A stretch of 64,000 bases of DNA, from NCBI GenBank assembly GCA_044347345.1, contig JBIKUX010000001.1, positions 17,719 through 81,718 of the forward strand, given 5' to 3'. Origin of the DNA: Bdellovibrionota bacterium (GTDB taxonomy: Bacteria; Bdellovibrionota_C; UBA2361; JBIKUX01). A program made the position numbers and the translations under genes. Positions 1 to 64,000 of this stretch are shown here, piece after piece. The notes under the pieces are model-generated. The model was not told the origin of the DNA. It saw nothing but the letters and a program-made list of their open reading frames with translations, and searched no databases. Numbering within the stretch: the stretch's first letter is position 1; each line of letters starts with the position of its first letter.

Positions 1-2
1 CT

Positions 3-506
3 ATTCCAAAAAGACCAACCTCTCTTATTCAACGATTAACACACACCTTACTGTACGGCGGTAAAAATATAATCGAGATACTTTTAGAGCCTTTAATAAA
101 TCTTTTAAGCTCAAAAAAAATAGCTAGGCGACGGGCCTTACTGCAAATTCTTACGATTAAAAAACAAGTCTATTCAGACAAAATTCAGCAAATTAAAAAT
201 TTAAACCTAAGTAAAATCACCAAAAACTTAAATGCAAATAATAGAGTAGGAGTCCAAGACCTTAAATTTGAAGAAACAGAAAAAAAGCAATTAGAGGATT
301 TATCTAACCAAAATCTCGATGTTTCCAATGGTTTTGGTATAGAAAACCCTGATACGGTAATGCCGTATTACAACCAAGTAAACACCATCCACTTTGATGA
401 CAACAACGGCGCTGACTCCTTAAGCCTCCTCATAATGCCAATAATTTCTCCTATCCGCAAAAAATTGCGAAAAAAGAATCGAAAAAAAAAGATTACTCGA
501 GATTAA
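3..506 (+). CDS. Hypothetical protein, 3' part (5'-truncated by the window edge), with a basic C-terminal tail
   Basis: Frame 3 is open from the window start (IPKRPTSLIQRL...) to TAA at 504-506 (...KKNRKKKITRD*); translated by hand, not in the ORF track. Confidence 0.55.
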   Translation: MPKRPTSLIQRLTHTLLYGGKNIIEILLEPLINLLSSKKIARRRALLQILTIKKQVYSDKIQQIKNLNLSKITKNLNANNRVGVQDLKFEETEKKQLEDLSNQNLDVSNGFGIENPDTVMPYYNQVNTIHFDDNNGADSLSLLIMPIISPIRKKLRKKNRKKKITRD

Positions 507-1287
507 CAAGCTGGTCTCTTACGGCTGGTATTCGCTCAACTACTTTCTTAATTAACTCCTCAGCCTCTGTTCTCTCTGCTGGAGTATTAGCTAAAAGTTT
601 TAAGGTGTGTATAGCTCCAGCAGCGGCGTAAGTACCCGTTAGAGCGAGATTTTTTAAAGACTCACGGTCGCCCTTAATACGAGCTATAAGAAGAGCTTTT
701 AATTCAGCAATTATTGGATTAGTTGACTGCTGATTGTTAGCTGATTCTACTTTCATGAGAGCTAGAGCTTCGGCACTCTGACCACTGCGCATAAGAGCAA
801 TCGAGCGATACAAAGGAGCTAGCTCCACTCCCAAATTAGCTTCATCTGACAAAGAAGTTACAGCAGCATCAAAAGCTTTCTTAGCTCCCTCTAAAATAGC
901 TTCATCACCTTGAGGAGAAACTCCTAACTTCTCCTTATCCTCCTTTTTCTCCTCCTTATTACCCTGAACCTCATCAACTGATTTTTCCTTTTCAACTGGC
1001 GCGATGATAGCGGCAAGCTGACCTCTTACTTGTTTTAACTTAGAGGTTAGTATTTCTTGTTCACGAATACGACCTTTTGCAATCGACGAAACAACATAAA
1101 AAATAGCCCCCACAAAAACCACCACTAAAACTATCTCGCGCAAATTGCGCTCGATCAAGGCGAGTACCTTTCGGACTAAGTCACCGCTATCTGCTGAAAG
1201 TAGGCTATCCGTTTGCTTGGAATAACTACTAGATGTAGCTATATTTGGCGCTGAGTCTGAGGGAGGAAGAACCATGAAAACACTCAC
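493..1287 (-). CDS. Single-pass membrane protein with helical/TPR-like C-terminal domain (YfgM-like architecture)
   Basis: 264-aa ORF with one hydrophobic segment (IVLVVVFVGAIFYVV) then an Ala/Leu-rich helical region; 4-bp overlap with the upstream gene. Confidence 0.5.
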   Translation of the reverse strand: MSVFMVLPPSDSAPNIATSSSYSKQTDSLLSADSGDLVRKVLALIERNLREIVLVVVFVGAIFYVVSSIAKGRIREQEILTSKLKQVRGQLAAIIAPVEKEKSVDEVQGNKEEKKEDKEKLGVSPQGDEAILEGAKKAFDAAVTSLSDEANLGVELAPLYRSIALMRSGQSAEALALMKVESANNQQSTNPIIAELKALLIARIKGDRESLKNLALTGTYAAAGAIHTLKLLANTPAERTEAEELIKKVVERIPAVRDQLVNLE

Positions 1288-1940
1288 ATTTTATACTTAA
1301 AATCATCAGGATCTAACTCTTCTAGTATGGTTTTCCACTTATCTTTACCAATACCACTTAGATCACTATCTTTAGGGTATTCCGCACTACTACTAATGCC
1401 GTCACCATCAACATCACCATCATCACCAGCCACCACCTTAACGGCTATTTCAGTGTCTTCTTCTAGTTCCGATTTGTTACTTTGCTCCCCTTCTTGAGAC
1501 TTATCTGGAGACTCAACTAGTATCTTAGCTTGATCCAATACCGTCTTACTAACATAAACGGGTGAAGAAGTCCGAACGGCTAGTGCGATAGCGTCACTAG
1601 GTCTAGAGTCAAAGATAAATATCTTGTCTCCTTTAGAAATAACTAGCTCTGCATAATAGGTAGCATCCTTCAGATCACTAATTATAACCCGTTCGATATT
1701 CCCACCAAATTCATTTATCACATCAAGCATAAGATCGTGCGAGAGTGGCCGCACCATTCCGACCTGCTTTAGAGCGCTAGCTATCGAAGTAGCCTCTGCT
1801 ACGCCAATCCAAATCGGAAGGCATATAGTCCCTCCTTCATCCTTTAGAATAACTACTGGAGCCTGACTGTTAGGATCAAGAACTAATCCACCTACGTACA
1901 TCTCTATCGCTTCATCATCGGTGCTCTGGTCATGAACCAT
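1284..1940 (-). CDS. Bifunctional nuclease (DUF151/BFN) family protein
   Basis: Motifs LPIWIGVAEATSI, RPLSHDL, DSRPSDAIALA; acidic linker and DDFKYKM end; lies downstream of miaB. Confidence 0.9.
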   Translation of the reverse strand: MVHDQSTDDEAIEMYVGGLVLDPNSQAPVVILKDEGGTICLPIWIGVAEATSIASALKQVGMVRPLSHDLMLDVINEFGGNIERVIISDLKDATYYAELVISKGDKIFIFDSRPSDAIALAVRTSSPVYVSKTVLDQAKILVESPDKSQEGEQSNKSELEEDTEIAVKVVAGDDGDVDGDGISSSAEYPKDSDLSGIGKDKWKTILEELDPDDFKYKM

Positions 1941-1987
1941 AGACTACCTGTTCACTTAAAAATTTTTCTTAAGTATCATACACTGTA

Positions 1988-3373
1988 CTACCCAGCGTGG
2001 GTCACCCCCCTAAGTGCACATTCTTCAACTTTATTCTCAATATCAACTACTCCTCGCAGAGTATGTTTAGATGGTGATTCCATCCTTACGGGCACCGTTT
2101 CACCAAGATTCGCGCATGAATGTTTGGCAATTAAATTAACTACCATATTATGAGTAGTGCGCCCTTGTAAAAGCGAAGAATCAGCCGGTGTTGGCCTCTC
2201 AAGCAGCACATCCAATACCGACCCCGTATGCAGGGCAAGAGCCTTTTGAGTTAACTCATCTTGCAATTTTTGTAATTCCTGAAGCCGCTCTTTTTTTTCT
2301 TCCGGGGATACTGTTTCCTCCAACTGACTGGCCGGAGTGCCAGGACGCTTTGAAAACATAAAAGAGTAACTGTGTTGGAATCCAACTTCACGCATAATTT
2401 CGAGGGTATCCTCAAAGTCTTTTCGAGTCTCTCCCGGGAAACCAACAATTATATCAGAAGAAATACCCATATCTGGTACTTTAGCCTTAAGCATTTCAAC
2501 GATTTTTAAATATCGCTTGCGTCTATAATTACGATTCATGGCTTTAAGAATGGTGTCACTACCAGATTGTAACGGTAGATGAATATGCCGACATACCTTT
2601 GGTTCTGATGTAACACATTCAATGAAATCCTCTCTAACTTCCTGAGGATGCGGACTAGTAAAACGAATGCGCTCGACTCCCTTAACTGCAGCTACTCGCC
2701 TCAAAAGATCTGAGAAGCGTATGCGAGGAGAAAAATCAAGCCCGTAAGAATTTACTGTTTGCCCCAAAAGCACTATCTCCTTACTGCCACGGTGCACAGC
2801 AATCCGTACTTCACGCTCTATTTCTAGTGGGTCTCTCGAAACTTCCTTACCTCTTGTGCGAGGTACGATGCAATATGAACAATTCTTATTACAACCACGA
2901 CTTATCGAAACAAATGCGGATACTGTCGGATTACCACCGAATCCGAGTGGCAAATCTTCCCATTCGTCTCGATAATCCACCGCTACTTGTGGCCCGGCGC
3001 CATTTTTTACACTCTCTATGAGAGAAGGAACAAGCGATAAATTATGAGTGCCAAAAACAAAATCTACATTCTTTCGACTGCGGTCAATAATTTGGGCGCC
3101 TTCTTGCTGAGCTACGCAACCACCGACACCAATTAACACATCCTTTTTACCATCTCGTAGCTCGCGCACTTCACCGAGAACACTAAAGAGTTTTTGCTCA
3201 GGTTTTTCTCTAACACTGCAAGTATTGACAATAATGACATCAGCCTGATCAGGGGAGTCAACTAGGTCATATTCCGCTTCCATCAGCTTTGCAAGCTTCC
3301 GAGAGTCATACTCATTCATCTGACACCCGAATGTGCGAATATAAAGACCCTTACGCGCTGTATTCAAAGACAT
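1988..3373 (-). CDS. miaB: tRNA-2-methylthio-N6-dimethylallyladenosine synthase
   Basis: UPF0004 N-terminus (TFGCQMNEYDS, NTCSVREK, GCVAQ), radical-SAM CNKNCSYC, RFTSPHP, SDIIVGFPGET, C-terminal TRAM domain. Confidence 0.96.
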   Translation of the reverse strand: MSLNTARKGLYIRTFGCQMNEYDSRKLAKLMEAEYDLVDSPDQADVIIVNTCSVREKPEQKLFSVLGEVRELRDGKKDVLIGVGGCVAQQEGAQIIDRSRKNVDFVFGTHNLSLVPSLIESVKNGAGPQVAVDYRDEWEDLPLGFGGNPTVSAFVSISRGCNKNCSYCIVPRTRGKEVSRDPLEIEREVRIAVHRGSKEIVLLGQTVNSYGLDFSPRIRFSDLLRRVAAVKGVERIRFTSPHPQEVREDFIECVTSEPKVCRHIHLPLQSGSDTILKAMNRNYRRKRYLKIVEMLKAKVPDMGISSDIIVGFPGETRKDFEDTLEIMREVGFQHSYSFMFSKRPGTPASQLEETVSPEEKKERLQELQKLQDELTQKALALHTGSVLDVLLERPTPADSSLLQGRTTHNMVVNLIAKHSCANLGETVPVRMESPSKHTLRGVVDIENKVEECALRGVTHAG

Positions 3374-3423
3374 GTTTGATACTTCCTTCCAAACTACAGA
3401 AACTATTGTGAGGTTTGAGACAC

Positions 3424-4206
3424 CTAGTAGTCAACGAGTACTCCACTCACTGAAACAGCACCGTTCCAATGCGAGGGTAAATCCTCTGGGAAAAAAGGTA
3501 CTGGAATTCGTGCAGAATAATAAACAGTGCTATCAGCTTCTAAGCCTTGTTCAGAAAATCCTTTTTTTTCAGAAATCAACTTTCCTGGGAGTCTGACACG
3601 AATTTCTTTATCAAGCCAATCAGCCGTAAAACTGACTTCAAAAGAGGTAATTTTACTATTTCCACCAATTTTAGTGGCCTCAAGTTTAATGAGCGGATAG
3701 ACCGGACAAGGTGGACAATTACATGAAATCTGCTCAGTTGCTAGCTCAGTAACCTTAACTAATACCTGAGGTGCGGTTATCCGCCTAGCCTCATCACCCC
3801 AAACAAGGTCAACGAGATAAGTTGAAAAATTCTCTACCGGTATTACAAAAGCAAAAGGTACTCTTTCATTATTTTTAACAAACGGCTGAGGGGTAAACTC
3901 AGACACCAACCGAGCAACTTTTGTAAGCTCTTGCGTATTTTGTAAAACGCGCACTCGCAAGGCTACCCGCGATGGCTCCCATTTTTCGACTAGCGACCCA
4001 ACAGGAAAAGCTCCGGCGACCGTTCCAGCAACATACAAGGCTACGCCGTCATATTTCTCATCAACAAGAGATAGAATAAAGGGCGATTCTCCTCCATCAT
4101 GACCAGCTTGAGCCAGAGGCACAGGCTCTCGGTATAAGGAACAACCGATAAGAGTGCTTACAAGAACTACTCTCAATAAATTTATTGCCCTAATACTTAC
4201 AGGCAT
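3424..4206 (-). CDS. Hypothetical exported protein, probable lipoprotein
   Basis: ATG at 4206 overlaps the upstream stop (TAATG); hydrophobic segment ends in lipobox-like LIGC. Confidence 0.55.
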   Translation of the reverse strand: MPVSIRAINLLRVVLVSTLIGCSLYREPVPLAQAGHDGGESPFILSLVDEKYDGVALYVAGTVAGAFPVGSLVEKWEPSRVALRVRVLQNTQELTKVARLVSEFTPQPFVKNNERVPFAFVIPVENFSTYLVDLVWGDEARRITAPQVLVKVTELATEQISCNCPPCPVYPLIKLEATKIGGNSKITSFEVSFTADWLDKEIRVRLPGKLISEKKGFSEQGLEADSTVYYSARIPVPFFPEDLPSHWNGAVSVSGVLVDY

Positions 4207-4712
4207 TATGTAGTTTTCTCCTGAGGACGCAGTAACCTCACTTTCCAACCATCACTTAACGAAAATATCCACTCTTGTATCTCATTTTGAGTGACTACTT
4301 GAGGAGAAGCAGGTTCATACAACCTTGTCTGTACTTCGACACTGGCTTCAAAGGCATCAGTTGTAAATTCAACATCCATGATTTTGTGGCTAACAACACG
4401 AGCCGAAGAAAATTTTTCAAGAAAATATTTTTTTACATTGGCTCTTTCATTTTCTTTTACATGACTTAGAGCCGTAGACATGTCTTGCCAAAAACGAGCA
4501 ACTTGAAACCGCTCAATCTCTTTATTGAGTAAATCCATTCTGTGCGACTTGGTAGCTCCTACTTGCCGCACTGAATCTATAAAAGGAACGACAATACATC
4601 CTGACGCAGTTATTACGAAAATAAACACACAGAAACAGAAAACAGCTCTATATAACGACCTTCCGCGACTTTGTAAGATTTTTTTTTCTTGTCGTGCTCG
4701 ATGCTTTATCAT
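4206..4712 (-). CDS. Hypothetical lipoprotein
   Basis: Basic N-terminus, hydrophobic stretch, lipobox-like ASGC; translationally coupled to the next gene. Confidence 0.55.
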   Translation of the reverse strand: MIKHRARQEKKILQSRGRSLYRAVFCFCVFIFVITASGCIVVPFIDSVRQVGATKSHRMDLLNKEIERFQVARFWQDMSTALSHVKENERANVKKYFLEKFSSARVVSHKIMDVEFTTDAFEASVEVQTRLYEPASPQVVTQNEIQEWIFSLSDGWKVRLLRPQEKTT

Positions 4713-4803
4713 TGATTGTTTCCGAAACTTTTAAATCCCTTTATCACACATCGAATTCATGAAAACTTGAGTGCTCTTCAAAAGGAGATTTTTACCTGAT
4801 GTA

Positions 4804-5085
4804 TCAGGGTACAAATGTGCTTAAAAAACGTTGTACAGCTTTCCAATCGTTAGCTCGCTGCTTTTGAGCCAACTGCTGCTCTTGTGCCCGCTCTTGACTA
4901 CGTTGCTTTATATTAATTTGTCCGTGCAATTCACGAACAAGCTCTTTTCCCACCTCCGGAGGCGGAGAGGGAAGAAGTCTGGCTCGCTTATGAAGGTCAG
5001 CCACACCCAAGAGAACTACTCCAATACTAAAAACAAATAAGGTAACCAGAAAAGAATTTCTTGATGTCTCTATAGTTGAAGCCAT
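4804..5085 (-). CDS. Small hypothetical membrane-anchored protein
   Basis: 93 aa, one N-terminal TM segment; AGGAGGA RBS just upstream on the minus strand. Confidence 0.6.
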   Translation of the reverse strand: MASTIETSRNSFLVTLFVFSIGVVLLGVADLHKRARLLPSPPPEVGKELVRELHGQINIKQRSQERAQEQQLAQKQRANDWKAVQRFLSTFVP

Positions 5086-5141
5086 ACGTCCTCCTAAAAT
5101 GAATCCGTAGCCCTTTCCAAATACAACTTATAAAACTCCCA

Positions 5142-6329
5142 TTACCTTCGATCTTTATTACCCGCTTCGTCAAGTAAATTCCTAGCGATAATCATGCGCT
5201 GAATCTCGGTAGTACCTTCATATATCTCTGTAATTTTTGCATCACGATAATGACGCTCAGCTGGATAGTCAGTGACATATCCGTACCCACCATGAATTTG
5301 TACGCACTTATCGGCGCATGATACGGCAGCTTTTGAAGCGGCTAATTTAGCCATTGATGCGGCTCTTACGAAAGGTCGCCCATGCTCCTTTAATCGTGCA
5401 GCTGCATACGTAAGATATCTGGCGCTATCAACCTGAACTATCATGTCTGCAAGATAATTTTGAATGGTCTGATGATTAGCTATTGGGCGACTAAAGGTCT
5501 TTCTCTCTTGTGCGTAGGTGAGAGCGTCTCGAAGTGAAGCTCGCGCAATACCCAATGCTTGAGCAGCCACGCCGATACGCCCACCATTTAACGTCTCCAT
5601 GGCTATTTTAAACCCTTCTCCTCGCATTCCTATTACGTCTTTTGCTGAAAATTTAGCCCCATCATAAGTTATTGATGCAGTAGCTGAACCTCGAATACCT
5701 AGCTTATCTTCTCGTTTTCCCACAATTACTCCAGGATAGGGCAGAGGATGCAGTAAAGCGAAAATACCTTGATGTTGTTTGCTAGGCTCTTCTGTTAGAA
5801 AAAGAAGAACCACTGATGCTTCTGGGCCGTTTGTTATCCAAGCTTTTTGGCCTGTAACTATACAAGATGAATTATCGTCATTCCATATTGCTCGACACTG
5901 AAGCGCACTCGCATCACTACCAACGCCTGGCTCAGAAAGAGCAAAACAACCGAGTATTTTCCCGGACATCACTTTTTCTAAGTAGGTAAGTCTATGCTCA
6001 GGAGTGCCGCGGTCATAAATAGCCCTAACACATAATGAATGATGAGAACTTGCTATAATTGCCGTGGTGGCGCACTCAGCGGCTAGTTCCTCAATTAAAA
6101 TTGCAAATGCTACTTCTGATAAACCAGCTCCTCCATCAGCGCTTGGAATGGTAGCTTTTAAAAATCCTAAAGCACCCATTTCACCAACAAGATCATGAGG
6201 GAACAAATGCTCTGCATCAATCTTTTTTGCGAGTGGCCGAACTCGCTCTCTAGCAAAAGCTCTAGCAGTGTCTCGAACTAAAAGCTCTTCTTCAGAGAGC
6301 TCAAAATTAAACCCATCTTCCCAAGTCAT
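5142..6329 (-). CDS. Acyl-CoA dehydrogenase (short-chain/butyryl-CoA type)
   Basis: GCFALSEPGVGSDA, KAWITNG, KLGIRG, LNGGRIGVAAQALG, QIHGGYGY, TEIYEGTTEIQR. Confidence 0.95.
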   Translation of the reverse strand: MTWEDGFNFELSEEELLVRDTARAFARERVRPLAKKIDAEHLFPHDLVGEMGALGFLKATIPSADGGAGLSEVAFAILIEELAAECATTAIIASSHHSLCVRAIYDRGTPEHRLTYLEKVMSGKILGCFALSEPGVGSDASALQCRAIWNDDNSSCIVTGQKAWITNGPEASVVLLFLTEEPSKQHQGIFALLHPLPYPGVIVGKREDKLGIRGSATASITYDGAKFSAKDVIGMRGEGFKIAMETLNGGRIGVAAQALGIARASLRDALTYAQERKTFSRPIANHQTIQNYLADMIVQVDSARYLTYAAARLKEHGRPFVRAASMAKLAASKAAVSCADKCVQIHGGYGYVTDYPAERHYRDAKITEIYEGTTEIQRMIIARNLLDEAGNKDRR

Positions 6330-7150
6330 GTCTCTGTAACCTCAAAGAATGATGGAACGCGTCGCTCCGTAAAAGCTCGCATCCCTTCCTCACGCTCGCT
6401 ATTTTGAAATACCTCGAGGAAAGTCTCTACTTCTAATTGAAGCCCTCCAAGAATAAGTGATTCTTGCGTCGAATTAATGACTCTCTTTACTGCCTGCACT
6501 GCTCTTGGGCCTTTTTTACCGATATTTTCGGCTAATTTTTGTGCTCCTTCTCTAGCGTCGCCATCCACCAATACATCCACCAACCGTAAATTGACCCCTT
6601 GTTCACCCGTAATAATCTCTCCGGTAAAGCATAAAAATTTAGCGGCTCCCACTCCGCATCTGGTAATTAAGCGTTGCGTACCACCAAATCCAGGAATAAT
6701 TCCTAAATTAACTTCTGGCTGACCAAACCTAGACTCCTTAGAGGCAACTATTAAGTCACATGCAAGGGCTAGCTCTAGACCTCCACCGAGCGCATACCCG
6801 TGAACTGCCGCTATAACTGGTACAGGGAATTTCTCAATAGTTCTTAGCGCTCTTTGTCCGAGTTCAACATAGTCAGCTATGGCTCTTGGCCCCAAGTCAA
6901 TCATAGAACGGATGTCGGCACCCGCAACAAAGGCTTTATCTCCTGCACCTTCAATAATTACTGCTACTATAGAATCGCGTCTTTTTTCAGGAGCTAAAGT
7001 GTGTGTAGAAAGACGATCAAAAGTAAGAATTAAACTGGTTAGGACATCAGGATTAAGAGCGTTTAGGGCTTCTTCTCTACAGATTTTTACTCGAGCAATT
7101 CTGTCTTTTACAGTTACTTGAACTACATTCCCTTTTTGCTCAGTAATCAT
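6326..7150 (-). CDS. Enoyl-CoA hydratase (crotonase)
   Basis: AFVAGADI, GYALGGGLELALACD, FGQPEVNLGIIPGFGGTQRL; both catalytic Glu present; 4-bp overlap with the acyl-CoA dehydrogenase. Confidence 0.93.
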   Translation of the reverse strand: MITEQKGNVVQVTVKDRIARVKICREEALNALNPDVLTSLILTFDRLSTHTLAPEKRRDSIVAVIIEGAGDKAFVAGADIRSMIDLGPRAIADYVELGQRALRTIEKFPVPVIAAVHGYALGGGLELALACDLIVASKESRFGQPEVNLGIIPGFGGTQRLITRCGVGAAKFLCFTGEIITGEQGVNLRLVDVLVDGDAREGAQKLAENIGKKGPRAVQAVKRVINSTQESLILGGLQLEVETFLEVFQNSEREEGMRAFTERRVPSFFEVTET

Positions 7151-7223
7151 TGCCCCTCATTTTACTCAGCCCCTCTTTTACTCACACTTCTTTAACAGAC
7201 AGCTTACTTACGTTACGCACTCA

Positions 7224-7562
7224 CTACCCAGGAGGCCAAGATAGGCTCCTGCCCGCTAAAATATGAACGTGCAGATGAAACACTGTCTGCCCAGCCTCTC
7301 TACCTGTATTTATAACTGTCCTAAAGCCACTTACCTCTAAACCAACGAGTTTTGCGACATTTTTCACCCCAACAAAAAGATGCTGAAGCAATTCTGGTGA
7401 AGCTTCAAGAATATCAGTAACTTGCTGACGAGGTACCACCAAAATGTGTACTGGCGCTTGTGGCTGAATGTCACGAAAAGCTACCACCCACTCATCTTGG
7501 TAGATGATGTCTGCTGGAATTTCTTTGCGAATTATCTTTGAAAATATAGAGTCGACAGCCAT
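7224..7562 (-). CDS. hinT: Histidine triad (HIT) nucleotide-binding protein
   Basis: SIFSKII, AFRDIQPQAPVHILVVP, GQTVFHLHVHILAGR, WPPG end; start set to MAVDSIF at 7562. Confidence 0.92.
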   Translation of the reverse strand: MAVDSIFSKIIRKEIPADIIYQDEWVVAFRDIQPQAPVHILVVPRQQVTDILEASPELLQHLFVGVKNVAKLVGLEVSGFRTVINTGREAGQTVFHLHVHILAGRSLSWPPG

Positions 7563-7678
7563 TTTACTATTTTTGCTCCATCTCAAACAGTGGCTCCATT
7601 TTTGCATGATACGAATTTAAGTGAGATCTATCGAGGGTTTTTCGCAGAAATTATTACGAATCATTCTTAGGTTAAGTC

Positions 7679-8074
7679 ATGATGGTGTTCAAAATTGTTC
7701 GAGAAGAGATAATCCCGTCTCTTCCTATCACGGCTCTTCCTGTTACTGCTATTAAATTTTTTGAAGAAGAACTGTGTAAACGAGGAACTATCCCAAGGCC
7801 TACTGGAATGCCTTTTTGGTTTATTGCGGAGCAAGAGATCCTAACTTACCGGTGGCAAAGTGGTAAAACCTCTGAGACTGAAACCTCTGAGATTGATGAA
7901 GAGTTTCTTTGGGTAGATGTATCCGAACTGCTTAAACGCCTGGAAACCAGAAATAGCCTATTCGAAGAGATGTCATACCTAACTAAGTTTGCTCCTCTTT
8001 TACGAAAAGCTGCTCCGCATCTTTCAGCATTAAGCCTGGCTCTAATCTCCACAACACAAATATCAAATAATTAG
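7679..8074 (+). CDS. Hypothetical protein, weak degenerate Nudix-like pattern
   Basis: 131-aa ORF filling the gap between divergent and convergent genes; no intact family motif. Confidence 0.5.
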   Translation: MMVFKIVREEIIPSLPITALPVTAIKFFEEELCKRGTIPRPTGMPFWFIAEQEILTYRWQSGKTSETETSEIDEEFLWVDVSELLKRLETRNSLFEEMSYLTKFAPLLRKAAPHLSALSLALISTTQISNN

Positions 8075-8823
8075 CCTGCGGTTGAGGCTTCTGGTAAATT
8101 AGCAGGAGCAACTTGATTCTTAATTAATTCTATTATCTTTATTTCTAGCATTTTTCGAATTCTTTCGCTTTTACCCTTATAATTAAGGGCATCAGGTATC
8201 TCTGGTCTAGGGGCTTCCTTATCAAGTAAGTCAGTAATTACGTCGTAATATACCTTTTTTTGATCTGAGGTTAAGGTCCTTAAAACAGCTGAAGCTTCCC
8301 GAAATTGTTTCTGAAATCGCTCATTTTTTTGAGGGTCTCCCTCACATAGAAAAAAACTAGTCACACGAAGTTGTCCTATAACCTCTTCAACGATGCGAGT
8401 TATCGATAGTCGAACCTTTTTCTCTGCATATAATTTTCGCATTTTTGCAGCTAGCTGGGTTATTTCTGTTAATGCATCAACTGAATATGGTTGAGGAAGA
8501 TAGGCATCAATACCCCCAAGCATGCCTTGAGCTGCGGTAGTTGTGCTACCCTCTCCCATCTTTGTTAAAGCAATAAAAGCACACTTTTCTCCCTGAACAG
8601 TGTTTTTTGCTGTACTTATAAAAGAGGAAACTTCTTCAAGTGAATAAGATTGTGAAATAAATACTATATCAATATTTATCTCACCTTTTAGTAGCTCAAT
8701 ACCATTTGCTGTATCTTTGGCATTATGAAAAGCACCAAAAAGCGCTACTGGCGAGCAAGCAGTTCGCAACCGGTGGCGCACTTGAGTGTCACTTTCAACT
8801 ATAAGAGTATCAAAATTTTCCAT
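8071..8823 (-). CDS. Atypical response-regulator-like protein (degenerate receiver domain plus helical C-terminus)
   Basis: Receiver-like pattern TLIVESD...IDIVFIS...FIALT...GIDAYLPQPY; phospho-acceptor Asp and conserved Lys absent. Confidence 0.6.
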   Translation of the reverse strand: MENFDTLIVESDTQVRHRLRTACSPVALFGAFHNAKDTANGIELLKGEINIDIVFISQSYSLEEVSSFISTAKNTVQGEKCAFIALTKMGEGSTTTAAQGMLGGIDAYLPQPYSVDALTEITQLAAKMRKLYAEKKVRLSITRIVEEVIGQLRVTSFFLCEGDPQKNERFQKQFREASAVLRTLTSDQKKVYYDVITDLLDKEAPRPEIPDALNYKGKSERIRKMLEIKIIELIKNQVAPANLPEASTAG

Positions 8824-9127
8824 TAGCTCTAATAAAAATTTTTAAACCTAATAGAAACTTCGAACATTCTGAAAAATTACTTAAAAGGAACTTTTTTAAA
8901 AAATTTCCTCTAATAAAAAATAATTAAGTATTTATATTTTATAAACTTTTAATTCTTTTTAGACGTTAGAGCTAGTAACCGTTCATAAAAGAGATATCGC
9001 ACATTAGAACCAAAGGACTGTATAACGGCGAACTTACTATTAGCTACAAGTTACAAGTAAAAGTAAAACAGATTTGCCAATAAAACTTTTTTAATAAATT
9101 TACCTTAAATAATTCTAAGGCTAAAAA

Positions 9128-10234
<1,107 letters not shown>

Positions 10235-10261
10235 CTCCCCAAGTTAAGCACTCTCTCGAAT

Positions 10262-10298
10262 AAAAAAAGTTGAAGGAGACTATTTAGCCTCCTTCAAC
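10262..10298 (-). terminator. Rho-independent terminator of the porin gene, possibly bidirectional
   Basis: Perfect stem GTTGAAGGAG/CTCCTTCAAC followed by 7 U on the minus strand, between convergent genes. Confidence 0.8.
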
Positions 10299-10336
10299 CT
10301 TAGTGTTAACTAACTCAAAAAACTTCTAGGCAACTA

Positions 10337-11674
10337 CTAGAAGTAACTTGATACTTGGAACGTCCAACGATTAGTGTTGGCATCGGTTGCACCACGGACA
10401 CCTCTTACGCCTGTAGCGTAATCTTCGTTGATAAATGCATACCCAAGTTGTGCTTTAAGAGCATGCTTCCACCAATAGTAGTTTATTGTTGCAGCAGCTT
10501 CTTGCACTTGGTCGCGACCGGCACAGATGCCTGGAGCGGCGCCGTTATCACAATCTTGCAAAGAGTACCTTCCAGCTAACTCAAGCTCCTGAGGAAGCAC
10601 AAAGAATCCAGCCTGAAGATATCCACCATTAGTGGAATAATCTAAGCCAGTTGTTCGGTGCTGAAGTTCAGCGCTCTTGTAGAAGTACTCACCATGAACA
10701 GATGCGCCTTCATACTTCAAGTTAGCGTCTGCACTAACCTGATTCATACTCCAATCTTCTTGACGGCCTAGACCCACATCGCTATGCGCCTCAGTATAAG
10801 CATAAGCTGTACCTACTGACACTGCTAGCTCTTCAGTGTTGTCAACATCACCTTCAGCAAAAGTACCACCAGCTTCTACTGGAGCCATCTTGCCAACGGG
10901 ATTAAACCGTAAATGAGCCTGCACGCTGTGATTAGTGTCGTTACCAGTGCTGTTGATTCCCTCATTATCTGAGGAACCGTTAAACACACCAATACCACCT
11001 TGGATCACACCATCATCACTCTCACCATACTGAGCAAGACCTTGACTCCATCCTACATAGTTAAACTGAGAAGCCACGCTTCTATCAGCAAACTGTAGGT
11101 AAGCGTCATTAGTGCGGAACTGTCTGGAAATAAAGGTACGGAATTGTCCCAATTGAGTACCCCATCCCTCACAAGGCTGCCAAATCACAAACGCATCTTT
11201 AAGGCTAGATTCCTTGCGGCCGTCAACGGTGTCACGAACCAAATCGCTATCGTTTCCTGTGCCAACAAAATCTCCTTCTAGTTTGTAAGCAAACTCTTGA
11301 TAAAGGGCAGTACCTTCAACAACTACACGAGCTCTTACAACATCAAAGCTAGAGGTATTAACTCTGGTACCCTTCACTCCGTTAAAAGAAGCCGCAGGAT
11401 TGCGGGTTGGGTCAGCTAAAGCCTCACCATCTTCTTGATTCATTGAATAACGACCTTGAAGCATCGTCCTTATTTTAAGGGTGAAGCCGGAATCAGGGAA
11501 ATCAATTCGAGTTCCTTCTGAATAGAAGACCTTACCAGGGCTACTCGATATCGTCCCCGCTGCTTCTCCCCTAGTTATTACTCCCTTCTCAACGAGAAGC
11601 TCTTCCAGTGTTTTTGCTTCACTAACACCTGGAGCGAGGAGCAATGCGGCAGCTAGAACACTTGCTTTACGCAT
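10337..11674 (-). CDS. Outer-membrane porin, OprO/OprP-like family
   Basis: Signal peptide (VSEA-K), LEELLVEKGVIT, RARVVVEG, LKDAFV, LGQFR, QFADRS, amphipathic beta-strands, C-terminal Phe; GGAGG RBS. Confidence 0.8.
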   Translation of the reverse strand: MRKASVLAAALLLAPGVSEAKTLEELLVEKGVITRGEAAGTISSSPGKVFYSEGTRIDFPDSGFTLKIRTMLQGRYSMNQEDGEALADPTRNPAASFNGVKGTRVNTSSFDVVRARVVVEGTALYQEFAYKLEGDFVGTGNDSDLVRDTVDGRKESSLKDAFVIWQPCEGWGTQLGQFRTFISRQFRTNDAYLQFADRSVASQFNYVGWSQGLAQYGESDDGVIQGGIGVFNGSSDNEGINSTGNDTNHSVQAHLRFNPVGKMAPVEAGGTFAEGDVDNTEELAVSVGTAYAYTEAHSDVGLGRQEDWSMNQVSADANLKYEGASVHGEYFYKSAELQHRTTGLDYSTNGGYLQAGFFVLPQELELAGRYSLQDCDNGAAPGICAGRDQVQEAAATINYYWWKHALKAQLGYAFINEDYATGVRGVRGATDANTNRWTFQVSSYF

Positions 11675-12167
11675 TTCAATACGCCTCCAATCCTTTCACT
11701 TTCAAAATAAATATCATTCCTATCGCGTCCCCCTATTCGCGCAAAAAGACTCTACAAAAAGAGTCTTTGTTCACAACTAGATGGACTTATCGCGAACAGG
11801 TTCGCAACTTTTTTGTTCGACGTCACTCTTTCTAACAGAATTTAGATACTTTTCCTATATTTTCTTAGGGTAAAGCTTTTTTACCGAAACTTGTTAGTTA
11901 AGCGCCACCTTAAAACCAAACATTTTAATCCTGTAACGAATGATAACAGCGAACTAGCCTTTCGCCTAGTCCTTATCACCCTAAGCTCATATAATTTATA
12001 AAATCAACCACCGTTACCGCCTTTAAAGCCGGTTTATCAATTTTTTATCTAACTTTCTAGATTAGACAAATGGGTAGCTTACCACTGAAGATTGAGACGT
12101 CTCGGTGGGTTTTTAGGGTTCGTAGTGTTATTTTATCTGAAAAAAATAAGGTCAAGGTAAGAATCGT

Positions 12168-12641
12168 ATGGTCGCCGAAGGAACTAAGTTAGCCTCTTCA
12201 ATATTAAACTTACAATTAGCAGATCATACCGGCAAAATGCGCAAGCTTTCTGAATTTTTAGGTAATCCGTTACTTTTGTACTTTTACCCAAAAAACAATA
12301 CTCCCGGCTGCACAACGCAGGCTTGCGATATAAGAGACACATTTAACCAGTTTACTTGCTTTAACTACACTGTAGTGGGAGTTAGTCCCGATAGTCCGGA
12401 GTCTCATATAAATTTTCGTGAGAAATATAAACTTCCTTTTATTTTACTCTCAGACCCAGACCACCTTCTTGCAAATGTATTTGGCGTATTTAAAGAAAAA
12501 AATATGTACGGCAAAAAATCAATGGGAATTGAAAGGTCCACCTTTCTAATCAATAATGAAGGCTTAATTATAAGAGCGCTGCGCAAAGTAAGTGCTAAAA
12601 ATCATGCAAACCTTATACTTGAACTAGTCAAGCAACCTTGA
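12168..12641 (+). CDS. bcp: Thioredoxin-dependent thiol peroxidase (BCP/PrxQ)
   Basis: YFYPKNNTPGCTTQAC, GVSPD, LLSDPD, GIERSTFLI. Confidence 0.93.
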   Translation: MVAEGTKLASSILNLQLADHTGKMRKLSEFLGNPLLLYFYPKNNTPGCTTQACDIRDTFNQFTCFNYTVVGVSPDSPESHINFREKYKLPFILLSDPDHLLANVFGVFKEKNMYGKKSMGIERSTFLINNEGLIIRALRKVSAKNHANLILELVKQP

Positions 12642-12652
12642 AGGGCTTTTTT

Positions 12653-13348
12653 ATGGATACCCTCACCAGTCTAATCGACCTATTTCTACATCTAGACAAA
12701 CATCTGGTAGAGTTGGCCGTTACTTATGGCCTATGGCTCTACGCCATACTTTTTTTAATAATTTTTTGCGAAACTGGCCTTGTAATTACCCCATTTTTAC
12801 CGGGAGATTCTCTCCTATTTGCAGTAGGTGCTCTTTCGGCAGGGGGGGCATTAGAAGTACACAAAACCGTAGTATTACTTATAATAGCCGCTATCCTTGG
12901 AGACTCAGTTAATTACTACATAGGTAAACGAGCCGGAACATGGCTACTTGGAGCATGGGGAGGGCGTTTAATAAAAAAAGAACATGTAGTAAAGACAGAA
13001 AAATTTTTCGAGCGTTACGGAGGTAAAACTATTATCTTTGCGCGTTTTGTCCCTATTATTCGAACCTTAGCTCCATTTATGGCAGGCGTAGGGTCTATGG
13101 ATTACTCCAAATTTTTGATTTTCAACATATCTGGCGGAATAGCTTGGGTGGCTCTGTTTATTTACGGTGGCTACTTGTTTGGCGGGCTCCCGATAATAAA
13201 GAACAACTTTTCTCTAGTAATTTTAGCTATTATCATTATCTCACTTTTACCGCCCCTCATTGAAGCAGTGCGAGAACGGAAACGAAGCCGTGTCAGTGAT
13301 GCCGATGTGTCAGTGGCACCGGAGTGTCGGTCTAAGAAAATATCGTAA
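12653..13348 (+). CDS. dedA: DedA family membrane protein
   Basis: IFCETGLVITPFLPGDSLLF, GDSVNYYIG, FFERYGGKTIIFARFVPIIRT; ATG at 12653 preferred. Confidence 0.92.
   Translation: MDTLTSLIDLFLHLDKHLVELAVTYGLWLYAILFLIIFCETGLVITPFLPGDSLLFAVGALSAGGALEVHKTVVLLIIAAILGDSVNYYIGKRAGTWLLGAWGGRLIKKEHVVKTEKFFERYGGKTIIFARFVPIIRTLAPFMAGVGSMDYSKFLIFNISGGIAWVALFIYGGYLFGGLPIIKNNFSLVILAIIIISLLPPLIEAVRERKRSRVSDADVSVAPECRSKKIS
13290..13332 (+). repeat. Degenerate 17-bp tandem repeat in the dedA 3' end
   Basis: GTGTCAGTGATGCCGAT / GTGTCAGTGGCACCGGA / GTGTCGGTC at a 17-bp period. Confidence 0.55.
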
Positions 13349-13563
13349 TTTAATATCTCTAAGAGATACCGTCGGCCGATTACTGAACCATAATCTCTAA
13401 AAATACCGACTATAGTAATTGTTTCGGTGATAATTTTGCAGCCCGGTGAGTGCTTTAAGTTGTGTGGTAAACAAAAAGTTTAATTATAGTTCAGTACCTA
13501 GCAGGGTTACTGGCTAGCAGGGTAGCTATTTTCAAGCAATCTTAACTTTAAAAGACGGTAAGT

Positions 13564-14964
13564 ATGATCTCCATAAAAAAACCGTTCCTTGTTCTTCTTA
13601 AACCGCTATTAAATAATGATAAGGAAATGGGCAGAAGTAGCTTAGCTTTTTATCTACCCATAATTCTTGGTGGTACCTTAAGCTTAAGTGCCATTAGTTC
13701 AGCTGAAGTAATAGAGCAAATCACCCCGGACTTTTCTGAAAAGTCTTTATCGCTTCCAAATACCACAAGTAAAGCTATTATATGGGCTGAGACAAAAGGG
13801 AATTCGTCAAGTCCGGTATTTGTGCGAATAGATGGCCCTGTTGGAAGTGTCATAACTCTAGATGCCGCAAAAAAGGTGGGAGTGGTAACCCCTCAATCTC
13901 TTTCTTCTTCTTCCGGCTGGTATAAACTACCTATAGGCCGTAGCATCCAACCCACCGGTGCAAACAGTTTACCTATTCAAAATATAAGGCAACTGTCACT
14001 AAATTCTACCAAGTATGGTAGCGATTTTTTACAGCAGCATCACGATAAAAAATCTGACGGCGATATTGTTACCAAAACGCTTCGTCAGTCCTTTGGAATT
14101 GGTACAGACTTATGTACGGCACTCAGTCCATCTGACATCAAAACAATAGGAGAGACTCTATTTGGTAATTCATGGACTAGAGATAAAGTATGTTCGTGGC
14201 TACGAGATCAAGTAGCTGGCTCACCAGGATTTAATGAAGAAGGGATTCCCGTACCAGGAAGTGGTGGTAGTAATGGATCTGGTATAGTAGAAAACCTTCC
14301 AGACTCCGTAGCATCTGCGCCAATAAATCCAAACGATCCGTTCTTTTCAAACAAAAACTATGGATCTTTAAATGTAAGAGCACTATTAAACAAAGATGCT
14401 TGCTCTTCCACATCAGATAAATACTTAGTACGCATTACAATCGACTTTTCCTCCGTTAATCGTGCGGTTCTTGGCTCTTCAATTACTATAAAAAGTAGAC
14501 TGTTCACCGACGAATATAATGGGCGAACCTCCGCCTCGATTAAGCCTGAATCAGAAGGAAAGTTTTTTCCAAAGCCGTTAATTTTAATGAGTAGCTTGGG
14601 ATGGAACGAATCAATATCAGTGAAACAGTGGAATAACGTAGCTCCGATTGGTCGCGGAGCAATACCCGTCAATGGTCGGGATAGAGTTTTTTGGCAAGGT
14701 TTAGTTTTAGCACGAGCGCCGATAGATAACTTACTCAGAGGTCGTAGCTCTATTGCAAGAAACTTTGCAACATCAAAACAACAGCAGCAACGTAGACGAC
14801 GTCCAAGCAACAATAATAATAAAAAACCGACGTCATCAAATTCAAGTGGTAAAATCAAACCGGGAAAACGAGCTACATTTGAACTTTACACTCCTGATAA
14901 AGCATACGGAGTATGCCTCTCGGTAAAACGCTCGAGACAGCGAGTTAATGGGTATCCGGGCTAG
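13564..14964 (+). CDS. Hypothetical secreted protein
   Basis: 466-aa ORF; signal-peptide-like MGRSSLAFYLPIILGGTLSLSAISSA (alternative start 13627); four Cys; basic low-complexity insert near the C-terminus. Confidence 0.7.
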   Translation: MISIKKPFLVLLKPLLNNDKEMGRSSLAFYLPIILGGTLSLSAISSAEVIEQITPDFSEKSLSLPNTTSKAIIWAETKGNSSSPVFVRIDGPVGSVITLDAAKKVGVVTPQSLSSSSGWYKLPIGRSIQPTGANSLPIQNIRQLSLNSTKYGSDFLQQHHDKKSDGDIVTKTLRQSFGIGTDLCTALSPSDIKTIGETLFGNSWTRDKVCSWLRDQVAGSPGFNEEGIPVPGSGGSNGSGIVENLPDSVASAPINPNDPFFSNKNYGSLNVRALLNKDACSSTSDKYLVRITIDFSSVNRAVLGSSITIKSRLFTDEYNGRTSASIKPESEGKFFPKPLILMSSLGWNESISVKQWNNVAPIGRGAIPVNGRDRVFWQGLVLARAPIDNLLRGRSSIARNFATSKQQQQRRRRPSNNNNKKPTSSNSSGKIKPGKRATFELYTPDKAYGVCLSVKRSRQRVNGYPG

Positions 14965-14971
14965 AAATTAT

Positions 14972-15193
14972 TTAATTATCTACACTTGGTGATTTTGTAG
15001 TAATTTCTTTTACTTTAGCTTTTACGCGGTCTAGAAGCTTTCTTGCCCATATAAACTCGGTACCAAGAACTGCAAGTCCTATAGGAATAACCACAAAAGC
15101 TGGTCCAGGAAGAACAAGTAAGGCTAAACCTATGGCAAGGATAGTGCCGCCTAACACCATCACTATTACTTTTCGAGCGGTTTCAATTAGCAT
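14972..15193 (-). CDS. PGPGW-family small membrane protein
   Basis: LLVLPGPAFVVIPIGLAVLGTEFIWA pattern, two TM segments. Confidence 0.8.
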   Translation of the reverse strand: MLIETARKVIVMVLGGTILAIGLALLVLPGPAFVVIPIGLAVLGTEFIWARKLLDRVKAKVKEITTKSPSVDN

Positions 15194-15854
15194 GACAGTC
15201 TTTGCTCTTTCTCCAATCTAATAAAAGCGTAGCTACATTACTGGCCAGAGCGCCACCAAATTCTACTGGAGTTGGTATCCATAAAGTATCTGCACCAAAT
15301 TGCTTGGCGTATTCAATTAAAGAGTATGCTACATCAACTGATGAGGTCTCATTTTGCAAGTTAACCCCTATTCCACATCTCAGCCATCCTCCACGAGACT
15401 CAACCAACACACCAGCGACCTTTAGACCGCAATCTGAAAATAAAATATCGTTAGGCCATTTTACTCGCAATTGAAATCTTTTCTTACAGGGAATAAAGGA
15501 TTCAATAGTAGCAAGCACTACTTGACCAATAGTAAGAGTTACCCCTTGCCATAACGCGTAAGTATTAGAGGTGCCGCTATTGCTGGTAGGTAACTCAGAA
15601 AAAAGTGGCACATAGAATGTGCCCCAAAAGCCCCCAGGGGGTGATATCCAAAGCTTTCCGTGCGTGCCCCGCCCTCCTGATTGACTTTCTGCCATTACTA
15701 GAGATACCGCATCGTACGGATGAGCCCCTTGTGGAGGATTATCCATAGTTGAAGATATACTCTTATAACATTCGACTTTAAATAAAACAGGAGCAGATTC
15801 AGAAAGAAACTTTTCCCACAGGTGTAGACGTTTTGGAGCACATGCATCATCCAT
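15183..15854 (-). CDS. birA: Biotin--protein ligase, catalytic domain only (no HTH)
   Basis: SSTMD, AESQSGGRGTHGKLWISP, KWPNDI, KVAGVLVE, GIGVN. Confidence 0.82.
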   Translation of the reverse strand: MDDACAPKRLHLWEKFLSESAPVLFKVECYKSISSTMDNPPQGAHPYDAVSLVMAESQSGGRGTHGKLWISPPGGFWGTFYVPLFSELPTSNSGTSNTYALWQGVTLTIGQVVLATIESFIPCKKRFQLRVKWPNDILFSDCGLKVAGVLVESRGGWLRCGIGVNLQNETSSVDVAYSLIEYAKQFGADTLWIPTPVEFGGALASNVATLLLDWRKSKDCHAN

Positions 15855-15889
15855 CTTAGAAACATCCTAAGGGAAACAGCTCTACAGAA

Positions 15890-16777
15890 TTAAATCTTTT
15901 TCTCAAATTTTACGCGAGCAGAGATATCAACCGACCTTACGTTGGTAGTTAAAGAACCCATTGATACATACTTTATCCCAAGCTCTGAAATAGCCGTAAG
16001 TCTAGAATCAGAGGTAACACCACCAGATACCTCAACTACAGGTGATGATGATGATGGTGTCTTAAGACGAGCTATTTCATCCATACAGGCTCTTATTGTA
16101 TGGTCATCCATATTGTCTAAGAGAATAAAATCAGGAGAACCTGCCAAAACTATTTGCAACTCAGCAAGAGAGCGTACTTCACATTCAATAGGAGTATGCC
16201 AAGGCTTTCTAGCTCTTATTCTTTCAAAAAAAACTCTAGATTTTTCCGCATCAGTCACCCCCGCAGCGTCTAAATGATTATTCTTAATGAGAATCATATC
16301 TCCCAAAGATAACCTATGGTTAGTGCCACCGCCAATTAAAACTGCATACTTTTCAAGCACACGCCACCCTGGTGTTGTCTTACGAGTATCGAGAAGATGC
16401 AACTTAGGATGCTTGAGTTTAAGCTGATGAACTTTAGTTGAAATACCGCTAAGTCGTTGCAAAAAATTAAGCCAAATACGCTCAAGAGAGAGAAGCCACT
16501 GCATCGAACCCTCTACTATAACCAAAGGTTCCATTTCACTACACACAGTACCATCAACAACTTTTGGGCTTATTGCGAGATTAGCTCCCACTTGATTAGC
16601 TATTCGCTCTATTAGAGTGATACCACAGACTACTAAACTCTCACGAGCGATTAATACCATGCTACCGCTTGCTGCCGAATCAATAGCAAGAGCAGATGTA
16701 AGATCTCCAAGACCAAGGTCTTCTTGAATCGCAATCTTAATGAGATCATCAACCGTAGGTGACGCTAAATACGACAT
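15890..16777 (-). CDS. nadC: Nicotinate-nucleotide pyrophosphorylase (quinolinate phosphoribosyltransferase)
   Basis: EDLGLGDLTS, ERIWLNFLQRLSGI, DTRKTTPG, NHRLSL, LIKNNH, ILLDNM, EVSGGV. Confidence 0.95.
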   Translation of the reverse strand: MSYLASPTVDDLIKIAIQEDLGLGDLTSALAIDSAASGSMVLIARESLVVCGITLIERIANQVGANLAISPKVVDGTVCSEMEPLVIVEGSMQWLLSLERIWLNFLQRLSGISTKVHQLKLKHPKLHLLDTRKTTPGWRVLEKYAVLIGGGTNHRLSLGDMILIKNNHLDAAGVTDAEKSRVFFERIRARKPWHTPIECEVRSLAELQIVLAGSPDFILLDNMDDHTIRACMDEIARLKTPSSSSPVVEVSGGVTSDSRLTAISELGIKYVSMGSLTTNVRSVDISARVKFEKKI

Positions 16778-16926
16778 AAACTACAAACTCCTAAGGCTAC
16801 ACAACACCTTAACTATCTTTTCAGTAGAATGTAGCACTTCATAACAACTCTGTTTATAGCAAGTGATGTAATATTCTGACTAACGCTGTAATCAGAAAAT
16901 CTGACCAGAAAGATATAGACTTTAGG

Positions 16927-17958
16927 TTACCGTTCTCTTACAGCTACTTCAACCGCACCAGCTTCAGCTTGTGATAGCTTAATCTTGACAGGGTAAAATT
17001 CCTTACACAATCCGATAACGCTTCGCGCAGTATCATTTAAGCCAGTTGCCACGAATGTTCCCCCACCAGCGGCGCACATAACAGGTAACAGGATATGAGC
17101 GGCAGAATCGGTAACCGGAGCTTGAGAGGCAAGATAACTTTCAGCTTCTTTAGCAACCCCTTCAGCTATATCAGATAACGACTTACCTTCAGTAACATAA
17201 CCGGTAAATGCCTGCACTACAAATTCGCTTTCAAGCTCAATCACCACTGTATCCATAGAATCAAAACTTGCGGGTAAAAGCGATATATTTAAAGCACCAT
17301 CATCACAACCAGTAGCTTCTCGCAGAGTTAATTTGACTGTTTCTTGTGACTCAAAGTTTAATGAGCGAACCATAGCTATAACACGCTTGGCTCGTAATTT
17401 TCCCCGCTCTGCAAGATGATATCGTTTAATAAATTGGCTACCTTCTGTGGCAAGGCTAACCTTACCTACTCCACGAGGAGCAAATCCGGCTTGATGTAAG
17501 GTGAGATTCAAATCAAGCCCACCTGAGCGATAAAGCGGCAATACTACCCGATTAAAGTAGTCGTATGAAGGACCATCAGATTGATGGGTAGCTCCAAAAA
17601 CTGTGACCTGAGATGATGAGTGAGCTAAACATAGGGGCAGAACTACACTTTCAATTACCTCAAATACATTTCCGGCAGTTCCTACACTAAATGTATACTT
17701 TCCAGATTTAAGCTCTTTTGGATAAAACTTAAAACAGGTTCGACCAAGCTCAACCCCCTCGCAATGACCTCTACTTACGGCAACAGCGAGGTCAAGCATT
17801 GTAATGTGCCTTCGTTGTAAACCAGGACGTACCGAATTAACGAGAAAATTCTCGACAATTAACGGTCTACCAGTCAAAAGAGACAAAGATACAGCAGTAC
17901 GAACTACAGCTTCAGCGTCAGCTATCTCTAAAGCATTAATGAATACTGCTGAACTCAT
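16927..17958 (-). CDS. RNA 3'-terminal phosphate cyclase (RtcA)-like protein, catalytic residues substituted
   Basis: Colinear with RtcA (RTAVSLSLLTGRP, RPGLQRRH, GTAG, GFAPRGVG, ERG, YLASQAPV) but GEGGGQ, YLADQ and the nucleophilic His are replaced. Confidence 0.82.
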   Translation of the reverse strand: MSSAVFINALEIADAEAVVRTAVSLSLLTGRPLIVENFLVNSVRPGLQRRHITMLDLAVAVSRGHCEGVELGRTCFKFYPKELKSGKYTFSVGTAGNVFEVIESVVLPLCLAHSSSQVTVFGATHQSDGPSYDYFNRVVLPLYRSGGLDLNLTLHQAGFAPRGVGKVSLATEGSQFIKRYHLAERGKLRAKRVIAMVRSLNFESQETVKLTLREATGCDDGALNISLLPASFDSMDTVVIELESEFVVQAFTGYVTEGKSLSDIAEGVAKEAESYLASQAPVTDSAAHILLPVMCAAGGGTFVATGLNDTARSVIGLCKEFYPVKIKLSQAEAGAVEVAVRER

Positions 17959-18063
17959 GTGTCTTTTTTGCGACCTAAGATATTACTGTTTGGATGCGAA
18001 CTATTTAAAAAGGTCGGCTAACGAATGGTACAAGTTTACTCGAACTTCAAAATGAAATGATGT

Positions 18064-21000
18064 TTAGTAGAAAAAAAGCGCGGAACGACCCAAAAGCTGC
18101 TCACTTTCCTCGATTAGTGCCTCACTAGCTTCGACCCTAATTGTTTCCAAGCCATTTCTCAAAACAAGAGAGCGACCCTTACCAAGAAAATCACCGATGA
18201 CTAAAACAGAACAAGTGCCCTGATATTTTGCAAATAGCTGAGCTAAGGCCGAAAGCACTTCAGGCGGATCAGTTTCTCTTAATTCTAAGCGCCCGATTCG
18301 AGATGAACGGGATCTAACTGCCGCAAACAACTCTATATTCTCAACAATTAGAGCTGTTCTTTCCTCCGAAATTTCTGCTTTACCCTGCACAATAATAGGC
18401 TCTTCTGAACCTAAAAGTTGATGTACTTGCTGATAGATATCTGGCCAAACTACACTCTCAATAGTTCCATCGTAATCTTCCAATAGAAACGAAGCATAAC
18501 GGCCTCCCTTCTTAGTATTCTTAAGCTTTAGCGCAGTAACCATTCCGCCTATGCTTACTTTGTCACGAGGCTCTCCCTCGCGAACCTGAGCAGTAGTACG
18601 AAGACCGAGCCGAGGAATATCCTTCTTATACCGTTCGAGCGGATGTCCTGAAATGTAAAAACCGAGAGCTTCCTTCTCGAAAGCAAGTTTTACCTTTAAT
18701 GACCACTCACTCAAATTCGACGTACGTAAAGTTAAAGCTAATGCTGACCCCTCTCCTTGACCACCAAACAATGACATTTGACTAGATTCAGCATCTCTGC
18801 GATGCACTTGCGCGAGAGAAATAGACTCCTCTAAGCCCTCAAACAAGTCGCGACGAGTCTTGCCAAAATCATCAAATGCTCCGGATTTTATTAAACATTC
18901 AAAAGCTCTTTTATTGATAGCTCGAAGATCCGCTCCTTCGAGAAAATTCTCATAAGACGAAAAAGACCCTGTCTGCTCTCGCTGTGATAAGATTGCTTGA
19001 ACTACTTTCTCACCAACTCCCTTAATTGCCTCAAGACCATATCTAATACCTCCCTGCTCTACTCTAAAAGACGCGCCACTATGATTGATTGAAGGAGGGA
19101 GTATGGCGATACCTTGATTGCGACATTCATTGAGATTCTTGAGCGTTTTATCACTATCACTCATTTCAAAAGTCATTAGTGCGGTCATAAACTCAACAGG
19201 ATAATGCGCCTTTAAATAAGCAGTTTGAAATGAGATCAAAGCATAAGCTACAGAATGGCTACGATTAAAACCATATCTGGCGAAGGTCTCCATTTGACCA
19301 AAAATATCCTCAGCCAAACTTATACTAATATCTCGCTCGCAAGCTCCAGCTACAAAACGCTCTTTTTGTTTAGCCATCTCCTCGGGCTTCTTCTTACCCA
19401 TTGCACGTCTAAGCATATCAGCCTCTGCAAGCGAATAACCTGCAAGATCTCTTGCAAGCTGCATAATCTGCTCTTGATACAAAATAATTCCATAAGTATC
19501 ACTGAGTACCGACTCCATCAAAGGATGGAGATATGTTACAGGCTCGCGTCCGTGCTTACGCTCTATATAATGGTCAACCATACCCGCATCTAGCGGACCA
19601 GGACGATATAGCGCTAAAATAGCGACCAAATCATCAAAACAACTCGGCTTTAGCCTAATTGTCATCTCGGTTATTCCAGTTGATTCAAGCTGAAATACTC
19701 CTACCGTATTTCCTGAACTGACAAGTGAGTATGTCTTAGAATCCTCTAGCGGAAGATGCTCCAATTGTAGCTTTTGCCCTTTTGTCTCATTAACAAGTTT
19801 CACCGCTTCATGAAGAACTGAGAGAGTTTTTAAACCAAGAAAATCAAACTTTACTAAACCTACTTTTTCAACATAACTCATAGCGTACTGAGTAACGTCA
19901 TTTCCGTCTTTATCCTCCATCATAGGTAAAAGCTCAGTTAATGGACGATCACCAATAACAACGCCAGCGGCATGAGTAGAGGAATGACGAGTAAGGCCTT
20001 CGAGTTTAAGAGCCAGAGAAATTAATTCTTTTCCCTCACCTTCAGCATACTCCTTTAAGCGAGGCTCCATTCTAAGAGCCTCTGAGAGAGGATAATCAAA
20101 TCCTTGTCGTGGAGCTGGAATTAGTTGCGCTATGCGATCCATTTCAGCGTAGGGCTTACCTAGTGCTCTCCCTACATCTTTTACTGCGGCCTTGGCCTTC
20201 AAGGTACCAAAAGTTGCTATCTGTGCTACTCGATCTTTTCCGTATTTTTCACTGACATACCGAAGCACTCTCTCTCTACCAAAAATACAAAAATCGACAT
20301 CAATATCTGGTAAACTAATCCTATCTGGATTCAGAAATCTTTCAAATAAGAGCTTATTTACAATAGGGTCAACATCAGTAATCCTCATGGCATAAGCAAC
20401 TAAAGAACCAGCTGCACTTCCACGCCCAGGACCAACAGGAACACCATTTTCTTTAGCCCAAACTATAAAATCGGAAACTACCAAAAAGTAGCTAGAAAAG
20501 CCCATTTTTTGGATAAGAGCTATCTCAAGTTCGAGACGATCACGATATTCCTCGATAGTTCTATCCTTAGGGATACCTGATACCATTCGCCTGTCCAGCC
20601 CACTGCGAGCTTGCTTGGCCATTAATTCGTCGTGCTCATTATCTGAGCTTTCACTGAATCTTGGCATGTAATAACGATTAAAATCAAAATCTAAACTACA
20701 CTTATTAGCAATAGCTACAGAATTTGATAGGCTCTCTTCAATCTGAGGGAAATCGGCAAATTCCTCTCGCATTTCATCACAACTTTTCAGAAATAAGGTA
20801 ATATTTTCATGACGTATTCGATTTGGATCTAGTACTGTCTTACCGGTAGCAATACACATCAAAACTTCTTGAGCATAATGATCATCTCTGTTGCAATAAT
20901 GGCAGTCAGTAGTAGCAATCAAAGGTATCCCTAAATCACGACTAAGCTCAAAACAAGCTTGATTCAAACGACGCTGTTCTGAGATTGGATGCGGTTGAAT

Positions 21001-21525
21001 CTCTAGGTAACATCTGTCCGGAAAATGCTTTGCGTAAAACTCCATCAGCGAGCGAGCTGATTTGTAATCACCCCGCTCAACAGCGTGATTAAGCTCACCA
21101 GCTAGGCAGCCTGTAAGAATAATTAGACCACTCGAATATTGAGATAAAAGTTCATGATCAACTCTTGGCTTATAATAAAAGCCCTCCTTATAAGCTAAAC
21201 TAACTAGTCGACATAGATTTTGGTATCCCTCATAGCTTTGAGCTAAAACAGTTAGATGGAAGTTAGGCGATCCGCCCGCTTGCACGGAACGTCGGTCTAA
21301 GCGAGAACCCCCTGTTACGTAGAGTTCACAGCCAATTATAGGCTGAATGCCAACTTTTTTGGCTGTCTCATAAAACTCTATAGCACCATGAAGATTACCA
21401 TGGTCTGTCATCGCTATAGCGGGTTGACCGAGAGAGAAAGCTCGTTCAACGATATCTTTTATTTTGTTGGCTCCGTCTAGAAGACTGTATTGAGTATGAA
21501 GATGAAGATGACAAAACGACCCCAT
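18064..21525 (-). CDS. dnaE: DNA polymerase III alpha subunit (DnaE1 type)
   Basis: HLHLHTQYSLLDG, GPGRGSAAGS, FERFLNPDR, PDIDVDF, KFDFLGL, YQEQ, YGFNRSHS, C-terminal OB fold; no intein-sized insert. Confidence 0.97.
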   Translation of the reverse strand: MGSFCHLHLHTQYSLLDGANKIKDIVERAFSLGQPAIAMTDHGNLHGAIEFYETAKKVGIQPIIGCELYVTGGSRLDRRSVQAGGSPNFHLTVLAQSYEGYQNLCRLVSLAYKEGFYYKPRVDHELLSQYSSGLIILTGCLAGELNHAVERGDYKSARSLMEFYAKHFPDRCYLEIQPHPISEQRRLNQACFELSRDLGIPLIATTDCHYCNRDDHYAQEVLMCIATGKTVLDPNRIRHENITLFLKSCDEMREEFADFPQIEESLSNSVAIANKCSLDFDFNRYYMPRFSESSDNEHDELMAKQARSGLDRRMVSGIPKDRTIEEYRDRLELEIALIQKMGFSSYFLVVSDFIVWAKENGVPVGPGRGSAAGSLVAYAMRITDVDPIVNKLLFERFLNPDRISLPDIDVDFCIFGRERVLRYVSEKYGKDRVAQIATFGTLKAKAAVKDVGRALGKPYAEMDRIAQLIPAPRQGFDYPLSEALRMEPRLKEYAEGEGKELISLALKLEGLTRHSSTHAAGVVIGDRPLTELLPMMEDKDGNDVTQYAMSYVEKVGLVKFDFLGLKTLSVLHEAVKLVNETKGQKLQLEHLPLEDSKTYSLVSSGNTVGVFQLESTGITEMTIRLKPSCFDDLVAILALYRPGPLDAGMVDHYIERKHGREPVTYLHPLMESVLSDTYGIILYQEQIMQLARDLAGYSLAEADMLRRAMGKKKPEEMAKQKERFVAGACERDISISLAEDIFGQMETFARYGFNRSHSVAYALISFQTAYLKAHYPVEFMTALMTFEMSDSDKTLKNLNECRNQGIAILPPSINHSGASFRVEQGGIRYGLEAIKGVGEKVVQAILSQREQTGSFSSYENFLEGADLRAINKRAFECLIKSGAFDDFGKTRRDLFEGLEESISLAQVHRRDAESSQMSLFGGQGEGSALALTLRTSNLSEWSLKVKLAFEKEALGFYISGHPLERYKKDIPRLGLRTTAQVREGEPRDKVSIGGMVTALKLKNTKKGGRYASFLLEDYDGTIESVVWPDIYQQVHQLLGSEEPIIVQGKAEISEERTALIVENIELFAAVRSRSSRIGRLELRETDPPEVLSALAQLFAKYQGTCSVLVIGDFLGKGRSLVLRNGLETIRVEASEALIEESEQLLGRSALFFY

Positions 21526-21675
21526 AACAAAAAACTACTTAAATCTAAGAGATGAAACTAGATACTACTACAGAAACTTTTTTGTTAAAAAGGAGGCCGT
21601 GATGTTTCACTAACCACAGATACTTATTTTACCCGTGAGGTTTAACTTACCGAATGCTATTTACCGACTTAAAGG

Positions 21676-22470
21676 TTATGTGGTTATTCTCTTTACAAGC
21701 TCTTGTATTCCTGAAAATCCGGCAGAGCTTAGCTTTACCTTAGAGCTTCTGCTTCCCACCTGAGCTAAGGCGTTAGCGTTTGAAAAACTAAAGAGTGAAA
21801 ACTTAAGGTTAGGCCATTTTCGAGAAAAAAACCTGGCAGAGTCTCCATAAGATAAATCAAAAGCCCTGAAACCATATCTTTCAACCAAAAACGGCAAGGT
21901 AGCCAGACGATTAGGAGTCTTATCTATTCTGCTCGGGAAAATCGCCCCACCACGCTCTTCAACCTCATTTACAATAGAATCAAAAGGACGTGGTACAATG
22001 AAATCATCGTTAAACGCGGCCTCTGGAGGAACTCCTAATGCAGTTAAGAACTCAGATACATTTTCAGCTGCTCTATTTTCTGAAAACAAGCATGTAACAA
22101 TCAAGTTATCACAGTTGTTTAGGGAGGTACGGAGCTCAACTCCTGGAATAACGGTTAATTGTGTCCCACGCGCCGCGTTTATTATGGAGTCCAGAGAAAA
22201 TCCGGTATTACGATCAGTTACAGCAATGATATCTATACCTTTAACAATTGCGAGTCGTACTAGTGCAGGAGCAGCTTGCAATCCTGACAAGGGAGAATTG
22301 CCTATTAAAGATAATGGAGTCCTTACTTTCAGATCCAAAACGTAACTTTTAAGTCGAGATTTTGATATCTCAATTTTCTTGACTAGCAAATCTTCTTCAA
22401 CAGTACCAGCAACTCGAACATCATTGTTTGGTTTCGAAATATTGGTTGACTTAGCCTGTTCAGTAGTCAT
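21676..22470 (-). CDS. Stand-alone PHP-fold protein lacking metal-binding histidines
   Basis: PHP motif scaffold DLKVRTP / IAVTDRN / IPGVEL / GGAIFPSRID / SNANALAQVG versus canonical DLHxHT / ITDHN / PGxE / AH / SDAH. Confidence 0.75.
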   Translation of the reverse strand: MTTEQAKSTNISKPNNDVRVAGTVEEDLLVKKIEISKSRLKSYVLDLKVRTPLSLIGNSPLSGLQAAPALVRLAIVKGIDIIAVTDRNTGFSLDSIINAARGTQLTVIPGVELRTSLNNCDNLIVTCLFSENRAAENVSEFLTALGVPPEAAFNDDFIVPRPFDSIVNEVEERGGAIFPSRIDKTPNRLATLPFLVERYGFRAFDLSYGDSARFFSRKWPNLKFSLFSFSNANALAQVGSRSSKVKLSSAGFSGIQELVKRITT

Positions 22471-22750
22471 GTTGCAAAAAAACGCTCCATCTATTGCACA
22501 CTTTTTTACCGTCGCAGTAACTTTTAATCTAAAAAAGTCCCCGCCCCTTCTATTAGAAGCCTAATAAAGCTGCAAAGATTCCAAGCCAATCAATTAATTA
22601 ACAAAAAAATTAAAAAAATGGTTGTTGATATTTTAAATCCTAACCTTTGATGCTTGGGCTATCCCACCGTAACCTGTAAATTATAAGGAAACTAAACTTT
22701 TCAGCCTTCAGACGATTTAATACTGAAAAGATTTGAAGCGAGTACACTTT

Positions 22751-24997
22751 ATGGATCAGGCCACACGCGAAATACTTTGGAATGTTTCTCATCCAATTCA
22801 TTCGATTTTAATGTACGCACTTCTTCTGCTAGCGATAGCTGTAGGGGCTATTGGAGTTTTTAGAAAGGGCGAAATAATCCTAGGTGGTAAATCGTCACCC
22901 CAGTCGCCAAAGAGCTTTCTAAAGCGGCTTAGATCATTTTACCGAGAAGCGGTATTTCAACGTAGTACCAATAGAGACTCTCAAGCCATTCTTTTTCATT
23001 CTCTCATTTACCTTGGTTTCTTAGTTTTACTTTTTACCACCACAATGGTGTTTATAGACCATGATTTGGGATGGAAAATTTATCGAGGTAAGTTCTATTT
23101 AGCGATTACAATACTTAGCGATCTATTCGGATTGGGACTTGCCGCAGGAGTATTAGTAGCCGCACATCGAAGATATATTCAAAGACCAAGCAAACTACAC
23201 AATGAATGGGGTGATGCTTTACTCCTGTTTACTCTCCTAGCATTAGTCTTTCAGGGGTATGCATTAGAGGGATTAAGAATTTTTGTTACAAGTGACCCTT
23301 GGAAGTGGTATTCACCAATAGGAGCTCTTACATCACAGTTATTTTGGCCTCTCAGCGACTCATCAGCTCTGACAATGCACCGCAGTATATGGTGGATGCA
23401 TACGTTAACAGTATACGCAGTAGTCGCTTTGTCTCCTTACACCAAATACTTTCACTTAATAGCTAGCGCCGCAAATCTCTATTTTAGACCAGAAAGAGGG
23501 CCAAAGGGTCAACTTCTCCCGATAGGGGATCTAGAGACCTTACTAGAAAAAGACGATGCTTTATCTCTCGGTTATGAATCTATTAACAATTATTCCTGGA
23601 AGCATCTCTTAGATTTAGCGGCATGCACTAGTTGTGGCAGATGCCAAACAGTCTGCCCCGCCTATATTTCAGGAAAACCGTTATCTCCAAAATGGTTAAT
23701 ATTAAATACTCGCAACCACTCGCTTGCTCTTGAGGCAGAAGGTTTAACACAGACAGAGTCACTGCTTCCAAAACAAATTACTAAACTTGATAATTGGCTT
23801 GGTCGTAACATCGGATTAAGTAGTATCGGGGTACAAAAGATTTCTCAACAAAATTCGGACCAGGCTTTTTATCAAGGAGGAATGATAAAAGAAACTAGCG
23901 AACCGGTAAGATCCTCCTTGTTACAGTTGGGTGGAGATACCAATGCTCGAATAGCCGGAATGGTAATGGATCCTAATGTATTTTGGTCCTGCACAACTTG
24001 TATGGCATGTGTTGAAGCATGCCCGGTAGGTATAAACCAAGTCGATCATATCATCGAAAATAGACGCAATATGGTGATGATGCACGGCGATATTCCCTCG
24101 GAAGCTCAAGCCACCCTACGAGCACTTGAAACTAGGGGTAATCCTTTTGGTGCTCCTCAAGACCGTATTAAATGGGCTGATGGACTAAACGTACCAATAG
24201 TAACTCGAGGTGATAAAGTTGATGTTCTCTACTGGGTTGGTTGTATCTCTGCTTATGATAAACGTAAACAAAAAATCGCTCGAGCGATGGTCGAGATTCT
24301 AAATAGTTCGGGAATCTCTTACGGTATTTTAGGTGAAGCTGAGTGTTGCACAGGAGATCCAGCGCGAAGATTAGGTGAAGAAAACCTCTTTCAAACATTA
24401 GCAAAACAAAACACAGAAACATTAAGAGGGATTCGATGTCAGACGATCGTAGCAAATTGTCCTCACTGTTTTAATTCAATAAAGAATGAATACGGCGAAT
24501 TTGGTGGAATATCCCAAGACAACGACAAACAAATACCCCGAGTAATACATCACACCCAACTCATTAAAGAACTAATTGATACAGGTAAGATCAAAATATC
24601 TCTTGATAGTAATCAAGACGAGATAACATTCCATGATCCTTGCTATCTCGGACGTTACAATGATGAATATGAGGCACCACGAGAAACATTAGTTAAAATA
24701 GGCTCACAAATTAAAGAAATGTCCAGAAATAAAGAAAAAGGATTATGCTGCGGCGCTGGCGGTGGACACTTTTGGATGGATCTAAAGCTAGGTGAAAGAG
24801 TAAATTCCATTCGAGTAAATGAAGCGGCCAGTACTAATACAAATAAAATCGCTACCGGTTGCCCGTTTTGCCTACAAATGATGGAAGACGGCGTTAAAGC
24901 AACTGATAGAGAAGAATCGCTCAAGGTATTTGACATTGCTGAACTTGTAGCCGCTCGTCTAGCTACGAGGGCGTCGCAATCCGAAAAAACCTGCTAA
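22751..24997 (+). CDS. Membrane-bound Fe-S oxidoreductase, HdrD/FadF-like (TM domain + 2x[4Fe-4S] + 2 CCG domains)
   Basis: N-terminal TM helices; CTSCGRCQTVCP and CTTCMACVEACP; ECCTGD, CPHC, FHDPCYLGR, CCGAGGG, CPFC. Confidence 0.9.
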   Translation: MDQATREILWNVSHPIHSILMYALLLLAIAVGAIGVFRKGEIILGGKSSPQSPKSFLKRLRSFYREAVFQRSTNRDSQAILFHSLIYLGFLVLLFTTTMVFIDHDLGWKIYRGKFYLAITILSDLFGLGLAAGVLVAAHRRYIQRPSKLHNEWGDALLLFTLLALVFQGYALEGLRIFVTSDPWKWYSPIGALTSQLFWPLSDSSALTMHRSIWWMHTLTVYAVVALSPYTKYFHLIASAANLYFRPERGPKGQLLPIGDLETLLEKDDALSLGYESINNYSWKHLLDLAACTSCGRCQTVCPAYISGKPLSPKWLILNTRNHSLALEAEGLTQTESLLPKQITKLDNWLGRNIGLSSIGVQKISQQNSDQAFYQGGMIKETSEPVRSSLLQLGGDTNARIAGMVMDPNVFWSCTTCMACVEACPVGINQVDHIIENRRNMVMMHGDIPSEAQATLRALETRGNPFGAPQDRIKWADGLNVPIVTRGDKVDVLYWVGCISAYDKRKQKIARAMVEILNSSGISYGILGEAECCTGDPARRLGEENLFQTLAKQNTETLRGIRCQTIVANCPHCFNSIKNEYGEFGGISQDNDKQIPRVIHHTQLIKELIDTGKIKISLDSNQDEITFHDPCYLGRYNDEYEAPRETLVKIGSQIKEMSRNKEKGLCCGAGGGHFWMDLKLGERVNSIRVNEAASTNTNKIATGCPFCLQMMEDGVKATDREESLKVFDIAELVAARLATRASQSEKTC

Positions 24998-25876
24998 CGC
25001 AATAATCGCACCGATAATTCCGTAGCCACCTTCAACTCCATTTAAGGTGAACTTACTATTTTCTAATCCCCACCCTCCATTACTTACCAATGGATCAGTA
25101 ATCTTAACCTCTTCTTTTTGCTCATTTGCGGGGTAATCCCATGATAACAAGGAATCGAGACCAACAGATGACTTCTCAGTATTTGTAACTATTTCTGGAA
25201 CAAGTGGAGCTCCTGTTAGCGAGAATGATTCAAAAATTGCTTTTCGCCAAACATCATGATGTTCGTATTGTCTCGTTTGATCGATATAAGTGAGAATATA
25301 ATATTCGTCATCAGAAGGTACCAAAGCGACTAATGCTGTAAATAATTCAGCTTTTGCCAAAAATTTAAGATGAATTACGGGAGACTTTCCAACTGCACCA
25401 GGAAAATTTCTCCAAAAAGAGCGCACAAGCCCCACCTGATCAAGACCAAGAGAGCGATATTCTCCTAAAACTCGTTCTGCTACCTGACTTAATGATTGAG
25501 AGTTAAAACTTCCGGCCTGACGAGTGACATTAAATGATGGATACCGAAACTTTTTTCCACTATCACGTCCATTAAACCTACTTTTTTTAAAACCACTGGA
25601 AAGAGCAACTATAACCTCAGAATAGTCTAATTGAGGATTACTATTTAACTCACTCGGGTAATAAAAACTTATCCCAGTAGACTTATCTGAAAATATTTGA
25701 AACTCAGCTACTACCTCAACTGGGCTAGCTAAACCAAATAAAACCAACACAACTGCAATGTAATTAGTGAGAAAAAAAAGCTGATATTTAAGACTCACGC
25801 TACGAAATCTCCAAAAAAATACAATCAGAACACTAAAAACAACAAAAAACCCCTGTAAAATGACCCTTCTCAACAT
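24959..25876 (-). CDS. Hypothetical membrane/periplasmic protein, PsbP-like pattern
   Basis: Start MLRRVILQG at 25876 preferred because the longer ORF runs into the HU promoter; FSDKSTGISFYYP and YYILTY...IFESFSL; C-terminal TM. Confidence 0.5.
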   Translation of the reverse strand: MLRRVILQGFFVVFSVLIVFFWRFRSVSLKYQLFFLTNYIAVVLVLFGLASPVEVVAEFQIFSDKSTGISFYYPSELNSNPQLDYSEVIVALSSGFKKSRFNGRDSGKKFRYPSFNVTRQAGSFNSQSLSQVAERVLGEYRSLGLDQVGLVRSFWRNFPGAVGKSPVIHLKFLAKAELFTALVALVPSDDEYYILTYIDQTRQYEHHDVWRKAIFESFSLTGAPLVPEIVTNTEKSSVGLDSLLSWDYPANEQKEEVKITDPLVSNGGWGLENSKFTLNGVEGGYGIIGAIIALAGFFGLRRPRS

Positions 25877-26115
25877 TTTTCGTGTTGATTCCTTTAAACA
25901 CTTCCTCCTATAGTGAACAAAGCTAACGCTAAACAACAGTGAAAACTGTAGTATTAAGCTAAGTGAGCTAAAAAGTACTAGCCTGACTGCGAAGATAATC
26001 GAGTAAGCTGCGCACAACTCGACGAGGGATAACAAGCCACATCGAGTCGAAGTGAATGGTAATCTGGATGACTAGCTCAGGCATAAAAGGTAAATGTTGC
26101 AAAAGGAATTTTTGT

Positions 26116-26625
26116 ATGGCAGCAAAAGCAGGGAAAAAACCGGCTAAAAAAATCGATAAAAAGAAATCAACTCCGGCAAAGGCAGCTCCTAAAAAGAGTA
26201 AAGTAGCGAAAGCCGCAAAGCCAGCGCCAAAGAAAAAACCATCAACAACAACTGCGACGACAAAAACGTCAGCACGTGTTGTGAGTGCAGATGCTAGCGA
26301 AACAAAAAAAAGTCGCCAAATAAATAAGCCACGAAGTTCGAGTGGAACATACACTCAGTCGGAATTTATTGAGCATCTTTGCGCTTTTTGCGGGCTCTCA
26401 AAAAAGAGCGAAGCAAGAGAACTTGTTCACGATATTTCGGCTCTTGTAACTGAGAGTCTAAAGAAAGGTTATAAACTTCCTCTGTTTGGTTTAGGTAAAC
26501 TATTTGTTAGAAAATCCGATGCCAGAAAAGGAAGAAATCCAGCTACTGGAGAAGAAATAACAATTCCAGCTAGAAAAAGAGTTCGTTTCACACCAGCGAA
26601 AGCACTAAAAGATTCGGTATTATAA
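26116..26625 (+). CDS. HU-family DNA-binding protein with Lys/Ala-rich N-terminal extension
   Basis: C-terminal HU domain (LFGLGKL, ARKGRNPATGEEITIPARKRVRFTPAKALKD); AAGGA RBS before ATG at 26116. Confidence 0.9.
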   Translation: MAAKAGKKPAKKIDKKKSTPAKAAPKKSKVAKAAKPAPKKKPSTTTATTKTSARVVSADASETKKSRQINKPRSSSGTYTQSEFIEHLCAFCGLSKKSEARELVHDISALVTESLKKGYKLPLFGLGKLFVRKSDARKGRNPATGEEITIPARKRVRFTPAKALKDSVL

Positions 26626-26672
26626 CTTTGAATATTTTAGTTCTGAATTAGAATCTTAGTACAATTTTTTAT

Positions 26673-26731
26673 GTTGGCCGTAAAAAGCTTTTGCAGGCTC
26701 TGTCTAAAAAGCAAGGTTTTTCACGGCCAAC
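26673..26731. terminator. Imperfect inverted repeat between convergent HU and nuoN genes (candidate terminator)
   Basis: GTTGGCCGT...ACGGCCAAC outer stem extended by AAAAA/TTTTT. Confidence 0.55.
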
Positions 26732-26758
26732 TACAGTAAGCAAAATTAAAAAAGCTGA

Positions 26759-28471
26759 TCAGAAATTAGCCATTATCAAAACGAGCTGTTGATATAAAGG
26801 TGAAGGATATAATCCAAGACCAATAACTAGTACGCTACATAAAAATATAATAGTCACAAGGCTAGCATATTTTAGGCTCGAACCAGCTCCACTAGTACCA
26901 TATGTATCTCCACCGATACTATTACCGATATAAACATTAGTTGCATTATTACTATAAAGGAGTGTTTCGTCACTGCGAGGGATATCACTGCGAGGGATAT
27001 CACTGCGAGGGATATCACTGCGAGGGATATCACTGCGAGGGATGTAAAAATACATCTCAACTATAAAGCGTAAATAATAATAGCAAGAGATGGCGGAACC
27101 AATCAAAGCTATTATTACTAAGCCAAGGTACGAACCGTGAACAGAAGCACTAAGTAAATAAATTTTCCCAGTCATTCCTGCCATACCTGGTGGTAGCCCA
27201 GCAAGAGCAAAAAGAAATACTGAAAATGACGCCGCAATAAATGGTGTCCGGTATCCTAAACCTCTAAAAGCAGAGATATCAAAACGGCTTATTCCCTTTA
27301 CTCTATTACCTTCATCTTCCCTAATCTGGACTTCGACCGAGGGTACTGCAAACTTCTGATCATGACCAAGAAATAAAAGAACCGCAAAGGCCCCTAGAGT
27401 CATAGCAGAATAGCTAACCAAATAAAAAAGCATTGCCGCGCCACCTTGTAGCTCATCAAGTGGAAGCAATAATCCCATCAACAAGTACCCGGCATGAGAT
27501 ATACTTGAATAAGCCAACATACGCTTAGCATCGCGCTGTCTCATGGCAACAATATTACCAAATATGATTGTCGCCGCTGATACAGTCCATAAAGGACCTA
27601 TCCAGAGGTCTGGTACTTGTCCTAATGTTATCCAAAAAAGGCGCAAAGCAGCCACAATCGATGCGCTCTTGATAACCGTGGCCATGAAGGCAGTTACTAT
27701 AGTGGGGGCTCCGTCATAAACATCGGCTACCCAAAAATGTAGTGGTACGCCACCAATTTTAAAAATAATACCGAGGAACAAGCATCCTACAGCAAATGCC
27801 ACAATGGGAGCTTCAGTTCCACCCAAATTAGTGCTTATATCGCCTACAATCGTGGAACCCGTTAAGCCATATAAAAGAACAATACCAAATAAGAAAAAAG
27901 CTGAACTATAAGAGCCTAGCAAAAAGTATTTAAGAGCTGACTCAGATGATAGCCTCTCTGATAAAGTTAGTTTACGGGAAAGAGAAGAACCACATAAAGC
28001 GTATAGAGCTAGCGACATAATCTCTAACCCTAAAAATAATGTCATTAACTCTGTTGCAGATGAAAAAAGCACTGCTCCAAACAAAGATAAAAGGAATAAA
28101 ACGCATACCTCACTGTGTGAAACTACGCCGTCTTTATTTTGGCCATCTGTCCTCAGTAGAAAGGAGCATAAAAAACTAACTCCGATTAATAGAGAAGAAG
28201 AGAAGCCACTTAAAGTATCAACAGCTAAAAAACCACCAAAAATGGTCTTGCCAGATTGAGCAAACATCCCAGAGTAAGCAACAGATATGTAGACTGAGAT
28301 ACTAAACGCAACAAATAGAGTTATCTTGGTTGTTAAAACACTTAAAGACTTAAGTTTAACAAACCCCTCACAAATTAATAACACTAAAGCTCCAACAGCA
28401 AGACAGATCAAGGGACTCGCCAACAACATCTGTGAAGCGAGTGATGTAGCTGTAGATACCGAACTATTCAT
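26759..28471 (-). CDS. nuoN: NADH-quinone oxidoreductase subunit N
   Basis: LFLGLEIMSL, ESALKYFLLG, FKIGGVPLHFWVADVYDGAP, KRMLAYSSISHAGY; carries an IPRSD repeat insert. Confidence 0.93.
   Translation of the reverse strand: MNSSVSTATSLASQMLLASPLICLAVGALVLLICEGFVKLKSLSVLTTKITLFVAFSISVYISVAYSGMFAQSGKTIFGGFLAVDTLSGFSSSLLIGVSFLCSFLLRTDGQNKDGVVSHSEVCVLFLLSLFGAVLFSSATELMTLFLGLEIMSLALYALCGSSLSRKLTLSERLSSESALKYFLLGSYSSAFFLFGIVLLYGLTGSTIVGDISTNLGGTEAPIVAFAVGCLFLGIIFKIGGVPLHFWVADVYDGAPTIVTAFMATVIKSASIVAALRLFWITLGQVPDLWIGPLWTVSAATIIFGNIVAMRQRDAKRMLAYSSISHAGYLLMGLLLPLDELQGGAAMLFYLVSYSAMTLGAFAVLLFLGHDQKFAVPSVEVQIREDEGNRVKGISRFDISAFRGLGYRTPFIAASFSVFLFALAGLPPGMAGMTGKIYLLSASVHGSYLGLVIIALIGSAISCYYYLRFIVEMYFYIPRSDIPRSDIPRSDIPRSDIPRSDETLLYSNNATNVYIGNSIGGDTYGTSGAGSSLKYASLVTIIFLCSVLVIGLGLYPSPLYQQLVLIMANF
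26970..27043. repeat. In-frame 15-bp tandem repeat x5 inside nuoN
   Basis: (TCACTGCGAGGGATA)x5 with the last copy 14 bp; encodes (IPRSD)x5. Confidence 0.95.
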
Positions 28472-28472
28472 G

Positions 28473-30116
28473 TTATTTACTCTCACTTCCTGAGACTAAA
28501 GACGATATAAAACTAACCGGCCGTGCCACAAAATCGATATCATCTCCATGTCCTCGCTGGTTTCTATCGAGATATCTATCATACCTATCTAATACCCTTC
28601 CACGACGCTCTGTTGCTTTAATTAATACATTTACTGAAGGACGAACGACATCAATTAAATATTGAGGAAAACATCCAATAAAAATTACCAAAAAAATTAC
28701 CGGCACTATCCCAGTAATCTCTACGACACTTATATCAAAGGAACTTCCGCTCCTAGTATTGACTGCTTCTATATGCTGAACTCGCCTCGGGCCAAACATT
28801 ACGGCCTTATAAAGATGTAGCATGTATACAGCACTGAGAATAACTCCCATTAAAGCTAATCCAACTAGAACTGGATACTGATTAAAAGCGCCCCCTAAAA
28901 TCAAAAACTCTCCCACAAAACTACTCGTAAATGGAAGAGAAACAGCAGCCAATGTGACTAGCATCAACATAACTGCCGCAAGAGGCATCTGCCCTGATAA
29001 ACCTCCAAAAGATACCAGATCGCGTGATCCAACTCTCTCAATCAACATGCCTGCAATAAGAAATAATGCGGCAGTTGTAAGTCCATGGCTTACCATCTGA
29101 ACCATTAACCCAGTAGTAGATACCCCATTTAAAACTACGGCTCCTAGTACACAGAAACCAAGATGAGAAATCGAAGAAAATGAGATAAGTCGAACGAAAT
29201 CAGTTTGTATCCAAGCAATCAAGGCTCCGTAAATTATCCCCATCACAGCAAGCACAGCAAGCACATCCGCCCAAGCGGCTCCACCAAGCGGAAAAAGTGG
29301 AAGGGCGAATCTTACCAAACCGTACAGACCCATTTTTGAAAGCACACCAGCGAGAAAAGCTGCAACAGGAGGAGATGCTGCTGAGTAAGTTGTTGGTAGC
29401 CAAGTATGAAAAGGAAACAGCGGAATCTTTACTGCCATTGCAAGAGCAAACGCACCGTAAAGCCACCACTGCTCAACGCTTGTAAGACGAACGTTTAATA
29501 GATCTCTAAATAAAAAAGAAACCTCTCCACTCTGGTCGGCGTAAGTCCATACTGTGTAAAGGATAGCGACCAACATAAAGATACTACCGCCTACAGTGTA
29601 GACTAAGAACTTTTGAGTGGCTCGGAGCTTGTCTCCTTCACCCCATATACCTATTAAGAAATAAGCGGGAATAAGCATAAGCTCCCACGCTAAATAAAAA
29701 AGAAAGAGATCAAGTGCCAATATCGCAGCTACTACTGAGCCCTCTAAACAAAGAAAAGCTGCGAAGTAATCACGTTGATAGCGAATTGATGGAGAACTGA
29801 CCAGTAATATAATTGGCGTAAGAAATACGGTAAGTAAAAGTAAACTTAAACTTATCCCGTCTATCCCAAGGGCGTACCACACCCCTATCTCTTCAATCCA
29901 CCTAAACTGCTCTGTTAATTGCAACCCACCATCACCAACCGTAAATCGCGCAGCGACCCCTAGACTTAACCCTAACTCAATAAAAGTAACAACTAGAGTT
30001 AACCAGAAGCTAACTCGTGAGCCTTGCCCCTTGGGAAAAAGATACAACAAAAGTGCTCCTATGAAAGGAGTCCATACAAGAGCACTTAGGAATGGGAGTG
30101 AATTGGAAGCGTTCAA
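28473..30116 (-). CDS. nuoM: NADH-quinone oxidoreductase subunit M
   Basis: LGIDGISL, DLFLFYLAWELMLIP, KIPLFPFHTWLP, KMGLYG, SHG, FVGEFLIL. Confidence 0.94.
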   Translation of the reverse strand: MNASNSLPFLSALVWTPFIGALLLYLFPKGQGSRVSFWLTLVVTFIELGLSLGVAARFTVGDGGLQLTEQFRWIEEIGVWYALGIDGISLSLLLLTVFLTPIILLVSSPSIRYQRDYFAAFLCLEGSVVAAILALDLFLFYLAWELMLIPAYFLIGIWGEGDKLRATQKFLVYTVGGSIFMLVAILYTVWTYADQSGEVSFLFRDLLNVRLTSVEQWWLYGAFALAMAVKIPLFPFHTWLPTTYSAASPPVAAFLAGVLSKMGLYGLVRFALPLFPLGGAAWADVLAVLAVMGIIYGALIAWIQTDFVRLISFSSISHLGFCVLGAVVLNGVSTTGLMVQMVSHGLTTAALFLIAGMLIERVGSRDLVSFGGLSGQMPLAAVMLMLVTLAAVSLPFTSSFVGEFLILGGAFNQYPVLVGLALMGVILSAVYMLHLYKAVMFGPRRVQHIEAVNTRSGSSFDISVVEITGIVPVIFLVIFIGCFPQYLIDVVRPSVNVLIKATERRGRVLDRYDRYLDRNQRGHGDDIDFVARPVSFISSLVSGSESK

Positions 30117-30134
30117 ACCAGGCCTTTTCCGTTT

Positions 30135-32153
30135 TTATATTAGAAAATAGAATACAAGTAAGCCAACAGAACAAAAAAACGTTAGAAGAACATAATGGCG
30201 AACCTGCCCCGACTGAGAGAGTCTGGATACCTCACCAGCCATCTCAACAGAAGAACCGATTCCCTCAACTACGCCATCAATAAAAACTACTTCTACTACT
30301 TTAGAGCATACAAAAGCGATACCCCGTAGAGGTAATACTATTAATACATAATAAAACTCGTCTATAAACAATTTGCCGCGCAGAATAAATAAAAGTGGCT
30401 TAAAAAATTTTAATAAAACATTTAAAACTTGTGGGTACCATAAATAACAAACGGCAGAAAAAGTAATTCCAATTACTCCGCTCAGCGAACCTATAAAACA
30501 TTCAAAAAGATAATTTATCCAACCACCCTGAGCTGAAACATGAACGGATACCGGTATACTCGATGATATAAATGTCGGAAGATATACAGCTCCGATTATA
30601 CCTCCTACAACAGATAAGAGGCCGAGCACTACTAAAGGAAAAGTCATAATAAGCGGCGACTCATGAGGTTCCTGAACATTGCTTGAGCTGGTAGGAGACT
30701 TAGTTACTGTAGGGTCACTATTCTCTCTTCCACGATATGAGCCACAAAATGTTAAAAATACCATTCTGCCCGTGTAAAATGCAGTAAGCATTCCGATAAT
30801 TTTAGTTAACCAGATAAAAACCGAACCACTTTGCAAAATGAGAGGATTACTACTTGAAGTGAAAGATTGCACTATCGCATGCTTTGAAAAATAACCTGCA
30901 AACGGAAAAATACCTGACAGTGCCAGAGACCCCAAAACAAAAGTTACAAAAGTTATCGGCATAGACTTTCTTAGTCCACCCATTCGACGCATATCCTGCT
31001 CGCCATTGCATCCATGGATTACAGAACCGGCACCTAGAAACAATCCTGCCTTAAAAAAGGCATGCGTGACTAAATGAAAAAGCGCAAATACATAAGCACC
31101 AGCACCAATCGCAAAAAACATGATGCCAAGCTGACTGACAGTAGAATATGCAAGAACGCGCTTAATATCAGTTTGAACTAGAGCTATAAGGCTTGCACCA
31201 AGAGCAGTCACTCCTGCAACTATACTTAAAAAAAGCCCAACGCTCGGCACTAAATCAACTAAAAAGTAGAGACGAATAAATAAATATATCCCAGCAGTAA
31301 CCATTGTAGCGGCATGAATTAGAGCCGACACGGGAGTAGGTCCAACCATAGCGTCAGGCAACCAAACATACAGAGGAAATTGCGCACTTTTTGCCGCAGC
31401 AGCGACCAAAAAGCATATCACCACCTGCCAATACACCGGACTTACAAAAGGCGAATTAGCGACGGCCTCTCTTAGCTGAAAAAAATCGAGAGTCCTAAAT
31501 TGCTTGAGCAGTAAAAACATCCCAAGTAAAAAACCAACATCACCTATTCGGTTAACTATAAAAGCTTTTCTAGCAGCAATCGCATTGTTAAGTTCTTTTG
31601 ACCAGAAACCTATTAGAAGGTAAGAACAAAAACCTACTCCCTCCCAACCCATAAATAGAACAGCAAGATTACCTCCCAAAACAAGTAAAATCATCGCGGC
31701 TAGGAATAGATTTAAGAAAGCGAAATAACGGTGACGTGCCTCATCGCCTGCCATGTATCCCACGGAAAACAGATGAATCAAACTTCCGACCCCCGTGACA
31801 ACAAGTAGCATAACGGCAGACAATGTATCAGCTCGAAGAGTGGCATTTATTAAAAATTCTGGTAAATCAATCCAAGCAAAGGGTAGCCACTCTAAAATTA
31901 CAACAGACTTTTCAACTGTTTCTGAGAAAGACCCACATACTTTGTAACAAATCACTAGCGAGACAAAAAAAGTACTACAAGATGCTAAGGAAGCAACTAT
32001 TCCTGAAATATCTTTCTTAATCAGAGAAAAAGGCGCACCACACAAACATGATAAAAAAGCGCCAAATACAGGCAACCCTAAAAGCAACGCAAAAAGCATC
32101 TGTCCGTCGAGTACCGAACCTGCAATCATCGAGGGATTAAATTCCACACCCAT
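30135..32153 (-). CDS. nuoL: NADH-quinone oxidoreductase subunit L
   Basis: GWEGVGFCSYLLIGFW, KAFIVNRIGD, KSAQFPLYVWLPDAMVGPTPVSALIHAATMVTAG, HAFFKA. Confidence 0.96.
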   Translation of the reverse strand: MGVEFNPSMIAGSVLDGQMLFALLLGLPVFGAFLSCLCGAPFSLIKKDISGIVASLASCSTFFVSLVICYKVCGSFSETVEKSVVILEWLPFAWIDLPEFLINATLRADTLSAVMLLVVTGVGSLIHLFSVGYMAGDEARHRYFAFLNLFLAAMILLVLGGNLAVLFMGWEGVGFCSYLLIGFWSKELNNAIAARKAFIVNRIGDVGFLLGMFLLLKQFRTLDFFQLREAVANSPFVSPVYWQVVICFLVAAAAKSAQFPLYVWLPDAMVGPTPVSALIHAATMVTAGIYLFIRLYFLVDLVPSVGLFLSIVAGVTALGASLIALVQTDIKRVLAYSTVSQLGIMFFAIGAGAYVFALFHLVTHAFFKAGLFLGAGSVIHGCNGEQDMRRMGGLRKSMPITFVTFVLGSLALSGIFPFAGYFSKHAIVQSFTSSSNPLILQSGSVFIWLTKIIGMLTAFYTGRMVFLTFCGSYRGRENSDPTVTKSPTSSSNVQEPHESPLIMTFPLVVLGLLSVVGGIIGAVYLPTFISSSIPVSVHVSAQGGWINYLFECFIGSLSGVIGITFSAVCYLWYPQVLNVLLKFFKPLLFILRGKLFIDEFYYVLIVLPLRGIAFVCSKVVEVVFIDGVVEGIGSSVEMAGEVSRLSQSGQVRHYVLLTFFCSVGLLVFYFLI

Positions 32154-32213
32154 GCCAGAGATACCTCTTTGATTAAACTTATTTTACCAAACTTACTTTA
32201 ACCACCAACGCTT

Positions 32214-32519
32214 TTACCACTTAAGCTCACTGGCTTCTTGCGTTTCAATGGAACTACTAACCCTAAATAGAGATAACATGATTGCTAACCCAACAGCAGC
32301 TTCTGCTGCTGCGAGCACCATAACAAAAAATACAGCTACTTGACCATCGAGATTACCAGTGTGTCGAGAAAGAGCGACAAACGCCACGTTCACTCCATTT
32401 AACATCAATTCAATACACATAAATACAACTATTGAATTGCGCCTTATACCAGCACCAACTGCTCCTATAAAAAAGAGTACTACTGCAAAAACAAGATAAA
32501 AACTTGTCGGTACCGCCAT
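32214..32519 (-). CDS. nuoK: NADH-quinone oxidoreductase subunit K
   Basis: [27 protein letters not shown]. Confidence 0.96.
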
Positions 32520-32580
32520 TTAAAATACCACCATCTTACTTTTTGTTAACTGTTTTCTCCGCAAAGAGGCTCCCTATAAT

Positions 32581-33114
32581 TTAAGCTTCTGGTTGATCTA
32601 CTCTCCTAGAAACTAATACTGCTCCAACAATTGCAACAATTAAAAGAATTGAGGCAACTTCGAAAGTAAAAAGATATTTAGTAAAGAGTAAACGTCCGAT
32701 ATTTTTTACCGTACCCTCTGACCCAGCTAGTTCAAACCCAATCCTACCAAGATCACCAGCGGGTAATTTGTAAAAAGAATCATGCAAAATTGGAATTACA
32801 AGATATAAAAAACCAGCTCCAACAAAAATAGCACCTAAAGTTCCGAGCAACTGACCAACAGAGCGACGTTCATACTTTACGTTAAGTAACATAAGTACAA
32901 AAAGTACAAGCACCATAATCGCGCCTGCATAAACTGTGATCTGGGCTATAGCAAGGAAGTGTGCTCCAAGATTTGCAAATATAGTAGCTACACCTAGGAG
33001 AGTTACTAAAAGTGACAGAGCACTATAAATGGGATTAACTAGAGCTACTACCCCTATTGCTCCGCAAATTGCTAAGAGGCTTGCAATTGTGAAGCTGATT
33101 AGTTCTCCATTCAT
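32581..33114 (-). CDS. nuoJ: NADH-quinone oxidoreductase subunit J
   Basis: NPIYSAL, QITVYAGAIMVLVLFVLMLL, FEVASILL. Confidence 0.95.
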   Translation of the reverse strand: MNGELISFTIASLLAICGAIGVVALVNPIYSALSLLVTLLGVATIFANLGAHFLAIAQITVYAGAIMVLVLFVLMLLNVKYERRSVGQLLGTLGAIFVGAGFLYLVIPILHDSFYKLPAGDLGRIGFELAGSEGTVKNIGRLLFTKYLFTFEVASILLIVAIVGAVLVSRRVDQPEA

Positions 33115-33197
33115 TCTTAATCTTTCACCTTTCTATTATTCTCTCTATTTTTTAAAAAAAACCCTTTTAAAATCTGCTTAACTTTTATTGCACCCGC

Positions 33198-34271
33198 TTA
33201 AACTAAAACCAATAAAGCGACTATAAGCAGATTTACCATACTTAAAGGTAAAAGAATTTTCCATCCAAGATTCATAAGTTGGTCATAACGAAATCTTGGT
33301 AAAGTCCAACGGATTACTATTTGTAACATACAAAAAAATAAAACTTTCAGCATTAGTACAACGTGACCAATAAGAGCCGTCCACCAAGTGCCTAAAGGTA
33401 ACTCAATAAAAGGAATGTCCCATCCGCCAAAAAATAAAACTACTAACAGAAGAGCAAAAAGAGCTATTTCAGCAAATTCTCCCAGCCAAAAAAGTAGAAA
33501 CTTCATACCCGAATATTCAGTAAAATATCCTGCTACAAGCTCCGACTCGCTCTCGGGGAGATCGAATGGACCTCTTTTAGTTTCCGCCATACCAACAACC
33601 AGAAGAATCAGAAACGATAAAGGATTCTGAAATATTCCCCACCAGCCATTTACTTGAGCTGTAACGATTTCGTAAAGGTCTAGTGAACCATAATTCAAAA
33701 TAACCGCTACAAAAGTAATCCCCATAGCTAGCTCATAAGATATAATCTGAGCAGCAGCTCGAAGAGACCCGAGCAAAGCAAACTTACTATTACTAGTCCA
33801 TCCGGCAATAATGACCCCGTAAACTGTCACTGAACCCATTGCTAAAATAAACAGCAAACCGGCATCTATCGAAGATACTTGGGCCCTAATAGTTTTTCCA
33901 AATACCGTAAAATCAGGAGCAAGTGGAACTAACGCAAATGCAAGAAATACGGGAAGTACTGAACAAAAAGGACCGAGGCAATGAAACCATTGAGACACCC
34001 CTTTTGGCAGAAAGTCTTCCTTGGATAAAGCTTTTAGAGCATCACATACCAGAGTATTAATTATACCAAGCCAACCAAAAATTCTGAGTAAAGAAAAAAC
34101 TGGCTTTAAAAAAATGTTATCAGTTGTAAGGTAGGCTCCAGCTCGATTAGCCCCTACCCTATCCTGAATCAACGCTGAGCCTTTTCGCTCAAACCAAGTA
34201 CAAAAAGAAGCGAGACCTAGAATAAGTTGCAAAGTGATGCCGACCTTTACCGCAAGGAGTATAAAATCCAT
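33198..34271 (-). CDS. nuoH: NADH-quinone oxidoreductase subunit H
   Basis: ERK...QDRVG, LRAAAQIISYE, AETKRGPFDLPESESELVAGYFTEYSG, RWTLPRFRYDQLM. Confidence 0.96.
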   Translation of the reverse strand: MDFILLAVKVGITLQLILGLASFCTWFERKGSALIQDRVGANRAGAYLTTDNIFLKPVFSLLRIFGWLGIINTLVCDALKALSKEDFLPKGVSQWFHCLGPFCSVLPVFLAFALVPLAPDFTVFGKTIRAQVSSIDAGLLFILAMGSVTVYGVIIAGWTSNSKFALLGSLRAAAQIISYELAMGITFVAVILNYGSLDLYEIVTAQVNGWWGIFQNPLSFLILLVVGMAETKRGPFDLPESESELVAGYFTEYSGMKFLLFWLGEFAEIALFALLLVVLFFGGWDIPFIELPLGTWWTALIGHVVLMLKVLFFCMLQIVIRWTLPRFRYDQLMNLGWKILLPLSMVNLLIVALLVLV

Positions 34272-34337
34272 TTCAGTGTTGATCCTGCTACATTAAAATT
34301 ATTATTACGAGAAACTTCTTAAACTTCAGAAGCAAAA

Positions 34338-36179
34338 CTACCCCTGATCTTTACTCTCATTACGTGATAAAAGCACCCCCCCTGCAGATATAGACCGAAT
34401 CGTTAATCCTGTTAGTCTCGGATCATTTAAAAGAAGTATATTGGTTGCATCTCGCTCCGAGGAGTATTCATTAAGATGCCCCCCTAACACCGGACATCCA
34501 TTTGCACTACCCATAGCACTAATCTGTTGCCAAAAAGGCAACACTCCTTTAGGAGCCTTCAAAATAGCCTTAGTATACTGAAGGCGATTCATTTTATTTA
34601 TCAATAGACCAGAGCATTCAAGAATTGAACGTATCGGTACCACAGTTCTCACGGAGCGTTTTAACGGATGATTATTATCTGTGAACCATCCGACGCTTTG
34701 CTCGGTTGCTCTTAAACCATCCTCAAGTCGGGGAATAAGGTGAACGGCATCTCCTAAATCCTCCCGGCATGGTAGCGCTCTATCACCAAAAGCTACAACT
34801 GAAGCAAAACGGCCATTAATGATCCCATCCAAAACCTCTTGGTACCTGGCTTCCAGCCGACCTTCAACTAGCCCAGCGAATATAGCTCCACGATAATTAG
34901 CGGCATAATCTGGACTAATTAGGATGCTCTCTACTTTTGACAAATTTCTTTCACGATAAGCCAAGGCAATAATGTATGGACTAGGTAAGGCATTTAAAAG
35001 GTGAGAAAGAGCAAAATAATCTTCTAAAAGTAAATCTGGAGAAATGAGTACAGCTAGCGGGCCACTAGATTCACGTAGAGCAAGAAAACACTCATCGTAA
35101 GCGCGCTTTCGCTCGATGGACTTACCATCTTTCTCACAAACAGTCAGACGTGATTCAGGAATAAACCGATGAAAACCATATCTACCTTCATCACAGAGCC
35201 ATTCTTTATTTACTGCGTCATTAGCACGAGCCTTAACTTGCACTACTACTCCGTCACGCTCAGCTACCCGTACGTTACAGCCGGTTGAGCATCCTGTACA
35301 AATTGAATCTTCCTGAGATGTAAACCAAATGCGAGTATTGAAACGCCACTCGCGGTGCGTAAGTGCGCCAACTGGACATAAATCCACCACAGTTCCTGAG
35401 AGAGGGTTATCTAAATTTCGCCCAGGAGCGACAGCAATTACGCTTTTATCACCCCTGTTTAACATTCCAAGTTCAGAAGTTTGTGTAATTTCATCGCAGA
35501 AACGTACACACCTAGTACACATTATGCACCGCTCACCATCAAGAACAACTGTTGGCCCTAACGGTTGTGCTTTAACTTTGTGCTCCTTCTCTTCAAGAAA
35601 TCTACTGGGCTCACCATTAAACTCATAATGATAGTCTTGCAACTTACAATGTCCGGATTGGTCACAGACAGTACAATCAAGAGGATGATTAATAAGGATA
35701 AACTCTAAAGTGGCCTTTTGAGCGTTTTCTACCAATTTACTAGTATGGTGAGTTAATACCTCCATACCCTCACGAACTTCAGTATTACACCCGATCGTAA
35801 GTTTGGGGGTTCCTTTGATTTCAACCTGGCACATTCGACAGTTTCCAGCCACTGAGAGATGTGGATGGTAGCAATAATGCGGTATAGCTACACCGATACT
35901 TGCGGCAGCAGCAATTAAATTAGTACCTTTCGGTACAGTAACACTGTTACCATCTATCGTAAGCGTTACAAACCCAACAGACGCAATAGCTTCAGCGGAT
36001 GACGGCGACGAAGATGACGGCGACGAAACTGTCTCCGCTAAGGTAATTTGATTGTTATTAGCAGTCGAATTGCTGTTGGCAGTACGCCTAGCTGAATCAA
36101 CCGAACTATCCCCTTTCGAACAATTAGGCTCTATTTCTCTGATAGGCATCTCTGGTGAACTGGCCTCTGTTACTGTCAT
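34338..36179 (-). CDS. nuoG: NADH-quinone oxidoreductase subunit G (short form, N-terminal low-complexity extension)
   Basis: HYCYHP, GNCRMC, NHPLDCTVCDQSGHC, RCIMCTRCVRFC, DLCPVGAL, N7-type CTGCSTGC...WLCD. Confidence 0.9.
   Translation of the reverse strand: MTVTEASSPEMPIREIEPNCSKGDSSVDSARRTANSNSTANNNQITLAETVSSPSSSSPSSAEAIASVGFVTLTIDGNSVTVPKGTNLIAAAASIGVAIPHYCYHPHLSVAGNCRMCQVEIKGTPKLTIGCNTEVREGMEVLTHHTSKLVENAQKATLEFILINHPLDCTVCDQSGHCKLQDYHYEFNGEPSRFLEEKEHKVKAQPLGPTVVLDGERCIMCTRCVRFCDEITQTSELGMLNRGDKSVIAVAPGRNLDNPLSGTVVDLCPVGALTHREWRFNTRIWFTSQEDSICTGCSTGCNVRVAERDGVVVQVKARANDAVNKEWLCDEGRYGFHRFIPESRLTVCEKDGKSIERKRAYDECFLALRESSGPLAVLISPDLLLEDYFALSHLLNALPSPYIIALAYRERNLSKVESILISPDYAANYRGAIFAGLVEGRLEARYQEVLDGIINGRFASVVAFGDRALPCREDLGDAVHLIPRLEDGLRATEQSVGWFTDNNHPLKRSVRTVVPIRSILECSGLLINKMNRLQYTKAILKAPKGVLPFWQQISAMGSANGCPVLGGHLNEYSSERDATNILLLNDPRLTGLTIRSISAGGVLLSRNESKDQG
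35998..36027. repeat. In-frame 15-bp tandem duplication in the nuoG N-terminal extension
   Basis: (GATGACGGCGACGAA)x2 encoding SSPSS twice. Confidence 0.8.
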
Positions 36180-36284
36180 GAGAATATCGTTACCGTATAT
36201 CTGTTAATATAAAAAGTTTTAAAGATTTTCGTAATTTTCATTCTACGCTATTACCTGTACCCAAATTTACATCTTTGCCCTAAT

Positions 36285-37661
36285 TTACATCTCTGCACTA
36301 GTCGTTGTTGCATTACTGCCCATTGCAGCTACACCCGAATCTTTCGACCCTACTCTTTGGTTTATCTTCACTGAAGCTGTATTAGCCTTAGATAAACTAG
36401 CTTGGCGTATCTTTGACTCAAATTCTTTAGGAAATTTTTGCATGATGCTTAATGCTGGAGTAGCAAGTGCATCACCAAAGGTACATATCGTATGCCCTGA
36501 TATTTGATCACATACATTCTTGATAAGATCTGTATCACCCGGCAAGCCCCGACCAGTAGCAATTCTAGTAAAAATTTTTTCAATCCAGTGCCCTCCTTCT
36601 CTACACGGAGTGCACTGCCCACAAGATTCATGAGCATAAAAATGGGCTAGATTTCGCGCGACCTCTACCATATCAGTGGTCTCATCCATAACGATAAAAC
36701 CCCCTGAGCCTAAAATTGATCCAGCGTTACGCAATGACTCATAGTCCAAACATACTCCTTCAAGCTCATCAGCCCGCAAAATTGGCACGGAAGAGCCGCC
36801 TGGAATAACGGCTTTGAGAGATTTTCCACCCAACACGCCGCCGCATTCATTTTCTAAAAATGACAAAAGAGGATATCCTAGCGGAACTTCATATACTCCT
36901 GGCCGATTTATATGACCTGATGCACTAAAAAGTTTGGTGCCTTTTGATTTCTCTGTACCAACTTTAGCATACGCCTCTGCACCGTGTTTAATAATCCAGG
37001 GAAGATTAGCCAGAGTTTCTACATTGTTTACAACAGTCGGACAACCATATAGCCCCGTTACAGCCGGAAAAGGCGGCTTTAGTCTGGGCTGACCCTTTTT
37101 ACCTTCTAGAGATTCAATCAATCCCGTCTCTTCACCACAGATATATGCCCCGGCTCCTCGGTGCACTACGATGTTATGAGAAAATGAAGACCCAAAAACA
37201 TTATTTCCTAGAATACCAGCAGCATAAGCCTCTTCCACTGCTCTCTTTATTCTAGTGTAGGCAAAACTATATTCACCACGAATATAAATGCAGCTCCAAT
37301 TACTTTGCAGAGCCCACGCAGCAATCACCATTCCTTCTATAATCAAATGAGGATCAAACTCAAGAAGCACCCTATCCTTAAAAGTACCAGGTTCGCTTTC
37401 ATCTGCATTGTTAATTAAGTAAACCGGTTTACCGGTATCTCGAGGAACAAAACTCCACTTAACGCCAGTAGGAAACCCTGCTCCTCCTCTTCCCCTTAAT
37501 CCAGATTGCTTAACCTCTTCAATGATGGATAGAGGATCAACTGATAAGGCTTTGCGAGCCGCTTCATAGCCACCGGTTTGCTCATATACCGATAAACAAT
37601 ACTGCTCGGTGTTATGAATGTTTGCTAAGAGTCTCTGAGGATTAGGTACCACTAAACTCAT
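36285..37661 (-). CDS. nuoF: NADH-quinone oxidoreductase subunit F
   Basis: SGLRGRGGAGFPTG, NADESEPGTFKDR, GAGAYICGEET, ESCGQCTPCREG. Confidence 0.97.
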   Translation of the reverse strand: MSLVVPNPQRLLANIHNTEQYCLSVYEQTGGYEAARKALSVDPLSIIEEVKQSGLRGRGGAGFPTGVKWSFVPRDTGKPVYLINNADESEPGTFKDRVLLEFDPHLIIEGMVIAAWALQSNWSCIYIRGEYSFAYTRIKRAVEEAYAAGILGNNVFGSSFSHNIVVHRGAGAYICGEETGLIESLEGKKGQPRLKPPFPAVTGLYGCPTVVNNVETLANLPWIIKHGAEAYAKVGTEKSKGTKLFSASGHINRPGVYEVPLGYPLLSFLENECGGVLGGKSLKAVIPGGSSVPILRADELEGVCLDYESLRNAGSILGSGGFIVMDETTDMVEVARNLAHFYAHESCGQCTPCREGGHWIEKIFTRIATGRGLPGDTDLIKNVCDQISGHTICTFGDALATPALSIMQKFPKEFESKIRQASLSKANTASVKINQRVGSKDSGVAAMGSNATTTSAEM

Positions 37662-37708
37662 AAGGTTATAAATTAACTTTTAATCATTTTTTTGCGGTAG
37701 TACCGCAG

Positions 37709-37774
37709 TTTTTATCTCCACTGGATTTTTATCTCCACTGGATTTTTATCTCCACTGGATTTTTATCTCCACTG
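37709..37774. repeat. Intergenic 17-bp tandem repeat x4 between nuoE and nuoF
   Basis: (TTTTTATCTCCACTGGA)x3 plus a 15-bp partial copy. Confidence 0.95.
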
Positions 37775-37785
37775 ACACCACTCCT

Positions 37786-38547
37786 TTACGAAGATTTACT
37801 GATAACTTCAGAGAATCCATAATGCGATAATCCAGCGCCCAACTCATCTTTAAGTGTCGAAAACCTCAAATCAGGATGATTGGACTCTATTAAATTCATT
37901 AGCTCATCTAATTTCTCAGGTGAAAGATTCTCAAAATACCTATCATTTATCTCACACATCGGTGCTGTACCGCACGAACCAAGGCACTCTACTTCCTCAT
38001 AACTCCACAAACCATCAGATGTAACTTCTCTAGGAGCGACCTTACATCGATTTTGAAGATATTTAGTCAGAGCTTTTGCTCCTCGCAATGAACACGACAG
38101 GGTTCTACACACCTGAACATGATACTTACCCACAGGTTTTTTATAGAACATCGTGTAAAATGTTGCCACCTCCATAACTTGCACAGGTGGCATCCCTAAA
38201 CGCTCTGAAACCCAATTAATTGCAGCCGATGAAATAAAGCCGAAATGCTCCTGTGCCAGATATAAGGCAGGCATTACCGCTGAACGAGTATTAGGATAGC
38301 TAGTTAGTAATGCAGTAAGTCGTTGCTCAATATCCGGTGAAAGTTCTAGAATAGATTGATTTTTCACCTTACCACCTTTTGTACTAGACGTCCCAACATC
38401 TAATTCACCCACATCCGACTCTCTAGCGCTTATCTTCTCACCATACTCTTCTACAGAGTATCTACTTGGACTTTCACTTGTAGTAAAAGATACAAGTGGT
38501 TTATCACTTTCTTCCAAATTAGCAGTTTGTGAGGTATTATCGGTCAC
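37786..38547 (-). CDS. nuoE: NADH-quinone oxidoreductase subunit E with N-terminal extension
   Basis: EVATFYTMF, VCRTLSC, VECLGSCGTAP; start uncertain (GTG 38547 overlapping the nuoD end after a G-rich RBS, or TTG 38559). Confidence 0.92.
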   Translation of the reverse strand: MTDNTSQTANLEESDKPLVSFTTSESPSRYSVEEYGEKISARESDVGELDVGTSSTKGGKVKNQSILELSPDIEQRLTALLTSYPNTRSAVMPALYLAQEHFGFISSAAINWVSERLGMPPVQVMEVATFYTMFYKKPVGKYHVQVCRTLSCSLRGAKALTKYLQNRCKVAPREVTSDGLWSYEEVECLGSCGTAPMCEINDRYFENLSPEKLDELMNLIESNHPDLRFSTLKDELGAGLSHYGFSEVISKSS

Positions 38548-39784
38548 ACTCCCCCCCAATCATGTTGATCATCCCAAAAGTCGGTATTACATCAGCCACT
38601 GTATGACCTACGATCATAGTTTTCATTATCCCCATGTGAATAAAGGAAGGAGCTCTTACATGCACCCGATAAGGCCGACCAGTTCCATCAGAAACAACAT
38701 AGAACCCTAATTCACCATTTGCACCTTCAACTCCACAATATACGTCCCCTTTAGGAGGCTCAATACCACAGATAACCATCTTAAAATGGTTAATCATACC
38801 GTCAATAGAACCATATGCTTCATCTTTAGGGACGAGAGTGATACGCGGATCCTCTACTGAAAGGGCTCCTTCAGGAAGATTAGCTATTGCTTGCTCGCAT
38901 ATACGCATTGATTGATTTATCTCCTCAAAGCGCACAATAAACCTATCGTAATTGTCTCCCTTGGAACCTACAGGAACGTCAAAATCAAATTCCTCATAAG
39001 ACGAATAAGGAAAATCTTTTCTTAAATCATACTTGACACCAGTAGAGCGCAAAACAGGTCCAGTTAAACTGTAGGCTAATGCATCTTTAGCCGATACAAC
39101 AGCAATATCGCTCATTCGATCAATAAATATTCTGTTTCTAGTAAGCAGGCGGTCACAATTTTTTAAATGAGTGCGAACCTCCTTAAATGCAGCTAACATT
39201 CCTTCTTCAAATCCAGCTGGAAGATCACCCTTTAGACCTCCAATGCGACCGTAAGAAACGGTTAAACGCGCACCGGTGACTGATTCAATAAGATCCCATA
39301 ATTCTTCCCGAGCCTCCATCATGTACAACATGACAGTAAATGCACCAAGCTCCATGGCAGAAGCACCAAGACATGTTAAGTGGTCACATATCCGCGACAG
39401 CTCAGACATCAATACCCTGAGATACTGACACCTCTTTGGCACCGTAATGCCCAATAACTTTTCAATTGTTAAACACCACCCCACATTATTAATAATTGGA
39501 GAAACATAATTTAGCCGATCGGCGTAGGGCATCACCTGATTGTAATCGACTGTTTCAGTCATTTTCTCAAAACCTCTATGAAGATACCCAACCTCCACAT
39601 CAGCGTCGATAATCTGCTCACCAGAAAGCTCAACTACTATCCGCACAGTTCCATGAGTTGCGGGATGAGTAGGACCCATACTGAGAATCATAGTCTCTGT
39701 ATGAAGGTCATCGTTAAGTTTTTTGGGTCGACGATGAGTAACTACTCCGCCATAACCGTAGTCAACATTTAAAAGTTCGCTCAT
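38537..39784 (-). CDS. nuoD: NADH-quinone oxidoreductase subunit D
   Basis: MGPTHPATHG, GYLHRGFEK, DRLNY, ELSRI, GELG, GECDR end. Confidence 0.97.
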   Translation of the reverse strand: MSELLNVDYGYGGVVTHRRPKKLNDDLHTETMILSMGPTHPATHGTVRIVVELSGEQIIDADVEVGYLHRGFEKMTETVDYNQVMPYADRLNYVSPIINNVGWCLTIEKLLGITVPKRCQYLRVLMSELSRICDHLTCLGASAMELGAFTVMLYMMEAREELWDLIESVTGARLTVSYGRIGGLKGDLPAGFEEGMLAAFKEVRTHLKNCDRLLTRNRIFIDRMSDIAVVSAKDALAYSLTGPVLRSTGVKYDLRKDFPYSSYEEFDFDVPVGSKGDNYDRFIVRFEEINQSMRICEQAIANLPEGALSVEDPRITLVPKDEAYGSIDGMINHFKMVICGIEPPKGDVYCGVEGANGELGFYVVSDGTGRPYRVHVRAPSFIHMGIMKTMIVGHTVADVIPTFGMINMIGGECDR

Positions 39785-39786
39785 TG

Positions 39787-40368
39787 TTAACCCTTCCTTG
39801 GAGAAATTTGCACCAAGTCTCCCCCTAAACTTGGCCTATGCATATAGCGAGCTGTATTTTCAACTTCTGGATACCTTAACTGCACTCTCGGCTGCTTTAA
39901 CTGAACAGGATAATCCTTACGAAGGGGGTGCCCCTTGAATTCATCATACATGAGAATACGAGTAAGATTAGGGTGACCTTCAAACACTACTCCATACATA
40001 TCCCAACATTCTCGCTCCATGAAATTAGCCCCAGGCCAGAGAGACACGATTGAAGAAATTGTGGGATTATTTTCGGAAACACTCACTTTCACGCGAATAA
40101 GCGCAGCTTGCCTACTCGCCGCAAGATGCAAACTCCTCAGGTGGTATACTACTTCAAAACGCTCAGCTGCGGCATCAAGATAATCAACAGCTGTTACACT
40201 GAGCAAAAGAGTAAACCTTAAAGCTGGGTCGTCTCGCAAAAAAGCAAGCACCTGTTTCAACCCCTCACTGGCTACCCGCACTTCAAGGTCACCTAAGCTA
40301 AGTGATACAATTTGAACATGCTCATGTTGCTTCTGTGAAATATATTCAATAACTTCTTGCGTTAGCAT
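39787..40368 (-). CDS. nuoC: NADH-quinone oxidoreductase subunit C
   Basis: TAVDY, RFEVVYHL, ERECWDMYG, GHPNLTRIL, GHPLRKDYP. Confidence 0.95.
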   Translation of the reverse strand: MLTQEVIEYISQKQHEHVQIVSLSLGDLEVRVASEGLKQVLAFLRDDPALRFTLLLSVTAVDYLDAAAERFEVVYHLRSLHLAASRQAALIRVKVSVSENNPTISSIVSLWPGANFMERECWDMYGVVFEGHPNLTRILMYDEFKGHPLRKDYPVQLKQPRVQLRYPEVENTARYMHRPSLGGDLVQISPRKG

Positions 40369-40530
40369 TTAGCCCTGGCTCCGCCGATTTTGACTTTTAT
40401 GAAAATAAAATTTATCCGTGCTGGCTTATCGTACCTAATCCAGTTAAGAAACAACAACACGCAAGATGCTACAATAGACTTGAGAATAACTCACTAACCG
40501 CCTACGATCTAGTCTTTTTCCATTTTGATA

Positions 40531-42699
40531 ATGATACCAAACAATCTCTCTGACCAAGCTATCCAAAACACCCAAGAACCTGAAATTACCTATGATTCAG
40601 ATATACCAGAAGATGCTAAAAATTTGATTAAACAAGAAGAGCACACGCTAAAACAAACTCTCCAAACTCTTCTTTCGTTACTTGACCGACATCTTCACCG
40701 ACGCAACCTAGAAGAATCTAGAGCGCGAGAGCTTACAGCCTCACTAGTAACTGCGAGGCGAGACGAAGATAAACAGCTAATCGCATCCGATGAAGCTGTC
40801 TCACATGCTCTTAAAGAGAAAGCTCGGGATGATATTAAAACTACCAACGCTCTACTCAACAGACCATATTTTGCTCGAGTTATATTGGAAGAAGAGGAGG
40901 AAAACGGTACTACAAAGACTATTGAATTTAAACTAGGTATCCATTCAAATACCGATGCTCGTATTATTGATTGGCGCCGTGGTCCACTCGCACGTTTGTA
41001 TTATAATTACCGTGAAGGCGAGGAATACGGCGAATTTATTCAAGGCCGAGAGAGAACTGGAAAAATAAAATTAAGAAATCAACTTGATATACAAAACGGC
41101 GATTTAAAGGGGATTATTTGTCGCTATGGCCGATTAACAAAAACCGGCCATAGCTGGAAACAAGCGATCACTCAGAGAATATCAAGGCGATACGATCAAT
41201 TACCTGATATTCTATCTTTAATTTCACCAGAGCAATTTGATTCAATTACAACTGAAGCTAATACAGCAGTGCTTGTTCAAGGAATTGCTGGTTCAGGTAA
41301 AACGAGTGTAGCACTTCATCGCCTTTCATGGCTTCTTCATGAGGGAAACTCACCACTTCAACCAGCTGATTGCGCAATAGTGGTGGTAAGTAGAGCGTTA
41401 AAGGAATACATTAAAAATTCCCTTCATCACCTTCAAATCTCTGGTGTTCACACTTTTACTCTCATTGAGTGGTGTAATGAGTGCCTACCGTGTCGACCAC
41501 TGAGAAGTGACTCTCCATTGGTTTACGCGAGAGACAAGCTTCCAAGAACTTTAGCTAGATTAAAAGCTTCAGACGCTTTACTCGCCTCAATAGAATTAAT
41601 TTTTAAGACCAAAAATCAATCTATACTAACTAATGGATTTAGTAGCGACTCGTTAGATGCGTTTGAACAATACATAAATATCTGCAAGTTAGTTCTTGAA
41701 TGTCCAGGCGAACTTACTGCCAATGACTCTACTAAACTGATAGATGAAGAAAGCATAAATCATCTTAAAGAATATCTCTCTCATCAGCTTACTCAGGGAG
41801 ATATCGACAGATATGACTTAGCTCTCATGGTTAGAATACAACAGCTCACCGCTGGTAGCATTCGAATTCCTCCGCAAGATAGTGCCCTAGGCTCCTCTTC
41901 CGCTCATGTTTCAGAAAACAAGTCTCGATTCGGTAAATATGGTCACTTAATTGCAGATGAAGTGCAAGATTTGAGTGCAGTTGAACTTGCAGCACTCGCC
42001 GGAGCTGTACCATCAGTAAGAGATTTAACTCTTGTAGGAGATACAGCCCAAGCTATCACCACTTCTCATTCATTTCCTGGATGGACAAATCTTATGTCCC
42101 GATGGAATTTAACCGATGAAAGTTCTAGATTTATACTTCTAACAATCTCACATCGCTCAACAGCGCCAATCATGAGATTAGCTCAGTATGTTTCAACTGG
42201 TTCCATACATCTAGCGCAACAAATCAAAGGTAGAGAAGGACGTGTTCCTATTTTTTTCCAATCTCGTGAGGAATCTCGGGCTATACACGCAGCTATTGCG
42301 TGGCTTAAAAAAGCCCTGGAGCGTTATCCCACCGCTATTACCGCTGTTTTATGTCGTAACATCAGCGAAGCCAAACAAACCTTCTCTCTTTTAAGACCAA
42401 CGTTTGGCGATACAGTCAGATTAGGTAACGATGATGACTGTTCTCTGGAGGAGGGTCTTTTAGTCGCACCAGTTGGAGATGTAAAAGGCCTTGAGTTTAC
42501 CAATGTCCTTGTATGGAATCCAACTCAGTCCAGTTACTCTACAACAGATGAAGAGAGAAATCTGTTGTACGTTGCGCTCACTCGTGCAGAAGAAAATCTT
42601 GCATTAGTTTCGTGGCGTCGCCCCGCAAAACATCTTCCCCAGTTGGATAGCCCTTTTGTGCGTGGCATCAGTCTTGATGCAGATGAGGAGGAAGTATAA
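40531..42699 (+). CDS. HelD-like superfamily-1 ATPase/helicase
   Basis: RPYFARV, IIDWR...LARLYY, EQFDSI, QGIAGSGKTSVALHR, DEVQD, VGDTAQ, HRST, KGLEF, LYVALTRA. Confidence 0.8.
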   Translation: MIPNNLSDQAIQNTQEPEITYDSDIPEDAKNLIKQEEHTLKQTLQTLLSLLDRHLHRRNLEESRARELTASLVTARRDEDKQLIASDEAVSHALKEKARDDIKTTNALLNRPYFARVILEEEEENGTTKTIEFKLGIHSNTDARIIDWRRGPLARLYYNYREGEEYGEFIQGRERTGKIKLRNQLDIQNGDLKGIICRYGRLTKTGHSWKQAITQRISRRYDQLPDILSLISPEQFDSITTEANTAVLVQGIAGSGKTSVALHRLSWLLHEGNSPLQPADCAIVVVSRALKEYIKNSLHHLQISGVHTFTLIEWCNECLPCRPLRSDSPLVYARDKLPRTLARLKASDALLASIELIFKTKNQSILTNGFSSDSLDAFEQYINICKLVLECPGELTANDSTKLIDEESINHLKEYLSHQLTQGDIDRYDLALMVRIQQLTAGSIRIPPQDSALGSSSAHVSENKSRFGKYGHLIADEVQDLSAVELAALAGAVPSVRDLTLVGDTAQAITTSHSFPGWTNLMSRWNLTDESSRFILLTISHRSTAPIMRLAQYVSTGSIHLAQQIKGREGRVPIFFQSREESRAIHAAIAWLKKALERYPTAITAVLCRNISEAKQTFSLLRPTFGDTVRLGNDDDCSLEEGLLVAPVGDVKGLEFTNVLVWNPTQSSYSTTDEERNLLYVALTRAEENLALVSWRRPAKHLPQLDSPFVRGISLDADEEEV

Positions 42700-42751
42700 G
42701 TCTTGGTAGAATTTTAAAAGTTTCAAACGTCAACTGAGTAAACGGCTTTTT

Positions 42752-43072
42752 ATGTTTAAACATAAACGCAAACCAAAAAATCTTGATATTGATGTCTCTG
42801 TATTAAGTACACTTTTAAGTGTTCCAGAGCTTAATCAAAACTGTGATCAAGCTAATAGCCTCCAGTATAACAATCATGAGTCTCACAATCACAGCGAAAC
42901 AGCTAAACGGCAAAGTGTTAAATTTTTATCAGTAGAAGAACTAAAGATTAAATTTCCAAAACTCAATCTTCCTAAAGATACCGAAGGTGGTTGGATTACA
43001 GAAAGTGGTGATAGAATTTTTTTGGTAGTTGGAGGTATACACCACCTTACTACTCCGGTCTTAACCAATTAA
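42752..43072 (+). CDS. Small hypothetical protein
   Basis: 106-aa ATG ORF ending 26 bp before the phytochrome gene; no family recognised. Confidence 0.5.
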   Translation: MFKHKRKPKNLDIDVSVLSTLLSVPELNQNCDQANSLQYNNHESHNHSETAKRQSVKFLSVEELKIKFPKLNLPKDTEGGWITESGDRIFLVVGGIHHLTTPVLTN

Positions 43073-43098
43073 TAGCCAATTAAAATTAAGTTCCCTCG

Positions 43099-45966
43099 AT
43101 GAAAGAAGATAAAAACCTAGAGGGACTACTTAGCAGATGTGACCAAGAACCTATTCATATACCAGGCTCAATTCAACCTCACGGCATTCTATTAGGTATA
43201 AATAGTGCAGACTATCAAATATGCGTGGTAAGCGAAAATATCTCTATCTGGTTAAATCTCTCTCCAAAAAAGATCATCGGTTCATCGCTAGACACAATTT
43301 TTGAAACCTGTGTAAAAGATGATATTGATGCCCTAAAATCTACGTTATCAGAAAAGCCAGATACTCTTTTACCGCTAAAGATTCATTTTAAACCGTCAGT
43401 ATTAAAAATTTTATCGAATGATAAATCAGCTATTGCTGACTCAAATTCAATAAATATCGGATTTGTTCATCAAGTAGGATCTTTATTTTTGCTAGAGATT
43501 GAACAAGTAGCACAACCTTCGTTGAAAGAGAAATTAGACCCTCACATTGAGTTAAGAAGTTCAATTTCTCAAATGTATCAATCTAATTCTATATTAGAAG
43601 CTTGCGATATAGCAGCAAATGAAATTCGTCGTATTACGGGATATGACCGAGTAATGATCTATAGATTTGATGAGGATTGGAATGGCCAAGTAATTGCAGA
43701 GGCAAGAGAATCAACTCAAGATTCATTACTTCATCTCCACTATCCTGCGAGTGATATACCTACTCAAGCTCGTACACTCTACATTAAAAATAAACTGAGA
43801 ATCATAAGAAATAGAGACTACATACCCAGTAAATTACATTATCACCAAAATTTTAATGATCCCGTTGCTTTTCAAAGTAATCAATACTTATCAACAAGAG
43901 AATTAGATTTATCTCTAGCATCCCTAAGAAGTGCTTCTCCGATACACTTACAATACTTAAAGAATATGGGGGTAACTGCTACCTTAACCATGTCCTTAGT
44001 AGATGGAGACTCACTTTGGGGACTGATAGCTTGCCATCATTCAAGCCCGAAACATATTTCATACGAACAACGAATATTTTGCGAATCAATTTCTCTGCTG
44101 TTCTCTTGGCTACTAAACGCAAAGGCTCGTCAAACTGATGAAGAACAACGGTTATATTCTCGAGCTATTCTTAATACATTGAAAGATTCGGTAACTAAAG
44201 TCTGTATTTCAGCAAATACGGACTCTCTCTTTAGCGCACTAAATAATTTTGACTCAGTAAATAAAAAAGAACCAGATATACTAAGATTTGTCGATGCATC
44301 TGGGGCGATAATATCCTTACATGATAAACTATATTTTTACGGAAAGTGCCCATCTTTCAATGATTCTAAAAAACTCATTGGTTGGCTTACAACGCTAAAT
44401 CTCAATAAACCATTCGTTACACATTGCTTAAAAAATTATTATTCTGAAGCTCAATCTATTACCCATTGCGCTAGTGGTCTAATGGTTTTACCCCTCCTTC
44501 AAAATGCTCGCGATTTCATAGTTTGGCTGAGGCCCGAATTAATTGAAACTGTTAAATGGGCTGGAAAGAACAGCACTACGACAAACACAAACAATCTGAA
44601 GGAATTAGAATTATCTCCTCGCAGATCGTTTGCTACTTGGATAGAGCAAAAATTGGGAGAATCCGCACACTGGCTTTATTGGCAAACTGACCACGCTGAA
44701 CGCCTAGTGTTATTACTAACTAAAATTATAATCGATAATATGGCGCGCTTAGAAGATTTACGCGCTGTTAACAAAGCAAAAGATGAGTTTATTGCTGTTA
44801 TATCTCATGAACTGCGAACTCCAATCCATGCTATCCTTGGATGGATTGAACTTATTCGAGACAAAAAATTCGATAGCTTGGACTTACCCTTTATCCTTGA
44901 ATGTTTGAAACAGAGCGTATTGTCTCAAGCTAAAATTATAGATGACCTTCTCGATATAGGCAGAGTTTCGCGAGGATCCATGCATATCGAGCCCTTACGA
45001 ACTTCTTTAACAGAGGTCGTTAATCGGGCAATTAACTCATTTCAGTCAATAATCACTGATAGGCAAATTAAAATTATTGTATCTAGTAACAACAATCTTC
45101 CCTCTGTTTTTGTAGATCCTGAGAGAATACAACAGGTATTTGCGAATATATTGAATAATGCAATAAAATTTTCCCCTCAGGGTGGACAAATAAATATCTC
45201 ACTTCAGGGTAACAACAAGTCTATACTTTGCCTAATTAGAGATGAAGGATGTGGCATTGAATCTAATTTATTAGAATTTATATCAAGTGGTTCCAAATTA
45301 GAGAATCTAGCCTTTAATGAGTCTATCCCAAATGCTAAACAAAGCGGTATAGAGAAAAATAATTTAGGGAAAAAAGGTCTCGGGCTAGGATTATCAATAT
45401 CGAAGCACATAATTGAACTTCACAATGGTCAAATTAGTATCGCCAACAATACAGAATCTAAGGGAACAACAGTTAATATAGAAATTCCCATAAATCATCA
45501 AATAAATAACTTCTTGCCGTCAGATTATCAAAAGGAGTTTGATTCAAATAATATCCAAGTGTCGCAGAAAATTTGCGATGTAAATAATAATAAAAAACAT
45601 ATCCTTTTGTTGGAGAGGGATTCCGAATATGTACAATTTTTTTCTAATCATCTAAACGATAAAACAATCGAGATTACTCATACAAACCGCGGAGATACTG
45701 GTCTTGAGCTCGCATTATCGCGCTTTTACGACTTAATAATATCGGATATCACTTTACCATATATGAATGGAGTTGAATTTATTACTCGACTCAATACGCA
45801 CTATCATCTGCGTGGCCTTAAAATTCCGAGCAGTATCGCAGTATCATCCTCTTATCGCAAAGAAGATATAAGTCAAGCACTTGCCGCTGGATTTACAGTG
45901 CATCTTACAAAACCTATCACAGTTTCAGCTTTAATGGAGGCAGTAACCACGCTTCTTTTTGCGTAA
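43099..45966 (+). CDS. bphP: Bacteriophytochrome hybrid histidine kinase (PAS-GAF-PHY-HisKA-HATPase-REC)
   Basis: N-terminal bilin-attachment Cys in CDQEPIHIPGSIQPHG; DRVMIYRF, YPASDIP, PIHLQYLKNMGV, LWGLIACHH; PHY PRRSF; SHELRTP; NILNNAIKF, DEGCGI, GLGLGL; receiver IISD and TKP. Confidence 0.95.
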   Translation: MKEDKNLEGLLSRCDQEPIHIPGSIQPHGILLGINSADYQICVVSENISIWLNLSPKKIIGSSLDTIFETCVKDDIDALKSTLSEKPDTLLPLKIHFKPSVLKILSNDKSAIADSNSINIGFVHQVGSLFLLEIEQVAQPSLKEKLDPHIELRSSISQMYQSNSILEACDIAANEIRRITGYDRVMIYRFDEDWNGQVIAEARESTQDSLLHLHYPASDIPTQARTLYIKNKLRIIRNRDYIPSKLHYHQNFNDPVAFQSNQYLSTRELDLSLASLRSASPIHLQYLKNMGVTATLTMSLVDGDSLWGLIACHHSSPKHISYEQRIFCESISLLFSWLLNAKARQTDEEQRLYSRAILNTLKDSVTKVCISANTDSLFSALNNFDSVNKKEPDILRFVDASGAIISLHDKLYFYGKCPSFNDSKKLIGWLTTLNLNKPFVTHCLKNYYSEAQSITHCASGLMVLPLLQNARDFIVWLRPELIETVKWAGKNSTTTNTNNLKELELSPRRSFATWIEQKLGESAHWLYWQTDHAERLVLLLTKIIIDNMARLEDLRAVNKAKDEFIAVISHELRTPIHAILGWIELIRDKKFDSLDLPFILECLKQSVLSQAKIIDDLLDIGRVSRGSMHIEPLRTSLTEVVNRAINSFQSIITDRQIKIIVSSNNNLPSVFVDPERIQQVFANILNNAIKFSPQGGQINISLQGNNKSILCLIRDEGCGIESNLLEFISSGSKLENLAFNESIPNAKQSGIEKNNLGKKGLGLGLSISKHIIELHNGQISIANNTESKGTTVNIEIPINHQINNFLPSDYQKEFDSNNIQVSQKICDVNNNKKHILLLERDSEYVQFFSNHLNDKTIEITHTNRGDTGLELALSRFYDLIISDITLPYMNGVEFITRLNTHYHLRGLKIPSSIAVSSSYRKEDISQALAAGFTVHLTKPITVSALMEAVTTLLFA

Positions 45967-45993
45967 TTTAATCAAAAAACTTCATCTTAGATT

Positions 45994-46021
45994 TAAGAAA
46001 TATTCTTAAAAAACCGACTTT
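45994..46021 (+). promoter_or_regulatory. Possible sigma-28 (FliA)-like promoter upstream of the cheA-like gene
   Basis: TAAG-N16-ACCGACTT resembles TAAA-N15-GCCGATAA; imperfect match. Confidence 0.25.
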
Positions 46022-46051
46022 ACACCGGAAGATAAAACGATCGTGCATATA

Positions 46052-48121
46052 ATGATGGATGAGGAAGATTTTCGAGAATTTCTCATTGAAAGCTACGAAT
46101 CTGTAGAGTTTATAAGTAAAAAACTCTCCGAACTTGAAAAAACAAATTACGTTTGTGACGTTATTGATGAAATTTATCGTCGTGTTCATAAGATTCATGG
46201 TATTAGTGGCTTTCTGGAATTTAAAACTCTCGAAAATATTTCAAAACAAGCTCAATTTTTACTGGTAGAATTAAGAAAGGATCCAAGTAAGACCTCAAAA
46301 AACGAAAAACAAGTTCTGGTTACTTTTAACGATACCGTAAAATTAATCCTCACAAACATTCAAACACAAAAAAATGAGGGACGATTAAACATAGAGCAAC
46401 TTAATAAGGATTTTACCAGCACTATTGCTGAATTAAGAGCGAAAAATAGTGCTAGTTCTCAAGAAGCACAAAAACAAGATAACGTAAGTGATCCGGAAGA
46501 TTGGGATAAATTATCCCATAATATCTCCAGTAACACCGACAAGAATCAAATATTAATAGATGTCACAATTCTAGATAATTTGCTCGACCTCGTTAACGAA
46601 CGCTTAGTGACACTACAAATACAATCGGACAATAGACACGAAAAGTATCCGGCAAACTGCCCAGATTTAAAAAACGACTTTGAATTTTTGACCACAATAA
46701 TAAAACTTATAAAAAACGTAAGATTACAGTCACTAAAAAGTATGCGAGAGGAGCTTTTTCCTTTTGTTAACGACATGTTAGCTAAGTACAATAGAAAAGT
46801 ACGAATTATAGTTCAAGATGACGATATCGAAATTGATAAACTAGTCGTAACGACGATTAAAGAGGCAGTATATAAAATCATTTTTTACTTTTTAAAATTA
46901 CCACAACCTAAGATAAACACCCAAACTAACGACACTCAGGGATTGAGCCTCGACACTAAAGAAAATAAGCAATCCGACATTATCGTTAAATTATCCTACG
47001 ATATGGGCAGAATTAGCCTCGAAATACTTGAAGGTTCTGCTAAAGAAGAATCATGTTTAAATCCAGTTCAAATAATTACCACTAATGAAGTGAGAACTAC
47101 TCTAGAAACTCTCAACTTAAAAATAAAAAGCCTAGGTGGAAAGCTTGATCAGTTTGGAGTGTCCGGAAAATTAACGTCAGTCCGTGTAACACTACCTAGT
47201 GCTATAATGGCCGTACCGATGCTCATGGTGGAAAGTCATGGAGAACGCTTTCTGCTTCCAAGAGGAAATATTGTAAAATTGTTAAAGATCGATAATCTGC
47301 AAATAAGAGAGCAGATCGAAGAAATAGATGGAATCTATTTTTATAAAAACTATCATACACCACTTCCAGTTATACCCTTATCACAAGCTCTTAATATCGA
47401 AACAAACCCAAACTTAAACCTCAAAGATAATATAAATCTGATAACTGTACGGGTACACTCTGAGGAATTTGGAATTATAGTCGATAATATTTATCAAATT
47501 GAAAGCTCCCTCATAAAACCACTAAATAAGTTACTTGAAAATCATCAATTATTTTCAGCTGTGTCTATTTTATCTGATGGAAGTATCGCTTTTGTATTAG
47601 ATTGTTCGAAAATTGGTGATAAATTTTCTTTAATTCGAGACAACCGCATCCCTTCAGTTATTGAATCTTTTGAAACTGTGACTACTAAATCATCTAATCA
47701 CCAAGATCGCTTAATTGTGGTAAAAATCGATCAAACCTTTCAGGTTGCAATCCCAATTAATAAAGTAAATAAACTTGAAAAAATCTCCTCTGATAATTTA
47801 ATCAGACAGAACCAAGAGCTTTTTATCAAACTTAAAAGTCAAGAAGTGATCCCGCTTATTATTTACGGAGCTCATGAACATACAAAACAGAATCTTTTTG
47901 AGCTAAATGATTTTATATCTACTGTCATAATAACAGATGGCGAGAAAACTTTAGCGCTCCTAATAGAGAGCATCATTGGGATAACAGAGCAATCAGGCGA
48001 TGATATCAATACCAATCTTAGCCTTTTATTTAATGACAAAAGTGAGGGTTTCATAACTAGTCAAATATCAAAAATTGTAAATGTTGATGACCTAAAAATA
48101 CTTGAATCAATGTATCACTAA
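46052..48121 (+). CDS. cheA: CheA-like protein (Hpt-dimerisation-degenerate HATPase-CheW-CheW), predicted kinase-inactive
   Basis: Hpt FREFLIES...IYRRVHKIHGISGFL; dimerisation IDVTILDNLLDLV; IEIDK; SLGGKL...VTLP; two CheW-like domains; N, G1 and G2 boxes not recognisable. Confidence 0.8.
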   Translation: MMDEEDFREFLIESYESVEFISKKLSELEKTNYVCDVIDEIYRRVHKIHGISGFLEFKTLENISKQAQFLLVELRKDPSKTSKNEKQVLVTFNDTVKLILTNIQTQKNEGRLNIEQLNKDFTSTIAELRAKNSASSQEAQKQDNVSDPEDWDKLSHNISSNTDKNQILIDVTILDNLLDLVNERLVTLQIQSDNRHEKYPANCPDLKNDFEFLTTIIKLIKNVRLQSLKSMREELFPFVNDMLAKYNRKVRIIVQDDDIEIDKLVVTTIKEAVYKIIFYFLKLPQPKINTQTNDTQGLSLDTKENKQSDIIVKLSYDMGRISLEILEGSAKEESCLNPVQIITTNEVRTTLETLNLKIKSLGGKLDQFGVSGKLTSVRVTLPSAIMAVPMLMVESHGERFLLPRGNIVKLLKIDNLQIREQIEEIDGIYFYKNYHTPLPVIPLSQALNIETNPNLNLKDNINLITVRVHSEEFGIIVDNIYQIESSLIKPLNKLLENHQLFSAVSILSDGSIAFVLDCSKIGDKFSLIRDNRIPSVIESFETVTTKSSNHQDRLIVVKIDQTFQVAIPINKVNKLEKISSDNLIRQNQELFIKLKSQEVIPLIIYGAHEHTKQNLFELNDFISTVIITDGEKTLALLIESIIGITEQSGDDINTNLSLLFNDKSEGFITSQISKIVNVDDLKILESMYH

Positions 48122-48137
48122 ATACACCATACTATTT

Positions 48138-48623
48138 ATGAATAACTATTCTGAATTAACTCCAGAAATTAACTATGAATACTTGGCTAATTTCCGATTA
48201 GGTAACTTACTTTTTGGTATTAATGTAGCATCTGCTTTGGAAGTCTTAGAATACCAAGAGCCTAAACCATTTTTTTACCGGTCTAAAGAGGAAAAAGAAT
48301 TTATAATTGGAATCATAAAATATCGGAGTATGATTATTCCTGTTGTTAGCCTTCATGCAACACTAGGTTTGCCAGAAATTGATAATTTGAATAAGGCATT
48401 TTTCTATGTAGTGAGCACTCCTGAGTGTAAATTTAGTTTACTAGTAAATGAAGTTGGAGATGTCATAAAAGTGGATAGAAATCATTTTGAAGATGTACCA
48501 GCAACTATTAGTAATCGCATCAAAGCTATTCTTAAAGGTGTTTATAGAATTAAAAACTCTCTTATATTAGTAACAAGCCCAAAAGATATTTTGTCTGTTT
48601 TTAAACAACATCTGCCGAATTAA
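48138..48623 (+). CDS. cheW: Chemotaxis coupling protein CheW
   Basis: FRLGNLLFGINV...EVL, GIIKYRSMIIPVVSL, LLVNEVGDVI, FEDVPAT, KGVYR. Confidence 0.85.
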   Translation: MNNYSELTPEINYEYLANFRLGNLLFGINVASALEVLEYQEPKPFFYRSKEEKEFIIGIIKYRSMIIPVVSLHATLGLPEIDNLNKAFFYVVSTPECKFSLLVNEVGDVIKVDRNHFEDVPATISNRIKAILKGVYRIKNSLILVTSPKDILSVFKQHLPN

Positions 48624-48669
48624 AAATTTATAACAACTAGACTATCAAAGATTTTTATCGTGGTTCCAG

Positions 48670-49533
48670 ATGAGAAACCCAAAACTTTTTCTTGGTATTC
48701 AACCTATTTGCAGCATAGTTTCTGATATACTCAGCTATATACCTCATAAAACTGTAACTGACGTAACCGATGCAGATTATATTGTTTTTCCTCAACACAT
48801 CCCCTCAGGAGCGGTATCAGAAGACATGGCGCTCACACTTGTGTCCTATAAATACTATGCTGAAGATTTTAATAAAACCCTAATCATTTTTGTAATGTCT
48901 GATTTTACTGATCCGTTTAAAGGCTTTGATAATTCTATTATCTACAGAACATCTCTTTATAGGTCTGAATGCCTTAAGCATGAGCGCATATTACCATATC
49001 TTTGGATAAACAATTGCTTTTATAAAATTAAACCAATAATAAATAATCGTCCTCGAATAAATTTCTGTGGAGCAATTACCTATCCCCAACGAATATTTGA
49101 ATTGGAGGCTATTTTAACATCTTGCGATAAGTGGCTGGATTGTGACTTTACCATCAGAGATAAACCCTGGGGAGAAGGAGTAAGTAATGCTCATCAGGAA
49201 TTTTTTAATGGATTGAGTAATGCTCAATTTATCTGTTGTCCACGCGGTGTAGGAAACTTTTCAATTCGATTTTATGAGACACTTTGTGCCGGCAGAATTC
49301 CAGTTTTTGTTAACACAGATATGATTCTACCCTTTGAAGGCGAAATAAATTGGAATGACGTAGCTGTGATTGCACCAAACATAGATGAACTACCTAACTG
49401 CTTAATTAATTTTATCAAGCGAAAAAATCTGGTTGAATCTCAAATATTGTGTCGAGATATTTATGATAAGTACCTCTCACCCGCTAAGTTTGGTGAATAC
49501 TTACATCGTTGTATGTCTTCGGGAAAATTTTAA
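48670..49533 (+). CDS. Exostosin-like (GT47) glycosyltransferase-domain protein
   Basis: INFCG and FICCPRGVGNFSIRFYETLCAGRIPVF...LPFEGEINW match the exostosin core pattern. Confidence 0.78.
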   Translation: MRNPKLFLGIQPICSIVSDILSYIPHKTVTDVTDADYIVFPQHIPSGAVSEDMALTLVSYKYYAEDFNKTLIIFVMSDFTDPFKGFDNSIIYRTSLYRSECLKHERILPYLWINNCFYKIKPIINNRPRINFCGAITYPQRIFELEAILTSCDKWLDCDFTIRDKPWGEGVSNAHQEFFNGLSNAQFICCPRGVGNFSIRFYETLCAGRIPVFVNTDMILPFEGEINWNDVAVIAPNIDELPNCLINFIKRKNLVESQILCRDIYDKYLSPAKFGEYLHRCMSSGKF

Positions 49534-49651
49534 AGCTGTTATGTAAATCTTTGACTAGTCTTTTATTTGCACCAAAGGATCAGATTTTTTATCCTCCCCA
49601 TCATTTGAAGAATTGTCGTAGATTTTTACAACTTAAATATAAGCTGTAAAT

Positions 49652-51247
49652 TTAAAGATTTTCGAGCGAAGTTTCCCGTAATTGTTTAATTAGTTGTGCA
49701 TACCGATTCAGATCTGCTGTAGCAGTCTTTGTCTCTTTTGCTTGCTCAGAAGTATTAATTACCACTTGAGAGGATTCTTTGACCTTATGATTAATCTCCT
49801 GTAGAGACATTTTTACTGTGTTAAATGAATCGACTATTTTTCCTGAGACAACTCTTTGATCCCCAAGTAAGTTATCAATCAAAGCACAAAAACTATTTAC
49901 TTTATCTAGGCCACTACTTATTTGCCGTAAATAGACACTTACTTTGTCGATTTTTTCTTGAACTGCTTGCCTAGTTTTCGAAATTTCATTGACTTCTTGA
50001 GCGGCACCACAAACGATATTTTTTACCTCATTAACTACTACACTAAAGCCTCGACCCAAATCTCCAGCTCGCGCTGCCTCGATACTACCATTAATAGCTA
50101 ATAAATTCGTTTGTTCAATAATATTACCTAGGACTTTTAATGGATTGTCCATTCCATTCTGAGCGCTAGACACAGTGTCAACCAGCGTAAAGCCCTCACC
50201 AGCTACTTTTATAACCTCCAAAATCACCTGCACAGCTTGAGCCATCTTCCGAGTGATATCGCGAATGATTGACTCTGAAAACTCATTCGCTTTTTCACCC
50301 TCAATTATATCTTCCTCTAATTTATCAGGTCTCGGCAATACAGATTTAAGTTGATGTACCGATTGTTCTGCATTAGAAATTAAAGCGCCAGTTAAGACAT
50401 CAACATCTTCTAAAGACTTGCTAAATTGAGTAGCAACTTCAACCAGTTCTTGACTGATTTTTTCTTGATGAGCTTTATAGGAGGTTATATCAGTTAAAAT
50501 CTTAATTATCGAAACTACTCTTCCTTCTTGGTCGCAAACAGCAGAATACAGAGCGCTCACCCATACTTCACGGCCACCTTTTCCTAACCCTAAATATTCT
50601 ACTGCTATATCCCCCTCACCTCTGTTTAACTTTTCCCATAAACGCTTGTAATCAGCAGATTGAGCATACTTAAGCTCACAAAACAAACTATCGTGACGTC
50701 CTCTTACCTCATCAACTGTATAACCAAACATTGAGAGAAACTTGCCATTCGCAGCTCGTACTGTTCCGTCAGGCTCAAACTCTACAATTGGTTGTACTTG
50801 ATTTAATGCTTCTAATTGAGACTTAACACGAGATTCATTAACGACACGCTCAGTAGCATCGTGAGCAAATTCTACAATCTTTGACACTACACCCGTAGCA
50901 TCTCGTACAGGAATATAAATAGATGAAATCCAAACGAGACTTCCGTTTCGTCGGAATCTTTTAATAATTCCCGAGCAGGAATAACCCAAAGCAAGTCTCT
51001 GCCAAAAGTCAGTATACTCTGAGCTCTTCGCATAAGACGATTCATGAAATTGCGCGTGATGCGTATCGATTAATTCTTCCCGACGGTATCCCATTAATTT
51101 TTGAAAAGCTGGACTCAGATCAATAATACGACCGGTAGGGGTAAATTCTATGTAAACTACTTCCTCAGATCGAAGAAGATTGGCAGCTAGGTCGCCCTTT
51201 GGTAACTCGGATGTACCTAACTGCACTATCTGAAGACCATCACTCAT
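49652..51247 (-). CDS. Soluble PAS-PAS methyl-accepting chemotaxis protein (BdlA-like architecture)
   Basis: Two PAS/PAC repeats (IEFTPTG...MGY...FWQRL; VEFEPDG...[11 protein letters not shown]...LWEKL); MCP tip [27 protein letters not shown]; no TM segment. Confidence 0.88.
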
Positions 51248-51370
51248 ACGGTGGCTCCCATCTTAAAAGCAAAGATTTATATTTTCCCTCTATTAACTTT
51301 CAACCCAGCAGTTAGAAAAACGAGTAGAACAAAACCAAAGAGAGGGGCTCTCGCAATGTAATGATGACGA

Positions 51371-52744
51371 TTAAAGATACGAGGATGCATAGGAAGGAGT
51401 ATCTTCAACTAACGGAAATGCCGCTGAAGGTGGTACTAAGGCAAGCTCTCCGTGTTGAGTTAGGTCAAGCCCCTCAATCTCTTCAGCGGTTGTGATTCTT
51501 AGAGGGCATATACAATTTACTAACTTATAAATTAAATAAGATGCCAAGAATACGGCAGGTAGAGTTATCAGCAACCCTAAAAGATGTGTTAAAAAGAGGG
51601 TTGTCTCTCCTGTTATCAGTCCGCCATTTTTTGCAAATACAGCCGTTAGTAACATCCCGACTATTCCGCCTAACCCATGACAAGAAAAAACATCGAGAGT
51701 ATCATCAAATCCAAAACGCTCTTTGAAATGCACTGCTACATTACTAATAGTGGCCGCTATCAACCCAATAATGACGCTTGCTACCACGGAGACATGTCCC
51801 GCGGCTGGAGTAATTGCAACTAGCCCTACAACGGCTCCTATGCAGGCACCAACAGCACTAACTTTTTTTCCGCGCATTCCCTCTAGACACATCCATACAA
51901 CCAATGCAACAGAAGAGGCCATATGGGTATTTAAGAAAGCAAGAGCCCCTTCACCATTAGCCTTTAAAGAGGAGCCTGCATTAAATCCGAACCAGCCAAA
52001 CCACAAAAGACCAGTTCCAAGAAGTACAAATGGAACATTTGACGGCACCAAAGTTTCCCGGCGTTTATAAGCATTGCGCGGCCCTAATACGAGAGCACCA
52101 GCTAATGCGGCCATTCCGGCAGAGATATGTACTACTGTTCCTCCAGCGTAATCAAGGATACCCCATTTCATAAAAATCCCATCTGGGTGCCAAGTGAGAT
52201 GAGCTAGCGGTGAGTAAACTATAATGGTCCATAAAGCTATAAATAGAAGATAACTTGTGAATTTAATCCGTTCAGCAAAAGCTCCAGTAATTAAAGCCGG
52301 CGTAATTATGGCAAATTTCAACTGAAATAACGCAAAGAGAACAAAAGGAAGAGTTTTACCAAGCTCAGAGTGCGGAGATGCACCCACATGATGAAACATT
52401 AAATAAGTAAAAGGATTTCCAAAAAGCCCACCAATTGAGTCGCCAAACGCAAGACTAAATCCTACGACGAGCCAAACAATACTTACTACTCCGACAGCAG
52501 CAAAGCTTTGAAACAACGTGGATACAACATTTTTTGCGTTAACCATCCCCGCATAAAAAAAACCCAAACCCGGTGTCATAAGTAGCACTAATCCAGATGC
52601 TCCCAACATCCAAGCCGTATCAGCTCCATTAATTTCACCATTAACTAATAAATTTGCTGTTTCATTTGCACGAAAGCCATCAAGCCCGATACAGCAGATA
52701 GCTAAAAGTAAAAATCCCCATCCGAACTTCTGTTGCACAAACAC
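51371..52744 (-). CDS. amtB: Ammonium transporter
   Basis: DTAWML, LMTPGLGFFYAG, DYAGGTVVH, LWFGWFGFNAGS, GLVAITP, DDTLDVFSCHG, GLD; twin His retained. Confidence 0.95.
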   Translation of the reverse strand: MFVQQKFGWGFLLLAICCIGLDGFRANETANLLVNGEINGADTAWMLGASGLVLLMTPGLGFFYAGMVNAKNVVSTLFQSFAAVGVVSIVWLVVGFSLAFGDSIGGLFGNPFTYLMFHHVGASPHSELGKTLPFVLFALFQLKFAIITPALITGAFAERIKFTSYLLFIALWTIIVYSPLAHLTWHPDGIFMKWGILDYAGGTVVHISAGMAALAGALVLGPRNAYKRRETLVPSNVPFVLLGTGLLWFGWFGFNAGSSLKANGEGALAFLNTHMASSVALVVWMCLEGMRGKKVSAVGACIGAVVGLVAITPAAGHVSVVASVIIGLIAATISNVAVHFKERFGFDDTLDVFSCHGLGGIVGMLLTAVFAKNGGLITGETTLFLTHLLGLLITLPAVFLASYLIYKLVNCICPLRITTAEEIEGLDLTQHGELALVPPSAAFPLVEDTPSYASSYL

Positions 52745-52923
52745 CTCACAGATAATTTTTATTTTTAAATTTTGAGTATCGAAATGCTGGTATTAAATTG
52801 GTTCTCTAGCACCATAATTTCTCTTTGAGTAGCCCTAAAAGCGCTTTGCTAACGTTGCCTCACAGTATTTTACTCGCTAACCTAGAGCTGTATTAATTGT
52901 AAAGGCAGTTTTTCGGTTCAACT

Positions 52924-53487
52924 ATGGCAATTAAAGCTACAACTATTCGGAAAGGTAAAGTAATTCTTCACAACAATGCTCCGCAGCGTGTTTTAGAGTT
53001 TCAGCATCTCACTCCTGGCAATTTACATGCTTATGTAGCAGTAAAATTACGAAATCTTCTATCAGGCAATCAAACGGAAACACGGTTTAATGCCGATGAA
53101 AAAATCGAAGAGGCGGATGTTCATGTAACAAAGGCAACTTTTCTTTATCAAGACTCCGAAGGCTATCATTTTATGACTAGCGAGACATATGAGCAATACG
53201 CTGTCTCAGCAGAAATTATGGGAGATGCTGTCTACTATCTTCAAGATGAAATGGAGGTTGGCCTCACTACTTTTAATGGCGATCCCATAGGAATTGAGCT
53301 TCCTCAAACAGTAATACTGACTATAGCTGATACGGAACCAGAGTTAAGAGGTGCTACGGCTAGTAATTCTCCAAAACCAGCTAAGACCACAAGTGGTCTT
53401 AGCTTATCTGTTCCACCATTTGTAAAAATTGGTGATCGAATAGTAGTTAATACCGAAGAGGGAACTTACGTAAAACGAGCTGAGTAA
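52924..53487 (+). CDS. efp: Translation elongation factor P (Asn at the loop tip)
   Basis: QHLTPGN, KLRNL, FLYQD, FMTSETYEQ, TEPELRGATA, KPAKT, VPPFVKIGD, GTYVKRA. Confidence 0.95.
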   Translation: MAIKATTIRKGKVILHNNAPQRVLEFQHLTPGNLHAYVAVKLRNLLSGNQTETRFNADEKIEEADVHVTKATFLYQDSEGYHFMTSETYEQYAVSAEIMGDAVYYLQDEMEVGLTTFNGDPIGIELPQTVILTIADTEPELRGATASNSPKPAKTTSGLSLSVPPFVKIGDRIVVNTEEGTYVKRAE

Positions 53488-53623
53488 GGCTGTATCAATT
53501 AAAGGCGATTAAGGGATGATAACGAGAAAATACTCGCCCAACTTATGCTTTTTAATCAGAGCTGGCCTCTTAGGACTCTCTAACCAACGGGAGTCCCTAA
53601 CCAATTTATATTTCTGCTTTATA

Positions 53624-54964
53624 TTACTGCGAGGCTACCTCTGTCCTATAGAAAGCATTAACTGGAACCGGATAAATAGAACCGCTTTCGCTAGCTCTGA
53701 ATAGAGAGTGATCAACAATTACTAAAAGCTGGCTCCCTAATGATGAAGTGCGTCCAATTTGCACAATCTCACCGGTCATGGCCAAGCTAATAGGGTCTAA
53801 ATGGGCTTCAGTCAGTCTCCAATGCATTATGTCACCATCACGTCCAACGGTGAAAACAGAACCATCTTTATCATCAACTGCTAAATCATATATTAAACTT
53901 TTATGAGCTTGAACTTGTGCAATTTTTTTCATGCCTCTTGTTCGCCATACTTCAACTAAGCCGGAAGTTCTCGCTATCCAGAGAAATTCACCCTGTGGAT
54001 CTAGAGATGCCTCAACCACACCCCCTTCTGTAGAAGAAGCAGGAGACGGCATGCCGGCAGAAAACTTAGTTGGGGTATCAGTGAAATACCGACCAGAAAA
54101 AATATTGCGGTCATAAATTCCGCCATGTAGGTCAGCATCGTATGTTTGCCATAGATTGAAAGCTCCGCCTAAATCACCCGAAAAAAAAGCCTTGGCGAAT
54201 GGATGAAAAATCACAGAACTAACTACACTATTATGGCTTACGTACCTCTCCAAAGTTCGCTTCTTTGCACTGAGCGAGTGTACCGCTCGCTCGCGTTTAA
54301 AAAGCCACCGATAAATCTTACCATCAGAGGCACCCACTAAAAGAGACTCTTCGTCTGGGCTGAATCCAAGTGCAGTTACCCTCGCTGATACTGGAGGTAA
54401 ACGCTGACTAACTTCAAAGTTAACATCACCCTTTCTCGTAAAAAGGTTTACCTCTAACGTAGAAGATACCGCGAGAAATGTACCATTAACTGAAAGAGCA
54501 CAACGGCTGATACTAGAATTTAACTTAGTTATCAAACGAACATCGATATCGTCGTTAAAATTTTCATCCAGATTCCAAATACGAATTGAGCCATCTTTAT
54601 GACACGATAAGATGGTGTTTTTTTTGAGGTGCTTAACATCTGGGGCTTTGTCTTTAAACATCTTCCCACCAGTGATGATGTTTGTGCTATTTGTGCCTAT
54701 CCTATCTCTTGGGATAGCCCACAAACTCACTATCTGGCTAAACTCATGGTTGATATGGTTCTTGATAAAGCTCGTATCACGCTTTATCACTGTATTATCT
54801 AAAATCACTGTGTTATCTAAAGAACCTCTATCAAAAATTCTATTTTTTAAGTCATCTGAATCTGCCAAGGAATCTGTGGTGGCCCAAAAAACCATCTCTG
54901 CCAAAAAAGAAGTGGCACAGCACAAAAGCAGGCGAAAAATGGTGTTTTTTACAGATATCCTCAC
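53624..54964 (-). CDS. Exported WD40 beta-propeller protein
   Basis: Repeated WD-like units (DGSIRIWN, SDGKIYRW, HNSVVSSVIFHP, AHKSLIYDLAV, RDGDIMHW); signal-like N-terminus. Confidence 0.8.
   Translation of the reverse strand: MRISVKNTIFRLLLCCATSFLAEMVFWATTDSLADSDDLKNRIFDRGSLDNTVILDNTVIKRDTSFIKNHINHEFSQIVSLWAIPRDRIGTNSTNIITGGKMFKDKAPDVKHLKKNTILSCHKDGSIRIWNLDENFNDDIDVRLITKLNSSISRCALSVNGTFLAVSSTLEVNLFTRKGDVNFEVSQRLPPVSARVTALGFSPDEESLLVGASDGKIYRWLFKRERAVHSLSAKKRTLERYVSHNSVVSSVIFHPFAKAFFSGDLGGAFNLWQTYDADLHGGIYDRNIFSGRYFTDTPTKFSAGMPSPASSTEGGVVEASLDPQGEFLWIARTSGLVEVWRTRGMKKIAQVQAHKSLIYDLAVDDKDGSVFTVGRDGDIMHWRLTEAHLDPISLAMTGEIVQIGRTSSLGSQLLVIVDHSLFRASESGSIYPVPVNAFYRTEVASQ
54786..54821. repeat. In-frame 18-bp tandem duplication
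   Basis: ATCACTGTATTATCTAAA / ATCACTGTGTTATCTAAA, encoding LDNTVI twice. Confidence 0.8.
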
Positions 54965-55247
54965 TAAGACATTCCTTCTCTCAAGTATTCCTTAATCTAA
55001 GGCTCACTCGGGTACTTGCCTTTTACTAGGGTGAGGGTATCTTTATGTGACGCTGATTACCAGCGGTTCACATTAGTTATAAAGATTAATTTTTAGGAAA
55101 TTATATACTAAGATATTCTGAAGCTTAGCATTCGTAGTCGCGCCAAACAGTAAAATTACATGGGTTATAAATAGACTACAGGTGGTTTCAGGATAAAACT
55201 CTGGTAAAGCTATGGTGAGATTATGAAGACTTAGTGATACACTTAGG

Positions 55248-55329
55248 AAGTAATAAACCCAAGTAAGTAATAAACCCAAGTAAGTGGTAATCTGACTAAG
55301 TAGTAATCCGAGTAAGTGGTAATCCGGGG
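55248..55329. repeat. Degenerate 16-17 bp tandem repeat x5
   Basis: AAGTAATAAACCCAAGT x2, then AAGTGGTAATCTGACT, AAGTAGTAATCCGAGT, AAGTGGTAATCCGGGG. Confidence 0.85.
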
Positions 55330-55378
55330 ATAGGTCTTAAAAGGCCTCGTATTTTAGGTACGTACGGTATGTACGCCC

Positions 55379-55408
55379 CAGAGACTAAGTAAACAGAGAC
55401 TAAGTAAG
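55379..55408. repeat. 15-bp tandem repeat x2
   Basis: CAGAGACTAAGTAAA / CAGAGACTAAGTAAG. Confidence 0.8.
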
Positions 55409-55490
55409 CCCTGCAGAGAGTTTATCCTTGTAGGCTACTAGGTAGTTTTACTAGACCCTGTAGGTTACATAAACTGAGCTAGACGCACTC

Positions 55491-55538
55491 TTCTTAGAGG
55501 GAGGTTTTCTTAGAGGACGGGCTTCTTAAAGGACGGGT
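55491..55538. repeat. 16-bp tandem repeat x3
   Basis: TTCTTAGAGGGAGGTT / TTCTTAGAGGACGGGC / TTCTTAAAGGACGGGT. Confidence 0.85.
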
Positions 55539-55598
55539 TGCCGTTGGGTAAAGGCCAAATAAAAATCAAAACATACTCTTTTAAAAAAAGGCTTAGTA

Positions 55599-57611
55599 AT
55601 GCAAGAGGAATCAAAAAATCTAAACGAAAACAACGACAGTCACACTGACAAGTCAGAATACTTTTTTCGCCTCACTGGAAGCGCCGTAGCCTCAGATTTA
55701 GCTTCTAAACTCAAACTTACAGAGCCGTTTCCTGTAGGCGAAGAATTCTTTTCTCAATGTTATTCAGGAAGGGATTCAGTTTTTATCAACCCAAATGAAA
55801 CAGTATTTCCTGCTCTAATTGGGACTTTTTTAGCCAGTGTCAAGGAACGAGATAGCCGTCGACGAGTCGCTATTGTGGTGGCTGACACTACCGAACCGGG
55901 AGAAATTAGAAATATCTTAAAGAAAGGGGGGTTAACATGTGACCCAGTTACCGACATCGAACTTACAGGTAGCGGTTACACCGGTGATGTAATTGTTGGA
56001 ACACCTCAAGAGACTCATTTATTTTTTCAAAGCGAGGCATCAAGAGCTACCGACATCGGCAAAGTTATCATAGTAGGAATTACTCCTGAAATGAGAGTAA
56101 CCCTAGATGCAGTTCTTGAAATCGCCTCAAAAAGAGCCAAAAGACCTCAGTTCATTAGCATGACTTCTAGCCGCTCGAGTGAGGTAGAGGCTCTCACCGT
56201 TAGGTACTTTCAACTTCCGCGAGATTCACTCACTCACGTTCAGTTTGAGCTTGAGGGAGATGTTCTTGCTAAGCCCAATGCTTTGGCAGCTCTTCTCGAA
56301 TCTGAGGGAAGATGTCCAACTCTCGTTTTTTGCAACCAGCCATCAGATGCAGATTTTATAGAGGTACTACTCAAAAAAGCTGGCCTTACAGCCACAAAGC
56401 TTATCGGTAATGCTCCAGCTTCAAAGGTTCAGCAAGCTCTAAGCAGAGTCCTTTCAGGACAAACTGTTGCTCTTATAGCGACTGATGTAGCAGCTAGACT
56501 AATTGACCCTCACGAATTTGAACTAATCGTCAACTATTCGATTCCAAGTGACCCTGAGATATACATTCATAGAACAGAAAGTTCAGGAACAGGGCAATCC
56601 CTCAGAAAAATAGTCAATCTAGTTGGCCCACTTGATAGGGCTAATTTCCATTACATTAAAAAAGTAGTTGAAGCTAACTTCATAGAAGGAAATCTTCCTC
56701 CCGCAGAAGCTGTCTTGGGAGCCAGAGTTGGACAACTTAGAAAACGTGCTCTTGAAGCTGCTCCTCTCATATCATCAGAACTTCAAAAAATAGCTGAACT
56801 TGTCGATCAAGGTGGAAGCCGTACCGAAATTATAGCTTATCTACTATCTCTTGAGGTGGAGCATTCTGAAACATCTCAACAATTCAGAAGCTCAGAAGAC
56901 GATATATCTCACGACCGTAATCGAGATCGCGACCAACGTAGTGGTAGTGGTGCCGGAGCTGGTCGGCGAGATCGTGACCGCAATAGCGGTGGAAGTAATG
57001 ACCGTGGCAGAGAAGGCAGAGGAGACGGACACAGTCAAAGCCGAGGTCGTGATAGAACCAACCGCCGCCATGATAGTAACGACAGAGACAGTAGTGACAG
57101 GTTTGATAATTACAGCGACCGAGATCAACTGCGTGGTGAAAGAGGTAGTCAGGCTCGAGACAATGAAGAAAATCAAAAGAAACCTGAACCAGTTCCTACC
57201 GTTTCTATAGCTCGACTTTATGTTGAATCATCAGGATCATCTAAACTATCTGAAGCTCAACTAAGAGAGGCTATTAATTCTGTAGACCCAGAACTAAATA
57301 AAAACATAATAAGAGTAAGCTCACGCCAAAATTACACCTTTTTAGATGTTCTAGAGTCAACAACAGATAGAATTCAGACTATCCTTGAGCAAACTAAATT
57401 TGGAAAAAATGAATCTCTGGGAGTACTCAAAGCTTTAAGCCTTTCTGTTCCAACAGACCGTCCTTCAGAAGATAAAGAAGTCTCTCAATCAAACTCCAAT
57501 TTAACTGACACTAACAGCGATATCAGCGATAATGATAATAAAGAGGCTCAAGACAGTCAGCCTCAGGGGTCACCCTCTGTAGTTGATTTTGATGAAATCG
57601 CGCATGCCTAA
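55599..57611 (+). CDS. DeaD/CsdA-like DEAD-box-fold protein with DbpA-type RNA-binding domain, ATPase motifs lost
   Basis: Retains VIVGTP, LVFCN, ATDVAARLID, VNYSIPSDPEIYIHR, an RG/RD-rich linker and C-terminal ARLYV...YTFLDV; lacks the Q motif, GKT, DEAD, SAT and GRTGR. Confidence 0.82.
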   Translation: MQEESKNLNENNDSHTDKSEYFFRLTGSAVASDLASKLKLTEPFPVGEEFFSQCYSGRDSVFINPNETVFPALIGTFLASVKERDSRRRVAIVVADTTEPGEIRNILKKGGLTCDPVTDIELTGSGYTGDVIVGTPQETHLFFQSEASRATDIGKVIIVGITPEMRVTLDAVLEIASKRAKRPQFISMTSSRSSEVEALTVRYFQLPRDSLTHVQFELEGDVLAKPNALAALLESEGRCPTLVFCNQPSDADFIEVLLKKAGLTATKLIGNAPASKVQQALSRVLSGQTVALIATDVAARLIDPHEFELIVNYSIPSDPEIYIHRTESSGTGQSLRKIVNLVGPLDRANFHYIKKVVEANFIEGNLPPAEAVLGARVGQLRKRALEAAPLISSELQKIAELVDQGGSRTEIIAYLLSLEVEHSETSQQFRSSEDDISHDRNRDRDQRSGSGAGAGRRDRDRNSGGSNDRGREGRGDGHSQSRGRDRTNRRHDSNDRDSSDRFDNYSDRDQLRGERGSQARDNEENQKKPEPVPTVSIARLYVESSGSSKLSEAQLREAINSVDPELNKNIIRVSSRQNYTFLDVLESTTDRIQTILEQTKFGKNESLGVLKALSLSVPTDRPSEDKEVSQSNSNLTDTNSDISDNDNKEAQDSQPQGSPSVVDFDEIAHA

Positions 57612-57799
57612 AAAATAAAAAAGATCAAACCGCCTAACTCAATTAAATAACAAAAATAATAACTGAGCTTAGATGCGGTTTGATCAATTATTAATTGCAA
57701 AATATTCAAGCTATAAAACTTTTTGCCTTTCAAGAACTATCCACAAAGTTTGCATTAAAAGTCAAAAATCACTGGTTAGAAATCTACAGGAGAATTTTT

Positions 57800-59560
57800 T
57801 TGAGAGGATTAACTAATAATCTATCATTAAAGATATTTTTACTTTCCTGCCTCATTTTAACAGGCACAGTAATACCCATCATAAAATATTGTGAGTTACT
57901 AAATAATTTTGCTATCAATATCCCGGCTTGGGATGACTTTGATTCTACCCTCAATTTTCTTTTAGATTTTCAGTCCGCTCCTGATGTCCAAACAAAAGTA
58001 TCCTTAATTCTCAGTCAGCATAACGAGCATAGGATCATCCTAAATAGGCTTATTTCTTTAGTTCAATATTGGCTCTACGGATCGGTAAATTTTAGATGGC
58101 AAGTCATTTTTGGAAATGTTGCGCTAATCATTTGGTTTTTGGTAGCATATCGGGTTCTTCGCAGAGTAACTGATTCATCGAAAACAGAGAATAATTTTCT
58201 TCTTCCCTCTTTTCTTCTTTTACCAACATATCCTTTTTTGCTTCAACCTCAATACGGCGACGGTATGCTGTGGTCTTCAACAGTGATCGGCAGTTTTTGG
58301 TCTATTGCACTCGCTATACTAGTTTTGCATCTACTAAAGGTAAAATTTTGGCATGCGTGCTTGTTGATGCCATTAGCTGTATTTACTCAAGGTAACGGTG
58401 TCGTACTACCTATTTGCGGTGCATGTAGCTTAGCTCTCAGTAAAAGATGGCGCGAGCTAGGGTGGTGGATACTTATAACTATCTTTGCGCTTGGCCTATA
58501 TTTTAACGGCTATAAATCTCCTGTTGGTCATCCTTCGCCAATCAATGCTCTTATGCATCTAGAGCGTACTAGCAGTTACTTTCTAGCTTTCATAGGCTCT
58601 GGTTTAGGATTCAGCAATCTTTTATTATCTCAGATTTACGGTAGCCTAGTTTTAATCATCTTTATCTATTGTTTTATCTTCAGAGCCGACAAACGAGCCC
58701 CGGAGTTATTCTTCACCGTTGTATTTTTACTAGGTACAGCGGGAGTAAACTCTCTTTCACGAGCAGAATTTGGCTCTAGCTATGCTATTCACCAAGATAG
58801 ATACCGTTTTATCTCATGTGCCTTAACGGCCACTACTTATCTTTTAATCATCTCATTACAATCAGCAAAATTACGTAAAGTTACCACATTAGTGGTACTA
58901 CCACTATCAATAGCTTTCTGTTGGAAGAGTTATGACACTTACAGCTGGCGCTTAAGATTATTTCACACCGATTATCTAGTTTCAGATTTATTTGAATGGT
59001 GCTTCGGCGGATCGAAACTAACCTATCCTTGGTCTGATCGCTCTGAGCCTATAATTAATAGGAGTCTACAGTCTGGAATATATACAATTCCTGAATCATC
59101 ACTAAGTGTTCAAGCTGCTAAGCATGAAATAAATATCTCGCTGGTAAAGCCACCAAAACTAGCCACAGCTATAGACCGTGTTTTTACCACACCTAAATAT
59201 TTTATCGTGTCAGGATGGGCATATAAGTCTAAGCTTCGCCCAGATAAGAGTACTATTCTTATCGCCATACAATCACCATCACAGGCATATCAAAAAGAAG
59301 ATGTTCAAACGGTTAATCAAATCTTTAAACCCATGCGAGTAATTCGCCCAGACGTAAAAGAACATTTTAAACGTACCTATCATGACAAAACTGGCTTTGT
59401 AGCTGTTATTCCGAGGCACTTAGTTTTAGCAGACTCAGTGATGCGAGTAATAGTTGCAGACTCTAAAAACTCTGTGGCATCTACACTTACTGTAAAACTT
59501 AACTCATCAGAACCAGATATCAATAGACCATCTAATCTTAGATGTTTTATTGAAAGCTAA
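57800..59560 (+). CDS. Polytopic membrane protein, GT-C glycosyltransferase-like
   Basis: About 10 TM segments; IPAWDDFD and QHNEHRI in the first loop; soluble C-terminal domain; AGGAG RBS 7 nt before TTG at 57800. Confidence 0.6.
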   Translation: MRGLTNNLSLKIFLLSCLILTGTVIPIIKYCELLNNFAINIPAWDDFDSTLNFLLDFQSAPDVQTKVSLILSQHNEHRIILNRLISLVQYWLYGSVNFRWQVIFGNVALIIWFLVAYRVLRRVTDSSKTENNFLLPSFLLLPTYPFLLQPQYGDGMLWSSTVIGSFWSIALAILVLHLLKVKFWHACLLMPLAVFTQGNGVVLPICGACSLALSKRWRELGWWILITIFALGLYFNGYKSPVGHPSPINALMHLERTSSYFLAFIGSGLGFSNLLLSQIYGSLVLIIFIYCFIFRADKRAPELFFTVVFLLGTAGVNSLSRAEFGSSYAIHQDRYRFISCALTATTYLLIISLQSAKLRKVTTLVVLPLSIAFCWKSYDTYSWRLRLFHTDYLVSDLFEWCFGGSKLTYPWSDRSEPIINRSLQSGIYTIPESSLSVQAAKHEINISLVKPPKLATAIDRVFTTPKYFIVSGWAYKSKLRPDKSTILIAIQSPSQAYQKEDVQTVNQIFKPMRVIRPDVKEHFKRTYHDKTGFVAVIPRHLVLADSVMRVIVADSKNSVASTLTVKLNSSEPDINRPSNLRCFIES

Positions 59561-59561
59561 T

Positions 59562-61208
59562 TTAATTAAGTCGCAGTTTCTGACCCGCTACTAGTCGTGA
59601 ATTACTTCCGAGCATATTTAGTGCTTGCAGTTTTTTTAACGGAATCACATTTTTTTTTGCTATCGTTGCCAAGTTATCCCCAGGACGAACGGTATAATAT
59701 CTTTTAGAAGTGGTAACTGTTGATTTTTTGTTTGTTGCAGAGGCAGCTTTCTTAGAAGATTTAATTGGAACTCTTAAAACTTGTCCAACTTTGATTTTTG
59801 ACTTTACTATTTGATTTGCTTGCATCAGTTCAGCTGGAGATACTTTCAGACGAGTAGCTATCATGGAGAGCGAATCACCTTTCTTTACTGTATAAATTGT
59901 AGAATTTTGACTCCTAGGCGATACATCTTGACGAGTACGGACAGACGGCTCTTCTAAAATATTGGATAGTTGTATATCTGAAGAAAAATCCCGCAATTCT
60001 TTTTTGCTATATGCTACGTTAATTGTAGCGGAAGGAGGAAGCCTAAGATTAAATCCTTTCGGTATAGGATACCTACCCTGCCATACTGCCGGCGTTAATG
60101 CATAATTAAGAGACTTTAATTCATCTAAGTCTACTGCAAAGCTAGCCACTGCTTCTCTCACTGAGATTGCTCTTGCTATACGGTGGCTACGATATTGTGC
60201 CGGTGCATTTAACCTGATTTCAGGAAAATATTTTCGACGATCACGAAAAACCTCTACAGCAGCTAAAAACTCTGGATAAAAATTTCCAGAAGCAAAACCA
60301 AAAAAACGCTCTGACGGATGCTCAATTATTGCTGATATATCTATGGTACCTGCCTCTCTTACCTTTCGAGCCACACCTGCTACACCATGGTTGTAGGAAG
60401 TAATGGCTAATGGCCAGGAGCCAAGTCTTTGATAAGCTGAGCTTAAATATTTTGCGGCAGCATGAGTAGCTACAACTGGATCTCGACGCTCATCTACTAC
60501 TCTACCAACATGCATAAAAGAACGCGCGGTAGCTGGCATGAACTGCCAAATTCCTGCAGCTCCCACTGAACTATAGGCCGAGTAATCAAACGACGATTCA
60601 ATAAAGGGCAATCGAGTTAAATCGCGCGGTAGTCCGTACTGTGCAAAAATCTCCTCCATCATCGGAAGATATTTACCTGAACGTTCAATAGATGCAGCAA
60701 ACTTATCTCGAATCCCAGTTTGTGATCTGATAAGTCCTTCACTAATGACTCTTTGATACTTAGCTATTCCACTACCACTACCACTACCACTACCACCGGG
60801 CACACCCTTCATCACCTTAACTATCTGGTGCTGCAACGCTGTCTGAGGTAATTCACCGGAGGCTAAATGCTTAAATGCCCTTTCAATTTCAGCGGAATGC
60901 TCCAAATCAACTTGCTTTTTAACGGCGTAAAACTGAACTTCCCCATATTTCTCTCGCAGAGGAGTAAGATCAACAACCTTAAATATTACTTGAGGGAATT
61001 CTCGATGATGAAATACCAAATGACCAGCACCATATTTCGTAAAAATGTATTTCCAAAATTCAACACGCGGTCTAAGCCTAGCTGGAACTGCAAATTGAGT
61101 TTCAGCCAAAGCTAGGCTTTTTGGTGAGATTATTTGCACACTCTCAACCAAACAAAGCACGGATATAATAAAAATTAGGCGAATAAAAAAGTATTTTGGT
61201 AAGTTCAT
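59562..61208 (-). CDS. MltD-like lytic murein transglycosylase with LysM domains
   Basis: SLT motifs LPFIESSF, GAAGIWQFMPAT, DERRDP, AITSYNHG; C-terminal LysM (YTVKKGDSLSMIA, YTVRPGDNLATIA). Confidence 0.9.
   Translation of the reverse strand: MNLPKYFFIRLIFIISVLCLVESVQIISPKSLALAETQFAVPARLRPRVEFWKYIFTKYGAGHLVFHHREFPQVIFKVVDLTPLREKYGEVQFYAVKKQVDLEHSAEIERAFKHLASGELPQTALQHQIVKVMKGVPGGSGSGSGSGIAKYQRVISEGLIRSQTGIRDKFAASIERSGKYLPMMEEIFAQYGLPRDLTRLPFIESSFDYSAYSSVGAAGIWQFMPATARSFMHVGRVVDERRDPVVATHAAAKYLSSAYQRLGSWPLAITSYNHGVAGVARKVREAGTIDISAIIEHPSERFFGFASGNFYPEFLAAVEVFRDRRKYFPEIRLNAPAQYRSHRIARAISVREAVASFAVDLDELKSLNYALTPAVWQGRYPIPKGFNLRLPPSATINVAYSKKELRDFSSDIQLSNILEEPSVRTRQDVSPRSQNSTIYTVKKGDSLSMIATRLKVSPAELMQANQIVKSKIKVGQVLRVPIKSSKKAASATNKKSTVTTSKRYYTVRPGDNLATIAKKNVIPLKKLQALNMLGSNSRLVAGQKLRLN
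60769..60792. repeat. In-frame hexanucleotide repeat (CCACTA)x4
   Basis: Encodes the GSGSGSGSG loop in the transglycosylase. Confidence 0.85.
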
Positions 61209-61227
61209 CACAACAATAACCAAATGT

Positions 61228-62670
61228 TTAATAGTTTTTGTAAAGAGACTCTATGAACCTCCGCTCTTCCTCAAGAGCACGACTACGACTTTTTGTACTA
61301 TTTTGGATGACAGCAAATACTATTTTTTCACCACTATGTGGTACAAGAGTGCCAGCTAACCCATTAACTCCAGTCAAACTTCCTGTTTTAGCTCTAAGAT
61401 GATAAGGGGGAATGCTAAACTTTCTACTAAAAAGGGTTCCCGTCCGTCCTGTAACTGCAAAAGAGCGTTCAAATTCCACGCCAAACTCTGGGGAAAGTAC
61501 TGCTGCACGAATAAGATGCGCTAGTAAGCTAGCGGAGAGCCGATTTTCCCTACTGAGTCCCGAACCATCTCGAATCACCACTTCAGCCTTAAAAGTACTT
61601 TTTATAGCCTCATAAATCCTGTCTCGCCCAAGTTCATAATCAAACATTTCAGCCTCTTTCTCTTTTCCGAGAAGATGGACAAGCTGTTCAGCAATTACAT
61701 TATTACTGAAAGTGTTCATATCTGCTACGAAAGCAACGAGAGGCTTAGAACGATATTCTTGAAAAAATTTCATTTTAGCAGTGTCTACCGGACTAGTACT
61801 TATTCTGATAGCACTTCTATTTAATTCACCGAAAGGGCGCACCAAGCCGTGTAAAAATCCAACAAGTGTTTGCGCAAAATATTCCTCAGGTTGGGGAACG
61901 CTCCGATAGATCGTGCGACACTGCGCATTAATACCAATAGCTCCATCAATTCTCACAATACCAGTACCGGCAGGAATATGAACACTAATATTATTTCCAG
62001 AGCCTGGAACTGTCCGTACTGTACCCTTAATAGTCCGTCCGTATTCTGCCGGCTCAAGTGCTATTTGCGCAAAATTACCCACTGACTGCGCTGGGCATAC
62101 TTCAACCCCCAGTGCATTAAAATTGAGAAGAAGAGAACTTGATCCTGCCTCATAAGCTCTTTCTCCTTTGATGCTAGAACCTCCTTTGAATCTTGAAGTA
62201 TCTACTACAATCTCATCAATCTGATTAATACCTCGCCGTCTGAATAAAGAGGCAATAATATATAATGACTCTGATGTTACATCTGGAGCCCCTCCTCCTG
62301 TAATTACTAATCGACGCAATTGTCCAGACGAAGTTCCTAATTCTCCCTTAAAAAGAGTGCTAACCGAAAAGTCAGGTCCTAGCTTAGTCAAAGCCGACCA
62401 ACTCGTAACGAGCTTCATAAGACTAGCCGGAACTAGGAGCTTATTACTACCACTTTCAAAGAGAATTTTACCAGATTGTAATCTAAGCACCATTACCCCA
62501 GCATCTGATGAAAACCAACTACTACTCGTGTGGCCACCAAGTGAATTATTAAACGACTGAGATTCTGCGAAGGGAATTTTCACACCAATTGTGCAAAGTA
62601 TTAATACAAACCAAAATACCTGAGATTGAACAAATAGCTTTTTTAGCATTGGGCTAAAAGTGATTAACAT
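61228..62670 (-). CDS. dacB: D-alanyl-D-alanine carboxypeptidase/endopeptidase (PBP4, peptidase S13)
   Basis: SxxK in PASLMK, SxN in SNNVIAE, DGSGLSRENR, KTG in AKTGSL. Confidence 0.92.
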   Translation of the reverse strand: MLITFSPMLKKLFVQSQVFWFVLILCTIGVKIPFAESQSFNNSLGGHTSSSWFSSDAGVMVLRLQSGKILFESGSNKLLVPASLMKLVTSWSALTKLGPDFSVSTLFKGELGTSSGQLRRLVITGGGAPDVTSESLYIIASLFRRRGINQIDEIVVDTSRFKGGSSIKGERAYEAGSSSLLLNFNALGVEVCPAQSVGNFAQIALEPAEYGRTIKGTVRTVPGSGNNISVHIPAGTGIVRIDGAIGINAQCRTIYRSVPQPEEYFAQTLVGFLHGLVRPFGELNRSAIRISTSPVDTAKMKFFQEYRSKPLVAFVADMNTFSNNVIAEQLVHLLGKEKEAEMFDYELGRDRIYEAIKSTFKAEVVIRDGSGLSRENRLSASLLAHLIRAAVLSPEFGVEFERSFAVTGRTGTLFSRKFSIPPYHLRAKTGSLTGVNGLAGTLVPHSGEKIVFAVIQNSTKSRSRALEEERRFIESLYKNY

Positions 62671-62773
62671 TTTCAGTACTTAAAAAGTCATACACAGATT
62701 AATTGAACGAAAACATCTCGCCTCATCAAAAACAAGTGGTAATAATACTATAAGATTCTTTTACGAGAAGAAG

Positions 62774-64000
62774 GTGAATAAATACTTTACCGATGTTTTA
62801 ATAATTGGTGCTGGTATCAGTGGGCTTGCTTGCGCCCGGGCTCTGAAGGAGCACGGCTGTTCTTCCATCATAATTCTTGAAGCTACGGATAAAATAGGTG
62901 GTAGAGTTGCTACAGATTACAGTGACGGATTTCTTCTCGATCACGGTTTTCAAGTCCTTATAGACGGTTATCCTGAGGTAAAACGGCTAGGAATCGTGCA
63001 CGATTTAAGAGCAACCTGCTTTGCTCACGGATCTATCATAAGAATCAAAAATAATTTTTATCATCTTCCAGATCCTTTTCGTCACCCATCCAAGGCCATA
63101 AGTGCACTGTTTTCACCTGCTATTACTTTTGTCGACAAACTAAGATTAGCTCTTCTTCGCATGAATATTCATAGAATGCCAGTCATCGCCAATGAAACAA
63201 CATATGAATACCTAAAGCGGTTAAAATTTTCGGATAAGGCTATACAACACTTTTTTCAACCGTTCTTTGGCGGAGTATTTTTAGAGAATAATCTTAATAC
63301 TCCGGCAAACAAATTTACCTATTTATTTGATATTTTCAAAAAAAGTAACATTTTACTCCCTGAACAAGGGATAGGAGCAATATCAAAAATACTTGCCTCT
63401 CCTCTTGACCAATCCAGTATTCTGCTAAAGCGCCGTGTAGTAGCAATAAATCGCTATAGTGACAATCTAGGAGTTGTCTACACTGAAGATGAGACTTTTG
63501 AAGCAAACAAAATAATCTTAACAAGCGCAAACTTAGAAGGTCTATTGCCAGACAGTATTAGATTACCAAGCTCAACGTCATTTAACTCGGTATCTTGTTT
63601 ATACTTTAGCGCCACTTTTATTCCCTATCCACTAAATCTCCCTTACCTTATTTTAAATACTAACGGAAGTGAATTAATCTTACACATGTGTTGCTTATCA
63701 AACATACAGCCTTCATATTCACCAAGAGGATCTCACCTAATTAGTGTAACAGTAATAAATAATTCTCAACTAACTTCACTTGAAATCGTTATCCGGGAGG
63801 AATTAGAGGCGTGGTTTGGTAAAAGCGTTGATGGCTGGCAACTACTAAAAATATTCCACATTGAGCATGCAATTCCACAAGGATTTCCAAACAATCCTAT
63901 ATGTATTGAGTCTCCTTGGCTTTATCGGGCTGGTGATTATGTACTAGAAGCTACTTTAAACGGAGCACTAAAATCAGCTTGGCAAGTAGCTGATGAAATT
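62774..64000 (+). CDS. FAD-dependent oxidoreductase, flavin amine-oxidase family (3'-truncated by the window edge)
   Basis: Hand-translated from GTG at 62774: [54 protein letters not shown]...NGALKS; no stop before 64000. Confidence 0.88.

Follow-up and report, generated by a model that had tools for sequence, protein, structure and literature searches.

The locus described here lies in a 64,000-nucleotide stretch of DNA (hereafter the window) and combines a hybrid bacteriophytochrome with a CheA-like protein that has lost its ATP-binding motifs, keeps an intact reading frame and has diverged from its relatives to an extreme and uneven extent. Across the genome (2.5 Mb, 95.8% complete, 4% unassembled), no CheW, CheA or MCP genes were found outside this locus. 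We give an even chance to the explanation that the CheA-like protein is a CheA3-like pseudokinase scaffold, kept by selection, which retains its phosphotransfer histidine and, if it signals by phosphate, is charged in trans. As we read it, the locus would join a bacteriophytochrome to the reduced remains of a flagellar-type chemosensory operon, consisting of a pseudokinase CheA, a CheW and a single soluble PAS-PAS receptor.

On the basis of open reading frames (ORFs) and domain calls, bphP, the cheA-like gene, cheW and a GT47 gene lie on the same strand (+), and a PAS-PAS MCP gene on the other strand (-) converges on them. The features are as follows.

42752..43072, + strand: 106-aa ORF upstream of bphP; GC 0.34
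43099..45966, + strand: hybrid bacteriophytochrome gene bphP; 955 aa; PAS_2, GAF, PHY, HisKA, HATPase_c and Response_reg (Pfam)
45616..45618, + strand: Arg840 codon of the phytochrome receiver, at the Mg-binding Asp position (CheY Asp13) in the hybrid-phytochrome alignment
45745..45747, + strand: Asp883 codon, phospho-acceptor of the phytochrome receiver; invariant in 60/60 sequences
45967..46042, no strand: spacer between bphP and the cheA-like gene; 76 bp to the GTG start, 88 bp to the ATG at 46055
46043..48121, + strand: cheA-like gene (CheA-like pseudokinase); 692 aa; P1-P3-degenerate P4-P5-second CheW domain
46055..46468, + strand: P1 (Hpt) of the cheA-like gene; residues 5-142; His49 codon 46187-46189
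46748..47197, + strand: degenerate P4 (HATPase_c remnant) of the cheA-like gene; residues 236-385
47198..48118, + strand: P5 (CheW-like) and second CheW-like domain of the cheA-like gene; Pfam CheW matches at both places
48102..48623, + strand: cheW; Pfam CheW 62 bits; TTG at 48102 overlaps the stop of the cheA-like gene; first ATG at 48138
48670..49533, + strand: GT47/exostosin-like glycosyltransferase; Pfam 45.5 bits against a cut-off of 33.4
49652..51247, - strand: soluble PAS-PAS MCP (Pfam); PAS region 50474-51175; signalling domain 49730-50155

A preliminary description had set the limits of the locus at 42752-51247. The locus itself stands, while its start has to be moved, as 42752 opens a separate 106-aa ORF that is no part of the phytochrome. 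This ORF had no Pfam or NCBIfam family and its protein-atlas matches were at chance level; it probably lies outside the system. The domains, orientation and solubility previously given for CheW, GT47 and the convergent cytoplasmic PAS-PAS MCP were all found as described. Indeed, the MCP has no hydrophobic or TM segment (Kyte-Doolittle maximum 1.48), and its hairpin tip is canonical. Its nearest homologues are multi-PAS MCPs, 29-42% identical in the best local alignment and about 29-36% identical when they align over most of the query; the redox/O2 sensing once attributed to its PAS domains was not supported. A role of GT47 in the system is doubtful: weak partial matches occur in 5 of the 90 other genomes of the order, and none of these five is in the CheA match table, for which 40 of the 90 genomes, the five not among them, were sampled.

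In Pfam, the CheA-like protein matched CheW (65 bits) and, below threshold, Hpt (17.6 bits against a cut-off of 24.6), and nothing else. The best PDB match of its AlphaFold2 model (mean pLDDT 79) was CheA 1b3q_A (E = 1e-24), and its nearest full-length relatives (706-726 aa) share its layout end to end; relatives closer than 28% identity were not found among 1.84 billion representatives. The earlier statement that the ATP-binding boxes are gone and the Hpt histidine is kept agrees with the alignment to true CheAs of the same architecture, in which the N box is replaced, with a 4-residue deletion, DDGxG of G1 has become YDMGR, the F/G2 lid (~23 residues) is deleted and His49 is present. Judged from the sequence, the death of the kinase is specific, with the N, G1, F and G2 boxes lost or deleted and both His49 and Gly53 kept.

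The single domains differ in their state. P1 scored 89 bits with a P1 HMM built without the protein itself and is modelled as five helices (pLDDT 91-98). Compared with 61 sequences, it keeps His49 and Gly53 and carries K52H, H68K and E71Q at positions conserved at 90% or more, a loss which could be a sign that P1, too, is drifting. In P3, a conserved helix of the alignment is 4 residues short through deletion, which makes dimerisation uncertain. P4 has an identity of 0.21 to its relatives, which reach 0.52 with one another; it is still folded in the AlphaFold2 model, except for residues 332-344, and its frame is free of stops, whereas the remaining two forward frames have 16 and 19. P5 and the second CheW-like domain reached 102 and 62 bits in HMM searches, with pLDDT mostly 85-94. 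Overall, the model predicts a fold for P1, for what is left of P4, for P5 and for the second CheW domain. The second C-terminal CheW-like domain was absent from the preliminary description.

The genome was then considered as a whole. CheB, and CheR above cut-off, were not found in it, so there is no adaptation; the previously noted absence of cheY, cheR and cheB from the window also holds, the sole receiver domain there being the phytochrome's own. Flagellins are matched 10 times in the genome, and an orphan regulator scores best against CheY in NCBIfam (110 bits, short of the 189 cut-off). Hpt domains occur in a genuine stand-alone protein (G000:C5:245-610, Pfam E = 3.9e-12) and in an Hpt-bearing hybrid kinase, and there are roughly nine other hybrid kinases. 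Neither a CheA4-like partner nor any other CheA or CheW-domain kinase was found in the genome that could act as donor for the CheA-like protein, which counts against the scaffold explanation. Since this protein is kinase-dead and the sole CheA, a donor in trans is needed if it signals by phosphorylation.

Under the explanation that we favour, the CheA-like protein would be a non-catalytic array scaffold, kept by selection with its phosphotransfer histidine. The protein is unable to charge itself; if it signals by phosphate, His49 would be charged in trans from a phospho-aspartate, either that of a hybrid kinase's receiver or that of CheY-P by back-transfer, and would exchange phosphate with the orphan CheY-like regulator, which would presumably act on the flagellar motor. 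Array formation, trans-charging and the output through CheY and the motor are what we infer from the parts present, and the phytochrome is a candidate donor through its position only.

The motifs of an intact hybrid bacteriophytochrome reported before (bilin Cys, DIP, PRxSF, His, N/G boxes and receiver Asp) were all recovered in an alignment of 60 hybrid phytochromes: bphP keeps every invariant column, and retains Cys14, the DIP motif, His283, PRxSF, His570, N683/N687, D715/G717/G719, G760/G762/G764, D883 and K938. The receiver does have its phospho-acceptor Asp and lacks the second acidic Mg-binding residue. At the CheY-Asp13 position, Asp is present in 59/60 hybrid phytochromes and Arg (R840) in bphP alone; among the receivers of the genome with the N-terminus aligned, Asp is found in 31 of 34. 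Furthermore, the F box is not conserved (F729S, F732S, Q734L). Considering the columns conserved at 90% or more among the 60 homologues, bphP has lost 5% in the photosensory module, 26% in CA and 36% in the receiver, the latter two each the worst of 60, and in CA, DHp and REC it ranks first or second of the 60 for divergence. The HK-REC half matched the NCBIfam TorS, ArcB, LuxQ and RcsC models with E-values of 1e-36 to 1e-49, all below cut-off. On this alignment, the light-sensing half is well conserved and the kinase and receiver half appears as the most divergent of its family. According to PMC4671073, CheY with D13K takes up phosphate poorly, and signalling is abolished by the corresponding substitution in EpsW, a relay intermediate; D13K is also described as an activating change that is independent of phosphorylation. 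Because the phytochrome receiver looks poorly phosphorylatable, the link between the phytochrome and the CheA-like protein is unproven.

These data bear on a second explanation, a light-regulated relay in which phosphate would pass from His570 of the phytochrome to its own Asp883, to His49 of the dead CheA in a PAS-MCP array and finally to CheY; we regard it as unlikely. A hybrid kinase needs an Hpt, and the adjoining protein offers one with His49 and Gly53 intact that no other CheA in the genome could charge, but the roughly nine other hybrid kinases have a stand-alone Hpt and an Hpt-bearing hybrid kinase at their disposal. The catalytic His, the N, G1 and G2 residues, Asp883 and Lys938 are kept, but Arg840, with the D13K precedent, the lost F box and the divergence of the transmitter and receiver argue against phosphotransfer along this path. 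The loss from P1 of the CheA-specific P4 helpers (K52, H68, E71), with generic Hpt features staying in place, would fit a receiver as donor. Similarly, the two genes are on the same strand, 76-88 bp apart, and terminator prediction found no terminator-like site on the + strand of the gap, but P1, P5 or CheW was found near the phytochrome in 0/80 loci from other phyla and 0/8 from the same phylum, and in the four other phytochrome-bearing genomes of the order the CheA match is on another contig. This check of bphP-cheA synteny, which had been proposed before, is a weak test, as the 88 loci include none from the family or genus of this bacterium. Thus, the premises of the preliminary description, a dead CheA with its P1 histidine and a missing kinase activity, hold, while its choice of the phytochrome receiver as the replacement donor is not supported, in view of R840, the stand-alone Hpt elsewhere and the 0/88 linkage. 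The light-to-chemotaxis wiring that it proposed is possible, with the adjacency of the genes as its only support. A relay of this kind would integrate red light with the receptor signal.

We also consider it improbable that the chemosensory genes, perhaps with the output half of the phytochrome, are drifting, non-signalling relics whose adjacency is accidental. Erosion is seen in many parts (dead P4, P3 deletion, P1 triad, Arg840, F box) and the genome is without CheR, CheB and a second receptor, but the divergence is domain-specific rather than uniform, and good conservation is seen at His49, at the MCP tip and in the photosensory module. Indeed, the ratio of the identity of the CheA-like protein to its relatives to the identity among those relatives was 0.74 in P1, 0.63 in P5 and 0.70 in the second CheW domain, 0.49 in P3 and 0.40 in P4. 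No members of their families have longer terminal branches than these genes; for the CheA-like protein the branch measured 3.45 substitutions per site, the median being 0.73 (P1 1.68, P5 2.11, P3-P4 4.27; medians 0.33-0.51). Despite more than three substitutions per site, its 692 codons contain no stop, against 32-82 in the other frames and ~53 expected from base composition. More generally, the coding frames of the locus contain no stops, versus 32-90 in the other five frames of the four long genes (11-90 for bphP, the cheA-like gene, GT47 and the MCP gene), thus the genes of the locus are not chance ORFs.

Codon positions 1 and 2 are poor in GC, with GC3 at the level usual for the genome, a pattern that protein drift in an AT-biased genome would be expected to leave. 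Variant contigs from one lake run, single and of depth below 5, carried six nonsynonymous and three synonymous codon changes in P5, and eight and two in the receiver tail (14 versus 5 over bphP and the cheA-like gene), which is near the neutral expectation. On the other hand, the locus was word-for-word identical in at least seven lake runs (2020-2024), and RNA-library contigs matched the cheA-like gene, cheW, GT47 and the MCP gene at 99% identity or more (two libraries of one study, with possible DNA carry-over), one of them covering the junction between the cheA-like gene and cheW (47946-48170). The arrangement was met only once, considering 88 phytochrome loci and 1.84 billion representatives, which would fit decay; the predicted folding of all its domains speaks against it.

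Very unlikely, in our view, is a coupling by analogy without a His-Asp-His relay, in which the phytochrome kinase core would dock on CheW or on the CheW-like domains of the pseudokinase, in the way reported for Ppr, or would act as a light-dependent phosphatase on the CheY-like regulator: DrBphP acts solely as a light-dependent phosphatase (PMC12189002), CheY D13K activates independently of phosphorylation and three CheW-type domains are encoded beside the phytochrome, but linkage is not conserved in the 88 phytochrome loci and, according to PMC5812497, a Ppr mutation had no obvious effect on phototaxis. With such a coupling, the array would gain light input by protein contact, and the receiver with its Arg840 would serve as a locked module that does not depend on phosphorylation.

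Coming back to the pseudokinase scaffold, the wiring had been presented as lacking a described precedent; both a dead CheA charged in trans (CheA3/CheA4) and the Ppr-CheW pair have in fact been described. CheA3 of Cereibacter sphaeroides combines a degenerate HATPase with an intact P1 and a CheW domain and receives its phosphate from CheA4 (PMC10542144). The present locus resembles the CheA3/CheA4 cluster in its intact P1 histidine, CheW-like domain and soluble receptor (PMC10542144, PMC6829392), and CheA3 likewise keeps the HATPase structurally, misses the ATP/Mg residues, does not autophosphorylate and is charged in trans (PMC10542144). In Cereibacter (Rhodobacter) sphaeroides, however, the donor CheA4 (P3-P4-P5) is encoded in the same operon, whereas no CheA4-like gene occurs here; moreover, unlike CheA3, the CheA-like protein has one Hpt, no P2 and two C-terminal CheW domains; the likeness drawn here is one of architecture. 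In layout, it can also be likened to the F5-class CheA of Azospirillum, Caulobacter and Rhodospirillum centenum (Hpt-dimerisation-kinase-CheW-CheW), from which it differs in its dead kinase domain and in the absence of CheR and CheB.

Ppr (PYP-bacteriophytochrome-histidine kinase, Rhodocista centenaria) is a phytochrome kinase that binds CheW and thus also brings a phytochrome kinase together with chemotaxis proteins. Ppr is physically linked to them, whereas what is seen here is gene adjacency; unlike bphP, Ppr does not belong to the hybrid kinases, and it is paired with an active CheA. The HK-REC half of bphP resembles the hybrid kinases of His-Asp-His-Asp relays of the TorS, ArcB and RcsC/RcsD type, which need an Hpt, but its receiver is without the second acidic residue. 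To our knowledge, the P1 of a CheA does not serve as the Hpt of any relay, and a literature search found no such case. Finally, in cyanobacterial Tax/Pix phototaxis a bilin photoreceptor gives input to a pathway of the MCP-CheW-CheA type; there the photosensor and the MCP form one fusion protein and an active CheA controls type IV pili, whereas the present photosensor is a hybrid kinase in its own right and the CheA is dead.

The genome to which the locus belongs (G000; C5, C7, C37 and C45 are contigs of it) consists of 2.53 Mb in 68 contigs and is 95.8% complete; the window corresponds to G000:C45:17719-81718. On the basis of the ORF listing and Pfam, the following genes were called in the region:

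40525-42699, forward strand, UvrD-like helicase
42752-43072, forward strand, orf106, an ORF of 106 aa between the helicase and bphP (GC 0.34), with no Pfam or NCBIfam family
43099-45966, forward strand, bphP, hybrid bacteriophytochrome of 955 aa
46043-48121, forward strand, cheA-like gene, product of 692 aa
48102-48623, forward strand, CheW
48670-49533, forward strand, GT47-type glycosyltransferase
49652-51247, reverse strand, convergent PAS-PAS-MCP, with amtB and efp next in order

The preliminary description had reported a phytochrome, a kinase-dead CheA, a CheW and a PAS-PAS MCP at this site, and the ORFs, Pfam and alignments confirmed that observation. The coding frames contained no stops, while the other frames of bphP, the cheA-like gene, GT47 and MCP contained 11-90. 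The GC content dips to 0.33 over cheA-like-cheW-GT47. GC3 was 0.27-0.28 in bphP, the cheA-like gene, GT47 and MCP, typical for a genome with a mean of 0.30, so recent horizontal transfer as the source of the low GC was unsupported; the deficit falls at codon positions 1 and 2, and this base composition points to a drift in amino-acid composition instead.

Two neighbors were set aside. orf106 is probably not a component of the system, having no family and protein-atlas matches at chance level (83/256 features shared); this ORF could be the fragment of a gene, or not a gene at all, and an RNA-library contig covers 42549-42768. GT47 was dropped as a conserved che neighbor: of the order's other 90 genomes just 5 gave matches, all weak and partial, and no contig with one of these matches is known to carry a CheA match (the CheA survey sampled 40 of the 90 genomes, and none of these five). 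In the UvrD-like helicase upstream, the helicase-family match starts only at residue 235, and the first ~230 residues have no Pfam match.

The CheA-like product aligns over its full length with true CheAs of 706-726 aa having the layout Hpt-P3-P4-CheW-CheW. [quoted passage not shown] The P1 (Hpt) domain keeps the invariant His49 and Gly53 and carries K52H, H68K, and E71Q in columns at least 90% conserved among 61 sequences; its Pfam Hpt score, 17.6 bits, is below the cut-off. The following region aligns with P3 but lacks 4 residues of the conserved GELVLxRNQ helix; it has no Pfam H-kinase_dim match and was modelled as two helices (174-227, pLDDT 58-87). The losses in P4 are heavier: the N box is replaced and 4 residues shorter, the G1 box DDGxG reads YDMGR, a deletion of ~23 residues has removed the F and G2 boxes, and Pfam HATPase_c gave no match. 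In the same survey, every CheA examined had a P4 HATPase_c domain complete with its N, G1, F, and G2 boxes (PMC10542144). P5 is recognized, with 65 bits on Pfam CheW and matches to PDB CheA P5 structures at E about 1e-15.

Domain identities of the CheA-like protein to its relatives, compared with the identity among those relatives, and terminal branches in substitutions per site
P1: identity to relatives 0.29, among relatives 0.39; terminal branch 1.68 vs median 0.51
P3: identity to relatives 0.24, among relatives 0.49; P3 and P4 joint branch 4.27 vs median 0.33
P4: identity to relatives 0.21, among relatives 0.52; same joint branch as P3
P5: identity to relatives 0.28, among relatives 0.44; terminal branch 2.11 vs median 0.48
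Second CheW domain: identity to relatives 0.18, among relatives 0.25

HMMs built from the relatives alone scored 89 bits on P1, 102 on P5, and 62 on the second CheW domain, with 37 on P3-P4. The AlphaFold2 model (mean pLDDT 79) contains P1 as a five-helix bundle at pLDDT 91-98, two confident CheW-type barrels, and a folded P4 remnant in which the lid region 332-344 is disordered. The top structural match was the CheA P3-P4-P5 structure 1b3q_A (E = 1e-24); matches to isolated P4 domains had a TM of 0.66-0.73 with 16-19% identity. The protein is a pseudokinase, not wreckage.

All three CheW-domain matches in the genome, its single MCP match, and its CheA-like gene are those of this locus, and no other CheA or CheW was found in the genome by Pfam, by tblastn with four true CheAs, or by a six-frame family-HMM scan. 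A search of the same genome gave only an 18-bit sub-threshold match for CheR and none for CheB. It also has 10 flagellin-domain matches and 37 receiver matches. With the P4 motifs lost, His49 kept, and no second CheA, the earlier proposal that the dead CheA retains its Hpt histidine and needs an outside donor was supported. The MCP contains two PAS domains, without GAF or PHY (Pfam); NCBIfam gave generic PAS similarity only, with no LOV, heme, or FAD assignment. Its closest relatives are multi-PAS MCPs (29-36% identity over most of the length, up to 42% over part).

Further relay parts lie elsewhere in G000. An orphan single-domain regulator of 140 aa (G000:C37:73410-73832, forward strand), placed between mlaA and an OsmC-like gene, has CheY as its top NCBIfam match (110 bits, not reaching the cut-off of 189); no other regulator of this genome, which has no active CheA, is an obvious one for the motor. 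A stand-alone Hpt of 121 aa (G000:C5:245-610, reverse strand) was matched by Pfam at E = 3.9e-12 and gave 27.6 bits on the CheA-P1 HMM. Its His motif resembles that of CheA P1, and its gene is flanked by unrelated genes on one side and, at the contig edge, by the end of a convergent gene. A hidden CheA beside it was rejected: none of the minus-strand frames continues past the contig end, and the adjacent frame is the end of the convergent gene. This Hpt is a likely general relay partner of the genome's hybrid kinases. Another Hpt sits inside a hybrid kinase on C7, where two large hybrid kinases (one with the internal Hpt) and a regulator (G000:C7:3349-8102 and C7:18457-19816) are found ~10 kb from two flagellin genes. 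A second route from kinases to motility is possible there.

The phytochrome is well preserved in its photosensory half. Pfam identified PAS_2 (59 bits), GAF (52 bits), and PHY (126 bits), forming a PAS2-GAF-PHY module; the top NCBIfam model was BphP, at 292 bits (the equivalog cut-off of 1040 was not reached), and the nearest named relative was an Oligoflexus protein at 35% identity. Cys14, D219-I220-P221, His283, and P507-R508-x-S510-F511 are kept, all in invariant or near-invariant columns among 60 homologues; we take them to be the biliverdin-binding Cys, the DIP motif, the bilin-pocket His, and the PRxSF tongue motif, respectively. In the transmitter, H570, N683/N687, D715/G717/G719, and G760/G762/G764 are kept in columns invariant across 60 hybrid phytochromes, and so are Asp883 and Lys938 of the receiver in the 60-sequence alignment. 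Despite being of the biliverdin type with an N-terminal Cys, this phytochrome occurs in a 95.8% complete genome in which no PF01126 heme oxygenase was found. Biliverdin is supplied by such an enzyme, frequently from a bphO gene next to bphP, and orf106, the ORF upstream here, belongs to no family; possible chromophore sources are the missing 4% of the genome, another heme-degrading family, or uptake.

The kinase and receiver half is another matter. Counting the columns with at least 90% conservation in the 59 hybrid phytochromes aligned with it, and ranking the share lost per domain among the 60, the photosensory module lost 5% (12th), DHp 21% (2nd), the CA domain 26% (7/27; 1st), and the receiver 36% (1st). 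The F box of the ATP lid is not conserved, with F729S, F732S, and Q734L in columns at least 90% conserved. In the receiver active site E839, D883, S916, and K938 are present, and the second acidic residue is replaced by R840. That position is Asp in 59/60 hybrid-phytochrome homologues and in 31/34 receivers of the genome with an alignable N-terminus; we take it to correspond to CheY Asp13, the second Mg-binding acid. According to PMC4671073, CheY D13K is phosphorylated poorly, and the relay intermediate EpsW no longer signals when it carries this change. The bphP case cautions that keeping the Asp does not by itself make a receiver competent for relay.

We then looked at the relatives of the locus. 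Searching 5.8 billion proteins by word index yielded 59 relatives of the CheA-like protein (the closest besides itself 22% identical), and an exhaustive phmmer search of 1.84 billion representatives yielded 9538, none above 28% identity. Within the order, the closest matches in the 40 genomes sampled were at 23-26% identity, many of them CheAs with several Hpt domains. Among 185,579 species genomes, the phytochrome matched 600 stretches, of which 591 were confirmed. Around the best 80 of these 591 loci (flanks of at most 10 kb, several ending at contig ends), family HMMs found no P1, P5, or CheW; single-sequence phmmer gave PAS and HATPase cross-matches only, in agreement with that negative. 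A PHY domain was present in 5/91 genomes of the order, the window's own included, and in 8/124 of the phylum, and family HMMs again gave no P1, P5, or CheW match at any of the 8 PHY loci in the remaining 7 phylum genomes (4 loci end at contig ends). The expectation that bphP-cheA-cheW-MCP synteny would recur in relatives was not borne out at any of these 80 and 8 phytochrome loci, none of which comes from the same family or genus. Across this set, which contains no close kin, the lack of conserved linkage is weak evidence, though it is one of the outcomes that the preliminary description had named as refuting its proposal.

The locus was detected, at least in part, in 23 lake or freshwater runs; seven carry 0.99-1.00 of the sampled words and may include the source sample, while runs X15-X23 carry small, uninformative shares. 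It occurs word for word in lake-water metagenomes of 2020 and 2024 and partially in freshwater runs of 2017. This recurrence indicates that the organism is a recurrent member of the freshwater plankton. Contigs from two metatranscriptome libraries of one study lie on the cheA-like gene, cheW, GT47, and MCP with at least 99% identity and bridge 47946-48170 and 48583-48875 at cheW; those of X17 and X20 give no cover over bphP (43094-46063), and this missing cover counts as no finding. Presence in RNA libraries hints at transcription of the four genes and is not proof of it. In one DNA lake run, variant contigs at a depth below 5 carried 8 nonsynonymous vs 2 synonymous codon changes in the receiver's tail, 6 vs 3 in P5, and 0 vs 2 in GT47; on these very few data the changes are near-neutral. 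The differences fall in two tight clusters, 45830-45971 (13 in 142 bp) and 47396-47560 (10 in 165 bp), mostly nonsynonymous, with identity elsewhere, a pattern suggestive of recombination patches or of a divergent strain present alongside.

The locus best fits a CheA3-like pseudokinase, in which the kinase chemistry is lost and selection kept the phosphotransfer His and the receptor-docking parts. The latter comprise P5, the second CheW domain, CheW, and the MCP with its canonical tip; His49 would need a phosphodonor in trans. Selection on the cheA-like gene is indicated because its frame has remained open over more than 3 substitutions per site, where the base composition predicts about 53 stops.

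Functional coupling of some kind between the phytochrome and the array is conceivable, if doubtful. The strict relay His570 to Asp883 to His49 to CheY is an unlikely form of it: bphP adjoins the cheA-like gene, and little else speaks in its favor. Against it stand Arg840, at the CheY Asp13 position where, according to PMC4671073, a change (D13K) cripples phosphorylation, a transmitter more divergent than any other in its family, the presence of a proper Hpt that could serve the hybrid kinases of the genome, and an arrangement seen only once. On these same points (Arg840, the divergent transmitter, the C5 Hpt, and the single occurrence), the phytochrome as donor, as proposed in the preliminary description, is unsupported. 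A complex prediction of the receiver (826-955) with P1 (1-135) from separate alignments scored 0.03 against a mark of 0.32, was run without control pairs, and counts neither way on binding.

A kinase-less chemosensory array powered by light is a remoter prospect, to which we give a low probability: the phytochrome would supply the phosphoryl group to His49, through its atypical receiver or by docking via the CheW-type domains, the pseudokinase would sit in a cytoplasmic array with the PAS-PAS receptor, and P1 would charge the orphan CheY and steer the flagella. If true, a non-phototrophic, Bdellovibrio-like lake bacterium would have a red/far-red photokinetic or phototactic response, through a phosphorelay grafted onto chemotaxis scaffolding. 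Pure decay of the locus is improbable beside the open reading frame of the pseudokinase gene.

For the CheA3-like pseudokinase, the question is what use an array making no phosphate has in a flagellated bacterium whose chemosensory proteins are limited to a dead CheA, a CheW, and a soluble receptor. Charging of His49 by a hybrid kinase would make this the first case in which a two-component phosphorelay feeds chemotaxis scaffolding, and would couple red light to swimming in a non-phototroph; if His49 is never charged, the locus would encode a well-preserved pseudokinase array with a phosphate-independent function.

Compared with a complete chemosensory pathway (MCP, CheW, CheA, CheY, CheR, and CheB), no CheB and no CheR above the cut-off were found in this genome. 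In cyanobacterial phototaxis a bilin-binding GAF/phytochrome module is fused to the MCP, whereas here the MCP has neither GAF nor PHY. CheA3/CheA4, the Ppr-CheW interaction, and the phosphatase-only DrBphP are known analogues. Given these, the earlier statement that no described system has this wiring was too strong; no report of a phytochrome feeding CheA P1 was found among publications judged mostly on titles and abstract openings. CheA3 always has a live CheA4 (P3-P4-P5) beside it, and no such partner was found in the 95.8% complete genome. In PMC10542144, CheA3 is described as carrying an inactive kinase domain flanked by an intact P1 and a CheW domain. The CheA-like protein follows the same domain logic as this split CheA, and CheA3 showed that a CheA without kinase activity may still work as a subunit for phosphotransfer and scaffolding.
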